From Acetobacteraceae bacterium (GTDB lineage Bacteria > Pseudomonadota > Alphaproteobacteria > Acetobacterales > Acetobacteraceae): a stretch of 64,000 nucleotides of DNA. This document shows, piece by piece, positions 1-64,000 of the stretch. The stretch lies in the NCBI GenBank assembly GCA_025352375.1, contig JANXTL010000028.1, forward strand, positions 1,125 through 65,124, given 5' to 3'. Numbering within the stretch: the first letter of the stretch is position 1; each line of letters opens with the position of its first letter. Under the pieces are notes generated by a model that was not told the DNA's origin, ran no database searches, and saw only the letters and a program-made list of their open reading frames with translations. Both the position numbers and the translations under genes were made by a program.

Positions 1-417
1 CTCCGCGTTCAGGCAGCCGGCGCCCGGTTCGTGGGGTCGGTCTGTACGGGAGCACTGGTCCTGGGCGCGGCGGGGTTGCTCCGCGGCAAGCGGGCAACGT
101 CGCATTGGAGCGTGCGGGACCTACTGGCCCGGTTCGGCGCAATCCCTACCAATCGGCGGGTCGTCCGCGATGGCAACACCATGACCGGCGGCGGAGTCAC
201 GGCCGGGATCGATTTCGCCCTGACCATGGTGGAGGAACTGATGGGGAAACCGGTCGCGGAGGGAATCCAGTTGGGAATCGAATACGCCCCTGCCCCGCCA
301 TTCAATGCCGGAACGCCGGAGACCGCGCCTGCCGCCGTGTTGGAAGCCGTTCGTGCGCGTGGCGCCGCTTTACGCGCCGTGCGGGAAGCCATCGTCGGTC
401 GGGTGACCGGATCTTAA
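1..417 (+). CDS. DJ-1/PfpI family (class I glutamine amidotransferase-like) protein, C-terminal part; 5' end lies outside the window
   Basis: The frame is open from nt 1 (the track lists 31..417). The translation ...VGSVCTGALVLGAAGLLRGKRATSHW...DGNTMTGGGVTAGIDFAL... has the nucleophile-elbow Cys and the GG..AGID pattern of DJ-1/PfpI proteins. Confidence 0.75.
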   Translation, partial: LRVQAAGARFVGSVCTGALVLGAAGLLRGKRATSHWSVRDLLARFGAIPTNRRVVRDGNTMTGGGVTAGIDFALTMVEELMGKPVAEGIQLGIEYAPAPPFNAGTPETAPAAVLEAVRARGAALRAVREAIVGRVTGS

Positions 418-746
418 CTGCCGGCTAGGCGTCGAACCATGCGAAGAATCATCTGACGGTCGTCCGGTATACATTCCCGATAGAGGCGCAACAGCGCCAT
501 TTCGTCGCCCTGTCGGGCCTCGGCCGGGGCGCGCTTGTCGCTGCCGTACATGAGGAACTCCACCCCGACATCCAGGCTGGCCGCGATGCGCGTCAGATTG
601 CCGGTGATCTGGCCGGCGCGGCCGGTTTCCCATTGCGCGACGGCGCTACGGGATACGCCGACCGCTTGAGCGAGCTGGTCCTGGGTCCAACCACGCTCCT
701 GCCGGACGTCTTTGATACGGGCACCGATCTGTGTGGGGTCGCTCAT
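414..746 (-). CDS. XRE (Cro/C1) family helix-turn-helix transcriptional regulator
   Basis: 110-aa ORF. The N-terminus IGARIKDVRQERGWTQDQLAQAVGVSRSAVAQWETG is a canonical XRE HTH. It is divergent from the small + strand genes. Confidence 0.85.
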   Translation of the reverse strand: MSDPTQIGARIKDVRQERGWTQDQLAQAVGVSRSAVAQWETGRAGQITGNLTRIAASLDVGVEFLMYGSDKRAPAEARQGDEMALLRLYRECIPDDRQMILRMVRRLAGS

Positions 747-750
747 AGGC

Positions 751-860
751 GTTAGTGTAACTCAACTCGCCTAACAGCCGCAAGCCCGGCGTGGGTATGG
801 GGTGCTTTTTTCTGACATCGTTAGTTATTTATGTTGACGTTATTCGCCACTCACACTAAC
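751..860. promoter_or_regulatory. Divergent promoter/operator region between the XRE gene and the phage-like genes
   Basis: GTTAGTGTA (751-759) recurs inverted as CACACTAAC (852-860). Further GTTAG/CTAAC half-sites lie at 771-775 and 820-824. TTGACG (834-839) is a possible -35. The operator role is inferred. Confidence 0.3.
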
Positions 861-905
861 AAGCCTCTTGTTCATGTTATGTTCGTTAACGCGGAGGCCG
901 TGCCA

Positions 906-1196
906 ATGCCGAAAAAACTCGTTTGGACAGACGCCCAGGACACCACGATCAAACGCCTCCGATCCGAGGGGGCCACCTGGGACACGATTGCAATGTCACT
1001 GCACCTGACCAGATGGACGGTGATCGAGCGCGGCCGGCAGATCGATGCCCGCCCCCCGCCGATCGATTTCATACCCGAACCGGACGATCCCAACCGCGAA
1101 CCGCTGCCGGCGGGCCATCCCCGATGCTGGGACGTCCTGGTGCAAGGCACCTGCCTTGAGGGCGTGCCCTACCCCATCGCCCGCGCCGATCTTTGA
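906..1196 (+). CDS. Hypothetical small protein with a GcrA/Myb-like N-terminal HTH-looking segment
   Basis: ATG at 906 follows GGAGG (about 894-898). The segment MPKKLVWTDAQDTTIKRLRSEGATWDTIAMSLHLTRWTVIERGRQI resembles the W-T-D...L...G.S...IA N-terminus of GcrA-type proteins. No firm family assignment. Confidence 0.5.
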   Translation: MPKKLVWTDAQDTTIKRLRSEGATWDTIAMSLHLTRWTVIERGRQIDARPPPIDFIPEPDDPNREPLPAGHPRCWDVLVQGTCLEGVPYPIARADL

Positions 1197-1225
1197 TCCC
1201 TTCACCCACCAGACAGGAGCCACCG

Positions 1226-1741
1226 ATGGACATGCAAACCGTCGTCACGGACCCGACGATCGATGCCGACTATGTCGTTTACCGATTGGAGGAAGCTGGA
1301 TCGACCTTACTGGCCCTGCCGGGCACCGGCTGGAGTACCAAGCTTCGCAGCTCGTCTTTGGAAATCGTGCGCACCGCCTTGGAGGCTTACGGCTGGGCCG
1401 AGGCCCGCATCCGGCCGGCGGTCCCTTCAGCGGAAAAAATTACCCGCATGGATCAGGCTTTAGGGTGGATCCCGCTGATTCCGTTAGACCGCTACGTGCT
1501 GCGGCGGGTGGTCGGGGCACGCAGCTTGGTGCATCCCCTCACCGACCGTCACCTCTACCCCTGGCGTCGCCTCGGCGCCGCGCTCGGCGCCGACCACAAG
1601 GCGGTGCAACGGTGGCACGCCCAGGGGGTTGGAATGATCGTGAAGGCCTTGGCAGCTCCTGGCGGTCCTACGGGTGCTTATGAATGGGATCGACCCAGTA
1701 GACCGCTTCCGGCTTCTCGACCGCGTCGATCTCAAGATTGA
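1226..1741 (+). CDS. Phage-associated hypothetical protein (recalls proteins annotated DUF6362; recollection only)
   Basis: ATG at 1226 is preceded by CAGGAG (1214-1219). The ORF has high GC3. Its 3' end overlaps the convergent cupin gene by about 74 nt, so the C-terminus is uncertain. Confidence 0.5.
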   Translation: MDMQTVVTDPTIDADYVVYRLEEAGSTLLALPGTGWSTKLRSSSLEIVRTALEAYGWAEARIRPAVPSAEKITRMDQALGWIPLIPLDRYVLRRVVGARSLVHPLTDRHLYPWRRLGAALGADHKAVQRWHAQGVGMIVKALAAPGGPTGAYEWDRPSRPLPASRPRRSQD

Positions 1742-2189
1742 CCACCACCGCTTCGTTGTCGCTACGGACGAGCACGCATTCCAGCGTCTCGTTCGTACTG
1801 GCGTTGATCTCCTGGTGCGGCACATAGGGGGGGACGAAAATGAAATCGCCGGCCTCGGCTTCGGCCACGAATTCCAGCTTGTCTCCCCACCGCATCCGAG
1901 CCTTGCCCTTTACGACGTAGATCACGCTTTCCAATGCGCCATGGTGGTGCGCGCCGGTCTTGGCGTTGGCATGGATGTTCACCGTTCCAGCCCATATCTT
2001 CTGCGCGCCAACACGGGCGAGATTGATCGCTGCGGCGCGGTTCATGCCGGGGGTCTGTGCGGTATTGGTGTCGAGCTGATCCCCTTTGATCACACGAACG
2101 CCGTTCAGGCGCCAATCCACCGGCGCGGGTTCGTGCGCATGATCGTGCCCATGATCGTGCCCATGATCGTGGTCGTGAGAATGGCTCAT
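1668..2189 (-). CDS. Cupin domain protein with a His/Asp-rich N-terminal tail
   Basis: Translation from MSHSHDHDHGHDHGHDHAHEP... The cupin motifs G.HHHG..E.V.YV..G and GDFIFVPPYVPH are visible. Start chosen at the internal Met (2189). Confidence 0.8.
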   Translation of the reverse strand: MSHSHDHDHGHDHGHDHAHEPAPVDWRLNGVRVIKGDQLDTNTAQTPGMNRAAAINLARVGAQKIWAGTVNIHANAKTGAHHHGALESVIYVVKGKARMRWGDKLEFVAEAEAGDFIFVPPYVPHQEINASTNETLECVLVRSDNEAVVVNLEIDAVEKPEAVYWVDPIHKHP

Positions 2190-2405
2190 GTGTGGGTGCT
2201 CCAAGATCGCGCGTGACGGGCCATTATCTTGCAATGTCGGATTTTCCGGAAGCCCCGCCGCTCATTCCCCGCACTCGATGCCGCAGGCGACCTTCGGCGG
2301 GATGGCGTTCACGATTTAGCCAGCCCGACTGCCTGCCGCAGCAACGTGAGCGCCGCGGTAGCCGCGCCTATGCGGGATACCTCAAAATCGTCCCTGGACC
2401 GACCA

Positions 2406-2424
2406 ACCGTCCAGACGGTATAGT
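2406..2424 (+). promoter_or_regulatory. Candidate TetR operator (ACCGTC-CA-GACGGT) overlapping a TATAGT -10 box
   Basis: A 6-bp-arm palindrome lies at 2406-2419. TATAGT at 2419-2424 sits only 6 nt upstream of the tetR ATG (2431), which suggests a leaderless, autoregulated transcript. Inference. Confidence 0.35.
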
Positions 2425-2430
2425 AAACAT

Positions 2431-2997
2431 ATGGATGACACCCCTCCCCCCTCCGTAAGAACCCGAATCCTCGACGCCGCCGAGGCCCTGGTCCGCGGCC
2501 GCGGCGTGAATGGTCTAACCCTGGACGCCGCCGCGCACGCTGCCGGTATGTCCAAAGGCGGGCTGCTCTACCATTTCGCCTCCAAGGAGGCGCTGCTGGA
2601 CGCGCTGCTCAAGCGCCTCGCCGCCTTCATCCAGGAGGATTTCGAAGCCGGGGTCGCCGCCGAAACCCAAGCGCCCGGCCGGGTGGCCCGCGCCATGCTC
2701 ACCTGGTCGCTCGGCCTGCCGCGCGATCAGACGAACGAACGCTGCGACCGCGCCGCCGCCGTCTTCCTGGCCGCCTTCCACCACGATCCCGCGCTTCTCG
2801 GCCCTGTGCGCCAGCAGATGGCCCGCATGCGGCAAGCGGTCGCCGCCGACGGCCTGCCACCCGGCCACGGCATGGCCATCATGGCTGCCGGCGACGGTCT
2901 GTTCATGGCACGCATCTTCGGCCTGTACACGCTGGAACCCGATGAGCGCCTGACGGTGCACACGGCACTTTCCACCTTGTTGGAACCGCGGCCATGA
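2431..2997 (+). CDS. TetR/AcrR family transcriptional regulator
   Basis: The N-terminal RTRILDAAEALVRGRGVNGLTLDAAAHAAGMSKGGLLYHFASKEALL is a typical TetR HTH. There is a 4-nt ATGA overlap with the next gene. Confidence 0.9.
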   Translation: MDDTPPPSVRTRILDAAEALVRGRGVNGLTLDAAAHAAGMSKGGLLYHFASKEALLDALLKRLAAFIQEDFEAGVAAETQAPGRVARAMLTWSLGLPRDQTNERCDRAAAVFLAAFHHDPALLGPVRQQMARMRQAVAADGLPPGHGMAIMAAGDGLFMARIFGLYTLEPDERLTVHTALSTLLEPRP

Positions 2998-4016
2998 GAC
3001 GTAAGCTACTCTTGGCCGGTGTCGCGCTGGCCGCTATCGCTGGTTACGTGACCTGGAAGAGCGTTCCAGCCGCGCTCCCCACCGCGATCGCCGCCGCCGA
3101 GCCCGCCGGGGTCGGTGCGCTCGGTCGCGTCGAACCGGCGTCCCGCATCCGCAAACTGGCGCAGCCGGGCGGGTTCTCGGTCAACCGTGTCGAGAAACTG
3201 CTGGTCACCGAAGGCGACCGCGTCGAGGCCGGTCAGGTCCTGACGGTGTTGTCGGATGCGGACCAGAAAGACGCTGCCGTCGCCCAGGCCGAGGCCGCCG
3301 CCGCCCAGGCACGCGCCACGCTGGATAAAGTGAAAGCCGGCGGAAGCCCCAGCCAAATCGTCGAACAGCAGGCGAGAATCGCCAGTTTGGTCGAGCAGGA
3401 ACGCATGACCAGGCTGGATGCCGAGCGATCCGAACAACTCGTTCCCAGCGGCGCCGGTGCCCGTGCCACGGCCGAACGCAACCGCGCCGCCGCCGCTCGG
3501 GCCACCGCCGAACGCATCGCGGCGGTAGCGCAACTGGACACATTGTCGCACCCAAGGCCGGAGGATGTCGCCGTCGCCGAAGCCCAGCTGCGCGGCGCCG
3601 AAGGGACGCTCGCGCGTGCCAAAGCGGACGCCGCATTATCCCGGATCACTGCCCCCATCGCGGGCACGGTGATCAAAATCTACGCGCGATCCGGAGACCT
3701 GATCGCCAACGATGGGCTGCTGGACCTCGCGGACCTGGAGCATATGGACGTGGTCGCCGATGTCTATGAGACCGATCTTCCGCGCCTGCGCCAAGGCGCC
3801 ATCGCCGACGTCATCGTGCCCGGCGATCCGAACCGCTACCGAGCCAGCGTTCGGGAAATCGGCTGGATGGTGCGGCGCACGACACAGGCAGGCTCCGACC
3901 CCGTCGCGGCGGTGGATGCCCGTTCGGTGGAGGTGCGGCTGACCCTGGACGACGCCGGCCGGCAGGCTCTGCGCCAGCGGACCAATATGCAGGTGCAGGT
4001 GGCCATCGGACCGTGA
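2994..4016 (+). CDS. HlyD/DevB-type membrane fusion (periplasmic adaptor) protein of an ABC exporter
   Basis: N-terminal TM segment, an Ala-rich coiled-coil hairpin, an ...APIAGTVIKIYARSGDLI... lipoyl-like motif, and translational coupling to the downstream permease. Confidence 0.85.
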   Translation: MRRKLLLAGVALAAIAGYVTWKSVPAALPTAIAAAEPAGVGALGRVEPASRIRKLAQPGGFSVNRVEKLLVTEGDRVEAGQVLTVLSDADQKDAAVAQAEAAAAQARATLDKVKAGGSPSQIVEQQARIASLVEQERMTRLDAERSEQLVPSGAGARATAERNRAAAARATAERIAAVAQLDTLSHPRPEDVAVAEAQLRGAEGTLARAKADAALSRITAPIAGTVIKIYARSGDLIANDGLLDLADLEHMDVVADVYETDLPRLRQGAIADVIVPGDPNRYRASVREIGWMVRRTTQAGSDPVAAVDARSVEVRLTLDDAGRQALRQRTNMQVQVAIGP

Positions 4017-5173
4017 GTCCCTTTCTGCCCGTTCGCCTCGCGTGGCGGCAGTTGCGCGCCGAACGAGCGCGCCTGTTTTCCGCCATTGCCGGGGTAATGT
4101 TCGCCTGCGTGCTGGTGTTCATGCAGCTGGGTTTCCGCAGCGCGTTGTTCGACAGCGCCACCGCTTTGCCGCAGGCGCTGCAAGGCGAGCTGTTTCTGGT
4201 TCACCCGCTGACCACGGCGTTGTTCCGCCCGGAATCCTTCCCCCGGGTGCGCGCCTACCAGACGCTAGCGGTGCCCGAGGTCGCGCTCGCCGTGCCCATC
4301 TACATGATGCAATCGATCTGGCGGAATCCGGTCAACGGCAGCCATCGCGCCATCCAATTGATCGGCTTCGACACCGAGGCCGGTGCGGTCAGCTTCCCGG
4401 GATTGACCGAACTGATCCCCGCCCTGAAGCGCCCTTACACCATCGCCTTCGACTGGAAATCCCGCCCCGAGTTCGGTCCGGTCGCCGCCATGATCGCCGC
4501 CAACGGGCCGCTACACGTCCAGATCGGCAACCGTGACGTGGAAATCGTCGGTACAGTCGCGCTCGGTGCCAGCTTCGGCGCGGATGGCAACGCGGTGATG
4601 AGCGAGACCAATTTCCGCCGCCTCGCCAGCAAGCGGGACCCAAGCAACATCGATCTGGTGGCGCTGCGGTTGCGGCCCGGCGCCGATCCGATCGCCGCGC
4701 AACGTGCGCTGACCGCACTGTTGCCGGGCGACGTAAAGGTGGTGACGCACGATCAGTTGGTGGCGTGGGAGCGGAATTACTGGGAAACCGCCACGCCCAT
4801 CGGCTTCATCTTCGCCTTCGGCAGCCTGATGGGCCTGATTGTGGGGATGGTCATCGTCTACCAGATCCTGTTCGCCGACATCGCCAGCCACCTGGCCGAA
4901 TATGCCACGTTGAAAGCCATGGGGTTCTCACCTGGGTATCTTAGGCTGGTGGTGATGGGCGCGTCGGCGATCCTGGCCGGCTTGGGCTTCATACCTGGCA
5001 TTCTCGCCTCGGCGGGGCTGTATGACGTGGTCGCCAAAGCCACGCTGTTGCCGCTGCGCATGGACGCAACCCGAGGGGCGATGGTGCTCGCCCTCATCTT
5101 CGGCATGTGCGCCTTCGCCGGATTGCTGGCGATGCGCAAGCTGCGCGATGCCGATCCGGCGGACATGTTCTGA
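4013..5173 (+). CDS. DevC/FtsX-like ABC exporter permease
   Basis: 386 aa. It has an N-terminal TM, a large periplasmic loop and three C-terminal TMs (FtsX-type topology). It lies between the adaptor and ATPase genes. Confidence 0.8.
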   Translation: MSPFLPVRLAWRQLRAERARLFSAIAGVMFACVLVFMQLGFRSALFDSATALPQALQGELFLVHPLTTALFRPESFPRVRAYQTLAVPEVALAVPIYMMQSIWRNPVNGSHRAIQLIGFDTEAGAVSFPGLTELIPALKRPYTIAFDWKSRPEFGPVAAMIAANGPLHVQIGNRDVEIVGTVALGASFGADGNAVMSETNFRRLASKRDPSNIDLVALRLRPGADPIAAQRALTALLPGDVKVVTHDQLVAWERNYWETATPIGFIFAFGSLMGLIVGMVIVYQILFADIASHLAEYATLKAMGFSPGYLRLVVMGASAILAGLGFIPGILASAGLYDVVAKATLLPLRMDATRGAMVLALIFGMCAFAGLLAMRKLRDADPADMF

Positions 5174-5853
5174 TGCCGGTGGAACCGGTGCACCTGACCA
5201 ACGTCGGTTTCGCGTTCGGCGATGGCGCGCTGCGCCGCCCGGTGCTACGGGAGCTCGATCTAACCGTCGCGGCGGGGGAGGTCGTGCTGCTCACCGGCCC
5301 CTCCGGCAGCGGCAAGACCACCCTGCTGACGCTGATCGGCGCGCTGCGGGCGATGCAGTCCGGCAGCTGCATGGTGCTCGGGCAGGAATTGCTGGGCGCT
5401 TCCCAGGCCGCCCGAGTGGCGTTGCGCCGGCGCATCGGCTTCATCTTCCAGAACCACAATCTGCTGGGGTTCCTGACAGCCGCGCAAAACGTCGCCATGT
5501 CCTTGGAACTGCATCCCGATTTCGGCGACGACGCTGCTCGGTTCGCCGAGGCCGAACGCATGCTCGGGCGGGTGGGCATGACGGAATTCGCCAGCGTCGT
5601 CCCGGCCAAGCTATCCGGCGGGCAGCGTCAACGGGTCGCGATCGCACGCGCCTTGGTCGCCGGACCGGGCCTGATTCTGGCGGACGAACCAACCGCCGCG
5701 CTGGACCGCCAAAGCGGCCGTGACGTGGTGGAGCTGATGCGCGATCTGGCGAAAAGATCGGGGATGCCGATCCTGCTGGTAACCCACGATCCCCGCATTT
5801 TGGATGTGGCAGATCGCGTGGTGAAGATGGAGGATGGACGGGTCGTTGGGTAA
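5173..5853 (+). CDS. ABC transporter ATP-binding protein (DevA/MacB-ATPase-like)
   Basis: Walker A GPSGSGKTT, signature LSGGQRQRV and Walker B LILADEPT are present. The ATG at 5173 overlaps the upstream TGA. Confidence 0.9.
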   Translation: MPVEPVHLTNVGFAFGDGALRRPVLRELDLTVAAGEVVLLTGPSGSGKTTLLTLIGALRAMQSGSCMVLGQELLGASQAARVALRRRIGFIFQNHNLLGFLTAAQNVAMSLELHPDFGDDAARFAEAERMLGRVGMTEFASVVPAKLSGGQRQRVAIARALVAGPGLILADEPTAALDRQSGRDVVELMRDLAKRSGMPILLVTHDPRILDVADRVVKMEDGRVVG

Positions 5854-6031
5854 AACTGCGTTGGTTGCTCTACGATCGGGTTTTTTAAATTCGGTGTTAC
5901 CTGCGTACATTCCGATCCTGCCGCCACCGCCAACCTACGATTAGACAGAATACAACCCAATGCCCCCGACCAGGGGCAGGGGCGCCGAGACGGAACGTTC
6001 GGCAGCACGCATTCTTCGTAAGGTGGAAATC

Positions 6032-6316
6032 ATGACCAGCAATCAGACCAACAACCTGGCCGCATTACTCCGCAACCAATTCAGCGCGCTTCGGCTGGTC
6101 GGGGCTCCCCTTCAGCTCGATGAAGACCGCCAGCGTCGGATGCTGCTGGTGCCCGAACAGGATTGGCGCGGCTGGTCGAATTTTCTCCGGGACGGCCCTC
6201 TGCCGTCAAATCCGAGCGCGCCGACCATGCTGCGGCGTTTGGGTGCGGCAACTTATCGGCTGGCGGCGTTGGCCGGCCGGCGTGCGGTCGCAGGAGAAGC
6301 ATCGTGGACGTCGTGA
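6032..6316 (+). CDS. Hypothetical protein (94 aa)
   Basis: ATG at 6032 follows AAGGTGGA. A GTGA junction at 6313-6316 could couple it to a 58-aa hydrophobic ORF (6313-6489). No recognisable family. Confidence 0.35.
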   Translation: MTSNQTNNLAALLRNQFSALRLVGAPLQLDEDRQRRMLLVPEQDWRGWSNFLRDGPLPSNPSAPTMLRRLGAATYRLAALAGRRAVAGEASWTS

Positions 6317-6543
6317 ATGCCGGCCTGACGATTGGAATGTCGCTGATCGCCGGTTTCTTGCTTTACGGATTTGAGGCATCGCCTGAACGGCCCATATTGC
6401 AAAAGACCTTTGCGGAGTCTGCGACCTCTGCGGCGGCGCAGCAAGCCGGCCATCGCACCAATCCCATCAGGCTGAACGCGCGCTTTTAGAGCCCCCTCGA
6501 CGCGCGGACCGGAAACCGCGATCCTGCGCCCGAGGAGCTTGCC

Positions 6544-8745
6544 ATGTCCCAGACCACCCTCCTGCGCGCGCCGCCACCCGTCCTGTTCATGCCGCAGAAG
6601 CAGGCCGCCCGGCCGGTCACGCGGCCATTGAAGGTTGTCTCACCGTACGAACCGGCGGGCGATCAGCCGGCGGCGATCAAGCAGCTCGTCGAAGGCGTCC
6701 GAGGGGACGAGCGCGATCAGGTGCTGCTCGGCGTCACCGGATCGGGCAAAACCTTCACCATGGCGAAAGTGATCGAGGCAGTCCAGAAGCCGACCTTGAT
6801 CCTGGCCCCTAACAAGACCCTGGCGGCGCAATTGTATGGGGAGATGAAAAGCTTCTTCCCCGACAACGCTGTAGAATACTTCGTCAGCTACTACGATTAT
6901 TACCAGCCCGAGGCCTACGTCCCCCGTACCGATACCTATATCGAGAAAGACGCCCAAATCAACGAGCAGATCGACCGCATGCGGCATGCCGCGACGCAGT
7001 CCCTGCTGGAACGCAACGACGTCGTAATCGTGGCGTCAGTATCGTGCATCTACGGTATCGGATCGGTCGAAACCTACGCCAAGATGGTGGTGAAGCTCGA
7101 GGTCGGCGGCTCCATCGATCGCGACGTCCTGGCTAAGGCTTTAGTGAACCTGCAATACCGCCGCAACGACACCGCGTTCCAGCGCGGCTGCTTCCGCCTG
7201 CGCGGTGAAATCGTCGATATTTTCCCCAGCCATTACGAGGACCGCGCCTGGCGGGTGTCGTTGTTCGGGGATGAAATCGAGTCCATCCACGAATTCGACC
7301 CGCTGACCGGCGACAAAACGGCTGAACTGCCGGAAATCACCGTGTACGCGAACAGCCACTATGTCACGCCGCGCCCAACGCTGACGCAGGCCATCCACGA
7401 CATCAAGATCGAGTTGAAAGAGCAGGTCGAGGAACTGACTCGCCAAGGCAAACTGCTGGAAATCGAACGCCTGACCCAGCGGACGACGTTCGACATCGAG
7501 ATGATGGAAACCACCGGGTCCTGCAAAGGGATCGAGAACTATTCCCGGTATCTGACAGGGCGCCGCCCCGGCGATCCACCGCCGACTTTATTCGAATATC
7601 TGCCTGAAAACGCGCTGCTGATCGTCGATGAGTCCCATGTCACCGTGCCGCAGTTGGGCGGCATGTATAAGGGAGACTTCAACCGCAAAACCGTGTTGTC
7701 GGAATTCGGATTCCGCCTGCCGTCCTGCATCGATAACCGCCCGCTAAAATTCGAGGAATGGGAGCGGTTCCGCCCCATGAGCGTTTTTGTCTCCGCCACG
7801 CCCGGCCCGTGGGAGATGGAACGCACTTTGGGCGTCTTCGCCGAACAGGTCATTCGCCCGACCGGCCTGATCGATCCCGTCACGGAAGTCCGCCCGGTCG
7901 AGCATCAGGTCGACGATCTGCTGGCGGAATGCCGCACGATGGCAGAGCGGGGCAATCGCGTTCTGGTCACGACGTTGACCAAACGCATGGCCGAGGACCT
8001 GACCGATTACCTGACCGAACACGGCGTGAAGGTGCGGTATCTGCACTCCGACATCGACACGCTGGAGCGGATCGAAATCATCCGCGATTTGCGGGTGGGC
8101 GTGTTCGACGTGCTGGTTGGCATCAACCTGCTGCGTGAGGGTCTGGATATTCCGGAATGCGCTCTGGTCGCGATTCTCGATGCGGACAAGGAAGGGTTTT
8201 TGCGGTCGCAAACATCGCTGATCCAGACCATCGGTCGCGCAGCGCGAAATGTGGACGGCAAGGTCATCCTCTATGCCGACACCATGACCCGCAGCCTGCG
8301 CGCCGCGATCGAGGAAACCGACCGGCGCCGCAACAAGCAACGCACCTGGAACGAGGAACACGGCATCACGCCGATGTCGATCAAGCGGCAGATCGGCACC
8401 GTGCTGGAAAGCGTGTTCGAACAGGATTACGTCACCGTCGCTCCGATCAAGGACTCCGGCATCCAGGATTTTGTGGGCAAGGACCTGAAATCCTCCATCG
8501 CCGAAATGGAAAAACGTATGCGCGCCGCCGCGGCCGACCTGGAATTCGAGGAAGCCGCGCGTATGCGCGACGAAATCAAGCGGCTGGAGGCTCTGGACCT
8601 CGGCCTGCCCGCCCCGCCCGTCGCCAGCGCGACATTCCGCCAAAAGCGCGACCGCACGCCAGAACCGATGGGCCCCGGTGGCGGGGGCTACGATCCGACC
8701 AAGCGCAAAGGCGGCTTCGGCGGCAAACGCCGGCGGGGACCATAA
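6544..8745 (+). CDS. uvrB: Excinuclease ABC subunit B
   Basis: 733 aa. It has the GVTGSGKTF Walker A, DESH box, helicase motifs and the C-terminal UVR domain ([17 protein letters not shown]). Confidence 0.98.
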
Positions 8746-8760
8746 ACCAGGAACGACACC

Positions 8761-9258
8761 ATGCGATGGACATTGTGGACATTATGCAGCCTCGCCTGCC
8801 TGAGCACGACCGCCAAAGCCGACGATTATCCGGCGCGAAAGGCCGGCCTCTGGGAAATATCGATGACCGTAGCTGGATCGCCGCGGCAGACCAAATTCTG
8901 TATCGACGCCGCCACCGACGCGGCGATGTACCAAGCCGGAATGGAAAATTCCGGCATCGCCTGTAGTCGCCGCGACATCGTGCGCTCCGGCCCGACTGTG
9001 ACGATCGACGCGGTTTGCACGATGGGCCAGCGCACGATTACCACGCACATGACAACGGTGTTCGCGGGCGACACCGCCTACCGCACCGAAAACAAATCCC
9101 GCATCGAACCGCCTATCGTCGCAGGGCGGCCAGACTCCACCACCACGCAGGATGCGAAATGGGTCGGGCCTTGCCCCGCCGACATGCTGCCTGGCGACAT
9201 GTTGATGCCGAACGGGGTTAAGATGAACGTCATCGCCGCTCAAAAGGGCGGCAAGTAA
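8761..9258 (+). CDS. Secreted DUF3617-like protein
   Basis: Signal peptide MRWTLWTLCSLACLSTTAKA, then the G.WE....... C.. pattern and paired Cys residues, as in DUF3617 proteins (recollection). Confidence 0.6.
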   Translation: MRWTLWTLCSLACLSTTAKADDYPARKAGLWEISMTVAGSPRQTKFCIDAATDAAMYQAGMENSGIACSRRDIVRSGPTVTIDAVCTMGQRTITTHMTTVFAGDTAYRTENKSRIEPPIVAGRPDSTTTQDAKWVGPCPADMLPGDMLMPNGVKMNVIAAQKGGK

Positions 9259-9388
9259 CGTCTACACGATCGGGCGCTCCGCAATCGCTTCGATCCCGCC
9301 GGATTACACGCGCGCACCCGAAACACCCCGGGGGGCATTTTCGTGGTAATCGTTAGAACCCGAACGAACACGGAGGTTGCCCTCAATC

Positions 9389-10453
9389 ATGACCCAGACC
9401 CTCGACCGCGCCCAATCCTTCTGCGACCGCTTCGGCTTGCGCTTGCCGATCCTGCTCGCCCCCATGGCCGGGGTCCCAGCCCCGGCTTTGTCCGTCGCGA
9501 TCGCCAACGCTGGCGGCCTTGGGGCATGCGGCACGCTGTTGATGCAGCCGGACGCGATTGCCAAATGGGTGTCCGGCGTGCGCGGCCAGTCCAACGGTGC
9601 GTTTCAACTCAACCTTTGGATCCCCGACCCGCCGCCGGTGCGCGACGCTGCGCATGAGGCGGAGGTGCGGGCCTTCCTCGGCCAATTCGGCCCGGCAGTC
9701 CCGGCCGGCGCGGCCGACGCGATGCCTCTCGATTTCGGCGCCCAGTGCGAGGCGATGGTGAACGCTGCGCCACCGATTATTTCCTCGATCATGGGGCTTT
9801 ATCCGCCCGATTTCGTAGCCGCCATGAAAGCGAACGGGATCGCCTGGTTCGCCACCGTGACCACCGTGGCGGAGGCCCACGCCGCCGAAGCGGCTGGGGC
9901 CGATGTCGTGGTCGCCCAAGGTGCCGAGGCCGGCGGGCATCGCGGCCGCTTCGATCCGTCGAAAGCCGAGCGGGAAGCGGTGGGCCTGTTCGCTCTGCTG
10001 CCCGCGGTGGTGGACGCGGTCAGCATCCCCGTCGTCGCCACCGGCGGCATCGCCGACGCACGCGGAATCGCGGCGGCGCTGATGCTGGGGGCCTCGGCGG
10101 TGCAAATCGGCACCGGTTTCCTGCGCTGCCCGGAGGCTGGACTGAATCCCATCTGGTCCGCCGGCCTGGCCGCCACCCTGCCGGAGGGCACTATGCTGAC
10201 CCGCGCCTTCAGCGGGCGGGCGGGACGGAGCATCGCAACCGCCTACACACGCGCGGCGGCTGACGGACCAGCACCCGCGCCCTATCCTGTACAACGCGCT
10301 CTGACCCAGGCCATGCGTGACGCCGGGGCACAAGCAAACGAACTGGATCGCATGCAGGCTTGGGCCGGACAATCCGCCGCCCTCGCTCGGGCCGAGCCCG
10401 CGGGCGAATTGATCCAGGCGCTGTGGGACGAGGCTCGGCAATTGCTGGGATAG
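9389..10453 (+). CDS. Nitronate monooxygenase (NMO / 2-nitropropane dioxygenase family)
   Basis: LPILLAPMAGV near the N-terminus, VVAQGAEAGGH and VVATGGIADARG FMN-binding motifs. The start could be TTG 9377 or ATG 9389. Confidence 0.85.
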   Translation: MTQTLDRAQSFCDRFGLRLPILLAPMAGVPAPALSVAIANAGGLGACGTLLMQPDAIAKWVSGVRGQSNGAFQLNLWIPDPPPVRDAAHEAEVRAFLGQFGPAVPAGAADAMPLDFGAQCEAMVNAAPPIISSIMGLYPPDFVAAMKANGIAWFATVTTVAEAHAAEAAGADVVVAQGAEAGGHRGRFDPSKAEREAVGLFALLPAVVDAVSIPVVATGGIADARGIAAALMLGASAVQIGTGFLRCPEAGLNPIWSAGLAATLPEGTMLTRAFSGRAGRSIATAYTRAAADGPAPAPYPVQRALTQAMRDAGAQANELDRMQAWAGQSAALARAEPAGELIQALWDEARQLLG

Positions 10454-10577
10454 ACTGGGGTGAAAGACGTGTCGGGGCTCGACGTGATCGAGGCAGGCCG
10501 CTTTCAGTGTAATGGGGGTCCGAGGAATTAACCACCGCCCTTTGCCTGGAAGCATTGGCTCGGTGCGCCCAACACCA

Positions 10578-11210
10578 CTAAACCACGGCGCTGGAGATCG
10601 CCTGCGGATAGGGCACGGTGTCCCGCACCGACGGACGCTGCATCAACCCGTCCATATAGCGGCTGAGCGCCGGGTACTGCCGGCGCCAGCCGAATTCCTT
10701 AAAGCGAACCTCCAGATAACCAAGGGCCGATGCGGCGGCGATGTCGCCCAGGCCAAACCGGTCGCCAACGGCGTAGCGCCGGTCGCCGATCAAGCGGGCG
10801 ATCTCCGCCACGCCGCCGAAGACTTTGCGCAACTGGCGATCCATCCAGGGCAGGCTACGGTGCGCCTCGGGGCGAAGGCGTTCGAAGAACACCAGGACCA
10901 CCGCGTCGCAGATGCCGTTGGCCAGCACATCCAAACGCTTCGCCGCCAGGATGCCGTCGTCGTCCGCTGGCAGCAACGGCGGGTCGGGGTAGCGGCGCTC
11001 GAGAAATTCCAAGATATAACTGGACTCGTACACGGTGGAGCCGTCATCGAGAAGCAACACCGGCAGTTTCTCCAGCGGATTGTGCTGGGGGACGGTGGTG
11101 TTCTCGTTCCACGGAATTTCGGTCAGCAATTCGAACGGGATGCCTTTTTCCGCCAGGGCAATGCGCACTTTGCGGGCGTACGGGCTTGGGGTGGCACTGA
11201 TCAGCTTCAT
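10578..11210 (-). CDS. Glutathione S-transferase family protein
   Basis: The thioredoxin-like N-domain MKLISATPSPYARKVRIALAEKGIPFEL...LPVLLLDDGSTVYESSYILEFLE is typical of GSTs. Confidence 0.85.
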   Translation of the reverse strand: MKLISATPSPYARKVRIALAEKGIPFELLTEIPWNENTTVPQHNPLEKLPVLLLDDGSTVYESSYILEFLERRYPDPPLLPADDDGILAAKRLDVLANGICDAVVLVFFERLRPEAHRSLPWMDRQLRKVFGGVAEIARLIGDRRYAVGDRFGLGDIAAASALGYLEVRFKEFGWRRQYPALSRYMDGLMQRPSVRDTVPYPQAISSAVV

Positions 11211-11254
11211 GCCGCGACTTTACACGCTCCGAGCCCCGGATTACCACCGGAGAA

Positions 11255-12030
11255 TGCAGCCTCCGCTTGCCATCCCCCGCGTTGCGCTGATCACCGGCGG
11301 GGCCGTGCGGCTGGGCCGCGCCATTGGGCTGGCGCTGGCGGGCGCGGGGTTCGACATCGCGATCCATTGCAACGCCAGTACCGCGCCAGCCGAGGCGACA
11401 GCCGCCGAGATCCAGGCGCTCGGGCGCCGCGCCGTTATCCTCCAGGCGGATCTGGCGGTGGAAGCCGAAACCGCGGCGCTGGTCGGGCGGGCTCAGGCAG
11501 CGTTGGGGCCGGTCGGTGTGCTGGTAAACAACGCCAGCACGTTCGAGCGCGACGAGTGGGACGACACGTCTCGAGAATCCTGGGATTTCCACATGGAACC
11601 CAATCTGCGTGCGCCTTTCGTGCTGATGCAGCACTTTGCCAAAGCACTGCCGGACACCGCCGAGGGCGCGATCGTCAACATGATCGATCAGCGGGTGTGG
11701 TCGATTACGCCGCATTTCATGTCCTATACGGTGTCGAAGGCGGGGCTTTGGGCGCTGACGCAGAGTATGGCGCTGGCGTTGGCTCCGCGCATCCGGGTCA
11801 ATGGGATCGGCCCCGGACCGGCGCTGCCGAACAGCCGCCAGACGCAGGCGCAGTTCGACCGCCAGGCGGCCTCCATGCCTTTGGGACGCGGCACCACGCC
11901 GGAAGAAGTGGGCCAGGCCGCGTTAGCCATCCTGTCGCTGCCGGCGATGACCGGGCAGATGATCGCCCTCGACGGGGGCCAGCACATGCAGTGGGGGTCG
12001 GTACGCAACGCTCCCTCGCTGGAGGAATAG
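11255..12030 (+). CDS. SDR family oxidoreductase (pteridine/dihydromonapterin reductase-like, folB-linked)
   Basis: TGGAVRLG Rossmann motif, NNAS and a YxxxK (YTVSK) catalytic motif. It lies immediately upstream of folB, as in many alphaproteobacteria. Start chosen at the internal ATG 11255. Confidence 0.8.
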
Positions 12031-12033
12031 TCC

Positions 12034-12438
12034 GTGCCCTCGTCCATCGCCAACCGAACCGCCGGCATCCGCCATGTGTTCCTGCGCGACATGGTGCTGC
12101 CCGCGAGCATTGGCGTCTACGCGCATGAGCACAAGGCGATGCAGCGGGTGCGGATCAACGTCGATTTGGGTGTGGAAGACACGCAGGAAGCAATTGGGCG
12201 GGACGAACTACCCAGAGTGGTCGACTACGAAAAAATCGCCAACGCCGTTCGTGCCATCATAGCGTCCGGCCATGTACGGTTGGCGGAGACTCTGGCCGAA
12301 CGCATCGCGGAGGCCTGCCTTTCCGACAAGCGTGTGAGGCTGGCGCGAATCCGGGTGGAAAAGCTTGACATCTTCGCGGACGCGGCATCGGCCGGAGTCG
12401 AAATCGAGCGACACCAGCGGAATTTATCCACCAGCTGA
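12034..12438 (+). CDS. folB: Dihydroneopterin aldolase
   Basis: 134 aa with a GTG start. ...VFLRDMVLPASIGVYAHEHKAMQRVRINVDL... and ...VRLAETLAERIAE... match the FolB family pattern. Confidence 0.8.
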   Translation: MPSSIANRTAGIRHVFLRDMVLPASIGVYAHEHKAMQRVRINVDLGVEDTQEAIGRDELPRVVDYEKIANAVRAIIASGHVRLAETLAERIAEACLSDKRVRLARIRVEKLDIFADAASAGVEIERHQRNLSTS

Positions 12439-12612
12439 ACGAGCAGGCCAATGATTACCGTATCTTACGCTCTTGTGTTAATTTTCGGACATGAAATTTC
12501 CGTAAATAGTTTAAAATCAATGAGTTAAAGTTTGCCTATAAATGTGACAAAGGTTAAAAGAACCAGCAATAGCGCGGCTGACGGGCTGTTGCTCAGAACT
12601 TTCCCCACATAC

Positions 12613-12635
12613 TTATCCACAGGTTTGGTGGATAA
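12613..12635. promoter_or_regulatory. Palindromic pair of DnaA boxes (TTATCCACA ggttt GGTGGATAA)
   Basis: A consensus 9-mer lies at 12613-12621, and an 8/9 match on the opposite strand at 12627-12635. They sit at the edge of an AT-rich 180-bp spacer, 70 nt upstream of the uvrC start. Confidence 0.5.
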
Positions 12636-12705
12636 AATTCGTCCCGCGCGGCAGCATGCGAAAACCCCTTGAACGCGTTGCCTAATTACCCCGAACTGTA
12701 GACAC

Positions 12706-14601
12706 ATGAGCGAAACAGGATCCGAAACCGCCCCAGCCCCGGTCAAGGGCGTCACCGTCATCGAGACCGCGCTCGAGACCATGCCCGGCAACCCCGGCGT
12801 GTATCGCATGCTCGATGCCAAGGGGGATGCGCTTTACGTGGGCAAGGCCCGCAGCCTGAAAAAGCGCGTGGTATCGTACACCCAACTCCCGCGGCTGTCG
12901 GAACGCCTGCGCCGCATGGTGTCCGAAACGGTGTCGATGGAGATCATCACCACCCATACCGAGGCCGAGGCACTGCTGCTGGAGGCCAATCTTATCAAGC
13001 GGCTGAAGCCGCGCTTCAACATCGTGCTGCGAGACGACAAATCCTATCCGTGGCTGATGATGACGGAGGACCACCCTTACCCCCAGATTGCCAAGCATCG
13101 CGGTGCTCGGACACGCAAGGGTAGCTTCTGGGGGCCCTTCGCGTCGGCGTGGGCGGTTAACCAAACGGTAACGGCCATGCAGCGGGTGTTTTTGCTGCGC
13201 TCCTGTGCGGATACGGTTTTTTCCGCGCGGTCGCGCCCGTGTCTGCTGCACCAAATCAAGCGATGCTCAGCGCCCTGTGTGGGGCGTATCTCCGTCGCTG
13301 ACTACGCGGTGTTGGTGGGGCAGGCCAAAGCGTTCCTGCAGGGCAAATCCGGCGCCGTGCAGCAGGAGCTGGCGGCGGAAATGGAACGCGCCGCCGAGAC
13401 CCTGGAATTCGAGCACGCCGCCGCCGTGCGCGACCGCATCCGCGCGCTGACCTTCGTGCAGGGCAACGACGTCATCAACCCGGCCAGCCTGGAAGACGCC
13501 GACGTCATCGCAGCCTGGCAGAGCGCCGGCCAAACCTGCGTCCAGGTCTTTTTCGTGCGCGGCGGCCGCAACAACGGCAACCGCGCGTTTTTCCCCACCC
13601 ATGCTCGGGTGGATGAAATACCGGAGGTGCTGGGGGCGTTCATCGCGCAGTTTTACGACGACAAACCCCCTCCCCCCCTGTTGCTGTTGAGCCATGCGAT
13701 CCCCGAGCAGGATTTGGTGGTGGAGGCGCTGTCGCTGAAAGCCAGCCGCCGGGTGGAAATCGCGGTCCCCCAACGCGGCGAAAAACATGCCGTCGTCGAG
13801 CATGCGCACACCAATGCTCGGGAGGCGCTGGAGAGAAAGCTGGCGGAGAGCGCCGGGCAGGCGAAGCTGCTGGAGGGGGTAGCGGCGCTTTTTAAGTTGG
13901 AGGCGCCGCCTCAGCGGATCGAGATTTACGATAACTCCCACATCATGGGGACGAACCCATACGGCGTGATGGTGGTGGCGGGACCGGAGGGGTTCGTTAA
14001 GGCGGGGTATCGGAAGTTCGGTATTCGCGGCCCCATCGCACCCGGCGACGACTTCGCAATGATGAAGGAAGTGCTGACGCGCCGGTTCACGCGGGGTTTG
14101 AAGGAACGCGCGGAGGGCGCCCCGGCCGAGGATTGGCCCGACATTGTCTTGATCGACGGCGGTGCTGGGCAGTTGTCCGCGACCCGTTCCGTACTGGTCG
14201 AACTGGGGGTCGACGACGTGAAGCTGATCGCCATCGCCAAGGGCGTGGACCGCGATGCCGGACGGGAATGGTTTCATACCGATGGGATGGACTCCTTTCA
14301 ATTACCGCCTCGGGATCCTGTGTTGTATTTCTTGCAACGACTGCGCGATGAGGCACATCGTTTTGCTATCACGACGCACCGCGCGGGACGGTCGAAGGCG
14401 ATCCGGGTCAGCGAACTGGACGAAATCGCGGGGATCGGGTCGGCGCGCAAACGGGCGCTGTTGAACCATTTCGGGTCCTCGCGCGGGGTGAAGATGGCGG
14501 GGCTGGGCGATTTGGAGTCGGCGCCGGGGATCAGCCGGGAAACGGCGCGGCGGGTGTACGCGCATTTCCATCCGGGGGTGCGGATGGAGGAAGGGGCGTA
14601 G
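12706..14601 (+). CDS. uvrC: Excinuclease ABC subunit C
   Basis: 631 aa with a GIY-YIG N-domain ([19 protein letters not shown]), a UVR domain, an endonuclease V-like domain and a C-terminal (HhH)2. Confidence 0.98.
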
Positions 14602-14659
14602 AATGGACTGGCACCGTGGGAAAATGACGCGGGCGACACAGATCGATGCTGGAACCCGC

Positions 14660-15358
14660 CTAAACCTCCAACCACTCCCTCCTGATATCCCCATTCGCCG
14701 ACAAATCCTCCGGCGTTCCCTCAAAGACGATCTTCCCGTGCCCCATGACATACAACCGATGAGAAATCTTCAAGGCGATCGTCAACTTCTGCTCCACCAG
14801 CAGAATCGCCACCCCGCGAGACGCGATCTCCGCCAGCAAAACCCCCACCTGCTCCACCAACAAGGGCGCCAATCCCTCGGTCGGCTCATCGATCAGCACC
14901 AGGTCCGGATCGCCCATCAGCGTGCGGCACATGGTCAGCATTTGCTGCTCGCCGCCGGAAAGAACGCCCGCCGGATTGTTCTGACGGGCCGCCAGATTCG
15001 GAAACAGGCGGAACACATCGTCGAATGTCCATCGCCCGAACTTGCCGGCGCGCTTCAGCCCCAGTTCCAGGTTCTGCCGCACCGTTAGTGTCGGAAACAC
15101 TTGCCGATCTTCCGGCACGTACCCGATTCCCGCACGCGCCACCAGATCGCTGCGCAGCCCCGCTATATCCTTGCCACGGTAACGGACAGAACCCAGCGGC
15201 GGCACCAACCCCATGATCGCCTTGCACAATGTGGAACGCCCGACGCCGTTGCGCCCAAGCAGCGAAACAATCTCCCCCTCGTCCACGGTCAGATCCACAC
15301 CATGCAGAATATGGCTCTGCCCATAAAACGCATGGAGGTCGCGCACTTCGAGGATCAT
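14660..15358 (-). CDS. livF: Branched-chain amino acid ABC transporter ATP-binding protein (LivF type)
   Basis: Walker A GRNGVGRST, LSGGEQQML, and Walker B LVLIDEPT. Confidence 0.9.
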   Translation of the reverse strand: MILEVRDLHAFYGQSHILHGVDLTVDEGEIVSLLGRNGVGRSTLCKAIMGLVPPLGSVRYRGKDIAGLRSDLVARAGIGYVPEDRQVFPTLTVRQNLELGLKRAGKFGRWTFDDVFRLFPNLAARQNNPAGVLSGGEQQMLTMCRTLMGDPDLVLIDEPTEGLAPLLVEQVGVLLAEIASRGVAILLVEQKLTIALKISHRLYVMGHGKIVFEGTPEDLSANGDIRREWLEV

Positions 15359-16101
15359 TCTTCGAGCGCTCCCAAATATGCTTCACGCACCGCCTTGCTG
15401 GCGCGCACTTCTTCCGGCGGGCCGGAGGCGATGACCTGCCCGTACACCAGAACCGTAATGGTATCCGCGAGGTCGAACACCACCTTCATGTCGTGCTCCA
15501 CCATCAGTAATGTCTTGCCTTGAGTGACGCGCCGGATCAGCGCCATGGCGTAATCCGTTTCGCTGTGGCTCATGCCGGCGGTCGGTTCGTCCAGCAGGAT
15601 TACCGATGCCCCCCCGGCGATCGTCATCCCGACTTCCAGCGCCCGCTGCTCGGCGTAAGACAACAAACCGGCGAGAATGTCGCGCCGGCTGGTCAGATTG
15701 AGATCTTCCAGCAGGAATTCCGCCCGCTCATTCAGCGCTTTTTGCCGCCACAGCGGCGACCAAAACGAATAGCTGTAACCCTGGCTCCACAGCAGCGCAC
15801 AGCGCAGATTCTCGAACACCGACAAACGGTGAAAGATCGAGGTGATCTGAAAGCTGCGCGACAATCCCATGCGGTTGATCTTGTGCGGCGGCAACGCATC
15901 GATGCGCCTATCGTTCAACGCGATTTCGCCCGAGGTTATCGGGAACCGGCCGCTGATCAAGTTGAACAAGGTGGTTTTACCCGCGCCGTTCGGGCCAATC
16001 AGCGCGTGCCGCTCCCCCGACTGGATTTCCAGATTGACGCCGCGGATAATTTCCGTCGGGCCGAAACTTTTGCGCACATCGCGCAGGCTGACGGCGGTCA
16101 T
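15355..16101 (-). CDS. livG: Branched-chain amino acid ABC transporter ATP-binding protein (LivG type)
   Basis: GPNGAGKTT, LSYAEQRALE and ILLDEPTAG are present. The start at MTAVSLRDV gives an ATGA overlap with livM. Confidence 0.9.
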   Translation of the reverse strand: MTAVSLRDVRKSFGPTEIIRGVNLEIQSGERHALIGPNGAGKTTLFNLISGRFPITSGEIALNDRRIDALPPHKINRMGLSRSFQITSIFHRLSVFENLRCALLWSQGYSYSFWSPLWRQKALNERAEFLLEDLNLTSRRDILAGLLSYAEQRALEVGMTIAGGASVILLDEPTAGMSHSETDYAMALIRRVTQGKTLLMVEHDMKVVFDLADTITVLVYGQVIASGPPEEVRASKAVREAYLGALEE

Positions 16102-17414
16102 CGTAGAAGTTCCCGGGCCTTCACATCGGCCGTCACTTGTTCCCACACCCGGTTGAAGGCTTTCGATTCGATTCGCAGCCAGCCGGCGCCGCCCAGCACG
16201 CACACGGCGACGATCGCCCAGGGCTGAAAGGCGTTGACATCGATCGGCGCGCCAAACAGTGACAGTTTCTTGCCCTGTGCCGCGCCAATGGTCAGAAACG
16301 ACAGCAGCTCCACCAGCCCGATAAAGCCCAGCAGCAATGCCACGCCGGGAACCAACAGCCGCAAATACGGCACTGTCAATCGCCCCAATTGCCCAGCCTT
16401 GTGGATCGGTCCGTGCGCCATCACGATGCCGGCGAGGCCAGTGGGCACGAACGTCACCATAGTAATGAACAGCACGCCGACATAGACCAACCAGGAGTTG
16501 GACAGCAGGCTGACGCCGCTTTGCAGCACGGTGATCAGCACCGCGCCCAGAATGGGGCCGGCGAATACCGTTGTTCCGCCGATATAGGCCATCAGCAGCG
16601 CGTTGGCCGACAACGGACCGGCCATCGCATCGAACGTCACGATCTCATACGTGATGGCATACAGCCCGCCGCCGATGCCAGCGAACAGGCCGGACAGGGC
16701 GAACTGCACGAAGCGAACTATTTTCGGATCATAGCCGACGAACTGGGCGCGCTCAAAATTGTCGCGGCAGGCGTTGGCCATGCGCCCGAGCGGGGTTTGG
16801 GTCAGGAAATACATGCCGACGACCGAAATGACTGTCCAGCCGATAATCAGATAATAAACCTGAATACCTTGCGCGTAGGTCAGGCCAAACAGGCTGCGGT
16901 CGATCATGCGGTCGGTGGTGATACCGCCCTCGCCGCCGAAGAAATGGTGGAACATCACCGATGCGGTGGCCAGCAACTCCCCGATTCCCATGGTGATCAT
17001 GGCGAAGGCGGTGGCGCGCTGCTTGGTCGCCATGTAGCCGAAGACGATCGCCATTCCCAGGCCGGCGAGGCCGCCGAACAGCGGCACGACCTCCATCGGA
17101 ATGCCGATGTCGCCGGCACCGATACTGCTCAGCAGATGGATGACCGTGTAGCCGCCCATGCCGAAGAACACCGCGTGGCAGAACGACAGCAAGCCTGCCT
17201 GCCCCATCAGCATATTGTACGACAGCGCGAAGATCACCATCATACCGGCTTGGCTCAGCATCGAGATCATGAAGCCGGAATGGCGCCCGGTGGTCCAGTC
17301 GTAGAACATCCAGGGCAGCACGAGGGCGAGCAGCAGCAGCGCCCCCCACCACAGCCATGCCCTGCCCATCGGTTTCGCACCGATCGCAACCGTCGCGGGT
17401 GTCGCTTCGCTCAT
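16098..17414 (-). CDS. livM: Branched-chain amino acid ABC transporter permease (LivM type)
   Basis: 438-aa polytopic membrane protein positioned between livH and livG. Confidence 0.85.
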   Translation of the reverse strand: MSEATPATVAIGAKPMGRAWLWWGALLLLALVLPWMFYDWTTGRHSGFMISMLSQAGMMVIFALSYNMLMGQAGLLSFCHAVFFGMGGYTVIHLLSSIGAGDIGIPMEVVPLFGGLAGLGMAIVFGYMATKQRATAFAMITMGIGELLATASVMFHHFFGGEGGITTDRMIDRSLFGLTYAQGIQVYYLIIGWTVISVVGMYFLTQTPLGRMANACRDNFERAQFVGYDPKIVRFVQFALSGLFAGIGGGLYAITYEIVTFDAMAGPLSANALLMAYIGGTTVFAGPILGAVLITVLQSGVSLLSNSWLVYVGVLFITMVTFVPTGLAGIVMAHGPIHKAGQLGRLTVPYLRLLVPGVALLLGFIGLVELLSFLTIGAAQGKKLSLFGAPIDVNAFQPWAIVAVCVLGGAGWLRIESKAFNRVWEQVTADVKARELLR

Positions 17415-18358
17415 GTATCGCGGGTCCCCAACAGGCCGCGTGGCCGGAACAACAGCATTAGGATCATCATCGCGTAGGGGAGCAGCGGCCCGATGCGCGC
17501 CATCGGCACAGTGAGAATTTCGCCCAGCAAATTATCCCCTCCCACGCTGACACCGAGCGGCACGAGCAGATCTCCCAACGTGTAGTCGAACACCACCGCG
17601 AAGGTCTGGATCATTCCCATAATGATCGAGGCAACGAAGCAACCGCCCAACGAACCTAGCCCGCCGAACACCACGACGACGAACACGATCGGTCCCATGG
17701 CGTCGGCCATGCTGGACTCGGTCGTCAGATAATTTCCACCGATCACCCCTGCCAGCCCGGCTAACAGACAGCCGCCGGCGAACACGGTCGTGAACACCAC
17801 CGGCACGTTATGGCCGAGCGCGGAGACCATGTTGGGGTGGGTGAGGGCGGCCTGGATAATGAGGCCGATACGGGTTTTCTTCAGCAACAAATAAATCGCC
17901 AGCAGCATCCCGGCGGACACCAACAGCATGAAACCGCGATAGGCCGGAAAATTGGCGCCGTACATCGTGAACAATGCGAAATCCAGCGCCGGTGGCACCC
18001 GGTAGGGCATCGGCAACATGCCCCAGATCATCTGCAAGCCTCGTTGGATGATAAACACCAGCCCGAAGGTGAACAGCAGCTCCGCGATATGCCCATTATG
18101 ATGGACCCGCCGCAGCCCCCAAATTTCGATCGCGGCACCGATCGCGCCGCATAGGATGGGAGCGAGAATCAGCGCCGGAACGAAACCGGCCCAGCGGCTG
18201 ATCTCGTAGGCGAAATAGGCCCCCAGCATGTAGATGCTGGCGTGCGCGAAATTCAGCACGCCCATCATGCTGAAGATCAGCGTTAGGCCGCTGGCCAGCA
18301 TGAACAGCAGCATGCCATAGACCAGCCCGTTCAGCAGCGATCCGACGACGATTTCCAT
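17411..18358 (-). CDS. livH: Branched-chain amino acid ABC transporter permease (LivH type)
   Basis: 315-aa polytopic membrane protein. The N-terminus MEIVVGSLLNGLVYGMLLFMLASGLTLIFSMMGVLNFAHA is the typical LivH start. Confidence 0.88.
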   Translation of the reverse strand: MEIVVGSLLNGLVYGMLLFMLASGLTLIFSMMGVLNFAHASIYMLGAYFAYEISRWAGFVPALILAPILCGAIGAAIEIWGLRRVHHNGHIAELLFTFGLVFIIQRGLQMIWGMLPMPYRVPPALDFALFTMYGANFPAYRGFMLLVSAGMLLAIYLLLKKTRIGLIIQAALTHPNMVSALGHNVPVVFTTVFAGGCLLAGLAGVIGGNYLTTESSMADAMGPIVFVVVVFGGLGSLGGCFVASIIMGMIQTFAVVFDYTLGDLLVPLGVSVGGDNLLGEILTVPMARIGPLLPYAMMILMLLFRPRGLLGTRDT

Positions 18359-18365
18359 CGGTCGG

Positions 18366-19604
18366 CTACGACGCTGGCCGCTTCATTTTGCAGGTCGTGG
18401 GCTGCGCGAGCTGCGCGGCCTCCACCACCGTTTCGGTCTTCCAGCCAAAGCCGGTCTTTTCCGAATCATGTTTCACCCCCCTGACGAATTGCGCGGCGTA
18501 AAGGGGTTCCAGCATCTGGTGGTCTTCTTTGCGCATGATGTACTCATGCCCGAGTGGGTCGGTCGTCTTGCTGTCTTCCAGGGCCAGAGCGACCTTGTAC
18601 GGATCGGTCGAACCGGCTTTGTCGATCGCCGCGGCCAGCATCTTCAGCAGCACGTAGTTATTCATTTGGAACAGATCGAAGTCGTGGTCCTTCCGCCAGG
18701 AGGTCACGAACTCCTCCCCCGCCGCGGAGTTTTGTTCGCTAGGCACGTTCGGATGGAATTCAGTGACCGTGTGCAGCCGATTTTCGCCCATCGCCCCGAC
18801 CGATGTCGCCCCTCCCACCACGTGCGACAGATACGTATAGTATTGCAGGTTAGCGCCGGCATCGGCCGCGGCCTTCATCATCAGATTCAGATCGGGTCCC
18901 CAGTTGCCGGTGATCAGAGCTTCCGCACCGGCGCTTTGCACTTTGGTGACGTACGGGGAGAAATCCTTCACCTTGCCAAGAGGAATCAGCTCCTCCCCGA
19001 CAATTTTGATATCCGGGCGCAGCTTGGCCAAATATTCCTTGGTTTCCCGTTGCAGGGTCTGCCCGAACAGATAGTCCTGGTTGATCAGATAGACCGATTT
19101 CAGGGTTTTCGGCAGGCCGCGCACCAGGGTTTCCGCCCGCATACCGGTATTGGCGTCGAAGCGGAAATGCCAGAAGTCGCATTTGTCGTTGGTCAGATCG
19201 GACGCCAGCGCGCCGCAGTTCAGATACAGCACTCGATGGTCGGGGTTGCGGGCGTTGTGCTTCGCCACCCCATCGATCAGCGCCGCCGCGACGTTGGAAC
19301 CGGCACAATGCATGATAAAGCTGATATTGCGGTCGGTGATGTCCTTGAGCGCGATCAGCGCCTCGGCCGGTTGCAGCTTGCTGTCGTAGGGCACGATCTC
19401 GAATTTTCTGCCCAAGGCGCCGCCGGCGGCGTTCACCCGATCGATCAGAAAGGCAAAATGCTTGAGGCTGGCATCCCCTTGCTGCGCAAACGTGCCGGAC
19501 AGCGGATCGACGTAGCCGATCTTGATGGTATCTTCGGCAGCCACGGGCAGAGCAAAGCAAGACAGCATCGTGGCGACGGCAAGCAAGTGCTTGATGATCG
19601 GCAT
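18366..19604 (-). CDS. ABC transporter substrate-binding protein (Leu/Ile/Val-binding protein family)
   Basis: Signal peptide, then KIGYVDPLSGTFAQQG, typical of type I periplasmic binding proteins. It heads the liv operon. Confidence 0.85.
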   Translation of the reverse strand: MPIIKHLLAVATMLSCFALPVAAEDTIKIGYVDPLSGTFAQQGDASLKHFAFLIDRVNAAGGALGRKFEIVPYDSKLQPAEALIALKDITDRNISFIMHCAGSNVAAALIDGVAKHNARNPDHRVLYLNCGALASDLTNDKCDFWHFRFDANTGMRAETLVRGLPKTLKSVYLINQDYLFGQTLQRETKEYLAKLRPDIKIVGEELIPLGKVKDFSPYVTKVQSAGAEALITGNWGPDLNLMMKAAADAGANLQYYTYLSHVVGGATSVGAMGENRLHTVTEFHPNVPSEQNSAAGEEFVTSWRKDHDFDLFQMNNYVLLKMLAAAIDKAGSTDPYKVALALEDSKTTDPLGHEYIMRKEDHQMLEPLYAAQFVRGVKHDSEKTGFGWKTETVVEAAQLAQPTTCKMKRPAS

Positions 19605-19755
19605 CGTGGTCCCTCCCAGCGGGATTGTGTTGTTATGCCGACACTAAGCAGCCGGCTAAGCCGGTGTCAACGCCCGCTACTCCCCCGTAGCCAGCGCGGG
19701 GAATGTGCGCTAAAATGCCCGCAACCGGGACACGCCTGGGACCGAAGGAACCGCT

Positions 19756-20904
19756 ATGACACGCAGCCTGAACCTGCCGCGCCGCACTGTGCTGGCCGGC
19801 GCCCTCATTGCCCCCTTCGTCGTGCGCGCGCAGGGCAAGGAACCGATCAAGATCGGCAACGCCATGCCCATGACCGGCTCCCAAGCCGGATATGGCAACG
19901 ACTTCGTCACCGCGATGCGAATGGGCGTCGCCGATGTGAACGCCGCCGGGGGCATCGCCGGGCGCCCGGTCGAGTTGATCGCACTCGACACCCAGGCCGA
20001 ACCGCAGTTGGCGATCAACGCCGTCAACCGTTTCATCGGCGTGGACAAGCTGCCAATGTTTTTCACCGCCTGGTCCCCGGTGGTCAAAGCCGTGGCCCCC
20101 ATCGCCAACCGCGAACAGGTGCTGGAGATCAATTGCGGCGCCAACTCCCCCGAAATCGCTAACCTCGGCGACTACGTCTACACCGCCTTCCCGCTCGCCG
20201 AGGTCGATGTCGTCAAGCTCGCGAAATACACCTTCACCACGCTCGGCAAAAAGCGGGTGGCGGTGTTGTACATCAACAACGACACCGGCATCGACGCGGC
20301 CAAGCTCTACCGCGACACGTTTACCGCCGCCGGCGGCCAGATCGTTGCCTTCGAGACATACGATCCCAAAGCCACCGAATTCACCGGCATGCTGCTGAAA
20401 ACCCGCGCCGCCAACCCGGACATGGTGCACATCCATGGCTTGATCAACGACATTCCGCAGGTCATCGCCCAAATGCGGCAACTCGGTCTGACCCAGCGCG
20501 TGTCCAGCTACTCCGCCGCCTATAACCAGAAGCTGCTGGACCAACTCGGCGCCGCCGCCGAGGGGTTGATCGTAACCTCCCTGGCCCCCGGCGTCGCCGA
20601 CAACCCGAGGGTCGCGCCGTATATCGAGCGCTGGAAAAAAGAAATCGGCCGGGTGCCGAACGGACTGCCGTACACCCAATATCAGTACGACATGGTCTAT
20701 CTGGTGAAGGCACTGTACGAGCATTTGGACAAAAAGGGCACGCCCGCGACCGGCACGTCGCTAAGGGAAGCACTGCTGGCGGTGCGGGAATTCGATCTGC
20801 CGCTGACCGGCAAAATGATCATCGAAGGGCACCGCGTCGACAAGACCGTCTATTTGCTGACGGTCGAAAAAGGCGCGTACGTGCCGCTGGCGACATTGAA
20901 CTGA
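19756..20904 (+). CDS. ABC transporter substrate-binding protein (Leu/Ile/Val-binding protein family), second system
   Basis: Tat-like signal MTRSLNLPRRTVLAGALIAPFVVRAQG, then IKIGNAMPMTGSQAGYG. Confidence 0.85.
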   Translation: MTRSLNLPRRTVLAGALIAPFVVRAQGKEPIKIGNAMPMTGSQAGYGNDFVTAMRMGVADVNAAGGIAGRPVELIALDTQAEPQLAINAVNRFIGVDKLPMFFTAWSPVVKAVAPIANREQVLEINCGANSPEIANLGDYVYTAFPLAEVDVVKLAKYTFTTLGKKRVAVLYINNDTGIDAAKLYRDTFTAAGGQIVAFETYDPKATEFTGMLLKTRAANPDMVHIHGLINDIPQVIAQMRQLGLTQRVSSYSAAYNQKLLDQLGAAAEGLIVTSLAPGVADNPRVAPYIERWKKEIGRVPNGLPYTQYQYDMVYLVKALYEHLDKKGTPATGTSLREALLAVREFDLPLTGKMIIEGHRVDKTVYLLTVEKGAYVPLATLN

Positions 20905-20907
20905 GGC

Positions 20908-21795
20908 ATGTTCGAACCGATTATTCTGGCGCAGATCCTCTGGACGGGGATCGCGACGTCGTCCCCTTATGTGCTTCTTACGGTCGGGTTCGCCCTGACC
21001 TTGAAGGTCACGGGGCTGTGGAATTTCGCGCAATCCGGCCAGATGGCCATTGCATTCTACGCGATGTTCTTCGCGCTGAACGCAATGGCCTGGCCGCTGG
21101 TGGCGGCGATCGCATTCGGCATAGTCCTGACCGCGGGCAGCGCCATCCTGGTGGAAGTCTATGGTCTCCAAGTGCTGCGCGACCGGCGCTCCGACAGCCT
21201 GATGTTCTTTATCTTCACCCTGATCCTGGCTGAATTCATTATTTATGTGATCACATTGCTGTTCGGCACGGAGCCGGAAACGCTGTATCGGAGCATTCTT
21301 TCGCCTGTCGATATTATCGGTGGCATCGCGATCAGCGAATGGGATAAATTGGGTGTCACGCTCACGGCCGGCGCTTTGGCCGGGCTGTATGCGTTCATGC
21401 GCTACACGAAAGAAGGCCAGTTCCTGGCCGCCGTTGCCGACAATGCCAAACTCGCGGAACTGTACGGCATCTCGGCCCAGCGGGCCTACCGCGTGGTCGC
21501 GGTCATTTCCGCCCTGTTTATCGTGGCCGCGATGTACCTGATCGGCTCCCACGGCGGCATCGTGCCGAACACGCCGCTGGAACTGGTGCTGTCGGCGGTG
21601 ATCGGCACGTTGCTGGGCGGCATTGGGCGCGTATTCGCGGCGGCCTGGGCGTCGGTGTTCCTGGCGCTGATACAAAGTTTTTCCATCCTGTTTCTCGGCT
21701 CCCGCTGGCAAAACCTGCTGCTATACGGGTTGCTGTTCGCCACCATCCTGGTGTTTCCGCGCGGCGTGCGACTGCAACGGTTATGGGGACGCTGA
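20908..21795 (+). CDS. Branched-chain amino acid-type ABC permease (LivH-like)
   Basis: 295-aa polytopic membrane protein in an operon with the binding protein and ATPases. Confidence 0.8.
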   Translation: MFEPIILAQILWTGIATSSPYVLLTVGFALTLKVTGLWNFAQSGQMAIAFYAMFFALNAMAWPLVAAIAFGIVLTAGSAILVEVYGLQVLRDRRSDSLMFFIFTLILAEFIIYVITLLFGTEPETLYRSILSPVDIIGGIAISEWDKLGVTLTAGALAGLYAFMRYTKEGQFLAAVADNAKLAELYGISAQRAYRVVAVISALFIVAAMYLIGSHGGIVPNTPLELVLSAVIGTLLGGIGRVFAAAWASVFLALIQSFSILFLGSRWQNLLLYGLLFATILVFPRGVRLQRLWGR

Positions 21796-21798
21796 GCG

Positions 21799-22662
21799 AT
21801 GGAGTATCTGATCACCCTCGCCGTTCTGATCGCGCTGAACGTCATCCTCGCGGCCAGCTACAATCTGGTCATCGGCTACGGGGGCCTGTCCACGGTTGCG
21901 CACCCCATCTTCTTCGCCATCGGCGCCTATACGACCGGCCTGCTGTCCATCCATGTCCCCGAACTCCCCGCGCTGGCCAATGTTGTTCTTGGCATGGCGG
22001 CGGCGGTCGTCGCATCGGTACTGTTGGCGGGATCGTCGTTGCGGGTATCGGGCGATTACCTCCTCATCGCCAGCCTTGGATTCCAACTCGGATTATTGCA
22101 GTTGATCCGAAATCTCGAATTCACCGGCGGCCCCGGCGGCCTGTCCGCCATCCCTGGCACCATCGTCGGACCCATGCGCGGACCATTATTTCTGCTGATC
22201 TGCGGCGGCGCGGCGCTGGCCTGCGTGCTGATCATCCGCGCCATTGTCAAAGGCCCCTATGGCCGGGCAATCGGTGCAATGCGCGACGAGGAATTGGCGT
22301 TCACCGCCCTCGGCCGTAACGCGATGAGCATGAAAATCGTCATTTTCGCGATCGGATGCGGTATGGCCGGCGGCGCCGGCGGATTGTACGCCTATTATTT
22401 CCAATACATCAGCCCCGATCAGTTCGAGGTTTTGGCCTCGGCCGCCGTGCTGACCATGGTCGTGCTGGGCGGCATGGGCACGCCGTTCGGGCCGGTGGTC
22501 GGCGCGGCGCTGCTGCTGGCGATCCCGCAGGCCATCACGTTCCTGCATTTGCCACAAAATATCATGGCGCCGATGCAAGGAATCATCTTCACCCTGCTGG
22601 TGCTGGTATTCCTTTTCCTGCGCCCGGCTGGCATCCTGGGCGGCAAAGGACACCCGCGATGA
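21799..22662 (+). CDS. Branched-chain amino acid-type ABC permease (LivM-like)
   Basis: 287-aa polytopic membrane protein. NLVIGYGGLSTVAHPIFFAIGAY is the typical LivM core. Confidence 0.8.
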   Translation: MEYLITLAVLIALNVILAASYNLVIGYGGLSTVAHPIFFAIGAYTTGLLSIHVPELPALANVVLGMAAAVVASVLLAGSSLRVSGDYLLIASLGFQLGLLQLIRNLEFTGGPGGLSAIPGTIVGPMRGPLFLLICGGAALACVLIIRAIVKGPYGRAIGAMRDEELAFTALGRNAMSMKIVIFAIGCGMAGGAGGLYAYYFQYISPDQFEVLASAAVLTMVVLGGMGTPFGPVVGAALLLAIPQAITFLHLPQNIMAPMQGIIFTLLVLVFLFLRPAGILGGKGHPR

Positions 22663-23417
22663 CTGAGATTCTACGGGTCGAGGGCCTGCAAAAGCGCTTC
22701 GGCGGCATTGTCGTTTCCGACAACGTCCATTTATCCATCGCGTCCGGCGAAATCCTGGGCCTGATCGGGCCGAACGGCGCGGGAAAAACGTCGCTGTTCA
22801 ACCTGATTTCGGGTGTTTTGCGGCCGGACGCCGGGTCGATTTTCCTGCGGGGCCAAAAAATCGACGGCGCGCCATTATATAAGCGCGCCCGCATGGGCAT
22901 CGCTCGGACTTGGCAGAACATGCTGCTATTCCGCAGCATGTCGGTGCTGGACAATTTGATGGTGGGGCCCCGGGAGTACGTTGGCGAATCCATCGTGCGA
23001 CTGGCGTTTGGACGGGCGGGGGTTCGGGCGACGGAGGCCGCGATGCAAGAACGCGCCATGGGAATTCTGGCGCGCATGGGCCTCGAACAAACCGCTGGCA
23101 GTTTGGTGGTGGATTTGCCGTACGGTCAGCAGAAACTGATCGGACTGGCACGCACGCTCATGAATGACGGCGATTTATTATTGCTCGACGAACCCATGGC
23201 CGGGGTCGAGGGCGCGGCATACGAAACAATGCAGCGCGTTGTGCGGCAGGAATCCGAGGCCGGCCGAGCAGTTTGTGTGGTGGAGCATAATGTTTCGTTT
23301 ATTCGCGATTTGTGTTCGCGCGCGGTGTTCATGGCGCAGGGGAAAATCCTGCAGGACGGAACGGTGGAGGAATTGATCTCCAGTTCCGTTCTCACCGAAC
23401 TCTATTTCGGGGTTTGA
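22659..23417 (+). CDS. ABC transporter ATP-binding protein (LivG-like)
   Basis: The start MTEILRVEGLQKRF overlaps the upstream stop. GPNGAGKTS, YGQQKLIGLA and LLLDEPMAG are present. The track ORF 22356.. is an upstream over-extension. Confidence 0.88.
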   Translation: MTEILRVEGLQKRFGGIVVSDNVHLSIASGEILGLIGPNGAGKTSLFNLISGVLRPDAGSIFLRGQKIDGAPLYKRARMGIARTWQNMLLFRSMSVLDNLMVGPREYVGESIVRLAFGRAGVRATEAAMQERAMGILARMGLEQTAGSLVVDLPYGQQKLIGLARTLMNDGDLLLLDEPMAGVEGAAYETMQRVVRQESEAGRAVCVVEHNVSFIRDLCSRAVFMAQGKILQDGTVEELISSSVLTELYFGV

Positions 23418-23418
23418 A

Positions 23419-24103
23419 GATGCTGTCCTACGCGGGCGTTTCGGCGGGTTATGCGGGCGTCCCGGTCCTACGGGACGTTTCGTTCGACGTCGCGGAAGGC
23501 GAGGCAGTCGCTATTTTCGGCCATAATGGCGCCGGCAAAACCACCCTGCTGAAATGTGCCGTCGGCGACATCGCCGAGGTCGCGGGGTCTGTAACGTATC
23601 GAGACGAACCCATTATCCCCGGAGCCGTCTTCCGCAACTCGCGCCGCGGCATTGGCTTCGTGCCCCAGGGGCACAATGTGTTCCGTGAATTGTCGGTGCG
23701 GCAGAACCTGACGATCTCCGGCCTGCATCACCCGAAATCGCGGGTCGAAGATGTCTACGACCTGTTCCCGATCCTGCTGGAACGCGGCGGACAGGCGGCG
23801 GGTTCCCTCAGCGGCGGGCAGCAGCAGATATTGGCGCTGGGCATGGCGCTGATGACAAAGCCCAGCATTCTGTTGTTAGATGAGCCTTCCACCGGATTGG
23901 CGCCGATCATCGTGCGCGACGTGATGGCGAGCCTGACGAAAATCAACCGCGAGACCGGCACCACGGTCGTGATCGTCGAACAGAATATCCCCGCGACCCT
24001 GGCCATCGTGTCGCGTGCCATCGTTGTCAAAGCCGGCCGCGTGGTATTCGACGGTGCCAGCAAAGAGCTGGAGCGGAAAGAGGACCTCTGGGGCTGGTTC
24101 TGA
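23419..24103 (+). CDS. ABC transporter ATP-binding protein (LivF-like)
   Basis: Start at MLSYAGVSAGY. GHNGAGKTT, LSGGQQQILALG and LLLDEPSTG are present. Confidence 0.88.
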
Positions 24104-24117
24104 ACAGGAGTTTCGGT

Positions 24118-24930
24118 ATGGGCATGCGTATCTGGCACCAGAGTTTCACCGTCCTGGAGGACCTGCCGGGCTACCCCGAGGCCATTCGCGCGCACGCCGC
24201 CAAGGTATTGCGGCCCGACACCGAAATCGTGCTGCACGGCCAGTTGCCGGGCACGTATCCGTCCCATTACCCCGGCAACGACATCGGGTTCGGCTACACC
24301 TATTGGGTTCACGGCCACCAATGGATCGCCGCCGGGCGTGCTGCCGAGGCGCAGAAATTCGACGCCTATGCCATGTGTACGCTGCCCAACCCGATGTTGC
24401 GGGAGGCGCGTTCGATGCTGGAAATCCCGGTTATCGGCATGGGAGAAACCTGCTGTCATCTGGCGACGATGTTCGGCCAGCGTTTCGCGATCATGTTGTT
24501 CATCGACCGCATGATCCCGCTGTACCAGGAGCAAATCCGGCAGTACGGACTGACGGATCGTTGCGCCGGCGTGGTCGCCTCGGGCCTCGGGTTCGGCGGC
24601 GTGCTGGAGGCTTACACCAACCCCGCCAAGGCCATCGAGCAATTCCAGGATGCGGCGCGCAAGCTTATCAAGGAAACCGGCGCCGACGTGATCATTCCGG
24701 GGGAGGTGCCGCTGAACCTGCTGATGGCGCGCAACGGGTTGTCCCGCGTGGACGACGTGCCGATTATCGACGGCCTGGGCAGCACGCTGAAAATGGCCGA
24801 ACTGATGGTCGATTTACAACGTGCCACGGGGATCAAGCACAGCCGGCACGGGTTTTTCAACGCCGTTCCTAGCATGGAACGGGTGGATGAGGTTGGGAAA
24901 TTCTATGGCGTGGACCGGGTGAAGTTCTGA
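24118..24930 (+). CDS. Asp/Glu/hydantoin racemase family protein
   Basis: 270 aa. The MRIWHQSFTVLEDLPGY... N-terminus and overall pattern match proteins annotated as Asp/Glu/hydantoin racemases (recollection). It lies between the ABC genes and the hydantoinase genes. Confidence 0.6.
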   Translation: MGMRIWHQSFTVLEDLPGYPEAIRAHAAKVLRPDTEIVLHGQLPGTYPSHYPGNDIGFGYTYWVHGHQWIAAGRAAEAQKFDAYAMCTLPNPMLREARSMLEIPVIGMGETCCHLATMFGQRFAIMLFIDRMIPLYQEQIRQYGLTDRCAGVVASGLGFGGVLEAYTNPAKAIEQFQDAARKLIKETGADVIIPGEVPLNLLMARNGLSRVDDVPIIDGLGSTLKMAELMVDLQRATGIKHSRHGFFNAVPSMERVDEVGKFYGVDRVKF

Positions 24931-24993
24931 CATGGCCGAAATCGAAACAGACATCGTCACGATCAGCGCCGCGACGAAACCCGCCGCCCGCCC

Positions 24994-26991
24994 ATGACGT
25001 ATGAAATCGGCATCGATATTGGCGGCACGTTCACCGACATCGTCTGCCGGGGCAGCGACGGATCGGTGCGCATCGCCAAGGTTCCCACGACGCGCGGCGA
25101 TCCGTCCAAAGCGGTGCTGGCCGCGCTCGAAACCGCCCGAACGGAATGGGGGGTGGCACCTTCATCGATCACGCGGTTTACCCATGGCACCACCGTCGCC
25201 ACCAACGCGGTACTGGAGCGCAAGGGTGCCCGCATCGGCCTGATCGCCACCGAGGGCTTCAAAGACGTCCTGGAAATCGGGCGCCAAATGCGCCACCAGA
25301 TGTACGATCTCATCTTGAAACCCGAGACCCCGGTCTTCCTGGCGCCAGGCCGCTACCGCAAGGAAGTGCGCGAACGCCTGGACGCTTCCGGCAATATTCT
25401 GACGCCGCTTGACGAGGCCAGCGTGCGCCAGGCTATCGACGACCTGCAAAAACTGGGCGTGGAGGCTATCGCCGTCAGCCTGGTGTTTTCGTTCCTCGAC
25501 CCCACCCACGAGCGCCGCATCCGCGATATGGTTCCCGCCGGCATTCCGGTGTCGCTGTCGTCCGATGTAGACCCCGCGTTCCGGGAATACGAAAGAACCT
25601 GCGTCACCGCGTTCGATGCCTATATCAAACCGGTGGTTGGCGATTACCTGGCCAATCTGGAAGCCGGCCTCAAACAAGCCGGCGTCACCGTCCCGCTGCA
25701 AGTCATGCAGTCCCGCGGCGGCCTCGCGTCGTCCGCCATCGCCCGCCAGCGCCCCGTGCGGCTATTCCTCTCAGGCCCCGCTGCTGGCGTCGTAGGCGGG
25801 TTGGAAGCCGGCAAAGCGGCGGGTTTCGACAACCTGATCACCGTCGATATCGGCGGCACATCCTGCGATATCGCCCTGATCACCGACGGCGAACCCTTGA
25901 TCCGGGCCGAGGGCCCGATCGACGGCTACACCGTCCGCGTCCCCATGGTGGACGTCACCGCCATCGGTGCGGGGGGCGGATCGATCGCATGGCTCGATGC
26001 GGCCGGATCGCTCAAAGTCGGCCCGCACTCCGCCGGCTCCGAACCCGGCCCGGCCTGCTACGCCCGCGGCGGCACCCAACCCACCGTCACCGACGCCTCC
26101 GTCGTGCTCGGTTACATCGATCCCGCGAACTTCGCCGGCGGCACGGTGCAACTTCAACCGGACCGCGCCCACGCGGCCATCCGCTCCGTCATCGCCGAAC
26201 CCCTCGGCCTCACCGTCGAGGAAGCCGCGCTCGGCATCCATCGCGTTCTGAACGCGCAGATGGCCGAGGCGATCCGTTTGGTCTCGATCGGCCGTGGCAT
26301 CGACCCACGCGGCTATGCGCTGCTTCCCCTCGGCGGCGGCGGGCCGATGCATGCCTGTGCACTGGCGGAAGAACTCGGGATCACGTCGATCGTGATCCCC
26401 CCACATCCAGGCGTCCTGTCCGCCGCCGGCCTTCTCGGTGCGCCCGTGGAACACGAAATCGCAACGGCTTTTCCAACACCGCTCGCGACCCTCGATCCGG
26501 GCGCGATGGCAAAAACATTGCGGGACCTCGACGCAAACTGCCAGAAACTCATGCAAGCCGAGGGCGTCACCGAACCAGAAATCCGCCACTTCGCCGACGT
26601 CTGCTACATTGGGCAGTCGTATCATCTGGAAGTGCCGCTCCCCGGCGATATCTACGCCGCCTTCCTGCAGGCGCACGCCCGCGTCTACGGCCACGCCACG
26701 AAAGTCCCCGCGAAAATCGTCAATCTGCGTACCGTGCATCGCTCGAAAGCGGGAAAAATCGCCGCCAGCACGACAGAAACAAAACACCCGCGCCCCACGA
26801 CGACACGCCCCATCCGCGTCGCGAACGGTATCGTCCCAGCCGCCATATGGCACCGGGACTCATTTTCCGCGTCAACAAAACTCGCCGGCCCCGCGATCGT
26901 CGAACAATCCGACACCACCACCCTGGTCGAACCGGGTTGGACCGCCCGCCTCACGCAAGGCGACTCACTGTTGCTGGAGCGAACCGAATGA
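24994..26991 (+). CDS. Hydantoinase/oxoprolinase family protein, A subunit type
   Basis: 665 aa. It has the YEIGIDIGGTFTD actin-like ATPase start and ITVDIGGTSCDIAL. Confidence 0.9.
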   Translation: MTYEIGIDIGGTFTDIVCRGSDGSVRIAKVPTTRGDPSKAVLAALETARTEWGVAPSSITRFTHGTTVATNAVLERKGARIGLIATEGFKDVLEIGRQMRHQMYDLILKPETPVFLAPGRYRKEVRERLDASGNILTPLDEASVRQAIDDLQKLGVEAIAVSLVFSFLDPTHERRIRDMVPAGIPVSLSSDVDPAFREYERTCVTAFDAYIKPVVGDYLANLEAGLKQAGVTVPLQVMQSRGGLASSAIARQRPVRLFLSGPAAGVVGGLEAGKAAGFDNLITVDIGGTSCDIALITDGEPLIRAEGPIDGYTVRVPMVDVTAIGAGGGSIAWLDAAGSLKVGPHSAGSEPGPACYARGGTQPTVTDASVVLGYIDPANFAGGTVQLQPDRAHAAIRSVIAEPLGLTVEEAALGIHRVLNAQMAEAIRLVSIGRGIDPRGYALLPLGGGGPMHACALAEELGITSIVIPPHPGVLSAAGLLGAPVEHEIATAFPTPLATLDPGAMAKTLRDLDANCQKLMQAEGVTEPEIRHFADVCYIGQSYHLEVPLPGDIYAAFLQAHARVYGHATKVPAKIVNLRTVHRSKAGKIAASTTETKHPRPTTTRPIRVANGIVPAAIWHRDSFSASTKLAGPAIVEQSDTTTLVEPGWTARLTQGDSLLLERTE

Positions 26992-28619
26992 CCCTCGACC
27001 CGATCACCGTCGAAGTCACCCGCCACAAGCTGGAGGGCATCGCCAATGAGATGCAGTCCACCCTGCTGCGCAGCTCTTTTTCGCCGATTGTCAAAGAAGG
27101 CCTGGACGCCTCGGCCGGCCTGTTCACCGCGGACGGGCAAACCCTGGCGCAAGCCTGTGCGATCCCGATCCATCTGGCGACGCTGATCCCGGTGCTGCAA
27201 AAAATCATCGAAACCTTCCCGCCCGCCACGATGCACCCCGAGGATACGTTCCTGCTGAACGATCCCTACACCGGCGGCACGCATCTGCCCGATATCGCCC
27301 TGGTGCAGCCTATCGTCGTTGACGGGAAACTGGTCGCATTCAGTGCCGCGATGACACACCACCAGGACATCGGCGGCATGTCGGCCGGTTCCGTGCCCAC
27401 CAACGCCACCGAAATCTACCAGGAGGGTCTGCGCCTCCCGCCGCTGAAATTCCGCGATGCTGGCAAGCTGAACGAAACGCTGGTGGCGATTATCCGCCAG
27501 AACGTGCGCATTCCCGACACCGTGATGGGCGATATCAACGCGCAGCTTGCCGCGTGCAGCATCGGGGTGCGGCGGATAACGGAGCTGACCCGGAAGTTCG
27601 GTCACGACGCCCTGACAGGCCTGTTCTCCGAACTGCTCGACCGTTCCGAAATCATGACCCGCAAGGCACTGGCGAAAATCCCCCAAGGCACGTACCGGTA
27701 TGTCGATTACCTCGACAATGACGGCGTCGATCTCGACAAACCCATAAGGATCGAGGTAGCCGTCACCGTCGGTCAATCCGGCATCCACATCGATTTCACC
27801 GGCACCTCGCCCCAGGTGCGCGGCCCGATGAATTGCGTACCGTCCGGATCGCTCGCCGCCGCCTGCTTCGCCATTCGCGCGCTGACCGACCCCGCGATCC
27901 CCACCAACGCCGGCTGCTTCCGCCCGATTTCGTTGCACCTGCCGGAGGGTAGTCTGGTGAACCCGGTGGAGCCCGCGCCGGTCAACGCCCGCACATCGAC
28001 CATCAAGCGCATCACCGGCTGTATCGTCTCCGCACTGGCGAACATCCTGCCCGATCGGATCCCCGCCCCCTCGGCCGGCGAAATGGCTTTGGTCGCGTTC
28101 GGCGGGCGGCGGCCAACGGGAGAAAATTTCGTCACCGGCGATCTGATCGCCAGCGGTAGCGGTGCCTCGGCCACCGGCGACGGCGTCGACGTGATCGAAA
28201 CCGACGCCACCAACTGCATGAATCTCCCGGCCGAGGCGATGGAAATGGAAACCCCCATCCGCCTGCATCGCGTCGCGCTGCGGCCCGGTTCCGGCGGCGA
28301 CGGCGCCTTCCGTGGCGGCCTCGGCACCGAACGGGAATACGAAGTGCTCACCGACAACGTGACGTTCACGCATCGGGGCGAGCGCCATTTCTCCGCCGCT
28401 CGTGGCATATTCGGCGGCGGCGACGGGGCATGCGGGGAATCCACCATCCTTCGCACCGACGGCACCACCGAAACCATCCCGTCGAAAATCGTCGCGCGGT
28501 TGATGAAGGGGGATCGGGTCATCGTTCGCACCGCCGGCGGCGCTGGGTATGGCGATCCCACGCAACGGACCGCAGCCATGCGCCGGTCCGATGTCGCCGA
28601 TGGCAAGGTCCCTGCCTAG
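26988..28619 (+). CDS. Hydantoinase B/oxoprolinase family protein
   Basis: The start MTLDPITVEVTRHKLEGIANEM overlaps the hyuA-type stop (ATGA). The typical LNDPY.GGTHLPD motif is present. The track ORF 25989.. is an over-extension. Confidence 0.9.
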   Translation: MTLDPITVEVTRHKLEGIANEMQSTLLRSSFSPIVKEGLDASAGLFTADGQTLAQACAIPIHLATLIPVLQKIIETFPPATMHPEDTFLLNDPYTGGTHLPDIALVQPIVVDGKLVAFSAAMTHHQDIGGMSAGSVPTNATEIYQEGLRLPPLKFRDAGKLNETLVAIIRQNVRIPDTVMGDINAQLAACSIGVRRITELTRKFGHDALTGLFSELLDRSEIMTRKALAKIPQGTYRYVDYLDNDGVDLDKPIRIEVAVTVGQSGIHIDFTGTSPQVRGPMNCVPSGSLAAACFAIRALTDPAIPTNAGCFRPISLHLPEGSLVNPVEPAPVNARTSTIKRITGCIVSALANILPDRIPAPSAGEMALVAFGGRRPTGENFVTGDLIASGSGASATGDGVDVIETDATNCMNLPAEAMEMETPIRLHRVALRPGSGGDGAFRGGLGTEREYEVLTDNVTFTHRGERHFSAARGIFGGGDGACGESTILRTDGTTETIPSKIVARLMKGDRVIVRTAGGAGYGDPTQRTAAMRRSDVADGKVPA

Positions 28620-28731
28620 ACCATGATCGTTTGAGGTCGCACGCGATCTCGGCGTTGGATCATGGTCTAAGCCTTCGTTTGAGAGGGTGATTCACGCCCG
28701 AGGTTGAAGTCAACCTCAAGCGATCACGCTC
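28619..28731. mobile_element. 113-bp MITE, copy 1 (TA target-site duplication; imperfect 11-bp terminal inverted repeats)
   Basis: The termini are GACCATGATCG ... CGATCACGCTC, flanked by TA at 28617-18 and 28732-33. It differs at 3 of 113 nt from the reverse complement of 58990-59102. Internal hairpins are GACCATGATC/GATCATGGTC and GAGGTTGA/TCAACCTC. Confidence 0.85.
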
Positions 28732-29405
28732 TAACCGTCCTCGGGCGGCAGCCCGTCCAGCACTTCCTTAACCAGCCCGAGCGTCACCCGCCCGCCCGCT
28801 GCCAGTTGGGCATCGGCCAAGCGGGCAACGAACATCCTCAAACGCGCGGGCTGCCGCGGCAACAACGGCAGAATGCGTTCCTGCACATCGGCGTCCAGCC
28901 GCCATTGGCGATTCGACAGCAGATGCGCCAGCAAAGCGCGCAGCAGCCCATCCTCCGGCGGGTCGATGCCGACCGCGGTGAAGGCCCGCAGCCGTGACGC
29001 GAGGTCCGGCAGCCGGATCGGCAGGCGGGCCGGCGGCACCCGGGATGCGATCAGCACGGTCATGTCCGCATCGCGCGCCGCGTTGAGCCAGTGGAACAAC
29101 GTGGTCTCGTCCGGCACGGTTTCGATGTCGTCGATCCCGATGCCGCCGGCCGCCAGCCGGTCTGGCAAGCCTCGCAAATCCGATCCGGCCCACACCGATG
29201 CGCCGGTGCGCCGCGCCCAGATGTGCATCAGGTGGGTTTTGCCGCAGCCTGGTTCGCCCCAGATCGCCAAACGCCGCTCCGGCCACTCCGCCGGCCGTGC
29301 CAGCCAGGCTCGAACGGCGGCGTTGGATAAGGCGTGGATGAAATCGGCTTCGGCGTAAGACGGCTTGTCCGCGAACGACAAAATCAACTGTGGCGTCTTA
29401 GACAT
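28731..29405 (-). CDS. hdaA: DnaA regulatory inactivator HdaA
   Basis: 224-aa DnaA-domain-III-like protein with Walker A-like GEPGCGKTHL. It occupies the conserved alphaproteobacterial position next to the AI-2E permease / phosphatidyltransferase / purM-purN genes. Confidence 0.8.
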   Translation of the reverse strand: MSKTPQLILSFADKPSYAEADFIHALSNAAVRAWLARPAEWPERRLAIWGEPGCGKTHLMHIWARRTGASVWAGSDLRGLPDRLAAGGIGIDDIETVPDETTLFHWLNAARDADMTVLIASRVPPARLPIRLPDLASRLRAFTAVGIDPPEDGLLRALLAHLLSNRQWRLDADVQERILPLLPRQPARLRMFVARLADAQLAAGGRVTLGLVKEVLDGLPPEDG

Positions 29406-29409
29406 GCGC

Positions 29410-30486
29410 TCACTCTGGGGCAGGATCGAGGTACAACGGGCTTGCGAAATATCGCCGCAACCAGAACCGGGACAGCACGCCGATGGTCGCGGCCACCGGC
29501 ACGGCCAGCATCACGCCCACGAACCCGAACGCCGCGCCGCCGGCAAGCAAAGCGAAAATGACCCAGATGGCCGGCAATTCCACCCGGTCGCCGAGGATGC
29601 GGGGGTAGATGACATAGCCCTCCAGGATTTGGCCGGCGAACAGCACGGCCCCGATCCAGGCCACACCGTGCCAATTGGGGAATTGCGCCAGCGCCAACCC
29701 CAATGCCGTCGCCCCGCCCAGGATAGAGCCGACATAGGGGATGAACGACAACAGCCCCGCCGACAGCCCAACGATCAGGCCGAGGTCCAAGCCTGCGATC
29801 GTCAAGCCCAGCGCGTAGTACGCCGCCAGGAACAGGCAGCAAAGCGCCTGTCCGCGCACCCAGGCGGATAGGATCCGGTCTACTTCCCGAGCCTGTGCTC
29901 TGATCACGGCTTCGAAGCGATGCGGCAGCCAGGAGTCGATCATGCGGATCATCACCTGCCAGTCGCGCAGCAGGTAGAACCCGGCGACCGGCGTCACCAC
30001 GATGACGCTGAGCAGGTTGATGATGGCGAAACCGCCGCCGATCACGCTGGTGATGGTAGACAGCACGATGTTCATGATGCTCGCGGCCTGGCCGCTGACG
30101 AGGTCGCGCAGCTTGTCGTTGACCACATCGGGGCCGAACTGGTCCTGCAGGATCGTCAGCTGATCCCGCGCCCAGCTTTGCACCAGAAGGGCGTAACGCG
30201 GGCTACGCAGAATCAGCAGCCCGATCTGCACCCGCAGCAGCGGATACAGCAGCAGCGCGAACAGCAGCAGCGCGGCGATGATGGCCAGAATGACCGCGAG
30301 CGAGGCAAGCCCGCGCGGAAACCCCAGCTTCGCCAGACGAGTCACCGGCGGGTCCAACGCGTAGGCGATCACCCCCGCGGCTGCGAACGGCGCCAGGACA
30401 GAACCAAACAATTGCAGCGCGTACCAGACCACCGCCAACAGCATGCCGATCAGCGCCAGCCGTTGAACCCGCATGCCGGAATTCAT
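29410..30486 (-). CDS. AI-2E family transporter (PerM-like permease)
   Basis: Polytopic membrane protein. The start at [19 protein letters not shown] overlaps the stop of the upstream gene. The track ORF extends spuriously to 30975. Confidence 0.8.
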   Translation of the reverse strand: MNSGMRVQRLALIGMLLAVVWYALQLFGSVLAPFAAAGVIAYALDPPVTRLAKLGFPRGLASLAVILAIIAALLLFALLLYPLLRVQIGLLILRSPRYALLVQSWARDQLTILQDQFGPDVVNDKLRDLVSGQAASIMNIVLSTITSVIGGGFAIINLLSVIVVTPVAGFYLLRDWQVMIRMIDSWLPHRFEAVIRAQAREVDRILSAWVRGQALCCLFLAAYYALGLTIAGLDLGLIVGLSAGLLSFIPYVGSILGGATALGLALAQFPNWHGVAWIGAVLFAGQILEGYVIYPRILGDRVELPAIWVIFALLAGGAAFGFVGVMLAVPVAATIGVLSRFWLRRYFASPLYLDPAPE

Positions 30487-31055
30487 GTTTTCGGAACCCT
30501 GCCGGCACGCAGCACATAGGCCACGCCGGAGGCCAGCGTGGTGCAGGCGACGCACCAGATCAGCACGGCCATGACGTAAGGCACGCGCAACGCGAATCCC
30601 GTCGTTAGCAGCGCGGCGGCCACAAGCACAATTTGTAACGTCGTGTTCAGCTTGGAAATCAACAACGGCTTGATCGACACCTTGTGCCCGAGCACACCCA
30701 GCAGAATGACCCCGCCGACAATCACGACATCGCGGAACACCACCAGAATCGCCAGCCAGGCCGGCAGCACGTCCACCGTGGCCAGAGTCACATACATGGT
30801 GACCAGCAGCGCCTTGTCCGCCATCGGATCGAGGATCGCCCCCAGCGCGTTGCCGCCGTAACGCCGTGCCAGCCAGCCATCGACCGCGTCGGATATCCCG
30901 GCACCGACAAAAAGGAAAAACGCGAAATCGAGTCGGTGCTCCAGCACCATCCAGAACGCCAGCGGCACCGCGCACAGGCGTCCCAACGTGACCACATTGG
31001 GTAATGTGATCAACCCGTACGACGCATCCCGGCTGAATTGCGTACCGTCTGGCAT
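30483..31055 (-). CDS. CDP-alcohol phosphatidyltransferase family protein
   Basis: The D-x2-DG-x2-AR...G-x3-D-x3-D motif ([27 protein letters not shown]) is present. The start is uncertain (31055, or up to 31112). Confidence 0.8.
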
Positions 31056-31136
31056 GGTCCCTTTGGCATTGCCCTCATGCGGGTGCATATGGTTCTGTCC
31101 GCCCCCGATCAACCGATTAGCGTAAAGAGGGTCGCC

Positions 31137-32186
31137 GTGACCAGTGGACTGGATTACCGTTCGGCTGGCGTGGACATCGACGCCGGGGAGGCGTTGGTCG
31201 AAGCGATCAAGCCGCTGGCTCGGTCGACCACGCGATCGGGGGTGTTGGGCGGGCTGGGCGGGTTCGGCGCACTGTTCGACCTAAAGGCCGCCGGGTTCGA
31301 GGATCCGGTGCTCGTGTCGACCACGGACGGCGTAGGCACCAAGCTGAAAATCGCCATCGATACCGGCATCCACGACACCGTGGGCATCGATCTCGTGGCG
31401 ATGTGCGTCAACGATCTGATCGTGCAAGGCGCGGAGCCGCTGTTTTTCCTGGATTATTTTGCCACGGGTAAACTTGACGTCACCCAGGCACGCGCGGTTA
31501 TCGCCGGCATCGCCGAGGGCTGCCGCCAAGCCGGCTGCGCCCTGGTTGGCGGGGAAACCGCCGAGATGCCCGGGATGTACCACGCCGGGGATTACGACCT
31601 CGCCGGCTTCTCGGTCGGCGCGGCGGAGCGTGGCGCCCTGCTGCCGGGCATCGTGGCGCCGGGCGATGCGATCCTCAGCCTCGGCAGCGCCGGGGTACAC
31701 TCCAACGGTTTTTCTCTCGTCCGTAAGATCGTGGAGGCCAGCGGGCTGCGCTGGGGCGACTCGGCGCCCTTCGCGGCGGGGCAGACGCTCGGGGCCGCGC
31801 TGATGGCGCCGACCCGCATCTACGTGAAGTCGGTGCTGGCGCTGCACCGGGCGGGGCTGCTGAAGGCGGCGGCGCATATCACCGGCGGCGGTCTGCCCGG
31901 CAATCTGCCGCGCGTATTGCCGAAGGGCACCGCGGCGGTGCTGGATCGCGCATGGCCGGTGCCGCCGGTGTTCGCGTGGCTCGCCCGTGCCGGCAAGGTC
32001 GCGCCGGAGGAAATGCTCCGCGTATTCAACTGCGGCGTCGGCATGGCGTTGGTGGTCCCCGACGCGGACGCGGCCGCCGCCGTGCTGCGCGCACAGGGGG
32101 AGCAGGTCAGCCGGATCGGTTCGATCGTCGCCAGCGACGGGCCGGCCGCGGTACGGGTGGAGCTGCCTGCGAGCTGGCTGGCGTGA
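31137..32186 (+). CDS. purM: Phosphoribosylformylglycinamidine cyclo-ligase
   Basis: The GTG start gives [25 protein letters not shown]..., the typical PurM N-terminus. The full-length AIR synthase pattern is present. Confidence 0.95.
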
Positions 32187-32782
32187 AACGGCGCGTTGGG
32201 ATTCTGATCGGCGGCCGAGGCTCCAACATGGAAGCGTTACTCGCGGCGGCGCGCGACCCCCTGTATCCGGCCGAGATCGTGCTGGTGCTGTCGAACAATC
32301 CCGACGCGGCGGGGCTGGCGACCGCGGCAGCGGCGGGCGTGGCAACTAAGTGTGTGGACCACCGGCCATTCAAGGGCGACCGCGGCGCGCATGAGGCGGC
32401 GATCGACGCCGCTTTGATTGCCGCGGGGGTGGAGGTTGTGTGCCTCGCCGGCTACATGCGGCTGCTGACGCACGTGCTGGTCGATGCCTGGGCCGGCCGC
32501 ATGCTGAACATCCATCCCAGCCTGTTGCCGGCCTTCCCTGGCCTGCATACGCATGCTCGGGCGTTGGAGGCTGGCGCGACGCAGCACGGCTGCACCGTTC
32601 ATCTGGTGACGCAGGACATGGACGAGGGCCCGATTCTCGCTCAGGCCGTCGTTCCCGTGTTGCCGAACGATACCGAACAAACTCTGGCTGCTCGGGTTCT
32701 GGAGCAGGAGCACCGGCTTTACCCGGCCACGCTCGCCGCGTTCATCGGCAGCCTCTTGCCGTCATCGTGTCGGGTGCCATAA
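32183..32782 (+). CDS. purN: Phosphoribosylglycinamide formyltransferase
   Basis: The GTG start overlaps the purM stop. [24 protein letters not shown] and HLV...D.GPI motifs are present. Confidence 0.93.
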
Positions 32783-32821
32783 AAGGCGGCAACGACACTC
32801 CATCAGATATCGGGGCACCCC

Positions 32822-32977
32822 ATGGCCGAACAGAGCACCAGATTCCACGGACCCGAGACCGAGGAGGCCTTCCTGGCCGACCGGATGAAATTTTGGGGCG
32901 GGTTCATCAACGCCAGCGTCGGGACCGCGGTGTTCGTGATCCTGCTGCTGATCGGGATGGCCGTTTTCCTGCTTTAA
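32822..32977 (+). CDS. Small membrane protein, aa3-type cytochrome oxidase subunit IV-like (51 aa; below the ORF-track cutoff)
   Basis: MAEQSTRFHGPETEEAFLADRMKFWGGFINASVGTAVFVILLLIGMAVFLL. It has a single C-terminal TM and an F.GF... pattern like bacterial CoxIV-family peptides (recollection). Confidence 0.45.
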   Translation: MAEQSTRFHGPETEEAFLADRMKFWGGFINASVGTAVFVILLLIGMAVFLL

Positions 32978-32989
32978 CGCCCTGGGAGT

Positions 32990-33367
32990 TTAACGCCTAT
33001 CCAGGCTGAACCGGCCGGCTCCCAGCACGAAGAGTTGCAGGAAGCCGCCGGCCATCGCGACGTTTTTCATGAAGTGGATCATCTGCCCCCGATCGCCGGG
33101 GTGGTAGTGCGAGACATAGGCCGTGGCGAGGCACCAGAACGCCAGGGTTAATGCCGCCCACTTGGTCTTCCATCCCACCAGAATGGCCAGGCCGCCGAGC
33201 AACTCGACGGCAACCGTGACCCCATAGGCGAGTGGGGGATTCGGCAAGGGGATCTTGCTGAACGAGGCAATCGTAGCCGTGGAGGTCATTGCCTTATTGA
33301 TACCCGCTTGAATGAAGATCGCGCTCATCATCACGCGACCGATCAAACTGGCGAGACTGTTCAACAT
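32990..33367 (-). CDS. DoxX family membrane protein
   Basis: 125 aa, four TM segments. IGRVMMSAIFIQAGINK and ELLGGLAILVG match the DoxX pattern. Confidence 0.8.
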   Translation of the reverse strand: MLNSLASLIGRVMMSAIFIQAGINKAMTSTATIASFSKIPLPNPPLAYGVTVAVELLGGLAILVGWKTKWAALTLAFWCLATAYVSHYHPGDRGQMIHFMKNVAMAGGFLQLFVLGAGRFSLDRR

Positions 33368-33391
33368 GGCGATGCCCCCGGTTGGTTTGGG

Positions 33392-33814
33392 TTAGCCTAC
33401 GATTTCGGTGCCAGCGAAGAAGTAGGCGATCTCGATGGCCGCGTTTTCGGCGCTGTCGGACCCGTGGACGGAATTGGCCTCGATGCTTTCAGCGAACTTC
33501 TTGCGGATGGTGCCCTCGGCGGCATTGGCCGGGTTGGTGGCCCCCATCGTGTCGCGGTTGGCGGCGACGGCGTTCTCGCCTTCCAGCACCTGCACGACGA
33601 CGGGGCCGGAGGTCATGAACGTCACCAGATCGCGGAAGAACGGGCGGGCGGCGTGCACGCCGTAGAAGGCTTCGGCCTGGGCGGTGGTCATTTGGATACG
33701 TTTCTGCGCGACGATGCGCAGGCCGGCGGCCTCGAGGCAGGCGTTGACCTGACCGGTGAGGTTACGGCGGGTCGCGTCGGGCTTAATGATGGAGAAAGTG
33801 CGTTCGGTCGCCAT
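33392..33814 (-). CDS. ndk: Nucleoside-diphosphate kinase
   Basis: [21 protein letters not shown]... and the NSVHGSDS active-site His motif. 140 aa from the internal Met. Confidence 0.96.
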
Positions 33815-33851
33815 GGCGGCCTCCTTGGTGCGGTTGAGATCGCGCGGGGCT

Positions 33852-34874
33852 TTAGACGCTAGGGTGCGGTGCGGCAAGTAGCGGCGCGGCGAGCCGTGCC
33901 TGGCGGGCGTCGCGGGGGCCGCGGGCGATGCCGAGGACGGCGTCTATGTCGGATAGCATTGTTTCCGACGCGGGATTGGGGGCCGGAGCGAAACGCAGGA
34001 TGTGGGTTTTTACGCGCGCAGCGAGGTCGGCGGCCAGGACGCGCAGACCGACCAAGGCGGCCTTGGTGTGATTCAGTCGGTTTTGGTCCAAGGAGGCAAC
34101 GACGGTGTTCGAGGTTGCCTCGAATACGGCGGTCAGGGCGACCAGGGCGCCCAGGTGGAGGGCTGCCTCGTCCGTGTGGTTTGTTGCCAGGCGGGGCAGG
34201 AGGAAGCGGAAGGCGCCGAGGAGGGGGACGGTGCCGACGGCGTCCTCGATGTCGCGGAAGGGGAGGGCCATGCGTTCGTAGGCCGAACCCTCGGGGCCGA
34301 GTTGGGCGGATACTGGGACCTGGACGTTGTCGAGGGTCAGGCCGCAGTGGCGGGAGGGGCGGAGGGCGTGGAAGCCGTTCGTGTCGTTGATTTTTACGCC
34401 TGGGGCGGTGCGCGGGACGAGGAAGGCGCTGTAGCGCTTGCGGCCAGCTTCCTCGGCCGTGACGGCGAAGACGAGGATCGCGTCGGCGGAGGGGCCGTTG
34501 CTGACCCAGGCTTTCTCGCCAGTTATTTTTACGGTGTCGTTGTCGATGGTGGCTTTGGTTGTCAGGAGCTTGGGGTGGGCGCCGACCTTGGGTTCGGAGA
34601 TGGCGACGGATACGGCTTTGGTTTTGTATTCCGCGCGTTGTTCGTCGGTGCCGAAGGTCTGGATGAAGTGGCGGTAGACGAGCTGGCGCCCGCCCCAGGC
34701 GCTGGCGATGCCAAGCAGTCCGGTGCGCTCGACCAGGGCGGCTTTGGTGGCGGCTATGGCGGTGTACGAGGGTTCGGGAGTGAGGAGGCCGGATTCGGCC
34801 ATCCCTGGGAAGGGGTCGGTGGCGGGGGTTGGGTTGCGGGCGAGCCAGGCTTCGATGCGGGGGTCTGTGGGCAT
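33852..34874 (-). CDS. Acyl-CoA dehydrogenase family protein (short form)
   Basis: From [10 protein letters not shown]... The middle beta-domain pattern [11 protein letters not shown]...[11 protein letters not shown] and the C-terminal helical domain are present. Confidence 0.65.
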
Positions 34875-34876
34875 GG

Positions 34877-35365
34877 TTAGCTCTTTAGACTGGCGGCGAT
34901 GTCCGGCGCCATTTCCAGATACGTGTCGTGGTCCTCGTTTATCGCGGCACCGCCGGGGAGCGGCGGCCCACCGGGGTTTATCGCGGCACCGCCGGGGAGC
35001 GGCGGCCCACCGGGATCGCGATTGGTGTTCAGCCAGTTCCGCACCAGACGGATCATGCCGCGCCCATCGTTGGCATGGGCCTCGATATCCATGCCGGAAA
35101 TGTCCGATGGCGTCTTGTCGTCGCGATGGGCATCGGCATCGAGAATCAGTGTCTTGCGACGCCTCCGAAGCGGCGGTCCCGCCAGGCGCAGGCCGAGATC
35201 GGCGTCCAACTCTACCCACGAGCTGTCGTGGATCGACAGGTGAACGGCGCCGCTATCGCTGTACTCGAGCGCACATCGCAGCTTGTAGTCTGAATCGAAC
35301 GGGCAGCCGATGAAGACCGGTCGCGCGCGGTTATGGCTTGGTTTCGCTGGCGATCGCATCGGCAT
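34877..35365 (-). CDS. Hypothetical protein with a tandem 13-aa repeat (PGGPPLPGGAAIN x2)
   Basis: Its stop lies 2 nt from the downstream acyl-CoA dehydrogenase-like start, implying an operon. No recognisable family. Confidence 0.4.
   Translation of the reverse strand: MPMRSPAKPSHNRARPVFIGCPFDSDYKLRCALEYSDSGAVHLSIHDSSWVELDADLGLRLAGPPLRRRRKTLILDADAHRDDKTPSDISGMDIEAHANDGRGMIRLVRNWLNTNRDPGGPPLPGGAAINPGGPPLPGGAAINEDHDTYLEMAPDIAASLKS
34941..35013. repeat. Tandem 39-bp direct repeat (about 1.9 copies) inside a CDS
   Basis: ATCGCGGCACCGCCGGGGAGCGGCGGCCCACCGGG occurs at 34941 and again at 34980. Confidence 0.9.
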
Positions 35366-35525
35366 GTTTCAGGAACGCGGCTTTGATGGCTTCTTTGACT
35401 TGCTCGCGGGTGAATCGCGACGGCCCAGGCCCATCGTATGGATGCAGGCGTATGCCGCGATACATCACGCCGACCTCGGGGATCAGTTGGCGCGGCTTTG
35501 GCGGGGTTTGCCGGGCGGTCCTCAT
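35331..35525 (-). CDS. Hypothetical small protein (64 aa)
   Basis: MRTARQTPPKPRQLIPEVGVMYRGIRLHPYDGPGPSRFTREQVKEAIKAAFLKHADAIASETKP. Only the C-terminal part of the track ORF 35331..35960 looks protein-like. Weak call. Confidence 0.3.
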   Translation of the reverse strand: MRTARQTPPKPRQLIPEVGVMYRGIRLHPYDGPGPSRFTREQVKEAIKAAFLKHADAIASETKP

Positions 35526-36194
35526 GGCGGGGAATATGGGCTTTGGCGGGGCGTGGGGCAAGGTTGATTTGGGGCTCACGCCTCCCCTCATTTTCGATTT
35601 AGGTCTGGCGCAATAATAAAATCCAAACCGGCCTCTGGTCTTTCTTGAAAGAATCCGGCCAGATTCTTCCTGATTCCAGTTAATGCGTAATCGTCCGGGA
35701 CGCTTCCCAGCAGCACGCTCGGGCTGTGTGGCTCGCGGTCTGTACCATTGGACGGGAGCTGGCCGTCGCCCGCGGCCATCCGCTTCCGCGGCAACATCGC
35801 CTTGACGGCAGCCAATGGCGAGGTACGCCCGGTGGCGGCCTGGATTGGGTCCGGCGGCCGTGGCCTCGGTGCTCCAAGGGGCGCACTCACTCGTTGTTCC
35901 GTCAGGGTTGCATGTTCTACGATCTGGTTCCCAAAATGTCGGAAGAACACCTGCTGCCATCGCTCGAGATATTCAACACAATGCTGCCCGGTCAACCGCT
36001 ATTCGAACATCTCTTTCGATCGTTATGAATTATGAGGGAAGTCGTGAGGGCAGGGCACGATCTGTGCACGGCACAGTAAGGATTTCTCGCATAGGACGCC
36101 GAGAAGTAACTAACGATGCAGCCCCTCGTTAACTGAATGTTAATTTTTCAATGTTAAGCCGGTCTTCTCGCAACAAATCGTCACGCGTCAAGTC

Positions 36195-36320
36195 ATGGGC
36201 CTGGCCATGAACATCCACCGCGCCTTCGGCCCCGGCCGGCTGGAGTCGGCCTACGAAGAATTCCTATGCATCGAACGCGAGGACGTTGGCATTCCCTTCA
36301 CCCACCCCCTGAAACGAGAT
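36195..36320 (+). pseudogene. Fragment of a GxxExxY-family (PD-(D/E)XK-like) protein gene, in frame with and upstream of lutB
   Basis: The translation ...NIHRAFGPGRLESAYEEFLCIEREDVGIPF... carries the GPG.LES.YE signature of GxxExxY proteins. Only about 40 of the expected ~125 residues are present. Confidence 0.45.
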
Positions 36321-36347
36321 AAACAAGCGGCGAAGGAGCCCTCGCCC

Positions 36348-37778
36348 ATGCATGTCGCCACGTCCCCGGCTTTCAAGGACAACGCCCACCTGGCCCTGGC
36401 CGACGCCGGCCTTCAGAAGGCCCTCGCCCGCAGCGGCCCGAGCTTTATCGCCCGCCGAGCGGCGGCGGTGGCGGGGCTGCCGGAGTTCGAGGAACTGCGG
36501 AACGCCGCTCGCGACATCAAAAATCACGCGTTGGCGAATCTCGATTTCTACCTCGAGGAATATGAGACCAACGTGAAGGCGTCCGGCGGGCACGTGCACT
36601 GGTGCACCGATGCGGCAGCCGCCCGCGCCGCTGTGCTGTCGATCTGCCAGCGCGTCGGCGCCCGCACCGTCACCAAGGGCAAGTCCATGATCGGCGAGGA
36701 AATCGCCATCAACGATCATCTGGAGCAGCATGGCATAACACCGGTCGAAACCGACCTCGGCGAATATATCATCCAGCTTCGCCACGAACTCCCCAGCCAC
36801 ATTATCGCCCCCGCCTTTCATTTGAACATGGAGGATTGGGAGGAAGCATTTCGGAAGCACCATACCGAACTGCCCGCCGACCGGTCGCTGTCCGAACGTC
36901 GCGACATCCTGGTCGAGGCCCGCACCCGGTTACGCGACAAATTCCTCGCCGCCGACGTGGGCATCACCGGTGCCAACTTCCTGATCGCCGAAACCGGCAG
37001 CAGCGTCATCGTGACCAATGAGGGCAACGGCGATCTGACCCAGACTTTGCCGCGGGTGCACATCGTGCTCGCCAGTATCGAGAAATGCGTGCCGACGATC
37101 GAGGACACCACGTCGTTGCTGCGGCTGTTGGCGCGTTCGGCGACGGGGCAGGATTTCTCGGTCTACACCACGTTCTCCACCGGCGCGCGGCGGCCAGGCG
37201 ATTTGGATGGGCCGGAGGAATACCACGTCATCCTTATAGACAACGGCCGCTCCGCCATGATGGGCACCGAGTTTCAGGATATGCTGCGCTGCATCCGTTG
37301 CGCCGCCTGCATGAACCATTGCCCGGTATACAGCGCCGTCGGTGGGCACGCGTACGGCTGGGTTTATCCAGGTCCGATGGGCTCGGTGCTGACCCCTGGG
37401 CTGATCGGTGTGGAAAAGGCGGGACACCTGCCGAACGCCTCCACCTTCTGCGGCAAATGCGAAAGCGTATGCCCGGTGAAAATTCCGCTACCAAAATTGA
37501 TGCGGCATTGGCGCGAGCGGGAGTTCGAACGGCATCTAAGCCCCCGCGCCTATCGCAGCAATCTCGCCCTCTGGGCGTATTTTGCACGCCGGCCGGCGCT
37601 GTACCGTCTGGCTACTCGTATTGGTGCCGTCACCTTGGGTTGGTGGGGCCGTAAGAAAGGTCGTTTCGCCAGCATGGCTTTCGCCGGCGGCTGGACCGAG
37701 GGCCGCGACCTCCCCGCTCCCGAAGGCGACACATTCTTCGCCCGCTATGCTCGGGCACAGCGCGACGGGACGCTCTGA
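36348..37778 (+). CDS. lutB: Lactate utilization protein B (iron-sulfur cluster-binding, LutB type)
   Basis: ATG at 36348 follows GAAGGAG. It has a DUF162/LUD-like core plus two 4Fe-4S Cys clusters (CIRCAACMNHCP, CGKCESVCP). Confidence 0.85.
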   Translation: MHVATSPAFKDNAHLALADAGLQKALARSGPSFIARRAAAVAGLPEFEELRNAARDIKNHALANLDFYLEEYETNVKASGGHVHWCTDAAAARAAVLSICQRVGARTVTKGKSMIGEEIAINDHLEQHGITPVETDLGEYIIQLRHELPSHIIAPAFHLNMEDWEEAFRKHHTELPADRSLSERRDILVEARTRLRDKFLAADVGITGANFLIAETGSSVIVTNEGNGDLTQTLPRVHIVLASIEKCVPTIEDTTSLLRLLARSATGQDFSVYTTFSTGARRPGDLDGPEEYHVILIDNGRSAMMGTEFQDMLRCIRCAACMNHCPVYSAVGGHAYGWVYPGPMGSVLTPGLIGVEKAGHLPNASTFCGKCESVCPVKIPLPKLMRHWREREFERHLSPRAYRSNLALWAYFARRPALYRLATRIGAVTLGWWGRKKGRFASMAFAGGWTEGRDLPAPEGDTFFARYARAQRDGTL

Positions 37779-37780
37779 TC

Positions 37781-38464
37781 ATGAGCAAGGAACTGATTTT
37801 GAATGCGATCCAGCGCGGCTTGAAGCGCGGTTCGTTGCCTGGGGATCAACAGGCGATGTTGCGGGGGCGGCTGGCGGTGCATCCGCGCCATACCATCCCC
37901 GCGCGATCCCGCCTGCCGCATCCGCAACAGGTCGATCTGTTCGTTCGCAATGTGGAGAAGGAATTCGGTTCGGTTAAGCGGGTCGCCGATCTTGCCGCGG
38001 TGCCGGACGCGGTGGCCGATTATTTGTCGGCACAGAATTTGCCGAGCCGTTTCGTTATGGCCCCGCATCCGGATTTGCAGGCGATCCCGTGGTTCGCGCG
38101 TCCGTTGCTGGAAATCCGCGAAGGCAAGGCCGAGGCGACCGATGCCGTCAGCGTCACGCATGCGTTCGCCGCCATCGCGGAGACCGGCACGTTGATGCTG
38201 CCCAGCGCCCCGGTGCGCCCGACGACGCTGAACCTGCTGGCCGACACGGCGATCGTGGTGCTGCGTGCCTCGGCTCTGGTCGGTGCGTATGAGGAAGCCT
38301 GGGATAAGCTGCGCGCCGAAATGGGCAGAATGCCGCGCAACGTGATGTTGGTAACGGGGCCGTCTCGTTCCGCCGATATCGAGCAGACGCTGGAACTCGG
38401 TGCGCACGGGCCGCGGAATTTGCACGTGGTGCTGGTGGAGGATACAGCTGAGCATCGCGGCTGA
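37781..38464 (+). CDS. lutC: Lactate utilization protein C (LUD domain)
   Basis: 227 aa immediately after lutB. The ...AIAETGTLML... and ...VLVTGPSRSADIE... patterns match LutC/LUD proteins. Confidence 0.78.
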   Translation: MSKELILNAIQRGLKRGSLPGDQQAMLRGRLAVHPRHTIPARSRLPHPQQVDLFVRNVEKEFGSVKRVADLAAVPDAVADYLSAQNLPSRFVMAPHPDLQAIPWFARPLLEIREGKAEATDAVSVTHAFAAIAETGTLMLPSAPVRPTTLNLLADTAIVVLRASALVGAYEEAWDKLRAEMGRMPRNVMLVTGPSRSADIEQTLELGAHGPRNLHVVLVEDTAEHRG

Positions 38465-38534
38465 AACGGTTTGCCGTTGCGCCGACGATCATGTATCACG
38501 GTTCAAACATCGAAATGCTGGATAGATTCGCGAC

Positions 38535-41500
38535 ATGCCGCAGATGCCAACGGTCCCTTACCGCAGTTTACTGCTTGCCAGTGTCGCCGTCCTCGCGATC
38601 TCTGGCCGAGCATCGGGCCAGACCATCTCCACGTCGGTCCCCGGCCCGGTCAATGTTACCGTGGGAACACCCCTGATCGTCACCGGTTCGGGGTCGATCC
38701 TGTCGTCCGGCGGCAACGATGCGGTGGTGGCCGGGGTTGTTAGCCCATCGCTGTCCAACAGCGGCCTGATCCAGGCGTCTGGCGGCGGCGTCGCGCTTCG
38801 CCTGACCACCGGGGGTTCTCTAAATCTCGTGACCAACGCCGGCACGATTTCCGAAACGGCGGGTGGTCTCTCCCAGATTGGACTGTGGATCGACACGGGT
38901 GGCACGATCGGCGTGTTGAACAATCTAGACACCGGTTCGATCGAAACGGCTGGTGGCGTCGCGCTGAGTGTCGTTGGCCAGCTCGGTACGCTGTCCAACA
39001 GCGGCATTATCGGCAGCCAGACCGGGTCCGGCCAGATTGGGATCGTGCTCGAATCCGGTGCGACGGTCACCAGCATCGCCAACAATGCCGGCGGGCAGAT
39101 CCTGGCCGGCGCCGCGTCCGGCAGAGCGGTCGTTGTTTACAATTCGGTGGGGACTATAACCAACGCCGACGGCGGCACGATCGCGGCGACCGGCTCCAAC
39201 AGTTTCGGCGTCTTTCTGAGCGGCGGGTCGGTCGCCAGTATGACCAACGCGGGTGTCATGCAGGCCAACGGCAGCTATGGTGCGGGGATTGGGCTGCTGT
39301 CGTCCTCCACGATCGGCAGCCTGAGCAATGCCGGGACCATTCAGGCCAACGGCTACCAGGGCTACGGCATCAATATGCGGGCTTCGGCCATAACGTCGTT
39401 GACCAACACCGGGACCATCCAGGCCAACGGCGAATTTGGTGCGGGGATTCGGCTGCAGTCGTCCTCCACGATCGGCAGCCTGAGCAATGCCGGGACCATC
39501 CAGGCCAACGGCTACGGTGGTGCGGGGATTCGGCTGCAGTCGTCCACGATCGGCAGCCTGAGCAATGCCGGGACCATTCAGGCCAACGGCAACCAGGGCG
39601 TCGGCATCTATATGCGGGGTTCGACCATCACCGCTTTGAGCAACACGGGCCTTATACAGGCCGGCGGCATCTTTGGTGCGGGGATTAAGCTGCTGTCGTC
39701 CTCCACGATCGGCACGCTGACCAATTCCGGAACAATTCAGGCTAAAGGCTTTCATGCCGCCGGGATCGACATCGGCGGCGGAACCATCGGATCGGTTGTC
39801 AATAGCGGTGCGATTCTCGCCACCGACCCGGGCGGCACCGCCATCCGCGTATCCGGGGGGACATTGGCCAGCATCGTGAACAATGCCGGCGGCATTATCC
39901 AGGGGGGCTCGTTCTCGATCGACAATGCCGGCGGTGTTGGTCCGCTGGCGATCGTCAATGCGGGCCAGATCGTGGGCGATATTCGGTTCGGGAGCCAGGC
40001 CGACAGTCTCACGATCAACGGAGGCGGGACGGTTGCCGGCAACATTCTCGGGCAAGGCGGCAGCGGCGCTTCGGTCATCTTCAACACCGGCGTCCCCTAT
40101 GTGCTCGGCAATACCATCAATAACGTCGACAACATCGCAGTCCAAAGCGGCACACTGGCGATCCAGCAATTCGGCAGCGTCACGACGCCGATATCGCAAG
40201 CGCTCGCGTTCAATATCGGCACCGGCGGCGCCGTTCGTTTGAACAGCGGCACGGTGCAGGCGGCGGCGTTCGTCAATCAGGGCCTGCTCGACGTCGGCAC
40301 CGGCACGCCGATCATCGCCGGGGCGCTCACGCAAACCGCGACCGGCCGGTTCGGGGTCGGGATCACGGGACCGGCGAACGGCAAGCTGACGATCACCGGA
40401 GCCGCGGCGCTCGCGGGCGGTGTTGTTGTCAGCGCGCCCACCGTAGCCGCACAGGCGGTCGGCCTGTTCGGCCAGACCTTCACCGTTCTGAGCGCCGCGA
40501 GTCTGACCGCACCGCTCGTCGGCTCCACAACCACAAGCGCGACACCCGGCCCGGCGGTCGTGTTCACCGTGGGCCAGAGCGGCAACAACCTGACCCTGAC
40601 CGGGAAGGCCAACCCGATTACCGCACTGGTGCCGGTTTCCGGCTCGTTCAATCTGTCGCAGATCGAGTCCGGTTTGGACGGATTGCTGAAACTGCTGCTG
40701 ACATCGAACGATTTGGTCAATTATGCCAAGGTGATCGCGCCGTTCACCGGCGGAACGTTCACGACTGCGCAACAGCAATCGATCCTGACCAAGTTGGAAG
40801 CAAGCCTGATCGGCAGCAATCAGGTGGCGCTCAGCTCGATTCTTTCGTTGGAAGGTGCCGCTACCGCCGCGCTCACCGGCCGGCAGACGGCCGCGCGCGA
40901 GACGAACGGTATGTCGGCGGGCGATGACATCGGGCGCGGCTATCAGGTTTGGGTGCAGCCGTTCGGCTCATTCCAGACGCAGAACGCGACCGGCGGCGTC
41001 GACGGGTCGACATCCAACAGCTACGGCATGGTGGCCGGTGCCGATACGCTGGTTCGTCCCGATCTGCGGGTTGGTCTGGCGCTCACGATCGGCAACACCG
41101 ACATCGCCTATTCCGGCAATTTGTCCGGTAACAAGGGGACTGTGCTGACCACCCAGCTGGCGCTGTATGCCACCTGGTATCAAGGTCACTGGTTCGTGGA
41201 CGGCGCCGCCGGCGGCGGCATCAACTGGTACACAACCCACGAAAGCGCACCGGCCTTCGGCGGCAACCGCGAGGCCGAGTTCAGCGGCACCCATCTGACC
41301 GCTCGGGTCGGAACCGGCTACGACTGGATGGTCAACAGCCAGCTGACGATCACGCCCTATGCGTCGATCCAGGACACGCATTTCAACCTCGACGGCTACA
41401 CGACCCACGGCCTGGGCCTGTTGGATCTGAAAGTGAGCAACAAGGCGTTCGACGCATTGCAAAGCCGGATCGGGGCCAAGGCCGCGTACACCTTCTCGCG

Positions 41501-41771
41501 CGGCGGCTACACGTTCACCCCGGAATTGCATTCCTACTATTTGCATAATTTCGGCGCGGACCAGCGGCTGACCACATCGGCATCGTTCGTGGGCGGTGGT
41601 CCGACGTTCAGCACGATCGGCCCTGCGCGGGATCGGGACGTGTGGAACGTGGGCCTCGGTCTGACTATGGCGAAGATCGGGCGGGTGACATTAACCGGAA
41701 CTTACGACTACCTCGGCGGTAGCACGTCATCGGACCATCAGGTCTCGGCGCGGTTCAAGACCGACTTCTGA
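38535..41771 (+). CDS. Autotransporter (type Va) outer membrane protein with a repetitive beta-helical passenger
   Basis: Signal peptide, then hundreds of residues of G-x-I-x-N-x-G-T-I-type repeats. The C-terminal ~280 aa form a beta-barrel ending ...VSARFKTDF (aromatic terminus). Confidence 0.9.
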   Translation: MPQMPTVPYRSLLLASVAVLAISGRASGQTISTSVPGPVNVTVGTPLIVTGSGSILSSGGNDAVVAGVVSPSLSNSGLIQASGGGVALRLTTGGSLNLVTNAGTISETAGGLSQIGLWIDTGGTIGVLNNLDTGSIETAGGVALSVVGQLGTLSNSGIIGSQTGSGQIGIVLESGATVTSIANNAGGQILAGAASGRAVVVYNSVGTITNADGGTIAATGSNSFGVFLSGGSVASMTNAGVMQANGSYGAGIGLLSSSTIGSLSNAGTIQANGYQGYGINMRASAITSLTNTGTIQANGEFGAGIRLQSSSTIGSLSNAGTIQANGYGGAGIRLQSSTIGSLSNAGTIQANGNQGVGIYMRGSTITALSNTGLIQAGGIFGAGIKLLSSSTIGTLTNSGTIQAKGFHAAGIDIGGGTIGSVVNSGAILATDPGGTAIRVSGGTLASIVNNAGGIIQGGSFSIDNAGGVGPLAIVNAGQIVGDIRFGSQADSLTINGGGTVAGNILGQGGSGASVIFNTGVPYVLGNTINNVDNIAVQSGTLAIQQFGSVTTPISQALAFNIGTGGAVRLNSGTVQAAAFVNQGLLDVGTGTPIIAGALTQTATGRFGVGITGPANGKLTITGAAALAGGVVVSAPTVAAQAVGLFGQTFTVLSAASLTAPLVGSTTTSATPGPAVVFTVGQSGNNLTLTGKANPITALVPVSGSFNLSQIESGLDGLLKLLLTSNDLVNYAKVIAPFTGGTFTTAQQQSILTKLEASLIGSNQVALSSILSLEGAATAALTGRQTAARETNGMSAGDDIGRGYQVWVQPFGSFQTQNATGGVDGSTSNSYGMVAGADTLVRPDLRVGLALTIGNTDIAYSGNLSGNKGTVLTTQLALYATWYQGHWFVDGAAGGGINWYTTHESAPAFGGNREAEFSGTHLTARVGTGYDWMVNSQLTITPYASIQDTHFNLDGYTTHGLGLLDLKVSNKAFDALQSRIGAKAAYTFSRGGYTFTPELHSYYLHNFGADQRLTTSASFVGGGPTFSTIGPARDRDVWNVGLGLTMAKIGRVTLTGTYDYLGGSTSSDHQVSARFKTDF
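39261..39749 (+). repeat. Near-identical tandem coding repeats within the autotransporter passenger (units of about 78-117 nt)
   Basis: TCGTCCTCCACGATCGGCAGCCTGAGCAATGCCGGGACCAT[TC]CAGGCCAACGGC recurs at about 39301, 39457 and 39541. Degenerate copies lie on either side. Confidence 0.85.
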
Positions 41772-41963
41772 TCGGCAACGCGAAGGGCCGTGTTCACGTG
41801 GGATGGCGGGAACGCGGCCGGGCTGTTAAAGAGGCCGTCGAATCTCGGCCTTGACCCTTGTTTCCCCCACGGCCGACAAGGTCCGGCCCTTTAAGACAGC
41901 TGGGAGAACCCGTTGGGCGTCGTCGCCATCCCAATCGAAGCAGGCCGCGCGGCCTCCGGCCCG

Positions 41964-42962
41964 ATGTCAGAACCCGAAGACGCGCTGACCGCGCTTGTCG
42001 GTCTCGTCGCGCGGGATTTCGAAGCCTGCAACCGCACGATCGTGGCGCGGATGGACAGTCCTGTCGCACTGATCCCGCAGCTCGCCGCGCATATCGTCGC
42101 CGCCGGCGGAAAGCGTTTGCGGCCGTTGTTGACCCTGGCGTCGTCGCGGCTGTGCGGATACGGCCTCGACGGCGGCTCAAGGCACGTCGACCTCGCCGCC
42201 TGCGTGGAGTTCATTCACACCGCGACCTTGCTGCACGACGACGTGGTGGACGAAAGCGCGCTCCGCCGCGGTCTGGCATCCGCCAACGCGGTGTTCGGCA
42301 ACAAGGCATCCGTCCTGGTGGGCGACTTCCTGTTTGCCCGCGCCTTCCAGCTCATGGTGGCCGATGGATCGCTCAAGGTGCTCGGCATCCTATCCCACGC
42401 CGCCGCCACGATCGCGGAAGGGGAGGTTTTGCAGCTCGCGACGCAGAACGACCTTTCTACCGACGAAGATCGCTACCTCGACGTGATCAAGGGCAAGACG
42501 GCCGCCCTGTTCGCCGCCGCCTGCCGGATCGGTGCGGTGATCCGCGACCGCCCGGCCGCCGAGGAAGATGCGCTCGCGACCTACGGCATGGCACTCGGCA
42601 TGGCGTTCCAGCTGGTGGACGATGCGCTGGACTATGCCGCCGATCAGGCGAAGCTCGGCAAGACCGTCGGCGACGATTTCCGGGAAGGGAAGGTGACTCT
42701 GCCCGTCCTCGTGGCCTACCACGCCGGTGACGCGGAGGAACGCACCTTCTGGCAGCGCACCATTGAGGCGTCGGAGCAAACCGGTGCCGACCTTGATCGA
42801 GCGCTGGCGTTGATGGCGCGTCACGATGCGATTGCGGCGACGATCGTGCGCGCCGGCGCATTCGCGCTCGATGCCAAACGGGCGCTGCTGATCTTCCCGC
42901 CGAGCCCCATTCGGCAGGCGTTGATGCATGTGGCGGATTATACGGTGCGCCGCGGACGCTAA
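41964..42962 (+). CDS. ispB: Polyprenyl (octaprenyl/decaprenyl) diphosphate synthase
   Basis: Two DDxxD motifs (LLHDDVVDES, FQLVDDALDY) are present. Start chosen at MSEPEDALT. Confidence 0.88.
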   Translation: MSEPEDALTALVGLVARDFEACNRTIVARMDSPVALIPQLAAHIVAAGGKRLRPLLTLASSRLCGYGLDGGSRHVDLAACVEFIHTATLLHDDVVDESALRRGLASANAVFGNKASVLVGDFLFARAFQLMVADGSLKVLGILSHAAATIAEGEVLQLATQNDLSTDEDRYLDVIKGKTAALFAAACRIGAVIRDRPAAEEDALATYGMALGMAFQLVDDALDYAADQAKLGKTVGDDFREGKVTLPVLVAYHAGDAEERTFWQRTIEASEQTGADLDRALALMARHDAIAATIVRAGAFALDAKRALLIFPPSPIRQALMHVADYTVRRGR

Positions 42963-43696
42963 AACCGGCCGATCGGGCGCGTCGGCCTCGGCGCGACACC
43001 CACCGGTTGCGCCCGGTACAAATCCAGACCGCGCCCTACCCCAACCGCGCCGGGCAGCGGCGGTGCGACAGGTTGTTGTGCTGGCAACAACGCCCCGTGC
43101 GGGGTGGTGGCGGCCCAGGCTCTGACGAGCGCGGTGGGGCCGGCGGGTCGCTTTGATTCCTCGGCCAGGAATGCCATGACCCTCTGTGCATACGGTGCCG
43201 ATAGTTCCGGGGTGGCGGAGTGGTATAGCCCCACGGCCTTCGTCCAATCGCCCGTTTTGCCGAACAGCAAGCGAAGAAACCGAGCAGCGTAGGCGGCGTT
43301 GGCCGGGGGATCGAAGGCTTGCTCGAGGGAGGGGAACGCGTCGGGGTGGTGCATCAGGTTCACCTGCATGCAGCCGACATCGATCGATTTTACGCCGCGC
43401 GCTTGGAAGGTCCGCACCGCCGCGACGGCTTCGGCCTTGGAGTCGTAGTAAAATCCTTGCCCCTCGACGTTGATGGTCCAAGGCCAGGGGTGCGTGGCGC
43501 CGGTCGCTTCGTCCCGCCGGCCGCTTTCCGCTCGGCCGATGGCCACCATCAGATGCACGGGGATGGCCTGAGCCTGCTCCGCCCCGACGATGGCGGCTCG
43601 ACATAGCAGGCCCGGCGGTGTGGCCGTGAGCGAGGTGACCACCGCCGCGTGAGCCAGGCTTGGAAACAGGAGCAGGAGGACGATCAGGGTGCGCAT
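42959..43696 (-). CDS. Lytic transglycosylase (SLT) domain protein
   Basis: Signal peptide, AIGRAESG catalytic-Glu motif, and DVGCMQVN. Confidence 0.8.
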   Translation of the reverse strand: MRTLIVLLLLFPSLAHAAVVTSLTATPPGLLCRAAIVGAEQAQAIPVHLMVAIGRAESGRRDEATGATHPWPWTINVEGQGFYYDSKAEAVAAVRTFQARGVKSIDVGCMQVNLMHHPDAFPSLEQAFDPPANAAYAARFLRLLFGKTGDWTKAVGLYHSATPELSAPYAQRVMAFLAEESKRPAGPTALVRAWAATTPHGALLPAQQPVAPPLPGAVGVGRGLDLYRAQPVGVAPRPTRPIGRF

Positions 43697-43757
43697 GGGC
43701 GCAGCGTGACAGGGAAAGGTAAATCAAAAGTTAACGCGGCGCAAAAAATTAGCCAAA

Positions 43758-43798
43758 CGCAATGCTGCATTGCGAAAACATGCTTGCACACGTATGAT
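43758..43798 (+). promoter_or_regulatory. Sigma70-like promoter TTGCGA-N17-TATGAT with a 17-bp palindrome over the -35
   Basis: -35 at 43770-43775 and -10 at 43793-43798. The perfect palindrome CGCAATGC-T-GCATTGCG lies at 43758-43774. Confidence 0.45.
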
Positions 43799-43804
43799 CA
43801 TCCC

Positions 43805-43908
43805 CGCTACATCATGCATCGCAGCAACGGCGCCCATGGCGCCTTCCTGCTTTCTTGGACGTTTCCTCCCTAAACTTGGCGGCGCTGCATAAGCGTCGCC
43901 TTTTTTTT
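43805..43908 (+). ncRNA. Candidate trans-acting small RNA (about 100 nt) with an exposed UUCCUCCCUAA motif
   Basis: It lies in the gap between two - strand genes, bounded by the promoter above and a strong intrinsic terminator. It has a GGCGCC..GGCGCC hairpin and an anti-Shine-Dalgarno-like CCUCCC stretch (43865-43870). The only + strand ORF covering it looks non-coding. Confidence 0.4.
43878..43908 (+). terminator. Rho-independent terminator (8-bp GC stem, 7-nt loop, T8)
   Basis: GGCGGCGC-TGCATAA-GCGTCGCC is followed by TTTTTTTT. The U-tract is present only on the + strand. Confidence 0.65.
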
Positions 43909-43920
43909 GCGCCGTGCGGA

Positions 43921-44844
43921 TCAGGCGTCCATCAGGCCATAGGCCTCGTTTGCCAGGGCCTCGATCAGCGTCGTGAGATCGTGGCGGATCGCGGCGAAAC
44001 GGGGCAGGCGCTCGATCCTGGCCTCGTCCATATACAGATCGCGGGCGATTTCGATTTGCAGGACATGGATGCGGTCGCGCGGGCGGCCGTAATGACGGGT
44101 GATGAACCCTCCGGCGTAGGGATCGTTGCGACGAACCGTGAACCCAAGGCCGATCAGCGCCCGCTCTACGAAGCGTGTCACCTGTGGGGAGCAAGCGGTG
44201 CCATGCAGGTCGCCCAGCACGAAATCCGGCATTTTGAACGCGTTGCGTCCCGGCGCGCCGCCCAGGGCGCCCGACGTCGCCGGGCCGGGGGATGGCATGG
44301 AATGGCAGTCGATCAGCAGGCAGGTGCCGAACATAGCCTTGGTGCCGCCGATCAGCGCGCCCAGCATGTCATGATAAGGCTGCCAGCACGCGTTCACCCG
44401 GTGCTCGGCGTCCGCGAACCGCAATTTGTAGCGGTAGATCGCCTCCCCCGAGGCGACGATTCGGGCGATGGTGCCTAGGCCCGCCGCGACTCGCGGGCTG
44501 GTGGCGTTGACCCATTGCGGCAACTCATCGGCGAACATCAGGGGATCCAGCTCCCACGGCTCGCGGTTGGCATCGCACCAGGCGCGGGGGAAGGTGGCCG
44601 CCAGCAGGGGCGCGCCGAAATCGGGGGCGGCGGCATAAAGTTCGTCGACGAAACTGTCCTCGCTACGACGCAGACCCAGCGGGTCCAGCCGCGAGGATGC
44701 CAGAAAATCGCCGGAATAGCGCCGGCCGGAATGCGGAGACGCGAACAACAACGGCGTCGTCTGCCGCGCCGGGCGTGCGACCGTGACGGCATCGCTGTCG
44801 ATTGGGGGGGCGGGGATGACCAAGGCGTCCATCCGCCTATTCAA
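43921..44844 (-). CDS. N-formylglutamate amidohydrolase family protein
   Basis: 307 aa. The ...LLFASPHSGR.Y... and ...CLLIDCHSMPS... motifs are characteristic of the FGase family. Confidence 0.8.
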   Translation of the reverse strand: MNRRMDALVIPAPPIDSDAVTVARPARQTTPLLFASPHSGRRYSGDFLASSRLDPLGLRRSEDSFVDELYAAAPDFGAPLLAATFPRAWCDANREPWELDPLMFADELPQWVNATSPRVAAGLGTIARIVASGEAIYRYKLRFADAEHRVNACWQPYHDMLGALIGGTKAMFGTCLLIDCHSMPSPGPATSGALGGAPGRNAFKMPDFVLGDLHGTACSPQVTRFVERALIGLGFTVRRNDPYAGGFITRHYGRPRDRIHVLQIEIARDLYMDEARIERLPRFAAIRHDLTTLIEALANEAYGLMDA

Positions 44845-45026
44845 CCCCCGACCGGGGCCGCTGTCACGGGATCATCGTGGCGAACCGAGTATAATCCGCA
44901 ATCCCGCCGGCGGGCATTTCTGTTGCGGCGAGACGGCGAGGCGCGCAGTGTCGTGGGATACTGTTTGGTCCATCGCGAATGTCGATAACCCCTCCCCGGG
45001 CGACCGGGGCCTGGTTCCCGCTTCAA

Positions 45027-46868
45027 ATGAGCCAGCAAAAGATGGCCATGCTCCGGCTGCTCGCCGTTATGGTGTTGCTAGTGCTTGGCGTGCCGACGTT
45101 GGTGCGCGCCGCCGATCCCGTAAACTATACGGTTACTCTGCGCCCGACTGGGGACGCGGCTCTCGATTCCGCGCTGAACGATGCCTCAAGCCTGGTCGCC
45201 TTGCGTGAAACCAGCCCGCCAAGCCCGTTCAGTCTGGTCTTGCGCGCGCAACAGGATATCGAACGTTTCCAGACAGTGTTGCGGAGCGTCGGTCACTATC
45301 GCGCCACCGTGATCGTCCGCATCGCCGGACAAAGGTTCGACGCCCCGGGTCTCACCGACGTGCTGACGCAAGCAACCGCCGTACCGCCCGCACCGGTCGA
45401 AGTCGCGGTCGACCCGGGACCGTCTTTCACCATTGGCGCCGTGAAACTGAACGGTACCATTCCGCGCGATATCGCCGCTCGGCTGACGCTTGTCCCCGGG
45501 GCGCCCGCGACGGCAGCCAACGTGCTGGCGGCGCGGGACCAGTTGCTGGCGATGCTGCGCGACGCCGGCCATGCGCTCGCGGTGGTGACGTTGCCGCCCG
45601 CGGTCCTGCGGCCAGCCGACAAGGCGCTGGATGTGACCTTGAACGTCACCGCTGGCCCAGTGACGAATATCGGCGCGATCGCATTCGTTGGCCTCGGGAA
45701 GGTGCATGAGGATTTCATCCGCCAGCATGTGCGGCTGCGGTCCGGCGACCGGTTCAGTCCGGCCGCGTTGGAAGCCGCGCGGTCCGATCTGGCCGGGCTC
45801 GGCGTATTCGCGTCGGTCCGAGCGGAATCGGCGGAGCGCCTGGATGCTGAGGGCCGCCTGCCGATCACGTTTCGAATGACCGAACGGGCACGCCATTCGG
45901 TCAGTGCCGACGCCTCTTACTCCACCGATTTGGGTGTGGCGGTCGGCGGCGCCTGGCACCATCGCAATCTGCTCGGCAATGGCGAACAGCTGAACGTGAC
46001 CGGGTCGGTTCAGCCCGGCGGCAACGCGGTCGTGAAGCCTGGATTTTCCGCCGAGGTGGAATTCGTCAAGCCCGACTTCATGGTGCGCGATCGAACGCTG
46101 ACGCTCGGCGTTGGCGCGATCAAGAGGAGCCTGATCGGGTACGACCAGAAAGCCGTGACGGAGAAGGCCATTTTGACCCAAACGCTGACACCGAGATGGT
46201 CGATCAGCCTGGGCCTGACTGGGGAGCAGGAGCAGATTGCCCAGGAAGGCGTCACACGCACCTACAACCTGATCGCGTTTCCGTTGCAGATAAAATACGA
46301 TAGCACGACGAATTTACTCGATCCCGTCAGCGGTTTCCGCGCATCGTTGCTGGTGACGCCGACTTATGCCTTGGGAAACCGAACGCCCATTTTCGTGACC
46401 GCACAGATTTCAGCCTCGGCATATTTCGATCTCGCGGGGAATGGGCGGTCGGTGCTGGCCATGCGCGGCCTTGCGGGCGAAATCTTCGGCGCCGCGAACG
46501 CGTTCGGCGTGCCGCCCGACCAGCGCTTCTACGCTGGCGGCAGCGGGACTGTGCGGGGGTTCCGCTATCAGTCGATCGGCCCGCAATTCGCCAACGCGCG
46601 TCCGATCGGGGCCACCGCGGTCAGTGCCGGCTCGGTCGAGTTTCGGCAACGTATCGGCCAGAGTTTCGGCGCGGTCGGTTTCCTCGATGTCGGGCAGGTC
46701 AGCACGCGCGGCGCGCCCTTCACGTCCAACTGGCACGCAGGTGCTGGCGTCGGCGTTCGTTACTACACCGCGATCGGCCCCATCCGCGTCGATGTCGCTG
46801 TTCCCCTCAATCGCGAGCCGCATGGCGATAAGTTCGAGTTATACATCGGCATCGGGCAGGCCTTCTGA
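45027..46868 (+). CDS. tamA: Autotransporter assembly complex outer membrane protein TamA (Omp85 family)
   Basis: Signal peptide, POTRA-like repeats and a C-terminal Omp85 barrel ending ...LYIGIGQAF. It is followed directly by tamB. Confidence 0.82.
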   Translation: MSQQKMAMLRLLAVMVLLVLGVPTLVRAADPVNYTVTLRPTGDAALDSALNDASSLVALRETSPPSPFSLVLRAQQDIERFQTVLRSVGHYRATVIVRIAGQRFDAPGLTDVLTQATAVPPAPVEVAVDPGPSFTIGAVKLNGTIPRDIAARLTLVPGAPATAANVLAARDQLLAMLRDAGHALAVVTLPPAVLRPADKALDVTLNVTAGPVTNIGAIAFVGLGKVHEDFIRQHVRLRSGDRFSPAALEAARSDLAGLGVFASVRAESAERLDAEGRLPITFRMTERARHSVSADASYSTDLGVAVGGAWHHRNLLGNGEQLNVTGSVQPGGNAVVKPGFSAEVEFVKPDFMVRDRTLTLGVGAIKRSLIGYDQKAVTEKAILTQTLTPRWSISLGLTGEQEQIAQEGVTRTYNLIAFPLQIKYDSTTNLLDPVSGFRASLLVTPTYALGNRTPIFVTAQISASAYFDLAGNGRSVLAMRGLAGEIFGAANAFGVPPDQRFYAGGSGTVRGFRYQSIGPQFANARPIGATAVSAGSVEFRQRIGQSFGAVGFLDVGQVSTRGAPFTSNWHAGAGVGVRYYTAIGPIRVDVAVPLNREPHGDKFELYIGIGQAF

Positions 46869-49800
46869 TGCGCCGTTTTGCGATCGTTCTGGGCTGCATT
46901 TGCGGCATGCTCGTGGGGGTGCCGCTGATCGTGCTTGCGACCGCCAACACCGGCCCCGGGCGGCGGGCAATCGAATTTTTGGCGAAATGGGGCAGCGGGG
47001 GTTCGGTGCGTATCGTCGGGTTGGCGGGCCGTTTTCCGGATGCGCTGCACGCCGAGCGGTTGGAGCTGCGCGATAAGATCGGTGTCTACGCGGTCGTACA
47101 GGATGCGGCGCTGGATTGGTCGCCAACCGGGCTCGCCCACGGTGTGCTGGCGGTCAACGCGCTCAACGTCGGCACACTAGCGATCGATCGGCTGCCAGTG
47201 TCCGAAGCCGGGTCGAGCAATAGCGCGCTGGTGCTCCCGCTACCGGTCATTGTGACGCAACTGCACATCGGGCGTCTGGCGCTGGCCGCGCCGGTGGCCG
47301 GCGCTGACACCGTCGCGACCGTGGACGGGTCCGCCGCGCTTACCAGTATGACGGCGGGCCGCCTGCACCTGGAAGCGCACGTGGCCGCAAATGGCGCTTC
47401 CTATTTGGTTGACGGCGCGTTTGAGGCGACCGGGATGCGGATAAGCGCCACAGTGTCCGAACCGCCGGGCGGCTTGCTGGCCCGGCTTGCCGGGTTGCCC
47501 GACCTCGGGCCCATCGCGCTCAAGGCATCGCTGGCGGGACCGCGTTCGGCGCTGACCATTGAGGCGACCCTGAAGGCGGGGCAACTTCATGCCGGTGCCA
47601 CGGGCCAGATCGATTTCGTGAAGCAGACAGCCGATCTGACGGTGGAGGCCACGGCGCCGGCGATGCGCCCGGCGTCCGACTTTGGGTGGCAATCGGTTGC
47701 GCTGAACGCCCGGGTTCAGGGCTCCTTCACCGCGCCGAACGCCACCGGCCAACTGCATGTCGGGCGTCTGACGGCGGGCACGTTCGGCGTTGACGACATC
47801 GCCGCTGACCTATCCGGCAACGCCGGAGCCGCCACCCTGCGAGCGACGCTCACCGGAACGCGCGGACCCGGCGTCAGCGGCGACCTGTTGGCCAAAACCC
47901 CGATCACGATCGAAGCAACCGCGCAGCTGGACACGCCCGACCGATCGATCCAGTTCACGCTGCGCCATATGCTGCTCACGGTCGAGGGAACCGGCAGCAC
48001 GGCGGGGCAACTGCGCGCGCATCTTGCATTGACCGTGCCGGAGGTCGCGCCGTTCGCCGCGGCTCTGGGTGGCGCGCTATCCGGCGGGTTGACCATGACG
48101 CTTGACGGCACCCATGTCGGCGACGTCACCCGGGTGACCACCGATGGTACTTTGGCCGCCGCCGCCGACACGGCGACCTTCCATGCGGCGGGCACGGTGC
48201 GGGGGCAGTCGGTGTTTCTGAGCGACGTCCGCATTGATGGACAGCGCGGGACCATGGCGTTCAACGGGACGATCGCACCGGGTTCCATCAACTTGCGGGG
48301 TATCGCCGAGGTCGGCGACCTGGCGAAGTTGCGGCCGGATTTGGACGGCAGTTTGCGAATCGCCGCATCGGTGGAAGGGTCGCCGGACGATCTGACGATC
48401 GCTGCGGATCTGACGGGTTCGGTGGCGACCGCGGGCATTCGATCCGGGCTGCTCACCGCGCATCTCGCGATGCGGGGCATGCCGTATGCGCCGCAGGGGA
48501 CCGTCACGGCACGGGGCGATCTGTTCGGCTCGCCCGTGACGCTGGCCATCGCGGCGCATCGCGATGGCGATACGATTCAGGCGGTGGTGGAACACGCCGA
48601 CTGGAACAGCGCGCACGCTCAGGGAACGCTGCGGTTCGACACGGCGGACAACCATCGCGAGGGAACGCTAAGTTTAACGGTCGGGAGGCTCGCCGATTTT
48701 GTGCCCCTGATCGGCCAGCCCGTTGCTGGCGATTTATCCGCGACATTAGGTCTGACCGGTGCGCAGGTCCGCTTGGGATTGACGGTGCACAATGGGGCAC
48801 TGGTGGGGGGCGCCGGGTCGTTCGCGCGTGCCAGGCTGGACGCCACCCTGGACGATCTGGACGCCACGCCAATCATCGATGCCACGCTGACGGTCGATGG
48901 CGCGCGCACGGGCGGGGTCGCCGGTTCCGGTTCGCTGCGCGCGAAGGGACCCCAAGATGCCCTGGCGTTGACCATAGCCGCTTCGCTCCCGAACCTGGCC
49001 GGCGCGTCCCTGGATCTGACCGGCGCCGGCACGCTGGATGCCGTCGGCCAGCGTCTAAGCCTCGCGTCGGCCAAGGCCGCCTGGCGGGGTAAAACCCTCC
49101 GCCTACTCGCGCCGGTTCGGATTGGCTTCGCCGGCGGTGTGGCGCTCGATCGGCTGCGATTGGGCTTGGATCAAGCGGTGCTGGAGGTCTCCGGCAGCAT
49201 CGCGCCGGCGTTGGGCCTGACCGCGCGTGTCCGCGCCCTCCCGGCCAATCTCGCGCGCTTGTTCGTGCCGACGCTGGCCCTCGACGGCACGATCGGCGCG
49301 GACGCCCGTTTGACCGGAAATCCGGCGCGGCCCGATGGAACCGTCAAAGTCAACGCCACCGGCCTAAAGCTGCGTCAGCAATTGGGTCGCCTGCTGCCGC
49401 CCGCGCGGATCGATGCCAACGCGACATTGGGCGGCGGCGCTGCCCAGATCGATGTTCGCGCGGTGGCCGGCAAGTCTCGCCTCACCGTGACCGGGCAGGC
49501 GCCATTGGCCGCACGCGGTGCGCTGGACCTCCGCGCGTCCGGGATCTTCGACATCGGACTGGTCGACCCACTGCTGGCGGCCAACGGCTCCCACGTCGCA
49601 GGTTGGTTGACCGTGAATGCCGGGATCGCGGGCACCGTTGCCGCACCGGCGCTGTCCGGCGAGGCCAAACTGACGAACGGAGAAGTACGGGTTGACGGAC
49701 TGGGTGTCCGGCTTCACGGGATCGAGGCACGATTCGCACTGGTGGACGGCGCCTTGCGTGTAACTAACACGGTTGCGCAGGCCGGGCCCGGGACCATCCG

Positions 49801-50812
49801 TATCGACGGCAGCGTCGGGGTGCTTGCTCCCGACATGCCGGTCGACCTTACGCTGACCGCGCGCAATGCTCGGCCGCTGGCGAGCGACATCCTGACCGCG
49901 TCTGTCGATGCGGACCTCACGATCCGAGGGCCCGCGGCGGCGCTGGTGGTTGGCGGTACGCTTCGCGCCCAGGAGGTGGATTTTCGGATCCCCGAGCGAA
50001 TGCCTGTCAGTGTCGCGACCATTGATGTCCGGGATCCTGGCCAGCCGCCGTCCGCGCCAGCGCCTCCGGCCCCGACGGTCGCGCTCAACGTGAATGTCGC
50101 GGCACCGAACCGGGTGTTCGTCCGGGGCCGCGGGATGGACGTGGAGTTGGGGGGATCATTACAACTCCGTGGTACGATGGACCGGCCGAGCGCCGACGGC
50201 GGTTTGATGCTGCGCCAGGGGAACATTAGTTTCGCGGGCCAGACACTCAGGTTTACCCGCGGGACGATCGACTTCAATGGCGCCAGCCTGGTCGATCCGG
50301 CGTTGAAACTGGTGTCCACGACCAGCAGTGCCGCGGTCGTCGTCACGTTGACCGTCAGCGGCACCCCGAAGGCACCCAAGATTACCCTGAGCAGCGTGCC
50401 GGAGCTACCGCAGGACGAGGTCCTGGCGCAATTGCTGTTCAAGCGCAGCGTCGGCGCCCTGAGCCCCTTCGAGGTCGCGCAGATCGCCGCCGCGTTGGCG
50501 TCGCTGTCGGGGGTGGGGCCGGGCATCGAAAATCCGCTGAGCCGCGTGCGTCAGGCCCTCGGCCTTGACCGGTTATCGGTCGGCACCACGGCGAGGGGCG
50601 GCGCGGCGCTGGAGGCTGGGCGCTTCGTGGCACCAGGCGTCTATGTCGGCACTAAACAAGGGGCATCCGGCGGCGGCCAGGCGACCGTTCGCATCGACAT
50701 CGCGAAAGGCCTGACCCTGCAAGGCTCGACCAGCACCGGCGGCAGCGCCACCGGCGCGGGCGGGGAGTCGAACGGCAGTAGTGTCGGCGTGGGCTACGAG
50801 TTCGAGTATTAG
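46868..50812 (+). CDS. tamB: Translocation and assembly module protein TamB
   Basis: 1314 aa with an N-terminal anchor and a long Gly/Ala/Thr/Leu-rich beta-rich body. The C-terminal DUF490-like region contains LSSVPELPQDEVLAQLLF. Confidence 0.82.
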   Translation: MRRFAIVLGCICGMLVGVPLIVLATANTGPGRRAIEFLAKWGSGGSVRIVGLAGRFPDALHAERLELRDKIGVYAVVQDAALDWSPTGLAHGVLAVNALNVGTLAIDRLPVSEAGSSNSALVLPLPVIVTQLHIGRLALAAPVAGADTVATVDGSAALTSMTAGRLHLEAHVAANGASYLVDGAFEATGMRISATVSEPPGGLLARLAGLPDLGPIALKASLAGPRSALTIEATLKAGQLHAGATGQIDFVKQTADLTVEATAPAMRPASDFGWQSVALNARVQGSFTAPNATGQLHVGRLTAGTFGVDDIAADLSGNAGAATLRATLTGTRGPGVSGDLLAKTPITIEATAQLDTPDRSIQFTLRHMLLTVEGTGSTAGQLRAHLALTVPEVAPFAAALGGALSGGLTMTLDGTHVGDVTRVTTDGTLAAAADTATFHAAGTVRGQSVFLSDVRIDGQRGTMAFNGTIAPGSINLRGIAEVGDLAKLRPDLDGSLRIAASVEGSPDDLTIAADLTGSVATAGIRSGLLTAHLAMRGMPYAPQGTVTARGDLFGSPVTLAIAAHRDGDTIQAVVEHADWNSAHAQGTLRFDTADNHREGTLSLTVGRLADFVPLIGQPVAGDLSATLGLTGAQVRLGLTVHNGALVGGAGSFARARLDATLDDLDATPIIDATLTVDGARTGGVAGSGSLRAKGPQDALALTIAASLPNLAGASLDLTGAGTLDAVGQRLSLASAKAAWRGKTLRLLAPVRIGFAGGVALDRLRLGLDQAVLEVSGSIAPALGLTARVRALPANLARLFVPTLALDGTIGADARLTGNPARPDGTVKVNATGLKLRQQLGRLLPPARIDANATLGGGAAQIDVRAVAGKSRLTVTGQAPLAARGALDLRASGIFDIGLVDPLLAANGSHVAGWLTVNAGIAGTVAAPALSGEAKLTNGEVRVDGLGVRLHGIEARFALVDGALRVTNTVAQAGPGTIRIDGSVGVLAPDMPVDLTLTARNARPLASDILTASVDADLTIRGPAAALVVGGTLRAQEVDFRIPERMPVSVATIDVRDPGQPPSAPAPPAPTVALNVNVAAPNRVFVRGRGMDVELGGSLQLRGTMDRPSADGGLMLRQGNISFAGQTLRFTRGTIDFNGASLVDPALKLVSTTSSAAVVVTLTVSGTPKAPKITLSSVPELPQDEVLAQLLFKRSVGALSPFEVAQIAAALASLSGVGPGIENPLSRVRQALGLDRLSVGTTARGGAALEAGRFVAPGVYVGTKQGASGGGQATVRIDIAKGLTLQGSTSTGGSATGAGGESNGSSVGVGYEFEY

Positions 50813-50895
50813 GTCGGGTGCGAACGCCGAAATCGCTCAGCCGATCTTGCGCACCCCACGGATGTAGCGCTAGAAGCCTGCCTCCCGACGCTGGA

Positions 50896-50970
50896 GGGCG
50901 CGTAGCTCAGCGGGAGAGCACCTCCCTGACACGGAGGGGGTCACAGGTTCAATCCCTGTCGCGCCCACCA
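50896..50970 (+). tRNA. tRNA-Val (anticodon GAC), CCA encoded
   Basis: It folds by hand into a cloverleaf: acceptor GGGCGCG/CGCGCCC, D arm GCUC-AGCGGGA-GAGC, anticodon arm CCUCC-CUGACAC-GGAGG, T arm ACAGG-UUCAAUC-CCUGU, and discriminator A + CCA. Confidence 0.95.
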
Positions 50971-50984
50971 TTTTTTCTCCAGAC

Positions 50985-51164
50985 TCAATGTTTATGCTGG
51001 GGCGCCTCGTCGAAAACGGCGCAGGCCATGGTGATCAGTTGTTCCGCCGTGCCGGTGAAACCCGCGCGGTCGGCGGCCTGCGCCAAGGTGATCAGCCGGT
51101 CGGACAGCACAAGGGTACTGACCGGGCCGGAGGGGGTGAACGCGGATGATTCGAGCTGGTTCAT
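50985..51164 (-). CDS. Hypothetical small protein (59 aa)
   Basis: MNQLESSAFTPSGPVSTLVLSDRLITLAQAADRAGFTGTAEQLITMACAVFDEAPQHKH. The composition is plausible, but no family is recognised. Confidence 0.4.
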   Translation of the reverse strand: MNQLESSAFTPSGPVSTLVLSDRLITLAQAADRAGFTGTAEQLITMACAVFDEAPQHKH

Positions 51165-51258
51165 GGTGTTTTCCCTTTGCCGAGCGATTTTCCGCCCGAC
51201 AGGAGCATGCAATGAGGTTCGTAAACAAAAGGTTAACAGGAACGGGAACAAACTGGGT

Positions 51259-51473
51259 TTAAGCGATTTTTTTTGCACCCAGCAGCGCTAGCACCCTGAG
51301 AGCCGAGGCCAAAGGGCGGTCCGGGTCCCTCGCCGCGTCGGTTGTGGCCACAAAAGCCGACAAGGTTTGACCGTCGGCGGCGGCCATTGCGGCCAGCGCG
51401 TCCCAGAACTCCGGTTCCAGCGCCACGCTGGTGCGGTGGCCGGCGAGGGAAAAACTGCGCTTGACCAGCCCGC

Positions 51474-51477
<4 letters not shown>
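51259..51477 (-). CDS. Ribbon-helix-helix domain protein (fumC-linked)
   Basis: MSGLVKRSFSLAGHRTSVALEPEFWDALAAMAA... matches the RHH_4-type pattern. Its start overlaps the fumC stop (ATGA). Confidence 0.7.
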
Positions 51478-52880
<1,403 letters not shown>

Positions 52881-52991
52881 GGTGTGCTTCCTGTTCGATC
52901 GGCACAGGGCTTATACCAGCATGTCTTGAGAATAACCGTCGGCACGCTCGCTCACCGTCATGGCGGGCAGCCGAATCAGTGGGAGGAAGAA

Positions 52992-54137
52992 ATGGTCCAG
53001 TCCGGTCGTGTTGCCTTCGGCAAAATGGAAGAGGTCCTGTTCGGCGTGTCCGCTGCCGACGCGGTGGCCGAGCAAGCCCGAAAGCTGGGCGCGACCAGGG
53101 TATTCCTGATGGTCAGCGGCACGCTAAACCGCGAAACGCCGGAGATCGCGCGGGTGCGGGCGGCGCTGGGCAATCTATGCGCCGGGGTGTTCGACCGCAT
53201 GCCGGCCCATACTCCGCGTCAGGCCGTGGTGGCGGCGGCTAACCAGGCGCGGGAGGCTGGTGCCGACCTAATCGTCACCATCGGCGGCGGCTCGATCACC
53301 GATGGTGCCAAGACGGTGCAACTGTGCCTCGCCAACGACATCCGCACCGCCGAGAGGTTGGACGCCATCCGCCCGGGCCGGGTGTTTGCAGCGCCGACCG
53401 TGCGCCAGATCAGCGTGCCCACGACCCTGTCCGCTGGGGAGTTCAGCGCTTTGGCCGGCGTGACCGACGAGCGGACCCGGGTAAAAGAGTTGTTCGCGCA
53501 TCCATCGATCATCCCCCAGACCGTGATCCTCGACCCCGCGATGACCGTGCATACGCCGGAGTGGCTTTTTCTCTCAACCGGGATCCGCGCTGTCGATCAC
53601 TGCGTGGAGGGGTTTTGTTCGTTGGAGGCCAATCCATATGCCGACGCTCAGGCGATACGGGGGCTAACGCTGCTGACACGCGGGCTGGCGGCGGTGAAGG
53701 CCGATCCGTCGAACATACAAGCGCGGCTGGATTGCCAGATCGGGTCGTGGCTCTCGATGGGGCCGCTGGCGAGCGGTGTCCCAATGGGGGCCAGCCACGG
53801 CATCGGCTACGTGCTCGGCGCCGTGCACGACATCCCGCACGGGCACACGTCCTGCATCATGCTGCCGGCGGTGATGCGGTGGAACAAATCCGCGAACGCG
53901 GATCGGCAGGCGGAGATTGCCGCTGCGATGGGGCATCCGGGCAAGGAAGCCGGGGACGTGCTGGACGCGTTCATCGGCGGGCTGGGGATGCCGCGGAGCT
54001 TGTCGGCTGTAGGTGTTGGGGAAACCGCGTTCGCGCGTATTTCCGAGCAGGCGATGGGGACGCCCTGGATCCCGCGCAATCCGCGGAAGATCGCGGGGCC
54101 GGCGGAGGTTCGGGAGATTCTGAGGTTGGCGGGTTAG
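52992..54137 (+). CDS. Iron-containing alcohol dehydrogenase family protein (maleylacetate reductase-like), intact copy
   Basis: ATG at 52992 follows GGGAGGAAG. The GGGS.TD.AK NAD-binding motif and H-x-x-x-H metal ligands (HGIGYVLGAVHDIPHGH) are present. The track ORF start at 52071 is an antisense-of-fumC artefact. Confidence 0.85.
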   Translation: MVQSGRVAFGKMEEVLFGVSAADAVAEQARKLGATRVFLMVSGTLNRETPEIARVRAALGNLCAGVFDRMPAHTPRQAVVAAANQAREAGADLIVTIGGGSITDGAKTVQLCLANDIRTAERLDAIRPGRVFAAPTVRQISVPTTLSAGEFSALAGVTDERTRVKELFAHPSIIPQTVILDPAMTVHTPEWLFLSTGIRAVDHCVEGFCSLEANPYADAQAIRGLTLLTRGLAAVKADPSNIQARLDCQIGSWLSMGPLASGVPMGASHGIGYVLGAVHDIPHGHTSCIMLPAVMRWNKSANADRQAEIAAAMGHPGKEAGDVLDAFIGGLGMPRSLSAVGVGETAFARISEQAMGTPWIPRNPRKIAGPAEVREILRLAG

Positions 54138-54377
54138 GCTTGGTTCTGTTGCCTATGCCGTGCCCCGGCGAAGGCGGGGGCGACCATTCCGCTGGCCACA
54201 CTGACCGCGACGCGGGTCGTCAACCTGCATGATCCGATGAACAGCGACCACACGGCGGCGGGACCTTGCGGGTACGGGGACCGATAAGGCGTGAGGTGGC
54301 CCCATCCGTTGGACAGGAATCGGGGTGAGCTAAAAGAGACTCGCACCCATTGCGTGCCCCCAAACCCGCTCGGGGGG

Positions 54378-54511
54378 TTAAAAAATTCAAATCAGCGAAT
54401 TTTTTAATTCGTGGTTGAATCCCCAAGGAGAAATATCGTAACCGGACCGAAAAATTTTTTTCAGAATCTAAATGGATTTTGCTTGACAACGGGTCGTAAT
54501 TATCGATAACG
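54378..54511 (+). promoter_or_regulatory. AT-rich regulatory region of the island operon: 11-bp perfect inverted repeat, A5T7 tract, and TTGACA-N16-GATAAC promoter candidate
   Basis: TTAAAAAATTC (54378-54388) pairs with GAATTTTTTAA (54397-54407). GAAAAATTTTTTTC lies at 54449-54462, and TTGACA at 54483-54488. This is a sharp local AT-rich patch in a high-GC genome. Confidence 0.4.
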
Positions 54512-54541
54512 ATGGGCGACATCTTCAAGGTGAGGTATCCA

Positions 54542-54931
54542 ATGGCCGTGCAGACTTACCTCATTCACCTGCACGACGCGCTTCAACAGGACGATGCGGC
54601 GCGGGATGAGTTGGCGGACCTGACGATCCACACGGGTGGCTTCGTGCTGATGGCGACCGATGCGGGCTCGCTGATCGCCGCCTTAGATGATCGGCATCTG
54701 CCGGCCTTCCGGCAGCATCGTGCCGTCGCATTCTGCGGCGCGGTCAGGCTCGATCCGAACGGCGCGGCGGCGACGCGGCTGCAACAGTTGTTCGCGGCCA
54801 ACATTGCGGCCCAATTGGCGCACCGGCTACAGGCGACCTCCGCATCTGCTGATCGCGCAGGTCCGCGATACCGGCCGCTTTGTTGGCACTTGCCCGATCC
54901 CGACGGCGCCCGTGCCGCAACCAGCACTTAA
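54542..54931 (+). CDS. Island protein P0, hypothetical (129 aa)
   Basis: ATG at 54542 follows AGGTGAGG. MAVQTYLIHLHDALQQDDAARDELADLTIHTGGFVLMATDAGSLIAALDD... No recognised family. First gene of the operon. Confidence 0.55.
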   Translation: MAVQTYLIHLHDALQQDDAARDELADLTIHTGGFVLMATDAGSLIAALDDRHLPAFRQHRAVAFCGAVRLDPNGAAATRLQQLFAANIAAQLAHRLQATSASADRAGPRYRPLCWHLPDPDGARAATST

Positions 54932-54951
54932 ACCCGCCAAGGAGTAGTCAC

Positions 54952-55644
54952 ATGAGCATCGGCCAGGAGCTTTTGGACGTTCCGTTTCCCGAGATGATCT
55001 TCAAGATGGCCAACGCCATCGCCCAGGGTCAGCGCCGGTTGGACAAGACGTCAATCGACACCGCGCGCATGCTGGCGAAGGCGCGGGTATCGGTGATCCC
55101 GGAGATCTTCGAGATCGTCGAAAAGAAGAAAATTTCCGACGCGTTGGAGGCCGGTGCCGTGCTCCCGCTCGCTCCGCCGGCGGTGCCCGGCGCACCGGTA
55201 CCGGCCGTGCCCCCGGTCCCCGTCGCCGATCAGTTCACGATCGCGGTCCGCAGCGAGAGCGGCAAAGCGATCGACATGAGTCTGATGCAGGCCGGCTTAC
55301 TGCCGACATTCTATCAGTTCACGGAGTCAATCATTGAAGTGAAAATCTCTATTAGCCACCGTAGCTCGTTCCAGAGCGAATTCGAAGTGGGCGCCAGCTT
55401 GGAAGTGGCGACTGAAGCGGAGGCTCACGGTGGCTTGTTCGGCTTCGGTGGTTCGGCTTCGGTTTCCACCACCTTCGCATCGCACGTGAACTACAAGAGC
55501 TCTTCCAGCTATTCGTACTCGGCCGAGGGGTCGAGCCTTTTGCGCACCACGCTCAAGCCGTTGCCGCCTCCGGCGCGGCTGATCCCGCGCATCGTCACGA
55601 TTGATGCGACGGTCAACCCGATCAAGGTGACGTTCAATGGCTGA
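54952..55644 (+). CDS. Island protein P1, paralogue family member (230 aa)
   Basis: AAGGAG lies 7 nt upstream, and GC3 is high. It shares three sequence blocks with P3 and P4. It carries an extra Pro/Ala-rich insert and a Gly/Ser-rich insert. Confidence 0.8.
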   Translation: MSIGQELLDVPFPEMIFKMANAIAQGQRRLDKTSIDTARMLAKARVSVIPEIFEIVEKKKISDALEAGAVLPLAPPAVPGAPVPAVPPVPVADQFTIAVRSESGKAIDMSLMQAGLLPTFYQFTESIIEVKISISHRSSFQSEFEVGASLEVATEAEAHGGLFGFGGSASVSTTFASHVNYKSSSSYSYSAEGSSLLRTTLKPLPPPARLIPRIVTIDATVNPIKVTFNG

Positions 55645-55655
55645 TCGGCCGCGCC

Positions 55656-57227
55656 ATGGCTTCGCCGCATAATCCCGAATCCTGGCGTGAGAAGAGGCGC
55701 CAGGAGAGCCGAGCCGAGGCCCGGCTGCGGCAAGTGCGGCCGCCGCTTCGTGGGGATGGTCAGGCGTTATCCCGGCCGGGCACGCCTGACCGCCGGCAGC
55801 CTAAAATGCCGCCCCTTGCGTCGGCGGCGCACAGCGCTCCGCGGCCGCCCCTTCTGATGCCGAACCTGCGCGTCAGACCGTCTGGTGCAATACCCCTGCC
55901 GGCACGGGCCGCTATGCGTGCCGGGCCCCCGCTGGAGCGCGCGCTGTCTCGACCAACTGTCGCACCCAGCCAGCGGCCGCCGCCGCGCATCGCCCAGAAG
56001 CCGGAGACCAAGCCGCCTGTCGCCCGCACGAAGCGGCCGATGCAAGCCGCCGGGCCCAAAACGATCGCAATCCAGGATCGCCCGAAGCCGCCTCGACCAA
56101 CTGTCGCACCCAGCCAGCGACCGCCGCCGCGCATCGTCCAGAAACCGGAGACCAAGCCGCTTGTCGCCCGCACGAAGCGGCCGACGCAAGCTGCCGGGCC
56201 CAAAATGATCGCAACCCAGGATCGCCCAAAGCCGCCTCGGCCCAATCGACCCGCGTTGGGTCCTGCGAATTTGCATGCGACCATCGCGCGTCCGCTGTCG
56301 CCACCCCAACCGCACAAGCCCCGACCCGATTTGTCTCTACGTCATACGGGCGTGACGACCACGCCACCGCTCCCGCGCGCGGGGGGCACGCCCAGACCGC
56401 GGGACTTGCAAGCGGTGCGCGACAATCGGCCACCGCCGGTACGCCGGACTGGCCGCGTCGGTGCCCTTGCCAAGCCGCGCGTCCGCGAAGGCGAGTTGTC
56501 CGCGCATCTTCCCTGGCTGCGCGCCGCCGGCCCAACGTTGGAGACGGCGTCCGGCCGACGCGTGATTCTGCATGGCCTGACCGAGGTTTTGCCCGCCACC
56601 GGCTCAGCACTCGCGTTGCTCCACCGCGCGGCGCTGGGCGGGGACGAGGGCAACGCCAGCATATGGCTCGACCTCGAAGCCGGAACGGACCATCTGGGGG
56701 GGGCTCTCGATGACGTTATCGCGCAACACGCGGCTCACGGCGTTTATACGATCCTGCACGGCGGACCCACCCATCGGGCCGCGCACCGTTATGCCGATGA
56801 GCCGGCCGTCCTGTTTTCCCTACCCACTGCCCCGCACGAGCGCGTCACGGCGACGCTGGATGTTGTCCGCGCGGCCCATCCCCGTGCGGTGGTGTTGATC
56901 CCGGCCGGCACAGCGCCAGCCGCGCACCATCGGCCCGGCGCTGTGCTGCGCTGGGATTTGGGAGAAGTCGGCGGCGGGGCAATGGCCGCCGTCGAGCGGA
57001 TGCACCACTGTCCCGTGATGCTCGTCTGGCATCCCGCGCGCGGCAGCCCGATGGCCAACGAACGAATAATTCAGGCCGCTGGGCGGGGCGGCATTGGCTG
57101 GATCGCTCACGATCCTGAACCCTGGATGCAACATCGCTACGGCGTGCCGGAACTCAGTCGGGCCGCGCACGCCGTACTGCGAGGCCTGATCTTGAGTGAC
57201 CATTTCGCCACCCCTCACGCCGCTTGA
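55656..57227 (+). CDS. Island protein P2: basic/proline-rich repeat protein with a degenerate glycoside hydrolase (GH5/TIM-barrel)-like C-terminal domain
   Basis: 523 aa. The N-terminal ~270 aa are Pro/Arg/Lys-rich with two 48-aa repeats, and GC3 supports this frame. The C-terminal ~250 aa follow the GH5 block order, but the catalytic NEP and nucleophile Glu are not conserved. The start codon is uncertain. Confidence 0.6.
   Translation: MASPHNPESWREKRRQESRAEARLRQVRPPLRGDGQALSRPGTPDRRQPKMPPLASAAHSAPRPPLLMPNLRVRPSGAIPLPARAAMRAGPPLERALSRPTVAPSQRPPPRIAQKPETKPPVARTKRPMQAAGPKTIAIQDRPKPPRPTVAPSQRPPPRIVQKPETKPLVARTKRPTQAAGPKMIATQDRPKPPRPNRPALGPANLHATIARPLSPPQPHKPRPDLSLRHTGVTTTPPLPRAGGTPRPRDLQAVRDNRPPPVRRTGRVGALAKPRVREGELSAHLPWLRAAGPTLETASGRRVILHGLTEVLPATGSALALLHRAALGGDEGNASIWLDLEAGTDHLGGALDDVIAQHAAHGVYTILHGGPTHRAAHRYADEPAVLFSLPTAPHERVTATLDVVRAAHPRAVVLIPAGTAPAAHHRPGAVLRWDLGEVGGGAMAAVERMHHCPVMLVWHPARGSPMANERIIQAAGRGGIGWIAHDPEPWMQHRYGVPELSRAAHAVLRGLILSDHFATPHAA
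55948..56235 (+). repeat. Tandem 144-bp coding repeat, 2 copies
   Basis: CTCGACCAACTGTCGCACCCAGCCAGCG... starts at 55948 and again at 56092. The copies differ by a handful of substitutions and encode RPTVAPSQRPPPRI.QKPETKP.VARTKRP.QAAGPK.IA.QDRPKPP. Confidence 0.9.
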
Positions 57228-57245
57228 ACATTAAGGAACATCGCA

Positions 57246-57830
57246 ATGTCGATCGGCCAGGAGCTTCTGGACATCCCGTTCGCGGATATGGTGCGCAACC
57301 TCGCCGCCGCGGTCGCCGAGGGGCAGTTGTCGCTGGATCGGGCGTCCATCGAGACGCTGCGCTTCCTCGCCGACGATGCCAACGGCATCGCGATCATCCC
57401 CGAAATCGTCGAGACGATCGTGCCCAGCACGATGTCCACCTCGATCAACGGCGTTGCGACCGACATCGCCACCGTCACCGTCAGGTCGCAACCAGCGGCG
57501 GCGGTAAAAATGTCGCTGCTTCAGGCCGGCATCCTACCCACCTTCTATCAGTTCACCGAGGCCAGCATCGAGGTGAAACTGTCGATTACGATGAAGCGCA
57601 CCGGCGATGCCGAGACGGCAGGCAGGCCCGGCTTCGCAGGCCGCGGCGTGATGGTCCACGGGTCGACCGTAAACTACCGGTCAGCCAATACCTACTCCTA
57701 CACCGCCGAGGGATCGAGCGTGTTGCGCATCACCATGCGTCCGGTACCGCCGCCGGTGCGGCTGCTCCCCGACATCGTCAGCGTCAATGCGACCGTAACG
57801 CCGCCCATCATCAATCGCACGCCGCGCTGA
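57246..57830 (+). CDS. Island protein P3, paralogue family member (194 aa)
   Basis: AAGGAA lies upstream. It starts MSIGQELLDIPF like P1, and shares LLQAGILPTFYQFTE..IEVK and YSYTAEGSSVLRITMRPVPPP blocks. Confidence 0.8.
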   Translation: MSIGQELLDIPFADMVRNLAAAVAEGQLSLDRASIETLRFLADDANGIAIIPEIVETIVPSTMSTSINGVATDIATVTVRSQPAAAVKMSLLQAGILPTFYQFTEASIEVKLSITMKRTGDAETAGRPGFAGRGVMVHGSTVNYRSANTYSYTAEGSSVLRITMRPVPPPVRLLPDIVSVNATVTPPIINRTPR

Positions 57831-57842
57831 GGGACATCGACC

Positions 57843-58217
57843 ATGGCCAACGAAGTCGATTTCTCGGAAATCCTGATCACCCCGGTCGCGACTATGATTC
57901 GCGAAATCGCGGCTGGCGTCGCTGCCGCTCAGCGCGAACTGGACCAGGCCAGCCTGCAATCCCAGGCTGACCTGCACGACAAGTTCCCCGAACTGGAACA
58001 GGCCGGCTACCAGGTGACGTGGTACCAGATTCCCGAGGTGCGGGCCGAGATGCGGATGGCCGTGCATCTGGAGCGGCAAACCCCTCAAAGCCCGCTGCGA
58101 CTATACGCGACGCCGTTCAACGCGAAGTACCGCAACGCCATGAACTTCACCGCCGACGGATCGAGCACGCTGACACTGCGCATCGTACCGGTGCCACCCA
58201 TCACGCCGGTGAAGTGA
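57843..58217 (+). CDS. Island protein P4, short divergent paralogue (124 aa)
   Basis: GAGGGA lies upstream. It retains degenerate versions of all three blocks (…AAGVAAAQRELDQASL…, LEQAGYQVTWYQIPEVRAEMRMAV, FTADGSSTLTLRIVPVPP). Confidence 0.7.
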   Translation: MANEVDFSEILITPVATMIREIAAGVAAAQRELDQASLQSQADLHDKFPELEQAGYQVTWYQIPEVRAEMRMAVHLERQTPQSPLRLYATPFNAKYRNAMNFTADGSSTLTLRIVPVPPITPVK

Positions 58218-58233
58218 GCAGGAGAGCCACACC

Positions 58234-58740
58234 ATGCCGATCAGCATAAATTTCAACCCTGGCAAGATCAGCGACGTGCAACTGCGCGATCCCGTGTTCG
58301 TGAAGACGCAATTCGACACGGCCGTCCGCGCGGTCGCCGAACGCGATCAGGAGTTGGTCCTGGTCAATGCGCGCCAATTGGCTGCTGCCACCGAATTGCT
58401 AACGGTGAAGCAGGCGCTCGCTACGGAATCCTTGCGCGCTGCGGGTCTGGAAGATCAGATCAAAAGGTTTCAGACCGACGCCCCGAAGATCGCCATCCAG
58501 GAGTTGGTCACCCAGTTCAAGTCCGACGTCGACAAGATCAACCGCGATGTGCTTGCCAACCCGACGCTTGCGGGAATGCTGGTCGACAGCGTCGAGGTGG
58601 AGGTCAAGGGCGGCATCGACGTGTCTCAAGGCGTGCGGTTCTCGCAACTGCCGCATGGCGAGCTAACCGGCGCCAGCGCCAGCACCTTCCGCTTTAACCT
58701 CAAGCCAAGTGCGGTGGTGCGGATCGTCGACGATCCGTAG
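58234..58740 (+). CDS. Island protein P5, coiled-coil protein with a C-terminal module related to P1/P3/P4 (168 aa)
   Basis: AGGAGA lies upstream. The central heptad-like helix spans about residues 30-110. The C-terminal VDSVEVEVKGGI ... STFRFNLKPSAVV echoes the IEVK and LR.T.KP blocks of the paralogues. Confidence 0.7.
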   Translation: MPISINFNPGKISDVQLRDPVFVKTQFDTAVRAVAERDQELVLVNARQLAAATELLTVKQALATESLRAAGLEDQIKRFQTDAPKIAIQELVTQFKSDVDKINRDVLANPTLAGMLVDSVEVEVKGGIDVSQGVRFSQLPHGELTGASASTFRFNLKPSAVVRIVDDP

Positions 58741-58836
58741 CGCCAGAGCAAACACCGTCCGAAAATTTAACGAAATGCGATCGTTGGCATACCGGATCGC
58801 AATCGTCGGAGGGTCGTGCCAATGATCGATGACGTC

Positions 58837-59577
58837 CCATGCCCGGTTATGTTGAACCCGGCGATCACCCCGCACAGGTCGAAGTGGCTGTCCCCGTCCA
58901 CCGGTATCCGGGCCGTCGATGACTGCGTGGAGGGGTTTTGTTCATTGGAAGCCAACCCCTACGCCGATGCCCCGGCATTGCGCGGGCTAGAGCGTGATCG
59001 CCTGAGGTTGACTTCAACCTCGGGCGTGAATCACCCTCTCAAACAAAGGCTTAGACCATGATCCAATGCCGAGATCGCGTGCGACCTCAAACGATCATGG
59101 TCTAACGCTGCTGACGCGCGGGCTGGCGACGGTGAAGGCCGATCCGTCGAACATACAAGCGCGGCTGGATTGCCAGATCGGGTCGTGGCTCTCGATGGGG
59201 CCGCTGGCGAGCGGCGTTCCCATGGGGGCCAGCCACACGGCATAGGCTTCGTGCTCGGCGCCGTGCACGACATCCCGCACGGGCACACGTCGTGCATCGT
59301 GCTGCCGGCGGTGATGCGGTGGAACAAATCCGCGAATGCCAACCGGCAGGCGGAGGTCGCCGCCGCCATGGGGCACCCGGGGGAGGAAGCCGGCGACGTG
59401 CTGGACGCGTTCATCGGCGGGCTGGGGATGCCTCGGAGCTTGTCGGCTGTTGGCGTGGGCGAGGGCGCGTTTGGGCGGATCTCCGAGCAGGCGATGGGGA
59501 CGCCCTGGATCCCGCGCAATCCGCGGAAGATCGCGGGGCCGGCGGAGGTTCGGGAGATTCTGAGGTTGGCGGGTTAG
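58837..59577 (+). pseudogene. Displaced, decayed 3' portion of the Fe-ADH/maleylacetate reductase-like gene (copy B)
   Basis: It is collinear with 53514-54137 and lacks the 5' ~60% of the gene. It is split by the 113-bp MITE. A 2-nt insertion (AC, about 59237) creates an in-frame TAG at 59243-59245. The last 97 nt are identical to copy A. Confidence 0.9.
58990..59102. mobile_element. 113-bp MITE, copy 2 (opposite orientation to copy 1), with TA target-site duplication
   Basis: It is flanked by TA at 58988-89 and 59103-04. The empty site GGGC-TA-ACGCTG is preserved in the intact paralogue at about 53666-53677. Confidence 0.9.
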
Positions 59578-60608
59578 GGCGGCGACAACCGGCTGCTCGC
59601 CCAGTCCGCGGCCTCGGCGACCACCAGGTCGGGATCGGTGGTTAACTGCCGAGCGACCGGGAGCAGCGAGGGGTCGGCGGAATTGCCGATGGCGATCAGG
59701 ACGTTGCGCACGAAGCGGTTGCGGCCGATGCGTTTGATGGGGGAGCCGGTGAATGTCCGGCGGAAGGAGGCGTCGTCCAGGGTGGCCAGTTCTTGCAGCC
59801 TTGGCGCCGTCAGGTCATCCCGCGGTCGCAGCTTTTCGTGCGGTGTGGGTTTCGCAAAACGATTCCACGGGCACACCGCGAGGCAGTCGTCGCAACCGTA
59901 GATGCGGTTGCCCATCAGGGGGCGCAGGTCCAGTGGGATCGGCCCCTGGTGCTCGATGGTTAGGTAGGAAATGCAGCGGGTCGCGTCCAGCCGATATGGG
60001 GCCGGAAAGGCGTCGGTGGGGCAGATTTTTAGGCATCGTGTGCAGGTGCCGCAGCGGTCCTGGTGCGGGGTGTCGGGGGTCAGTTCCAGCGTGGTATAAA
60101 TTTCGCCAAGAAATAACCACGACCCGTGCGTTCGGGAAACCAAATTGGTGTGCTTGCCCTGCCAGCCGAGCCCGGCTTTCTCCGCCAGCGGTTTTTCCAT
60201 CACTGGCGCGGTGTCGACGAAGACTTTGACCGCTGGCCCGAAGCGCGAGACCACGAATTGGGCGAGGTGCTTCAGCTTGCCTTTCACCAAATCGTGGTAG
60301 TCGCGGTTGCGGGCGTAGACCGAGACGGTGCCTCGGTCGGGTTGGCTTAGCGACGCCAAGGGGTCGTCGGACGGCGCGTAGGACAGGCCGAGGGCGATGA
60401 CACTCTTAGCCTCCGCCCACAACGCTTTGGGGTGGGATCGTTGCTCGGCGCGGTCGGCGAGCCAGCCCATGTCGCCGTGCTGCCCGGCGGCGAGGAAGGC
60501 GCCGAGCCGGGTGCGGGCCTCGGGGGCGAGGTCGGCGGTGGCGAAGCCGATGGCGTCGAAGCCTAGGGAGAGGGCCTTGTCGCGGATCAGGGGGCGGGGG
60601 TCGGTCAT
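59574..60608 (-). CDS. queG: Epoxyqueuosine reductase
   Basis: From [22 protein letters not shown]... It has two 4Fe-4S motifs ([21 protein letters not shown]) and a HEAT-like C-terminus. Its stop overlaps the pseudogene stop (TTAG). Confidence 0.9.
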
Positions 60609-60785
60609 GCGGGGGGTGTTGTCGCATTGGGGACGGGGTAGGTCGAGGTAGTGGCCGAGGACGAACCGCGTTCCACCCAACCCTTGCCACGGTGCCGAGC
60701 GGTATGGGAATGAGTGCGGGACAACCTGCGTTGATCTGTTATGTTCTCTGCATGTTCTTCACCTGGACCCACGAGGATGATGCGG

Positions 60786-61541
60786 ATGTCGAAGATCGAG
60801 TGGACGGACGTTACATGGAACCCTGTCGCCGGCTGTACGGTGGCGACCGCGGGCTGCACGAACTGCTATGCCATGCGGATGGCCGCTCGGCTCGAGGCGA
60901 TGGGCACCGCGAAGTATCAGGGCTTAACCCGAAAGAGCGGCGAACGATACGTCTGGACGGGCACAGTCGTGCAGGACGAGAAAGCGCTTGCTGCACCGCT
61001 AGCTTGGCGTAAGCCGCGCACGGTGTTCGTCAACAGTATGTCCGACCTCTTCCACCCGTCGGTGGAGCTGGAGTTCATCGCCAAAGTCTGGGAAGTCATG
61101 AAGGCGACCCCACACCACACCTACCAGATACTGACGAAGCGTCCAGAGCGGATGCGCGAGGTTCTGTCGCGTTCGGATTTTCATGTTCTGCCGAACGTGT
61201 GGATCGGCACCAGCGTCGAGGACAGTGCGGTCCTCGATCGTATCGACGAACTACGTCGTACACCAGCCGCAGTCCGATTCGTTTCCTTCGAGCCGTTGAT
61301 TGGCAGCATCGCGGGCGCCGACTTGCAGAACATTGACTGGGCGATCATCGGCGGAGAGAGTGGACCAAGATCGCGCATAATGCTGCCCGAATGGGTGTCA
61401 GAGATTGAGGAGCTATGCCGCGGCGTTGGCGCAGCCTTCTTCTTCAAGCAGTGGGGCGGCCGTAACAAGAAAGCCGCGGGCCGCACATTAAACGGCCGTA
61501 TCTATGATGAAATGCCTACCTCCCAGCGTATTTCTTTATGA
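60786..61541 (+). CDS. DUF5131 (phage Gp37/Gp68) family three-Cys-motif protein
   Basis: MSKIEWTDVTWNPVAGCTVATAGCTNCYA has the motif C17-x6-C24-x2-C27. The family-typical SMSDLFH and WAIIGGESGP blocks are present. GC is visibly lower than in the flanks. Confidence 0.85.
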   Translation: MSKIEWTDVTWNPVAGCTVATAGCTNCYAMRMAARLEAMGTAKYQGLTRKSGERYVWTGTVVQDEKALAAPLAWRKPRTVFVNSMSDLFHPSVELEFIAKVWEVMKATPHHTYQILTKRPERMREVLSRSDFHVLPNVWIGTSVEDSAVLDRIDELRRTPAAVRFVSFEPLIGSIAGADLQNIDWAIIGGESGPRSRIMLPEWVSEIEELCRGVGAAFFFKQWGGRNKKAAGRTLNGRIYDEMPTSQRISL

Positions 61542-62454
61542 CGGAAGTTACCCCCTTCTTGATGAGGGCAATTGCCTTTACGCTTGCGCTATTCGACATG
61601 CAGAACAGCGAGAAAATCTTCGAGGTCCGATCGTTCAGCAGCGGCAGCGGATCCGAAACGTACGAAAATATCGTCTTCAGCCGATCCTGCGCGTAACACT
61701 CGATTTGATCGACGTTAAATCTCTTGCTGCCTGTAGTGACGGGCTGATCGAACAGCCCCCCCTGGACAAGACGGACATTATAAATGTCGGTGCGCCAAGC
61801 GGTCGAGCCAAAAACTTCGTCGAGCGCGTGCTGCTTGTTCTCGTCGACCTTCGCGAAGTCGCCCGCCAGCTGTCGGTTCACGGCGCTTGTCGGGAAAAGA
61901 TACCAAACGTCCACAGCGCGGGTCTCCGCTAGCAGGTTCAACGTTTCCCACTTCACAGACATTCCAAATGGATCGAGGAAGACAATTGCACGATGCGAGC
62001 CGCGTCCATCGCGCTGCTTGGACCATGGCGGTTCGCCGAATATTTCCCTCAGCTTGGCGTTTGCTTCACCACGGAACGGTCTGATATTCCGGTTTGGGTG
62101 TGCTGCCGCGATCTCTTCCAAACGACGAAACCGGTCTCGGTTTTCCTCGACGAAGACGAGGCGTTTGAAATGTGGATCGACGTCAAGTGCGCGCAGCACC
62201 GACCCAGCAAGATCGACCGTCTCTTCCCCCAAGGGCTCACCCTCGAAAAGGCCACCGGTGGCGCGATCGATACGGCGGGACCCGCTACCCGCAAACGCAT
62301 CTATGTACCAGAGTTCAAACGGCTGCTGCGGTGTTGGCTTGTTCTTCAGAGCCCCCGTGTAGAATTTGAGATAGTCGTGGACAGCATCGAGCTTGACCTC
62401 GGTCCAAGCACCTCCGAACCGATGCCCCTGATCTGAATCTGCTGACCTTGCCAT
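61516..62454 (-). CDS. tcmP: Three-Cys-motif partner protein TcmP
   Basis: From MARSADSDQGHRFGGAWTEVKLDAVHDYLKFY... with YIDAFAGSG, FLDPFG and WYLFP blocks, as in TIGR-defined TcmP (recollection). It is convergent with the DUF5131 gene and overlaps it by 26 nt. Confidence 0.8.
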   Translation of the reverse strand: MARSADSDQGHRFGGAWTEVKLDAVHDYLKFYTGALKNKPTPQQPFELWYIDAFAGSGSRRIDRATGGLFEGEPLGEETVDLAGSVLRALDVDPHFKRLVFVEENRDRFRRLEEIAAAHPNRNIRPFRGEANAKLREIFGEPPWSKQRDGRGSHRAIVFLDPFGMSVKWETLNLLAETRAVDVWYLFPTSAVNRQLAGDFAKVDENKQHALDEVFGSTAWRTDIYNVRLVQGGLFDQPVTTGSKRFNVDQIECYAQDRLKTIFSYVSDPLPLLNDRTSKIFSLFCMSNSASVKAIALIKKGVTSVIKKYAGR

Positions 62455-62703
62455 GTGTTTATCACTCTGCTTTTGAGCATCTGCGGTTTGGATGCATCGT
62501 TCGACGGTCGGACAAGGACCGCTGCACCTTATGTCCCGTTTCGATAGCATAGCGCGAATAGTTTTTCAACCATCGGTAGCATGAAGCGCCCGGACAGCCA
62601 AAGGTCCGATCAAACACCCAGCCCGTCCCCCTCCCGCTTGTTGCCTCCGGCAAGCGAACGTCGAATACTGCGTCCCGCGACCAACACCAATGGAGGAAGA
62701 CCC

Positions 62704-63462
62704 ATGTCGTTCTACCGAGGCATGACCTGTTCGAACGTCACCATCGCCGGTCACGGCGGTTCCAAGATCGATGCTTACGTGGCCAAACCCGAAGGCAAAG
62801 GCCCCTTCCCCGGCGTGGTGCTGATCCACCATTTGCCGGGCTGGAGCGAGCTGTACATCGAAACTACCCGCCGCTTCGCCCACCACGGCTACATGGCCAT
62901 CTGCGCCAACCTGTATCAGCGCGAGGGCGGCGGCAGCGACGGCAACCCCGACGACGTGGCCGCCGCCGTGCGCGCCGAGGGCGGCGTCTCCGACGCTCAG
63001 ATGGTCGGCGATACCGAGGCCGCTGTGAAATGGATGCGCGCGCAGACCGATCACAACGGCAAGGTCGGGCTGATCGGATCGTGCTCCGGCGGGCGGCACG
63101 CGTTCATCTACGGGTGCCAGAAGCACGACGTCGATGCGATCGTTGAGCAGTGGGGCGGCGGCGTGGTCATGGGTCCGGCAGACCTGAACGACAAAAAGCC
63201 AGTCGCCCCGATCGACATGACGGCCGGGCTTGCGTGCCCGCTGCTCGGCCTGTTCGGCAACGACGACCGCGCGCCGAGCCCCGAGCAGGTGGATCAGCAT
63301 GAGGCCGCGCTGAAGAAGGCCGGCAAGACGTATGAGTTCCACCGTTACGACGGCGCCGGCCACGGCTTCTTCTACTGGCACCGCCCACTGTACCGGCCGG
63401 AGCAAGCAATGGACGGCTGGAACAAAATCTGGGCGTTCTTCGGCAAGTATCTGGCGAAGTAA
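62704..63462 (+). CDS. Dienelactone hydrolase family protein
   Basis: ATG follows GGAGGAAG. The nucleophile motif G-S-C-S-G-G is present, with C-terminal ...YDGAGHGF. Confidence 0.85.
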   Translation: MSFYRGMTCSNVTIAGHGGSKIDAYVAKPEGKGPFPGVVLIHHLPGWSELYIETTRRFAHHGYMAICANLYQREGGGSDGNPDDVAAAVRAEGGVSDAQMVGDTEAAVKWMRAQTDHNGKVGLIGSCSGGRHAFIYGCQKHDVDAIVEQWGGGVVMGPADLNDKKPVAPIDMTAGLACPLLGLFGNDDRAPSPEQVDQHEAALKKAGKTYEFHRYDGAGHGFFYWHRPLYRPEQAMDGWNKIWAFFGKYLAK

Positions 63463-63474
63463 GGAGGCGGAACC

Positions 63475-63780
63475 ATGTGCACGTCGATCGTCGAGATCGT
63501 GCGCGCCGAGGGCATGGCGAAACGCGGGGACCAATGGTTCCCGCTAACGCAGTCGGTGGTGGCCTACGACCACGCCCGCCATGCGCCATTGGGCGACGTG
63601 ATTACCCTCGATTTCTTCAACACCGGAATGGGTGCTGGGGCTCGGGCGGCGGTGGAGCTGACGCTGGAAACGGCGAAAGAACTGCGTGCGGCGCTGGACC
63701 GCGCGATCGCCGCGGCCGAGTACGAGGAGGCGGAGGTACGAGGGAAGCCTAAGGTGGTGAAGCTGGTTCGGGCGGCTTGA
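63475..63780 (+). CDS. Hypothetical protein (101 aa)
   Basis: AAGGAGG lies upstream and GC3 is high. No recognised family. Confidence 0.5.
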   Translation: MCTSIVEIVRAEGMAKRGDQWFPLTQSVVAYDHARHAPLGDVITLDFFNTGMGAGARAAVELTLETAKELRAALDRAIAAAEYEEAEVRGKPKVVKLVRAA

Positions 63781-63829
63781 GGGGCGAGGCGTCCCGAGTG
63801 CCCGGGGTATCCTTACGGTACCGTCATGG

Positions 63830-63856
63830 CAATCCTCGGGCATGACCCGAGGATTG
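63830..63856. other. Perfect 11-bp stem / 5-nt loop hairpin (CAATCCTCGGG-catga-CCCGAGGATTG)
   Basis: Seen directly in the sequence. There is no U-tract, so the terminator role is uncertain. It precedes an abrupt AT-rich stretch at 63890-63950. Confidence 0.5.
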
Positions 63857-64000
63857 ACCCGGCCATCATTGGCGGTGCCATGATCGGTCAATGAGTGGAT
63901 TCTAATCTATTAACATAACTTCATAAATATAACGGGATGAATGAAGCCCTGGCCAGGAACATGAGACCAACCCCCATGCCCTGGCCAGTTTCGCGATCAG

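Follow-up and report, generated by a model that had tools for sequence, protein, structure and literature searches.

How does an operon without mobility genes come to stand between an intact gene and a second, truncated copy of that gene's own 3' end? The question is raised by a 64,000-nt stretch of DNA from an Acetobacteraceae bacterium (GCA_025352375.1, JANXTL010000028.1:1125-65124; the window hereafter), in which the end of adh, encoding an Fe-dependent alcohol dehydrogenase, is found on both sides of a 4.7-kb insert carrying a six-gene operon, o1-o6 (54140-58836; Table 1). An earlier note on this DNA had read the arrangement as an element bringing a surrogate 3' end, like the integrative islands at gene or tRNA 3' ends, and gave import of a variant locus from a relative by homologous recombination as the alternative. 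We find that the footprint is real and not a new kind of element, and that general homologous recombination accounts for it better than would an enzyme specific to a mobile element.

Table 1. Features of the adh locus, its insert, and the second MITE copy, in coordinates of the window
Feature	Coordinates	Strand	Remarks
MITE, second copy	28617..28731	-	inverted; 97% identity over 115 nt
tRNA-Val(GAC)	50896..50970	+	conserved upstream backbone marker, not the insertion site
fumC (class II fumarase)	51474..52880	-	Lyase_1, FumaraseC_C; divergent from adh
adh, intact Fe-dependent alcohol dehydrogenase	52992..54137	+	381 aa; Pfam Fe-ADH and ADH_Fe_C
Copy A of repeat	53514..54139	+	last ~40% of adh, stop codon, 1-2 nt past the stop
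Left noncoding part of insert	54140..54511	.	372 nt; GC falls to 52-56%; this species only
o1, small protein	54512..54931	+	129-139 aa; opens conserved module
o2	54952..55644	+	230 aa; paralog of o4 and o5 (alignment)
o3	55656..57227	+	523 aa; Pro-rich N-terminal half; C-terminal ~230 aa predicted GH5-like
o4	57246..57830	+	194 aa; founding member for tracing the family
o5	57843..58217	+	124 aa; short paralog of o2 and o4
o6	58234..58740	+	168 aa; closes cassette; closer relatives only
Right noncoding part of insert	58741..58836	.	100% conserved in same-species contigs; inferred illegitimate joint at its end (58837 +/- 15)
Copy B, 5' segment	58837..58989	+	74-78% identity to copy A; near-neutral evolution on its own branch
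MITE and duplicated TA	58990..59104	+	113 nt; strain-specific, recent insertion
Copy B, 3' segment	59105..59579	+	92% identity to copy A; two identical blocks, ~110 and ~100 nt
queG (epoxyqueuosine reductase)	59574..60680	-	TIGR00276, 461 bits; convergent with adh', stops overlap

The two repeats and their surroundings

The direct duplication of adh 53514-54139 at 58837-59579, as described in the earlier note, was recovered both by alignment (53480-54160 against 58800-59600) and by a repeat finder (families D1, D3, and D4). The length bookkeeping given there is exact: copy A has 626 nt and copy B 743 nt, the 117-nt gap being made up of a 113-nt MITE, a duplicated TA, and a 2-nt insertion. The claimed gradient from a diverged start to an identical end was also found, identity being 74-78% across 53514-53666, 96% over the ~130 nt that follow, 87-91% mid-repeat, and 100% over the ~100 nt from 54039 through the stop codon and 1-2 nt beyond; both repeats are mosaics, with identity ranging from 74 to 100% along their length. 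The full 3' end of adh stands before the insert, so the gene is intact as had been claimed, and copy B is truncated at the 5' end, interrupted by the MITE, and frameshifted by the 2-nt insertion (near 59235) to a TAG at 59243-45. The overlap of the adh' TAG with the TAA of convergent queG, in TTAG at 59574-59577, is likewise present. The earlier note had considered this tight junction ancestral-looking, but the corresponding spacer is 84 nt in L001 and ~70 nt in L004, two sister species.

The two edges of the repeat differ in kind. At one, homology runs precisely to the stop codon of adh, whereas at the other it starts at ~58837 +/- 15, inside the gene, with no significant similarity to adh in the 96 nt upstream. 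The repeat is therefore bounded by one homologous and one illegitimate junction.

The MITE within copy B (58990-59102) has imperfect terminal inverted repeats and no ORF and is enclosed by TA at 58988-89 and 59103-04; we recognize the 113-nt insertion as a MITE because the window contains a second, inverted copy. These features liken it to the TA-targeting MITEs (nonautonomous IS630/Tc1-mariner-like derivatives), the TA target being the sole basis for the family assignment. The site is free of the element in copy A and in all 11 same-species contigs.

Upstream of the repeat, the tRNA-Val gene similarly precedes X-RHH-adh in L001-L004, and no repeat of its 3' end was found anywhere within the 64-kb window. 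The structure of the locus varies among relatives, both in the content downstream of adh and in the presence of fumC, which occurs here and in L003 and is missing from between RHH and adh in L001, L002, and L004. The genes flanking the insert are fumC, adh, queG, and DUF5131. The adh protein has 93% amino acid identity to that of L001. An empty locus, for which the earlier note had suggested looking, is seen in L001 and L004, where the order is tRNA-Val-X-RHH-adh-queG with one adh and the insert absent. In other species, o1-o6 were near adh at none of 80 loci, and none of 80 species had two adh copies at one locus. Within the species, we found the insert together with both repeats in 11 metagenome contigs, all independent and from different samples. 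As these span both repeats and share the same architecture, the insertion is fixed in the species and the assembly error that the earlier note had named as a possible refutation is excluded.

Divergence and gene conversion of the adh tails

The differences between copies A and B are mainly synonymous (pairwise dN/dS 0.14, 0.09, and 0.12), and the outgroups side about equally with A and with B. The two tails thus appear to have diverged largely as functional genes, and import from a relative by homologous recombination, the alternative of the earlier note, gives the better fit. Polarized changes in the 5' segment (135 nt) comprised 6 synonymous and 12 nonsynonymous changes on the B branch and 12 and 1, respectively, on the A branch, while the B-branch changes in the 3' block were 8 synonymous and 4 nonsynonymous; the mosaicism of adh in this clade weakens any polarization. 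The first 150 nt of B carry ~13% divergence on the B branch, a near-neutral decay that points to an old event. The closest relationships change along the repeat: the 5' segment of B has 84.6% identity to L007 versus 78% to its own copy A, and over the 3' 470 nt, A and B are each other's nearest relatives. Mosaicism and gene conversion mask which of the two tails is foreign.

Recombination between the repeats is ongoing. The 11 contigs show strain-level SNPs and two copy-B haplotypes, and in 3 of them (L086, L179, and L180) the 5' segment of copy B is B-type at 39 of 39 sites, whereas its 3' segment is A-type at 33-34 of 36, having been overwritten by A through gene conversion. The conversion tract stops within the repeat, short of queG, and a private SNP of L180 is found in both copies. 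The earlier statement that copy B is dead does not hold for every strain: in these three contigs, conversion by copy A restores an open frame of 212 aa.

Origin of the insertion

The explanation toward which we lean, with modest confidence, is an old, integrase-independent and homology-driven additive insertion that displaced the 3' end of adh, by homology-facilitated illegitimate recombination (HFIR) or in the Campbell manner, with pseudogene decay and gene conversion following later. The event would postdate the separation of this lineage from its L001-like sister, the incoming DNA consisting of an adh 3' part, the 372-nt spacer, and the o1-o6 operon, and would have created two junctions, a homologous exchange within adh and an illegitimate joint at ~58837. 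Two routes could lead there: HFIR, possibly between sister chromatids, or a Campbell-type single crossover with a circularized fragment. HFIR usually entails the loss of recipient DNA, not its duplication, which counts against this route here. Either would be expected to leave an intact adh, then the cargo, and then the displaced, 5'-truncated adh tail against queG, and this is the order met at the locus. The truncated tail behaves as a pseudogene: near-neutral drift is seen in its outer 150 nt, its inner 470 nt have been overwritten repeatedly by the functional copy, with one such allele segregating now, and it has gained a frameshifting 2-nt insertion and, unique to this strain, the MITE. 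Further points count against an additive insertion. The donor layout, a single adh followed by the cassette, was absent from 80 genome loci, 80 metagenome loci, and the contigs looked up, the closest cassette, that of Plastoroseomonas (75% for o4), being at another locus, and the divergence between A and B is uneven (25%, 0%, 14%, and 0%), so that conversion after the insertion or prior mosaicism must be invoked.

The mechanism has precedents in HFIR and C-terminal displacement (PMC5361080) and in interchromatid integration that generates duplications (PMC3784515). For rhs, CDI, and T6SS effector-immunity loci, Kirchberger et al. 2017 (PMC5361080) and, as cited there, Jackson et al. 2009 proposed C-terminal displacement by one-sided homologous recombination. 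The adh locus shares with those systems the order of gene, cargo, and truncated end, the lack of an integrase, the combination of a homologous and an illegitimate junction, and the empty sites. It differs in that the adh tails are orthologous and encode the same enzyme domain, whereas those of rhs, CDI, and T6SS are alternative toxin tips, and in that the six genes of the cargo operon have no relation to the target and the repeats are still converting. Campbell-type integration and transformation-induced merodiploidy (PMC3784515) similarly give direct repeats that represent the shared homology flanking the insert, need only the general recombination machinery, and produce a duplication that is unstable or convertible; the repeats here are 0.6 kb versus 100-900 kb, the duplication is old and fixed versus a transient laboratory product, and neither a donor nor a circular intermediate is known. 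An additive insertion would make the locus a clean natural case of an operon without mobility genes entering the chromosome by host recombination alone, with all stages visible, from the empty site and the displaced tail to the gene-conversion polymorphism and the decay by frameshift and MITE.

The same repeat could have formed by a single illegitimate event if two complete adh genes, a native one beside queG and another that was incoming or paralogous, had once flanked the cassette and a deletion had then taken ~173 codons from the start of the second. The repeat would in that case be what is left of a tandem gene pair, not the footprint of an insertion. The low dN/dS of the tails, expected if both were functional genes through most of their divergence, and the structural variability of the locus among relatives (fumC and the content downstream of adh) would agree with such a history. 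We nevertheless regard it as unlikely: a second adh copy was seen at none of the 80 species' loci, no trace of adh exists upstream of ~58837, and the arrival of the cassette with a second adh would still need its own explanation.

A site-specific integrative island, with attP inside the adh 3' fragment and a recombinase acting in trans or since lost, would also account for the empty site in relatives, and the known integrase islands at tRNA or gene 3' ends resemble the locus in having an element-borne 3' end that keeps the target intact and direct repeats at both borders. The cassette, however, shows no such habit in other genomes. In Rubrivivax and Giesbergeria (both Burkholderiales), as in Plastoroseomonas, its six genes are colinear and stand at unrelated sites, it occupies a further unrelated site in Sphaerotilus, and it occurs in many metagenomic lineages; at those other sites we found no integrase, transposase, flanking repeats, or adh fragment. 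A search of viral contigs gave 0 matches and megaplasmids 1 match, and the six insert ORFs had no match in Pfam, NCBIfam, PHROGs, or PADLOC, which upholds the claimed absence of a recombinase from the 4.7-kb insert; the immediate neighbors have none either. Furthermore, the repeats are 0.6 kb long, mosaic, and converting, in contrast with the short, exact core of an att site. The cassette does not move by itself, the analogy with islands carrying a surrogate 3' end is not supported, and we consider an island improbable; the case cautions that a duplication of a gene 3' end is not automatically an att site.

A duplication of the 626-nt adh tail in situ, accompanying insertion of the cassette (e.g., by repair synthesis at a staggered break), with later divergence, would explain why A and B are closest to each other over the 3' 470 nt and identical over the terminal ~100 nt. 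A copy dead from birth is not expected to show mainly synonymous differences evenly split between A and B. The 5' segment of B is closer to L007 than to copy A, and if one duplication dated both branches, the 12 synonymous changes in 135 nt of A would be excessive in comparison with B's neutral branch. This origin is already disfavored and we give it little credence. Finally, a chimeric or collapsed repeat, for which the general repeat risk in metagenome-assembled genomes (MAGs) is the only argument, is refuted by the independent contigs, their strain SNPs, and the two copy-B haplotypes and has practically no probability left.

Genes of the cassette

Three of the operon's genes encode paralogs from an unnamed helix+beta family; the others specify a small protein, a coiled-coil protein, and a Pro-rich protein that has a GH5-like domain. 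The small protein, o1, has 48-57% amino acid identity to its counterparts in Burkholderiales and metagenome loci and comes first in the module every time, and o2 has 73% identity to those of Rubrivivax and Giesbergeria. Our search with o4 found 796 homologs, and its family forms ~500 clusters (counted at 50% identity, E<=0.001), all labeled hypothetical. No Pfam match was obtained for o2, o4, o5, or ten diverse family representatives. The name DUF2589 for o4 was rejected: it is the UniRef label of a single homolog, P0009, and the Pfam model is unmatched. The AF2 model of o4 (pLDDT 65) has a helix at the N terminus followed by beta strands, and no relative was found in the PDB.

The o3 gene is intact in 9 strains and contains a 144-nt tandem repeat at 55948-56239, in its Pro-rich half. 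Its C-terminal domain is predicted to be a divergent GH5-like (beta/alpha) barrel: in a profile-profile comparison it aligns with the GH5 domains encoded by syntenic genes of distant clusters (hhalign 99.6% probability, E 1.8e-23), and the best Foldseek matches are GH5 enzymes, for a query model of low confidence (pLDDT 52). In comparison with Pfam GH5 (PF00150), against which o3 gave nothing at E<=0.01, the domain keeps the acid/base "E-P" motif, the E of its "DEP" aligning with the acid/base position, but is far shorter. The nucleophile glutamate position is not conserved, the o3 group having a residue other than Glu aligned there, and the domain may thus be noncatalytic or altered.

Judging by gene neighborhood, the cassette is probably envelope- or glycan-related. 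A more far-reaching reading, which we consider doubtful, is that o1-o6 represent an undescribed, widespread envelope or glycan apparatus that spreads among Alpha- and Betaproteobacteria without a recombinase of its own, using fragments of neighboring housekeeping genes as homology arms, and that the adh repeats are the scar of this; the apparatus would then comprise the three paralogous helix+beta proteins and the GH5-like protein, with GT4, NAGPA-like, and M23 enzymes added in its distant versions. The conserved, unannotated module flagged here is open to experimental study.

Repeat architecture and the adh locus in relatives

As we aligned the 3' tail of the intact Fe-ADH gene (adh; copy A) with its truncated recurrence next to queG (adh'; copy B), all numerical statements of the earlier note, from the alignment and the repeat coordinates to the length difference and the overlap of the adh' and queG stops as TTAG at 59574-59577, were found to hold. 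Copy B is 117 nt longer than copy A, owing to a 113-nt MITE with its TA duplication and a 2-nt insertion near 59235 that leads to a TAG at 59243. The graded similarity described in that note was likewise recovered: identity starts at 74-78% (first ~153 nt), rises to 100% for some ~110 nt except for strain-private SNPs, drops to about 86% at 53777-54038, and is again 100% from 54039 to the stop codon inclusive. A tblastn HSP suggesting that copy B reaches further upstream, to adh codon ~151, was discarded, the similarity not being significant at the nucleotide level.

Features of the adh locus, its inserted cassette and related gene clusters
Feature	Sequence	Coordinates	Remarks
adh, Fe-ADH gene	window	52992-54137	Pfam Fe-ADH and ADH_Fe_C
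Copy A, last 626 nt of adh	window	53514-54139	alignment and repeat finder
Copy B, recurrence of adh tail	window	58837-59579	alignment and repeat finder
MITE with TA duplication	window	58990-59102	113 nt; inside copy B
MITE, second copy	window	28617-28731	97% identical, inverted; TA-targeting
o3 tandem repeat	window	55948-56239	144 nt, 2 copies, 93% matches; 48-aa Pro-rich units
Cassette	Rubrivivax		between Zn-ADH gene and DUF1398
Cassette	Giesbergeria		between mobB and large Peptidase_C1-like gene
Cassette	metagenomic Burkholderiales-like contigs		several
Cassette	Plastoroseomonas arctica		before UPF0093-ppx-ppk; at least o3-o6 seen before contig end
Distant o1/o4/o5 cluster	contig L120	6082-17480	
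Distant o1/o4/o5 cluster	contig L149	689-10240	
Distant o1/o4/o5 cluster	contig L162	2388-12208	
Distant o1/o4/o5 cluster	contig L124		
Distant o1/o4/o5 cluster	contig L133		

The host is a Rhodopila-like member of the Acetobacteraceae, and its closest adh is found in the MAG contig L001 (93% aa). Relatives keep the backbone tRNA-Val - X - RHH - [fumC] - adh - queG. The proposed comparison with an empty locus was informative: in two sister species (L001 and L004), a single adh lies directly convergent with queG and the cassette is absent. Their adh-queG spacers measure 84 nt and about 70 nt, respectively, and the overlapping adh'/queG stops, taken in the earlier note for an ancestral-looking junction, are thus not ancestral. 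No homologs of the insert genes were found near adh at 80 adh loci of other species. The order fumC-adh-six ORFs-adh'-queG is shared by 11 independent metagenome contigs of the window's own species (L083-L088, L177-L181), which excludes the previously raised possibility of an assembly artefact and indicates that the insert is fixed. The adh and queG proteins of the window, searched as exact sequences for an empty allele in the population, were not on record. The MITE is present in 0 of these 11 contigs, and its insertion is therefore recent and strain specific. It sits (58988-59104 vs. 53665-53666) exactly at the border of the decayed and homogenized parts of copy B. A causal role as a barrier at this boundary was rejected, as the repeat contains nine TA sites, giving a chance of coincidence of about 1 in 9, and MITE-free strains have the same boundary. 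Two further candidates were dismissed: intergenic spacers as a test of the native tail, being unconserved even between L001 and L004, and tRNA-Val as an island anchor, being conserved in all relatives with its 3' end not repeated.

The adh locus varies in other ways. The fumC gene (51474-52880) lies between RHH and adh in the window and in the contig L003 and is cleanly absent from L001 (8360-8639), L002 and L004, where the RHH-adh gap is about 70-85 nt, making it a second presence/absence polymorphism. Just beyond queG, at 60741-62550, lie a DUF5131 gene (phage Gp37/Gp68-like) and, convergent with and overlapping it, a TcmP gene ("three-Cys-motif partner," TIGR04474); NCBIfam describes the two as a mobile pair, and the pair is also found in same-species contigs. 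In a more distant relative, the contig L069 (adh 77%), adh is directly followed by a gene (11670-12458) homologous at 85% aa to the window's ORF at 62581-63462 (+), suggesting that variable inserts at the adh locus also include queG, DUF5131 and TcmP. Within queG, the window has AGGCG at 59768-59772 vs. CTTTA in 9/9 same-species contigs compared, a strain-private multinucleotide change.

Divergence and exchange between the two adh tails

Purifying selection acted on the two adh tails through most of their divergence. The A/B dN/dS is 0.14 for the 5' segment, where dS is about 1, and 0.09-0.12 for the 3' segment, where dS is 0.12-0.27, values equal to those of functional-ortholog pairs, and at the sites of difference the outgroups side with A and B about equally often. 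Polarizing the changes with outgroups placed 12 synonymous and 1 nonsynonymous changes of the 5' segment on the A branch, and 6 and 12, respectively, on the B branch, the latter being near-neutral at about 13% divergence; for the 3' block, the counts were 12 and 4 (A) and 8 and 4 (B). The 5' segment of copy B is 84.6% identical to the contig L007 vs. 78% to its own copy A, and in the 3' 470 nt the closest relative of each copy is the other one, followed by L001.

Copy B occurs as two haplotypes in the population. It is B-type throughout in 8 of the 11 contigs; the other three (L086, L179 and L180) have B-type bases at 39/39 5'-segment sites and A-type bases at 33-34/36 3'-segment sites. In this A-type 3' haplotype, the frameshift is gone, leaving one open 212-aa frame, and the exchanged tract stops within the repeat without entering queG. 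L180 carries a private SNP in both its copies. In L085 and L178, a small recombinant or foreign patch lies within copy A at the equivalents of 53889-53916; its alleles match L001 or copy B, evidence that copy A, too, is reached by exchange from outside or between the copies. The data thus show directly that the repeats undergo gene conversion with each other and recombine with alleles from outside, and the graded similarity is explained by conversion, which renews the inner part as the outer edge decays. In copy B, the outer 150 nt show the neutral-type decay of about 13%, which points to an old insertion, consistent with its fixation in the species and its absence from L001 and L004.

Origin of the insertion

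The insert is bordered on one side by the natural end of the adh homology and on the other by a gene-internal point past which the homology does not extend. Together with the divergence under purifying selection and the lack of site specificity and of a recombinase, this pattern speaks for an additive insertion by recombination rather than for site-specific integration. We therefore favor the former, in line with the homologous-recombination import that the earlier note had given as its alternative; its preferred mechanism, an integrative-island-like insertion, is not supported, and the integrase/att model was rejected, with recombinase and short core both lacking and the cassette showing no site specificity. 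The additive insertion could have occurred via homology-facilitated illegitimate recombination, perhaps between sister chromatids, or via a Campbell-type crossover of a circularized fragment; transformation is known to drive interchromatid integration that creates duplications (PMC3784515). The donor, the foreign tail and the precise topology are inferred steps of this account. It is unlikely that two complete adh genes once stood here as a pair, one of them later being cut back by a deletion. An integrase acting in trans and an in situ duplication of the adh tail fit less well than that, and we consider the one very improbable and the other equally so. The window's locus fits the "3'-end displacement" pattern put forward for rhs, CDI and T6SS effector loci (PMC5361080, where Jackson et al. 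2009 is cited for such loci) and is a further instance of an already known type of recombination footprint. The more interesting lead is the conserved, uncharacterized operon carried by the insertion.

The cassette genes and their other contexts

The insert contains six codirectional genes (o1-o6) with no matches in Pfam, NCBIfam, PHROGs or PADLOC. Of these, o2, o4 and o5 are paralogs sharing an N-terminal helix, a "QAGxLPTFYQFTE" center and an "AEGSS...PVPPP" tail. One half of o3 is Pro-rich with a 144-nt tandem repeat, whose copy number is constant across nine strains checked. Its full-length homolog search was dominated by Pro-rich words, and a search with the C-terminal domain found two proteins only. 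This domain resembles the GH5 domains of same-position genes in distant clusters (profile-profile homology, 99.6% probability, E 1.8e-23), and GH5 enzymes were also the best Foldseek matches of its low-confidence AF2 model (pLDDT 52). The o4 model was similarly poor (pLDDT 65), and Foldseek found no structural relatives or PDB neighbor with it. Rfam and promoter/terminator scans of the region gave the tRNA only. Just upstream of o1, at 54200-54600, the GC content is 52-56% vs. about 65% in the surroundings, and the stretch includes a TTGACA-containing AT-rich segment. The cassette may have its own promoter region here, but a consensus scan of the + strand found no promoter-like site.

The genes o1-o6 are colinear at several other places, including Rubrivivax, Giesbergeria and metagenomic Burkholderiales-like contigs, and none of these other contexts examined contained an integrase, transposase, flanking direct repeat or adh fragment. 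The o4 family has no members on viral contigs and almost none on plasmids. A widespread core consists of o1, o5 and two o4-like genes and counts 500 clusters at 50% identity (E<=0.001); its Sphaerotilus versions are labeled "hypothetical protein" in RefSeq. In distant loci, the core belongs to long, codirectional clusters that also encode between one and three GH5 proteins, a GT4 glycosyltransferase, an NAGPA-like protein, an M23 peptidase and coiled-coil proteins. We rejected a contractile-injection-system reading of these clusters, for which Pfam gives GT4, GH5 and M23 instead. The gene neighborhood suggests a possible envelope or glycan role. Some o4-family proteins, such as P0248 and P0251, are fused to Laminin_G_3 lectin domains.

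Follow-up and report, generated by a model that had tools for sequence, protein, structure and literature searches.

The six genes between positions 54542 and 58740 of the 64,000-nt stretch of Acetobacteraceae DNA analysed here (the window) raise the question of what a set of small, closely packed and mutually related proteins might build together. We propose that they encode an undescribed envelope-associated assembly, hetero-oligomeric and rich in beta structure, whose partner is a glycan-binding pseudo-enzyme, a reading to which we give a probability of about 0.35.

The cassette and its insertion site

All six ORFs (P0 to P5) run in one direction, with intergenic gaps of 20, 11, 18, 12 and 16 nt, and a purine-rich SD lies upstream of five of them, the exception being P2. 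A sequence-only reading had described six co-directional ORFs with gaps of 11-20 nt and mostly with an SD; its coordinates and lengths were matched exactly, and the same six genes are called independently on metagenome contigs carrying an identical locus. The features are as follows.

54139..54541, + strand: upstream non-coding region, read directly from the sequence and inserted along with the genes
54542..54931, + strand: P0, 129 aa; orthologues in 52 of 73 loci
54952..55644, + strand: P1, paralogue 1, 230 aa; matches P3 at E=2e-46
55656..57227, + strand: P2, whole gene, 523 aa; called as an ORF
55656..56501, + strand: P2 N-terminal region, basic, Pro-rich and predicted from composition to be disordered
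56502..57227, + strand: P2 C-terminal GH5-fold domain; orthologue-profile matches to PDB cellulases
57246..57830, + strand: P3, paralogue 2, 194 aa; 796 homologues and an AF2 model
57843..58217, + strand: P4, paralogue 3, 124 aa; matches P3 at E=4e-13, hhalign 99.9%
58234..58740, + strand: P5, 168 aa; orthologues, coiled-coil PDB matches and heptads
58856..59578, + strand: degraded 3' Fe-ADH duplicate, by identity to the Fe-ADH gene ending at 54138

The cassette is preceded by an intact Fe-ADH gene and followed by a degraded copy of that gene's 3' end. Positions 59099-59578 are 92.5% identical to 53661-54138, and 58856-58989 are 77.6% identical to 53533-53666; gene callers report two ADH_Fe_C fragments there, and this copy bounds the inserted segment on the right. 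The suggestion of a mobile insert is only partly borne out: the GC3 of the cassette is host-like and it carries no mobility genes. The upstream non-coding region has an A/T-rich stretch at about 54380-54480; it gave no Rfam match, and a simple scan of its + strand found no convincing sigma-70 consensus.

Three paralogues and their partners

Judged by sequence comparison, P1, P3 and P4 are true paralogues, with similarity far above chance. In BLASTP, P1 and P3 share 41% identity at the E-value listed above, P4 matches P3 more weakly, and the P4-family profile aligns with the P1/P3 profile in hhalign at 99.9% (E=7e-33). The paralogy first proposed by eye thus holds under both methods, the three shared sequence blocks quoted in its favour were all found, and the Pro/Ala-rich and Gly/Ser-rich linker insertions are real in P1, which also has an N-terminal helix and beta strands. 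P4 is the minimal form of the family, and P4-type proteins of other lineages are fused C-terminally to PASTA or to a domain of about 80 aa. The AF2 monomer models are mediocre (pLDDT 66 for P3, with a helix at residues 12-42 followed by beta hairpins, and 70 for P4); Foldseek returned no PDB match for the P3 model and no significant match in PDB or BFVD for that of P4. The best-conserved motifs of the family, the N-terminal 'GQELLDVP' and 'N.Y....Y..EGSS', are the least confident parts of both models, as would be expected if they made inter-subunit contacts. In the main strands, hydrophobic and charged residues alternate. Amphipathic strands with a packing helix fit a soluble alpha/beta protein equally well.

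P5 is a cysteine-free coiled coil with a conserved beta-rich C-terminal domain. The coiled coil had been recognised from the sequence, and it is supported by PDB matches that are coiled coils only (best E 0.0011) and by a heptad a/d hydrophobicity of 0.70 against a background of 0.47. P5 is not demonstrably a relative of the paralogues: the related blocks with which it was said to end show no statistical relationship (BLASTP E=0.52; hhalign probabilities 1.9% and 2.2%), and the alignable stretch is 14 columns only ('S.LRFNLKP' vs 'GSS.LR.T.KP').

The largest protein, P2, was correctly read as Pro-rich with a probably inactive glycosidase-like domain. Its N-terminal 268 aa contain 22% Pro and 16% Arg, with a pI of 12, and are encoded in part by a 144-bp tandem repeat (55948-56242) whose copies, 55948-56098 and 56092-56242, are 93% identical. 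The orthologue profile of the C-terminal domain matches PDB cellulases (4hty, 6.5e-16; 8bn7, 6.8e-14), and a Blastocatellia orthologue matches the Pfam Cellulase family PF00150 at 3e-12. Both catalytic Glu are missing in P2, the NEP motif reading TAP and the nucleophile Glu being absent, and the domain has a GH5 fold but, by these residues, is catalytically dead. Of the 34 complete P0-containing loci, 29 have a GH5-like gene within 10 kb; the fold is kept, the NEP acid/base and/or the nucleophile is lost in most copies, and both Glu are retained in only a few lineages, with two loci (L056 and L025) encoding an apparently active GH5.

P0 has a conserved alpha/beta core of about 94 aa and is always directly upstream of a P1-type paralogue; we regard it as a putative chaperone or assembly factor. 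Along with P1, P3 and P4 it has no match in Pfam, NCBIfam, PADLOC, PHROGs or PDB, by sequence or fold, and P5 likewise has none outside its PDB coiled coils.

As first noted, the cassette proteins are free of recognisable motifs: they have no TM or signal-like segment (maximum KD19 1.56), no Walker A, no HExxH, and no motif that would mark an ATPase, a protease or another enzyme. A TM or signal-like segment was found in 0 of 150 family representatives. The paralogues and P5 are depleted of cysteine (1 Cys in 23,327 residues of P3 orthologues, 2 in 20,001 of P4-type proteins and 0 in P5 orthologues, against 0.83% in flanking host proteins), whereas the content is normal in P0 (0.59%) and in the GH5-like proteins (0.86%). 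Beta-barrel proteins, secreted proteins and those of surface structures typically avoid cysteine in this way. In the GH5-like partner, normal cysteine and the lack of a signal peptide fit a cytoplasmic protein.

Conservation, domain fusions and location

The P0-P1-(GH5-like)-P3-P4-(coiled coil) cassette was found again in 52 of 73 fetched loci, which bears out the proposal of a conserved gene unit built on a paralogous family. The loci belong to Burkholderiales, Acetobacteraceae, Acidobacteriota, Chloroflexota, Eremiobacterota, Actinomycetota and Thaumarchaeota, the spread covering at least 10 phyla, bacterial and archaeal. P3 has 796 homologues within a family of 954 clusters at 50% identity, and P1 orthologues are 65-82% identical (Burkholderiales, Plastoroseomonas, Blastocatellia), the window and a Blastocatellia MAG sharing 65%. 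The P1-, P3- and P4-types form separate orthologous lines in fixed order from Proteobacteria to Acidobacteriota, Chloroflexota, Actinomycetota and Thaumarchaeota. This retention of three types as separate orthologues points to an assembly of several subunits and not to a pathway, in line with the preference for a hetero-oligomeric structure voiced in the sequence-only reading. The cassette is flanked by housekeeping genes unrelated to it; genes for mobility, phage functions or defence are absent.

In a second architecture, 5-6 paralogues occur with TPR proteins and coiled-coil-PASTA proteins, and both P0 and the GH5-like gene are lacking. Across the family, dozens of members carry a C-terminal PASTA fusion, and others end in OmpA-like, LamG_3, He_PIG, Big_13 or Big_2 (Ig-like) domains; one member has a type IV pilin head with a disulfide loop, without the hydrophobic alpha1-N. 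The extra domains, always placed after the Pro-rich motif, are of wall-binding or extracellular types. It is mostly the second architecture, not the P0/GH5-like cassette type, that supplies the wall-binding fusions, and no cassette protein in the window has a wall-binding or extracellular domain. In other systems, a TM segment precedes PASTA and OmpA domains (PMC7159879); by analogy, the family domain occupies the place of that segment. The fusions lend support to the envelope or surface role suggested earlier. Against such a role, no export route is evident, although the cassette occurs with diderm, monoderm and archaeal envelopes alike.

The family-wide lack of export signals would also suit a cytoplasmic scaffold or nanocompartment, in which the paralogues would assemble into a shell, lattice or filament, with P5 as the scaffold and the GH5-like protein as cargo recruited via its long disordered N-terminal arm. 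All GH5-like partners have charged or disordered N-terminal regions of 250-450 aa, with normal cysteine, and resemble in this the disordered cargo-loading domains that are a feature of family 2 encapsulin cargo; the apparently active GH5 kept in some lineages points the same way, and small paralogous subunits with a coiled-coil protein may recall shell and scaffold systems. We nevertheless consider this unlikely: the fused ends and the disulfide-looped pilin head are ill-suited to the cytoplasm, an obvious beta-glycan substrate is absent there, and no encapsulin, BMC, gas-vesicle or R-body similarity emerged from Pfam, PDB or Foldseek.

Release by lysis would reconcile binding domains with missing signal peptides if the genes were a domesticated virus-like module of capsid, tail or fibre-like parts. 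Phage virion proteins commonly bear LamG_3 or Ig-like decorations without signal peptides, some fused relatives match PHROG 'virion structural protein' families, and the P4 model finds its best match in BFVD at a probability of 0.91 and a TM of 0.52, but an E of 0.22. However, the PHROG matches are limited to 1-3 of the 99 members and correspond to the fused ends rather than the core, neither tblastn with P3 as query against 50,697 phage genomes nor a pattern scan of IMG/VR returned anything, and none of the inspected loci has a terminase, portal, integrase or lysis gene nearby. Such an origin seems very improbable.

Under the envelope-associated reading that we prefer, the six genes would specify a single conserved multi-subunit apparatus. 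P1, P3 and P4 would be its non-redundant subunits, each combining a long helix at the N-terminus with a small amphipathic beta sheet and a Pro-rich exit ('VPVPPP'), and would form, probably with P5, a hetero-oligomeric beta-rich structure that lies in or against the cytoplasmic membrane or cell envelope and has its subunit C-termini facing outward. P0 may serve in the cytoplasm as assembly factor or chaperone for aggregation-prone subunits. P2, through its basic disordered arm and dead GH5 domain, would bind a beta-linked envelope glycan without cleaving it and so tether or target the assembly.

Comparison with known systems

On sequence evidence, the cassette corresponds to no characterised system among those compared. 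DUF2589 (Pfam PF11655), which the sequence-only reading had named, resembles it in comprising short proteins reported in tandem clusters, as at A. fulgidus AF0414-AF0417 (PMC3949148), and the pattern given there, an A..AQ helix and then strands, fits the paralogues. UniProt calls the P3 orthologue of Plastoroseomonas arctica a 'DUF2589 domain-containing protein', all other orthologues being only 'hypothetical' or 'uncharacterized'. The link to DUF2589 could not be confirmed: P1, P3, P4 and five orthologues had no Pfam match at E<=10, and in the Pfam copy searched no family member, 99 distant relatives included, matched any DUF2589 model even at E=10. DUF2589 is itself uncharacterised, and membership would not explain the cassette. 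GH5 enzymes resemble the C-terminal domain of P2 only, which keeps their strand motifs, including the beta8 Trp ('IGW'), but lacks their acid/base ('NEP') and nucleophile Glu, has no signal peptide and is attached to a 268-aa basic Pro-rich arm. Gas vesicle Gvp, R-body Reb, curli/Fap amyloids and type IV pilins likewise combine small cysteine-poor paralogues with accessories in one operon, and one relative has the pilin head; they differ in that the cassette shows no sequence or fold similarity to them, no signal peptides or prepilin motifs, and no ATPase or usher-type machinery.

A parallel in design is offered by Pepco (Trypco1/2), protease-activated beta-barrel pore effectors of about 117 aa that form 9-10-mers and have a basal, amphipathic helix at the N-terminus, strands that make up the barrel and a C-terminal tail rich in Pro and charged residues (bioRxiv 10.1101/2025.11.14.688446). 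The paralogues share the small size, helix, strands and Pro-rich tail, have no signal peptide and are likely obligate oligomers. If they worked similarly, a triggered barrel would enter and permeabilise the cytoplasmic membrane, serving regulated cell death, abortive infection or a holin-like release of the GH5-like protein. The cysteine-free cassette paralogues, the alternating residues of their main strands and P4, whose model suggests the same order of elements, agree with this, and self-insertion would explain both the very different envelopes and the absent signal peptide. A weak Trypco2 match (E=8e-4) occurred in 1 of 99 distant relatives; P1, P3, P4 and the other 98 gave no Trypco1/2 match, and other, evidently spurious, matches reach the same level. 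There is no partner protease, STAND/NTPase or sensor gene in or beside the cassette (window; Rubrivivax), and its neighbours are housekeeping genes instead of defence islands. PADLOC gave no match of substance (PD-Lambda-2_A in 6 of 87 at E>=0.003; PD-T4-6 through the PASTA ends of family members). The earlier idea of phage defence finds no backing here, and a pore of this kind is doubtful. Pepco systems are without three to seven distinct paralogues, and the cassette joins at least three to P0, a coiled-coil protein and a GH5-like protein.

The six-gene cassette and its insertion site

The cassette at 54542-58740 is built around three small paralogous proteins, and our preferred reading, to which we give a probability of roughly one in three, is that P1, P3 and P4, probably with P5, form one hetero-oligomeric, beta-rich assembly of the envelope, with P0 as its assembly factor and P2 as a glycan-binding component.

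Proteins encoded by the cassette (54542-58740), in order
P0, + strand, 129 aa: small partner protein
P1, + strand, 230 aa: small paralogue
P2, + strand, 523 aa: Pro-rich arm and GH5-like C-domain
P3, + strand, 194 aa: small paralogue
P4, + strand, 124 aa: small paralogue
P5, + strand, 168 aa: coiled-coil protein

From P0 to P5 the genes are separated by 20, 11, 18, 12 and 16 nt, and an AGGAG-like SD stands upstream of five of the six ORFs, P2 being the exception, in agreement with the tightly spaced and mostly SD-led operon described in the sequence-only reading. The same six genes were called independently on metagenome contigs with an identical locus, and in GC3 (0.74-0.86) they stay within the range set by the host genes on either side. 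We found no convincing promoter or terminator for the cassette, and no riboswitch or other RNA family within or upstream of it. That the cassette might be a decaying or spurious insert was rejected, because its orthologues are 60-80% identical between classes of Proteobacteria and conservation extends into the archaea.

The segment that carries the cassette (54139-58855) lies between an intact iron alcohol dehydrogenase (Fe-ADH) gene, which ends at 54138, and a degraded copy of the 3' part of that gene. In this copy, the last 480 bp (59099-59578) share 92.5% identity with 53661-54138, and a further 134 bp (58856-58989) share 77.6% with 53533-53666. Because this 3' part is duplicated at the right flank, the cassette looks as if it came in by recombination together with a copy of the end of its target gene; the segment contains no integrase or transposase gene. 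A tRNA-Val (GAC) gene (50896-50970) lies between the TamB-like and fumarase genes, 3.2 kb upstream of the cassette and off its boundary. At 60741-62550 there is a DUF5131 (phage Gp37/Gp68-like) gene with a convergent gene for a partner of 344 aa, both of a GC3 (0.64-0.71) below that of their neighbours (0.80-0.86). In near-identical metagenome contigs an ORF of 148 aa takes the place of this partner, and the pair is therefore variable between strains.

The paralogues and their partners across phyla

The relationship of P1, P3 and P4, proposed at first from three shared sequence blocks, all of which are present, is confirmed by alignment. The alignment of P1 with P3 spans both proteins from end to end (41% identity, E=2e-46), that of P3 with P4 has E=4e-13, and hhalign pairs the P4 orthologue profile with that of P1/P3 at a probability of 99.9% (E=7e-33). 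P1 and P3 differ mainly by two inserts in P1, one of 22 aa rich in Pro/Ala and the other rich in Gly/Ser/Ala, and the variable hairpin region is wholly absent from P4. In the AF2 models (P3, pLDDT 66; P4, pLDDT 70) a long helix is followed by an antiparallel sheet, the P4 monomer having a helix at residues 15-47, three strands and the C-terminal 'VPVPPITPVK'. The least confident parts of both models are the most conserved sequence motifs, from which we infer that these motifs may form contacts between subunits. In the main conserved strands, such as 'IEVKLSITMK' and 'RAEMRMAVHLE', hydrophobic residues alternate with polar or charged ones, a pattern that fits the wall of a barrel and equally any sheet packed on a helix. 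Long forms of P4 are present in Acidobacteriota, Chloroflexota, Actinomycetota and Thaumarchaeota (for example at loci L019:10659-11315 and L036:9579-10253) and carry a conserved C-terminal domain of 70-95 aa with the motif '..NFN..R.WYVLQY....VVAVDD.TG.V', which is missing from the P4 of the window. A PDB search with this extension gave no match; our impression is that it may be PepSY-like.

P5 has a coiled coil and a conserved C-terminal beta-rich domain, and generic coiled coils were its only matches in the PDB search. The suggestion that it ends in blocks related to the paralogues was not upheld (BLASTP E=0.52; hhalign 1.9% and 2.2%), and on these values we rejected homology to the paralogues; homology to the long-P4 extension was rejected as well.

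The family is not small, with 796 detectable homologues of P3 and 954 clusters at 50% identity, and it is invisible to current annotation. A scan of one genome per species gave 73 loci, which belong to Burkholderiales (Rubrivivax, Xenophilus, Polaromonas, Hydrogenophaga, Rhizobacter, Giesbergeria), Plastoroseomonas, Nevskia, Acidobacteriota, Chloroflexota, Eremiobacterota, Frankia, Actinoplanes, Solirubrobacteraceae, Nitrospira, Bacteroidota, Balneolales, Amphritea, a Nitrosopolaris (Thaumarchaeota) MAG and a Halobacteria MAG. When HMMs of five protein families were mapped on all 73, two architectures emerged. Class I (52 of the 73, the window among them) has the order P0, P1-type, one to three P3-type, P4-type and often a coiled-coil protein, with a GH5-like gene between P1 and P3 or downstream. 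This GH5-like gene lies within 10 kb at 29 of 34 P0-containing loci with complete flanks, versus none of 7 loci without P0. Paralogue, GH5-like and, often, coiled-coil genes are found together in other genomes as well. P1-type and P3-type proteins are distinguishable as orthologues across phyla: in Blastocatellia the first gene product is closer to P1 (65% identity) than to P3 (47%), and the second closer to P3 (55%) than to P1 (42%). We picture P1, P3 and P4 as non-redundant subunits that would co-assemble, probably with the cysteine-free P5. P0, whose profile has no PDB match, always adjoins P1 and has a normal cysteine content; it would act as a cytoplasmic assembly factor.

Class II is carried by Amphritea, Bacteroidota, Myxococcota, gammaproteobacterial MAGs, Balneolales and some Chloroflexia. 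It is without P0 and GH5; alongside five to six family members it has a small TPR protein and two proteins with PASTA at the end, one coiled-coil and one P4-type. This architecture is the larger of the two, and at the loci in Amphritea, Bacteroidota, Myxococcota and gammaproteobacterial MAGs (L064:7173-17318, L063:7415-15708, L083:2384-14260 and L084:3912-10600) it includes a protein of about 360 aa as well; none of the remaining proteins has a Pfam match.

The genes that surround the loci vary by genome and are metabolic or housekeeping, and no phage, plasmid-transfer or defence genes were seen beside the loci inspected. The plasmid search returned only a copy on a Sphaerotilus megaplasmid, amid metabolic genes. 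The cassette has spread by horizontal transfer over at least ten phyla, Thaumarchaeota included. A role in phage defence, which had seemed plausible from the window, finds no support in these neighbourhoods or in PADLOC-DB 2.0, where the only match was a weak one to PD-Lambda-2_A (E 0.0043 for P4; six of 87 P4-type relatives, best E 0.003, not significant). The family is equally absent from viral collections: tblastn with P3 found no match in INPHARED (50,697 phage genomes), the IMG/VR scan found no family locus, and PHROG matches were limited to 1-3 of 99 members. We rejected a phage origin of the cassette on the INPHARED and IMG/VR results, and the absence from viral collections also makes it most improbable that we are dealing with a domesticated virion module.

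A GH5 fold that has lost its catalytic residues

The first 268 residues of P2 are 22% Pro and 16% Arg, with a pI of 12, and the Pro/Arg-rich region holds a 144-bp (48-aa) tandem duplication (55948-56242, 93% identity). Probably because of such repeats, the assembly of Plastoroseomonas arctica is broken inside the P2 gene, P0-P1 ending one contig and P2-P5 starting another.

The P2 family was assembled from the fetched loci, and a profile of its C-domain was built from 18 orthologues. By this sequence profile the domain is a GH5 (beta/alpha)8 fold, matching GH5 cellulases of the PDB (4hty, 6.5e-16; 8bn7, 6.8e-14; 2cks, 2.7e-10), and the Blastocatellia orthologue (L019:7583-9787) matches Pfam Cellulase PF00150 (3e-12, 47 bits, cut-off 23.5). 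GH5 enzymes (clan GH-A) depend for catalysis on two Glu residues, one in the 'NEP' motif and the other, the nucleophile, on strand 7. In the P2 of the window, the acid/base Glu is absent, the motif reading 'LFSLPTAPHE' ('TAP') versus 'LFNEPH' in active relatives, and so is the strand 7 nucleophile ('PVMLV-WHP' versus 'FVTEWGG' in the Blastocatellia protein and 'FAGEWGG' in that of Nitrosopolaris). The domain had been described as glycosidase-like and probably inactive, and this description stands, since both catalytic Glu are missing. One or both catalytic residues are lost in most GH5-like orthologues. The proteins of the Nitrosopolaris MAG (L056:15274-17226, on a presumably archaeal contig) and of a Syntrophobacterales MAG (L025:12863-15571) still have the NEP motif as well as the EWG nucleophile, and because of this retention these two partners may be active enzymes. 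The Syntrophobacterales locus also contains a second, degenerate GH5-like copy. In our preferred reading, P2 would bring in, on a long, basic and flexible arm, a GH5 module that binds glycan without catalysis; if so, it would show cleanly how a glycoside hydrolase fold can be put to use for binding alone.

Possible location of the proposed assembly and comparison with known systems

Several properties of the family bear on where such an assembly would be placed. A TM or signal-like hydrophobic stretch was found in none of the six window proteins and in none of 150 family representatives, which extends to the family what the sequence-only reading had said of signal peptides and TM helices. Cysteine occurs once in 23,327 residues of P3 orthologues, twice in 20,001 residues of P4-type proteins and not at all in P5 orthologues; it makes up 0.59% of P0, 0.86% of the GH5-like proteins and 0.83% of the flanking host proteins (family-wide counts were made on sequence sets P0001-P0120, P0122-P0271 and P0329-P0447). 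Beta-barrel membrane proteins, pore-forming toxins and subunits of secreted or surface structures typically avoid cysteine in this way. Furthermore, where members of the family have extra domains, these always come after the Pro-rich 'VPVPPP' motif and are of kinds that bind the wall or are extracellular: PASTA (dozens of P4-type proteins), OmpA-like (8.6e-9), LamG_3 (4 of 99), He_PIG, Big_13 and Big_2, and in one member (P0264) a type IV pilin head that has a C-terminal disulfide loop but lacks the hydrophobic alpha1-N helix. PASTA and OmpA modules of other prokaryotic systems are 'typically preceded by a TM segment' (PMC7159879). Here that position is taken by the family domain.

The assembly that we favor would sit in or at the cytoplasmic membrane or envelope, with its C-termini pointing outward. 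If this is true, the cassette would represent a new class of multi-subunit envelope apparatus, with an assembly logic that uses no Sec/Tat/prepilin signal and no ATPase and relies on a dedicated small partner protein. It is also possible, although we regard this as doubtful, that the family forms an envelope structure of a kind not recognised so far, a signal-peptide-independent, self-assembling pore or stalk common to bacteria and archaea, in which cysteine-free paralogues replace the TM anchor and display glycan- or wall-binding modules (PASTA, OmpA-like, LamG, pilin head, pseudo-GH5) outside the cytoplasmic membrane. The missing signals, together with the disordered N-terminal arms, would fit a scaffold or compartment in the cytoplasm that takes up the GH5-like protein as cargo, but the wall-binding fusions do not, and we consider this reading unlikely. 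There are cultured carriers in which the hypothesis can be tested directly: Xenophilus aerolatus DSM 19424, Plastoroseomonas arctica LMG 28251, Amphritea spp. and Sphaerotilus sulfidivorans D-507.

We rate the cassette as lying outside the known kinds of system, the GH5 fold being its only component tied to a described family. Searches of P0, P1, P3, P4 and P5 against Pfam, NCBIfam, PADLOC and PHROGs returned nothing above noise, and the same scans of orthologues and distant relatives returned nothing usable. With the paralogue family, PDB sequence and profile searches gave no match, nor did Foldseek with the P3 and P4 models against PDB and BFVD at E<=0.001, the best BFVD match of P4 being a non-significant one to an unnamed viral protein of 148 aa (A0A516L4Y6; probability 0.91, TM 0.52, E 0.22). 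In the literature library searched, DUF2589, PF11655 and Trypco2 led to no functional study of the paralogue family, and no paper there treats it. Pepco, or DUF2589, which is itself an uncharacterised family, may be a remote relative. The likeness to DUF2589 (PF11655), suggested when the cassette was first described, was unconfirmed by Pfam scans: there was no match for P1, P3 and P4 at E<=1, for five P3 orthologues at E<=10 (one of them called DUF2589 by UniProt), for 99 distant relatives at E<=0.01 or for ten second-architecture proteins at E<=10, and the family members scanned stayed below the Pfam gathering score. The sole link is the name that UniProt gives to the P3 orthologue of Plastoroseomonas arctica; the other orthologues consulted are all named 'hypothetical' or 'uncharacterized'. 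The UniProt name suggests scoring by another Pfam release, so that a remote link is conceivable. DUF2589 proteins occur as short tandem paralogues (AF0414-AF0417, PMC3949148), and here there are three to seven paralogues per locus, which is a resemblance only and not a defining one.

Pepco (Trypco1/2), 117 aa long, combines an amphipathic helix at the base with strands that form a barrel and a tail rich in Pro; it pre-assembles as barrels of 9-10 subunits and kills once a protease has trimmed it (bioRxiv 10.1101/2025.11.14.688446). In its monomer model (pLDDT 70), P4 appears to have its elements (helix, strands, Pro-rich tail) in the same order, and a Pepco-like pore is conceivable on that ground; we judge it improbable, given the lack of a significant sequence match, of a partner protease or sensor and of a defence context. 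The window proteins matched neither PF19493 nor PF19631, and the one Trypco2 match among 99 relatives (E=8e-4) is at the level of evidently spurious matches. At one gammaproteobacterial locus there is a trypsin-PDZ gene 4.5 kb downstream, which is not conserved. Pepco has an adjoining trypsin-like or caspase-like protease, usually sensor-fused, whereas no protease domain is found in the six proteins or in the flanks of the cassette in the window or in Rubrivivax. The Pepco beta barrel is an SDS-resistant 9-10-mer that becomes toxic after C-terminal cleavage. Should the cassette nevertheless prove to encode a cytoplasmic scaffold or a pore of the Pepco kind, it would add to those classes a form with several paralogues and no protease.
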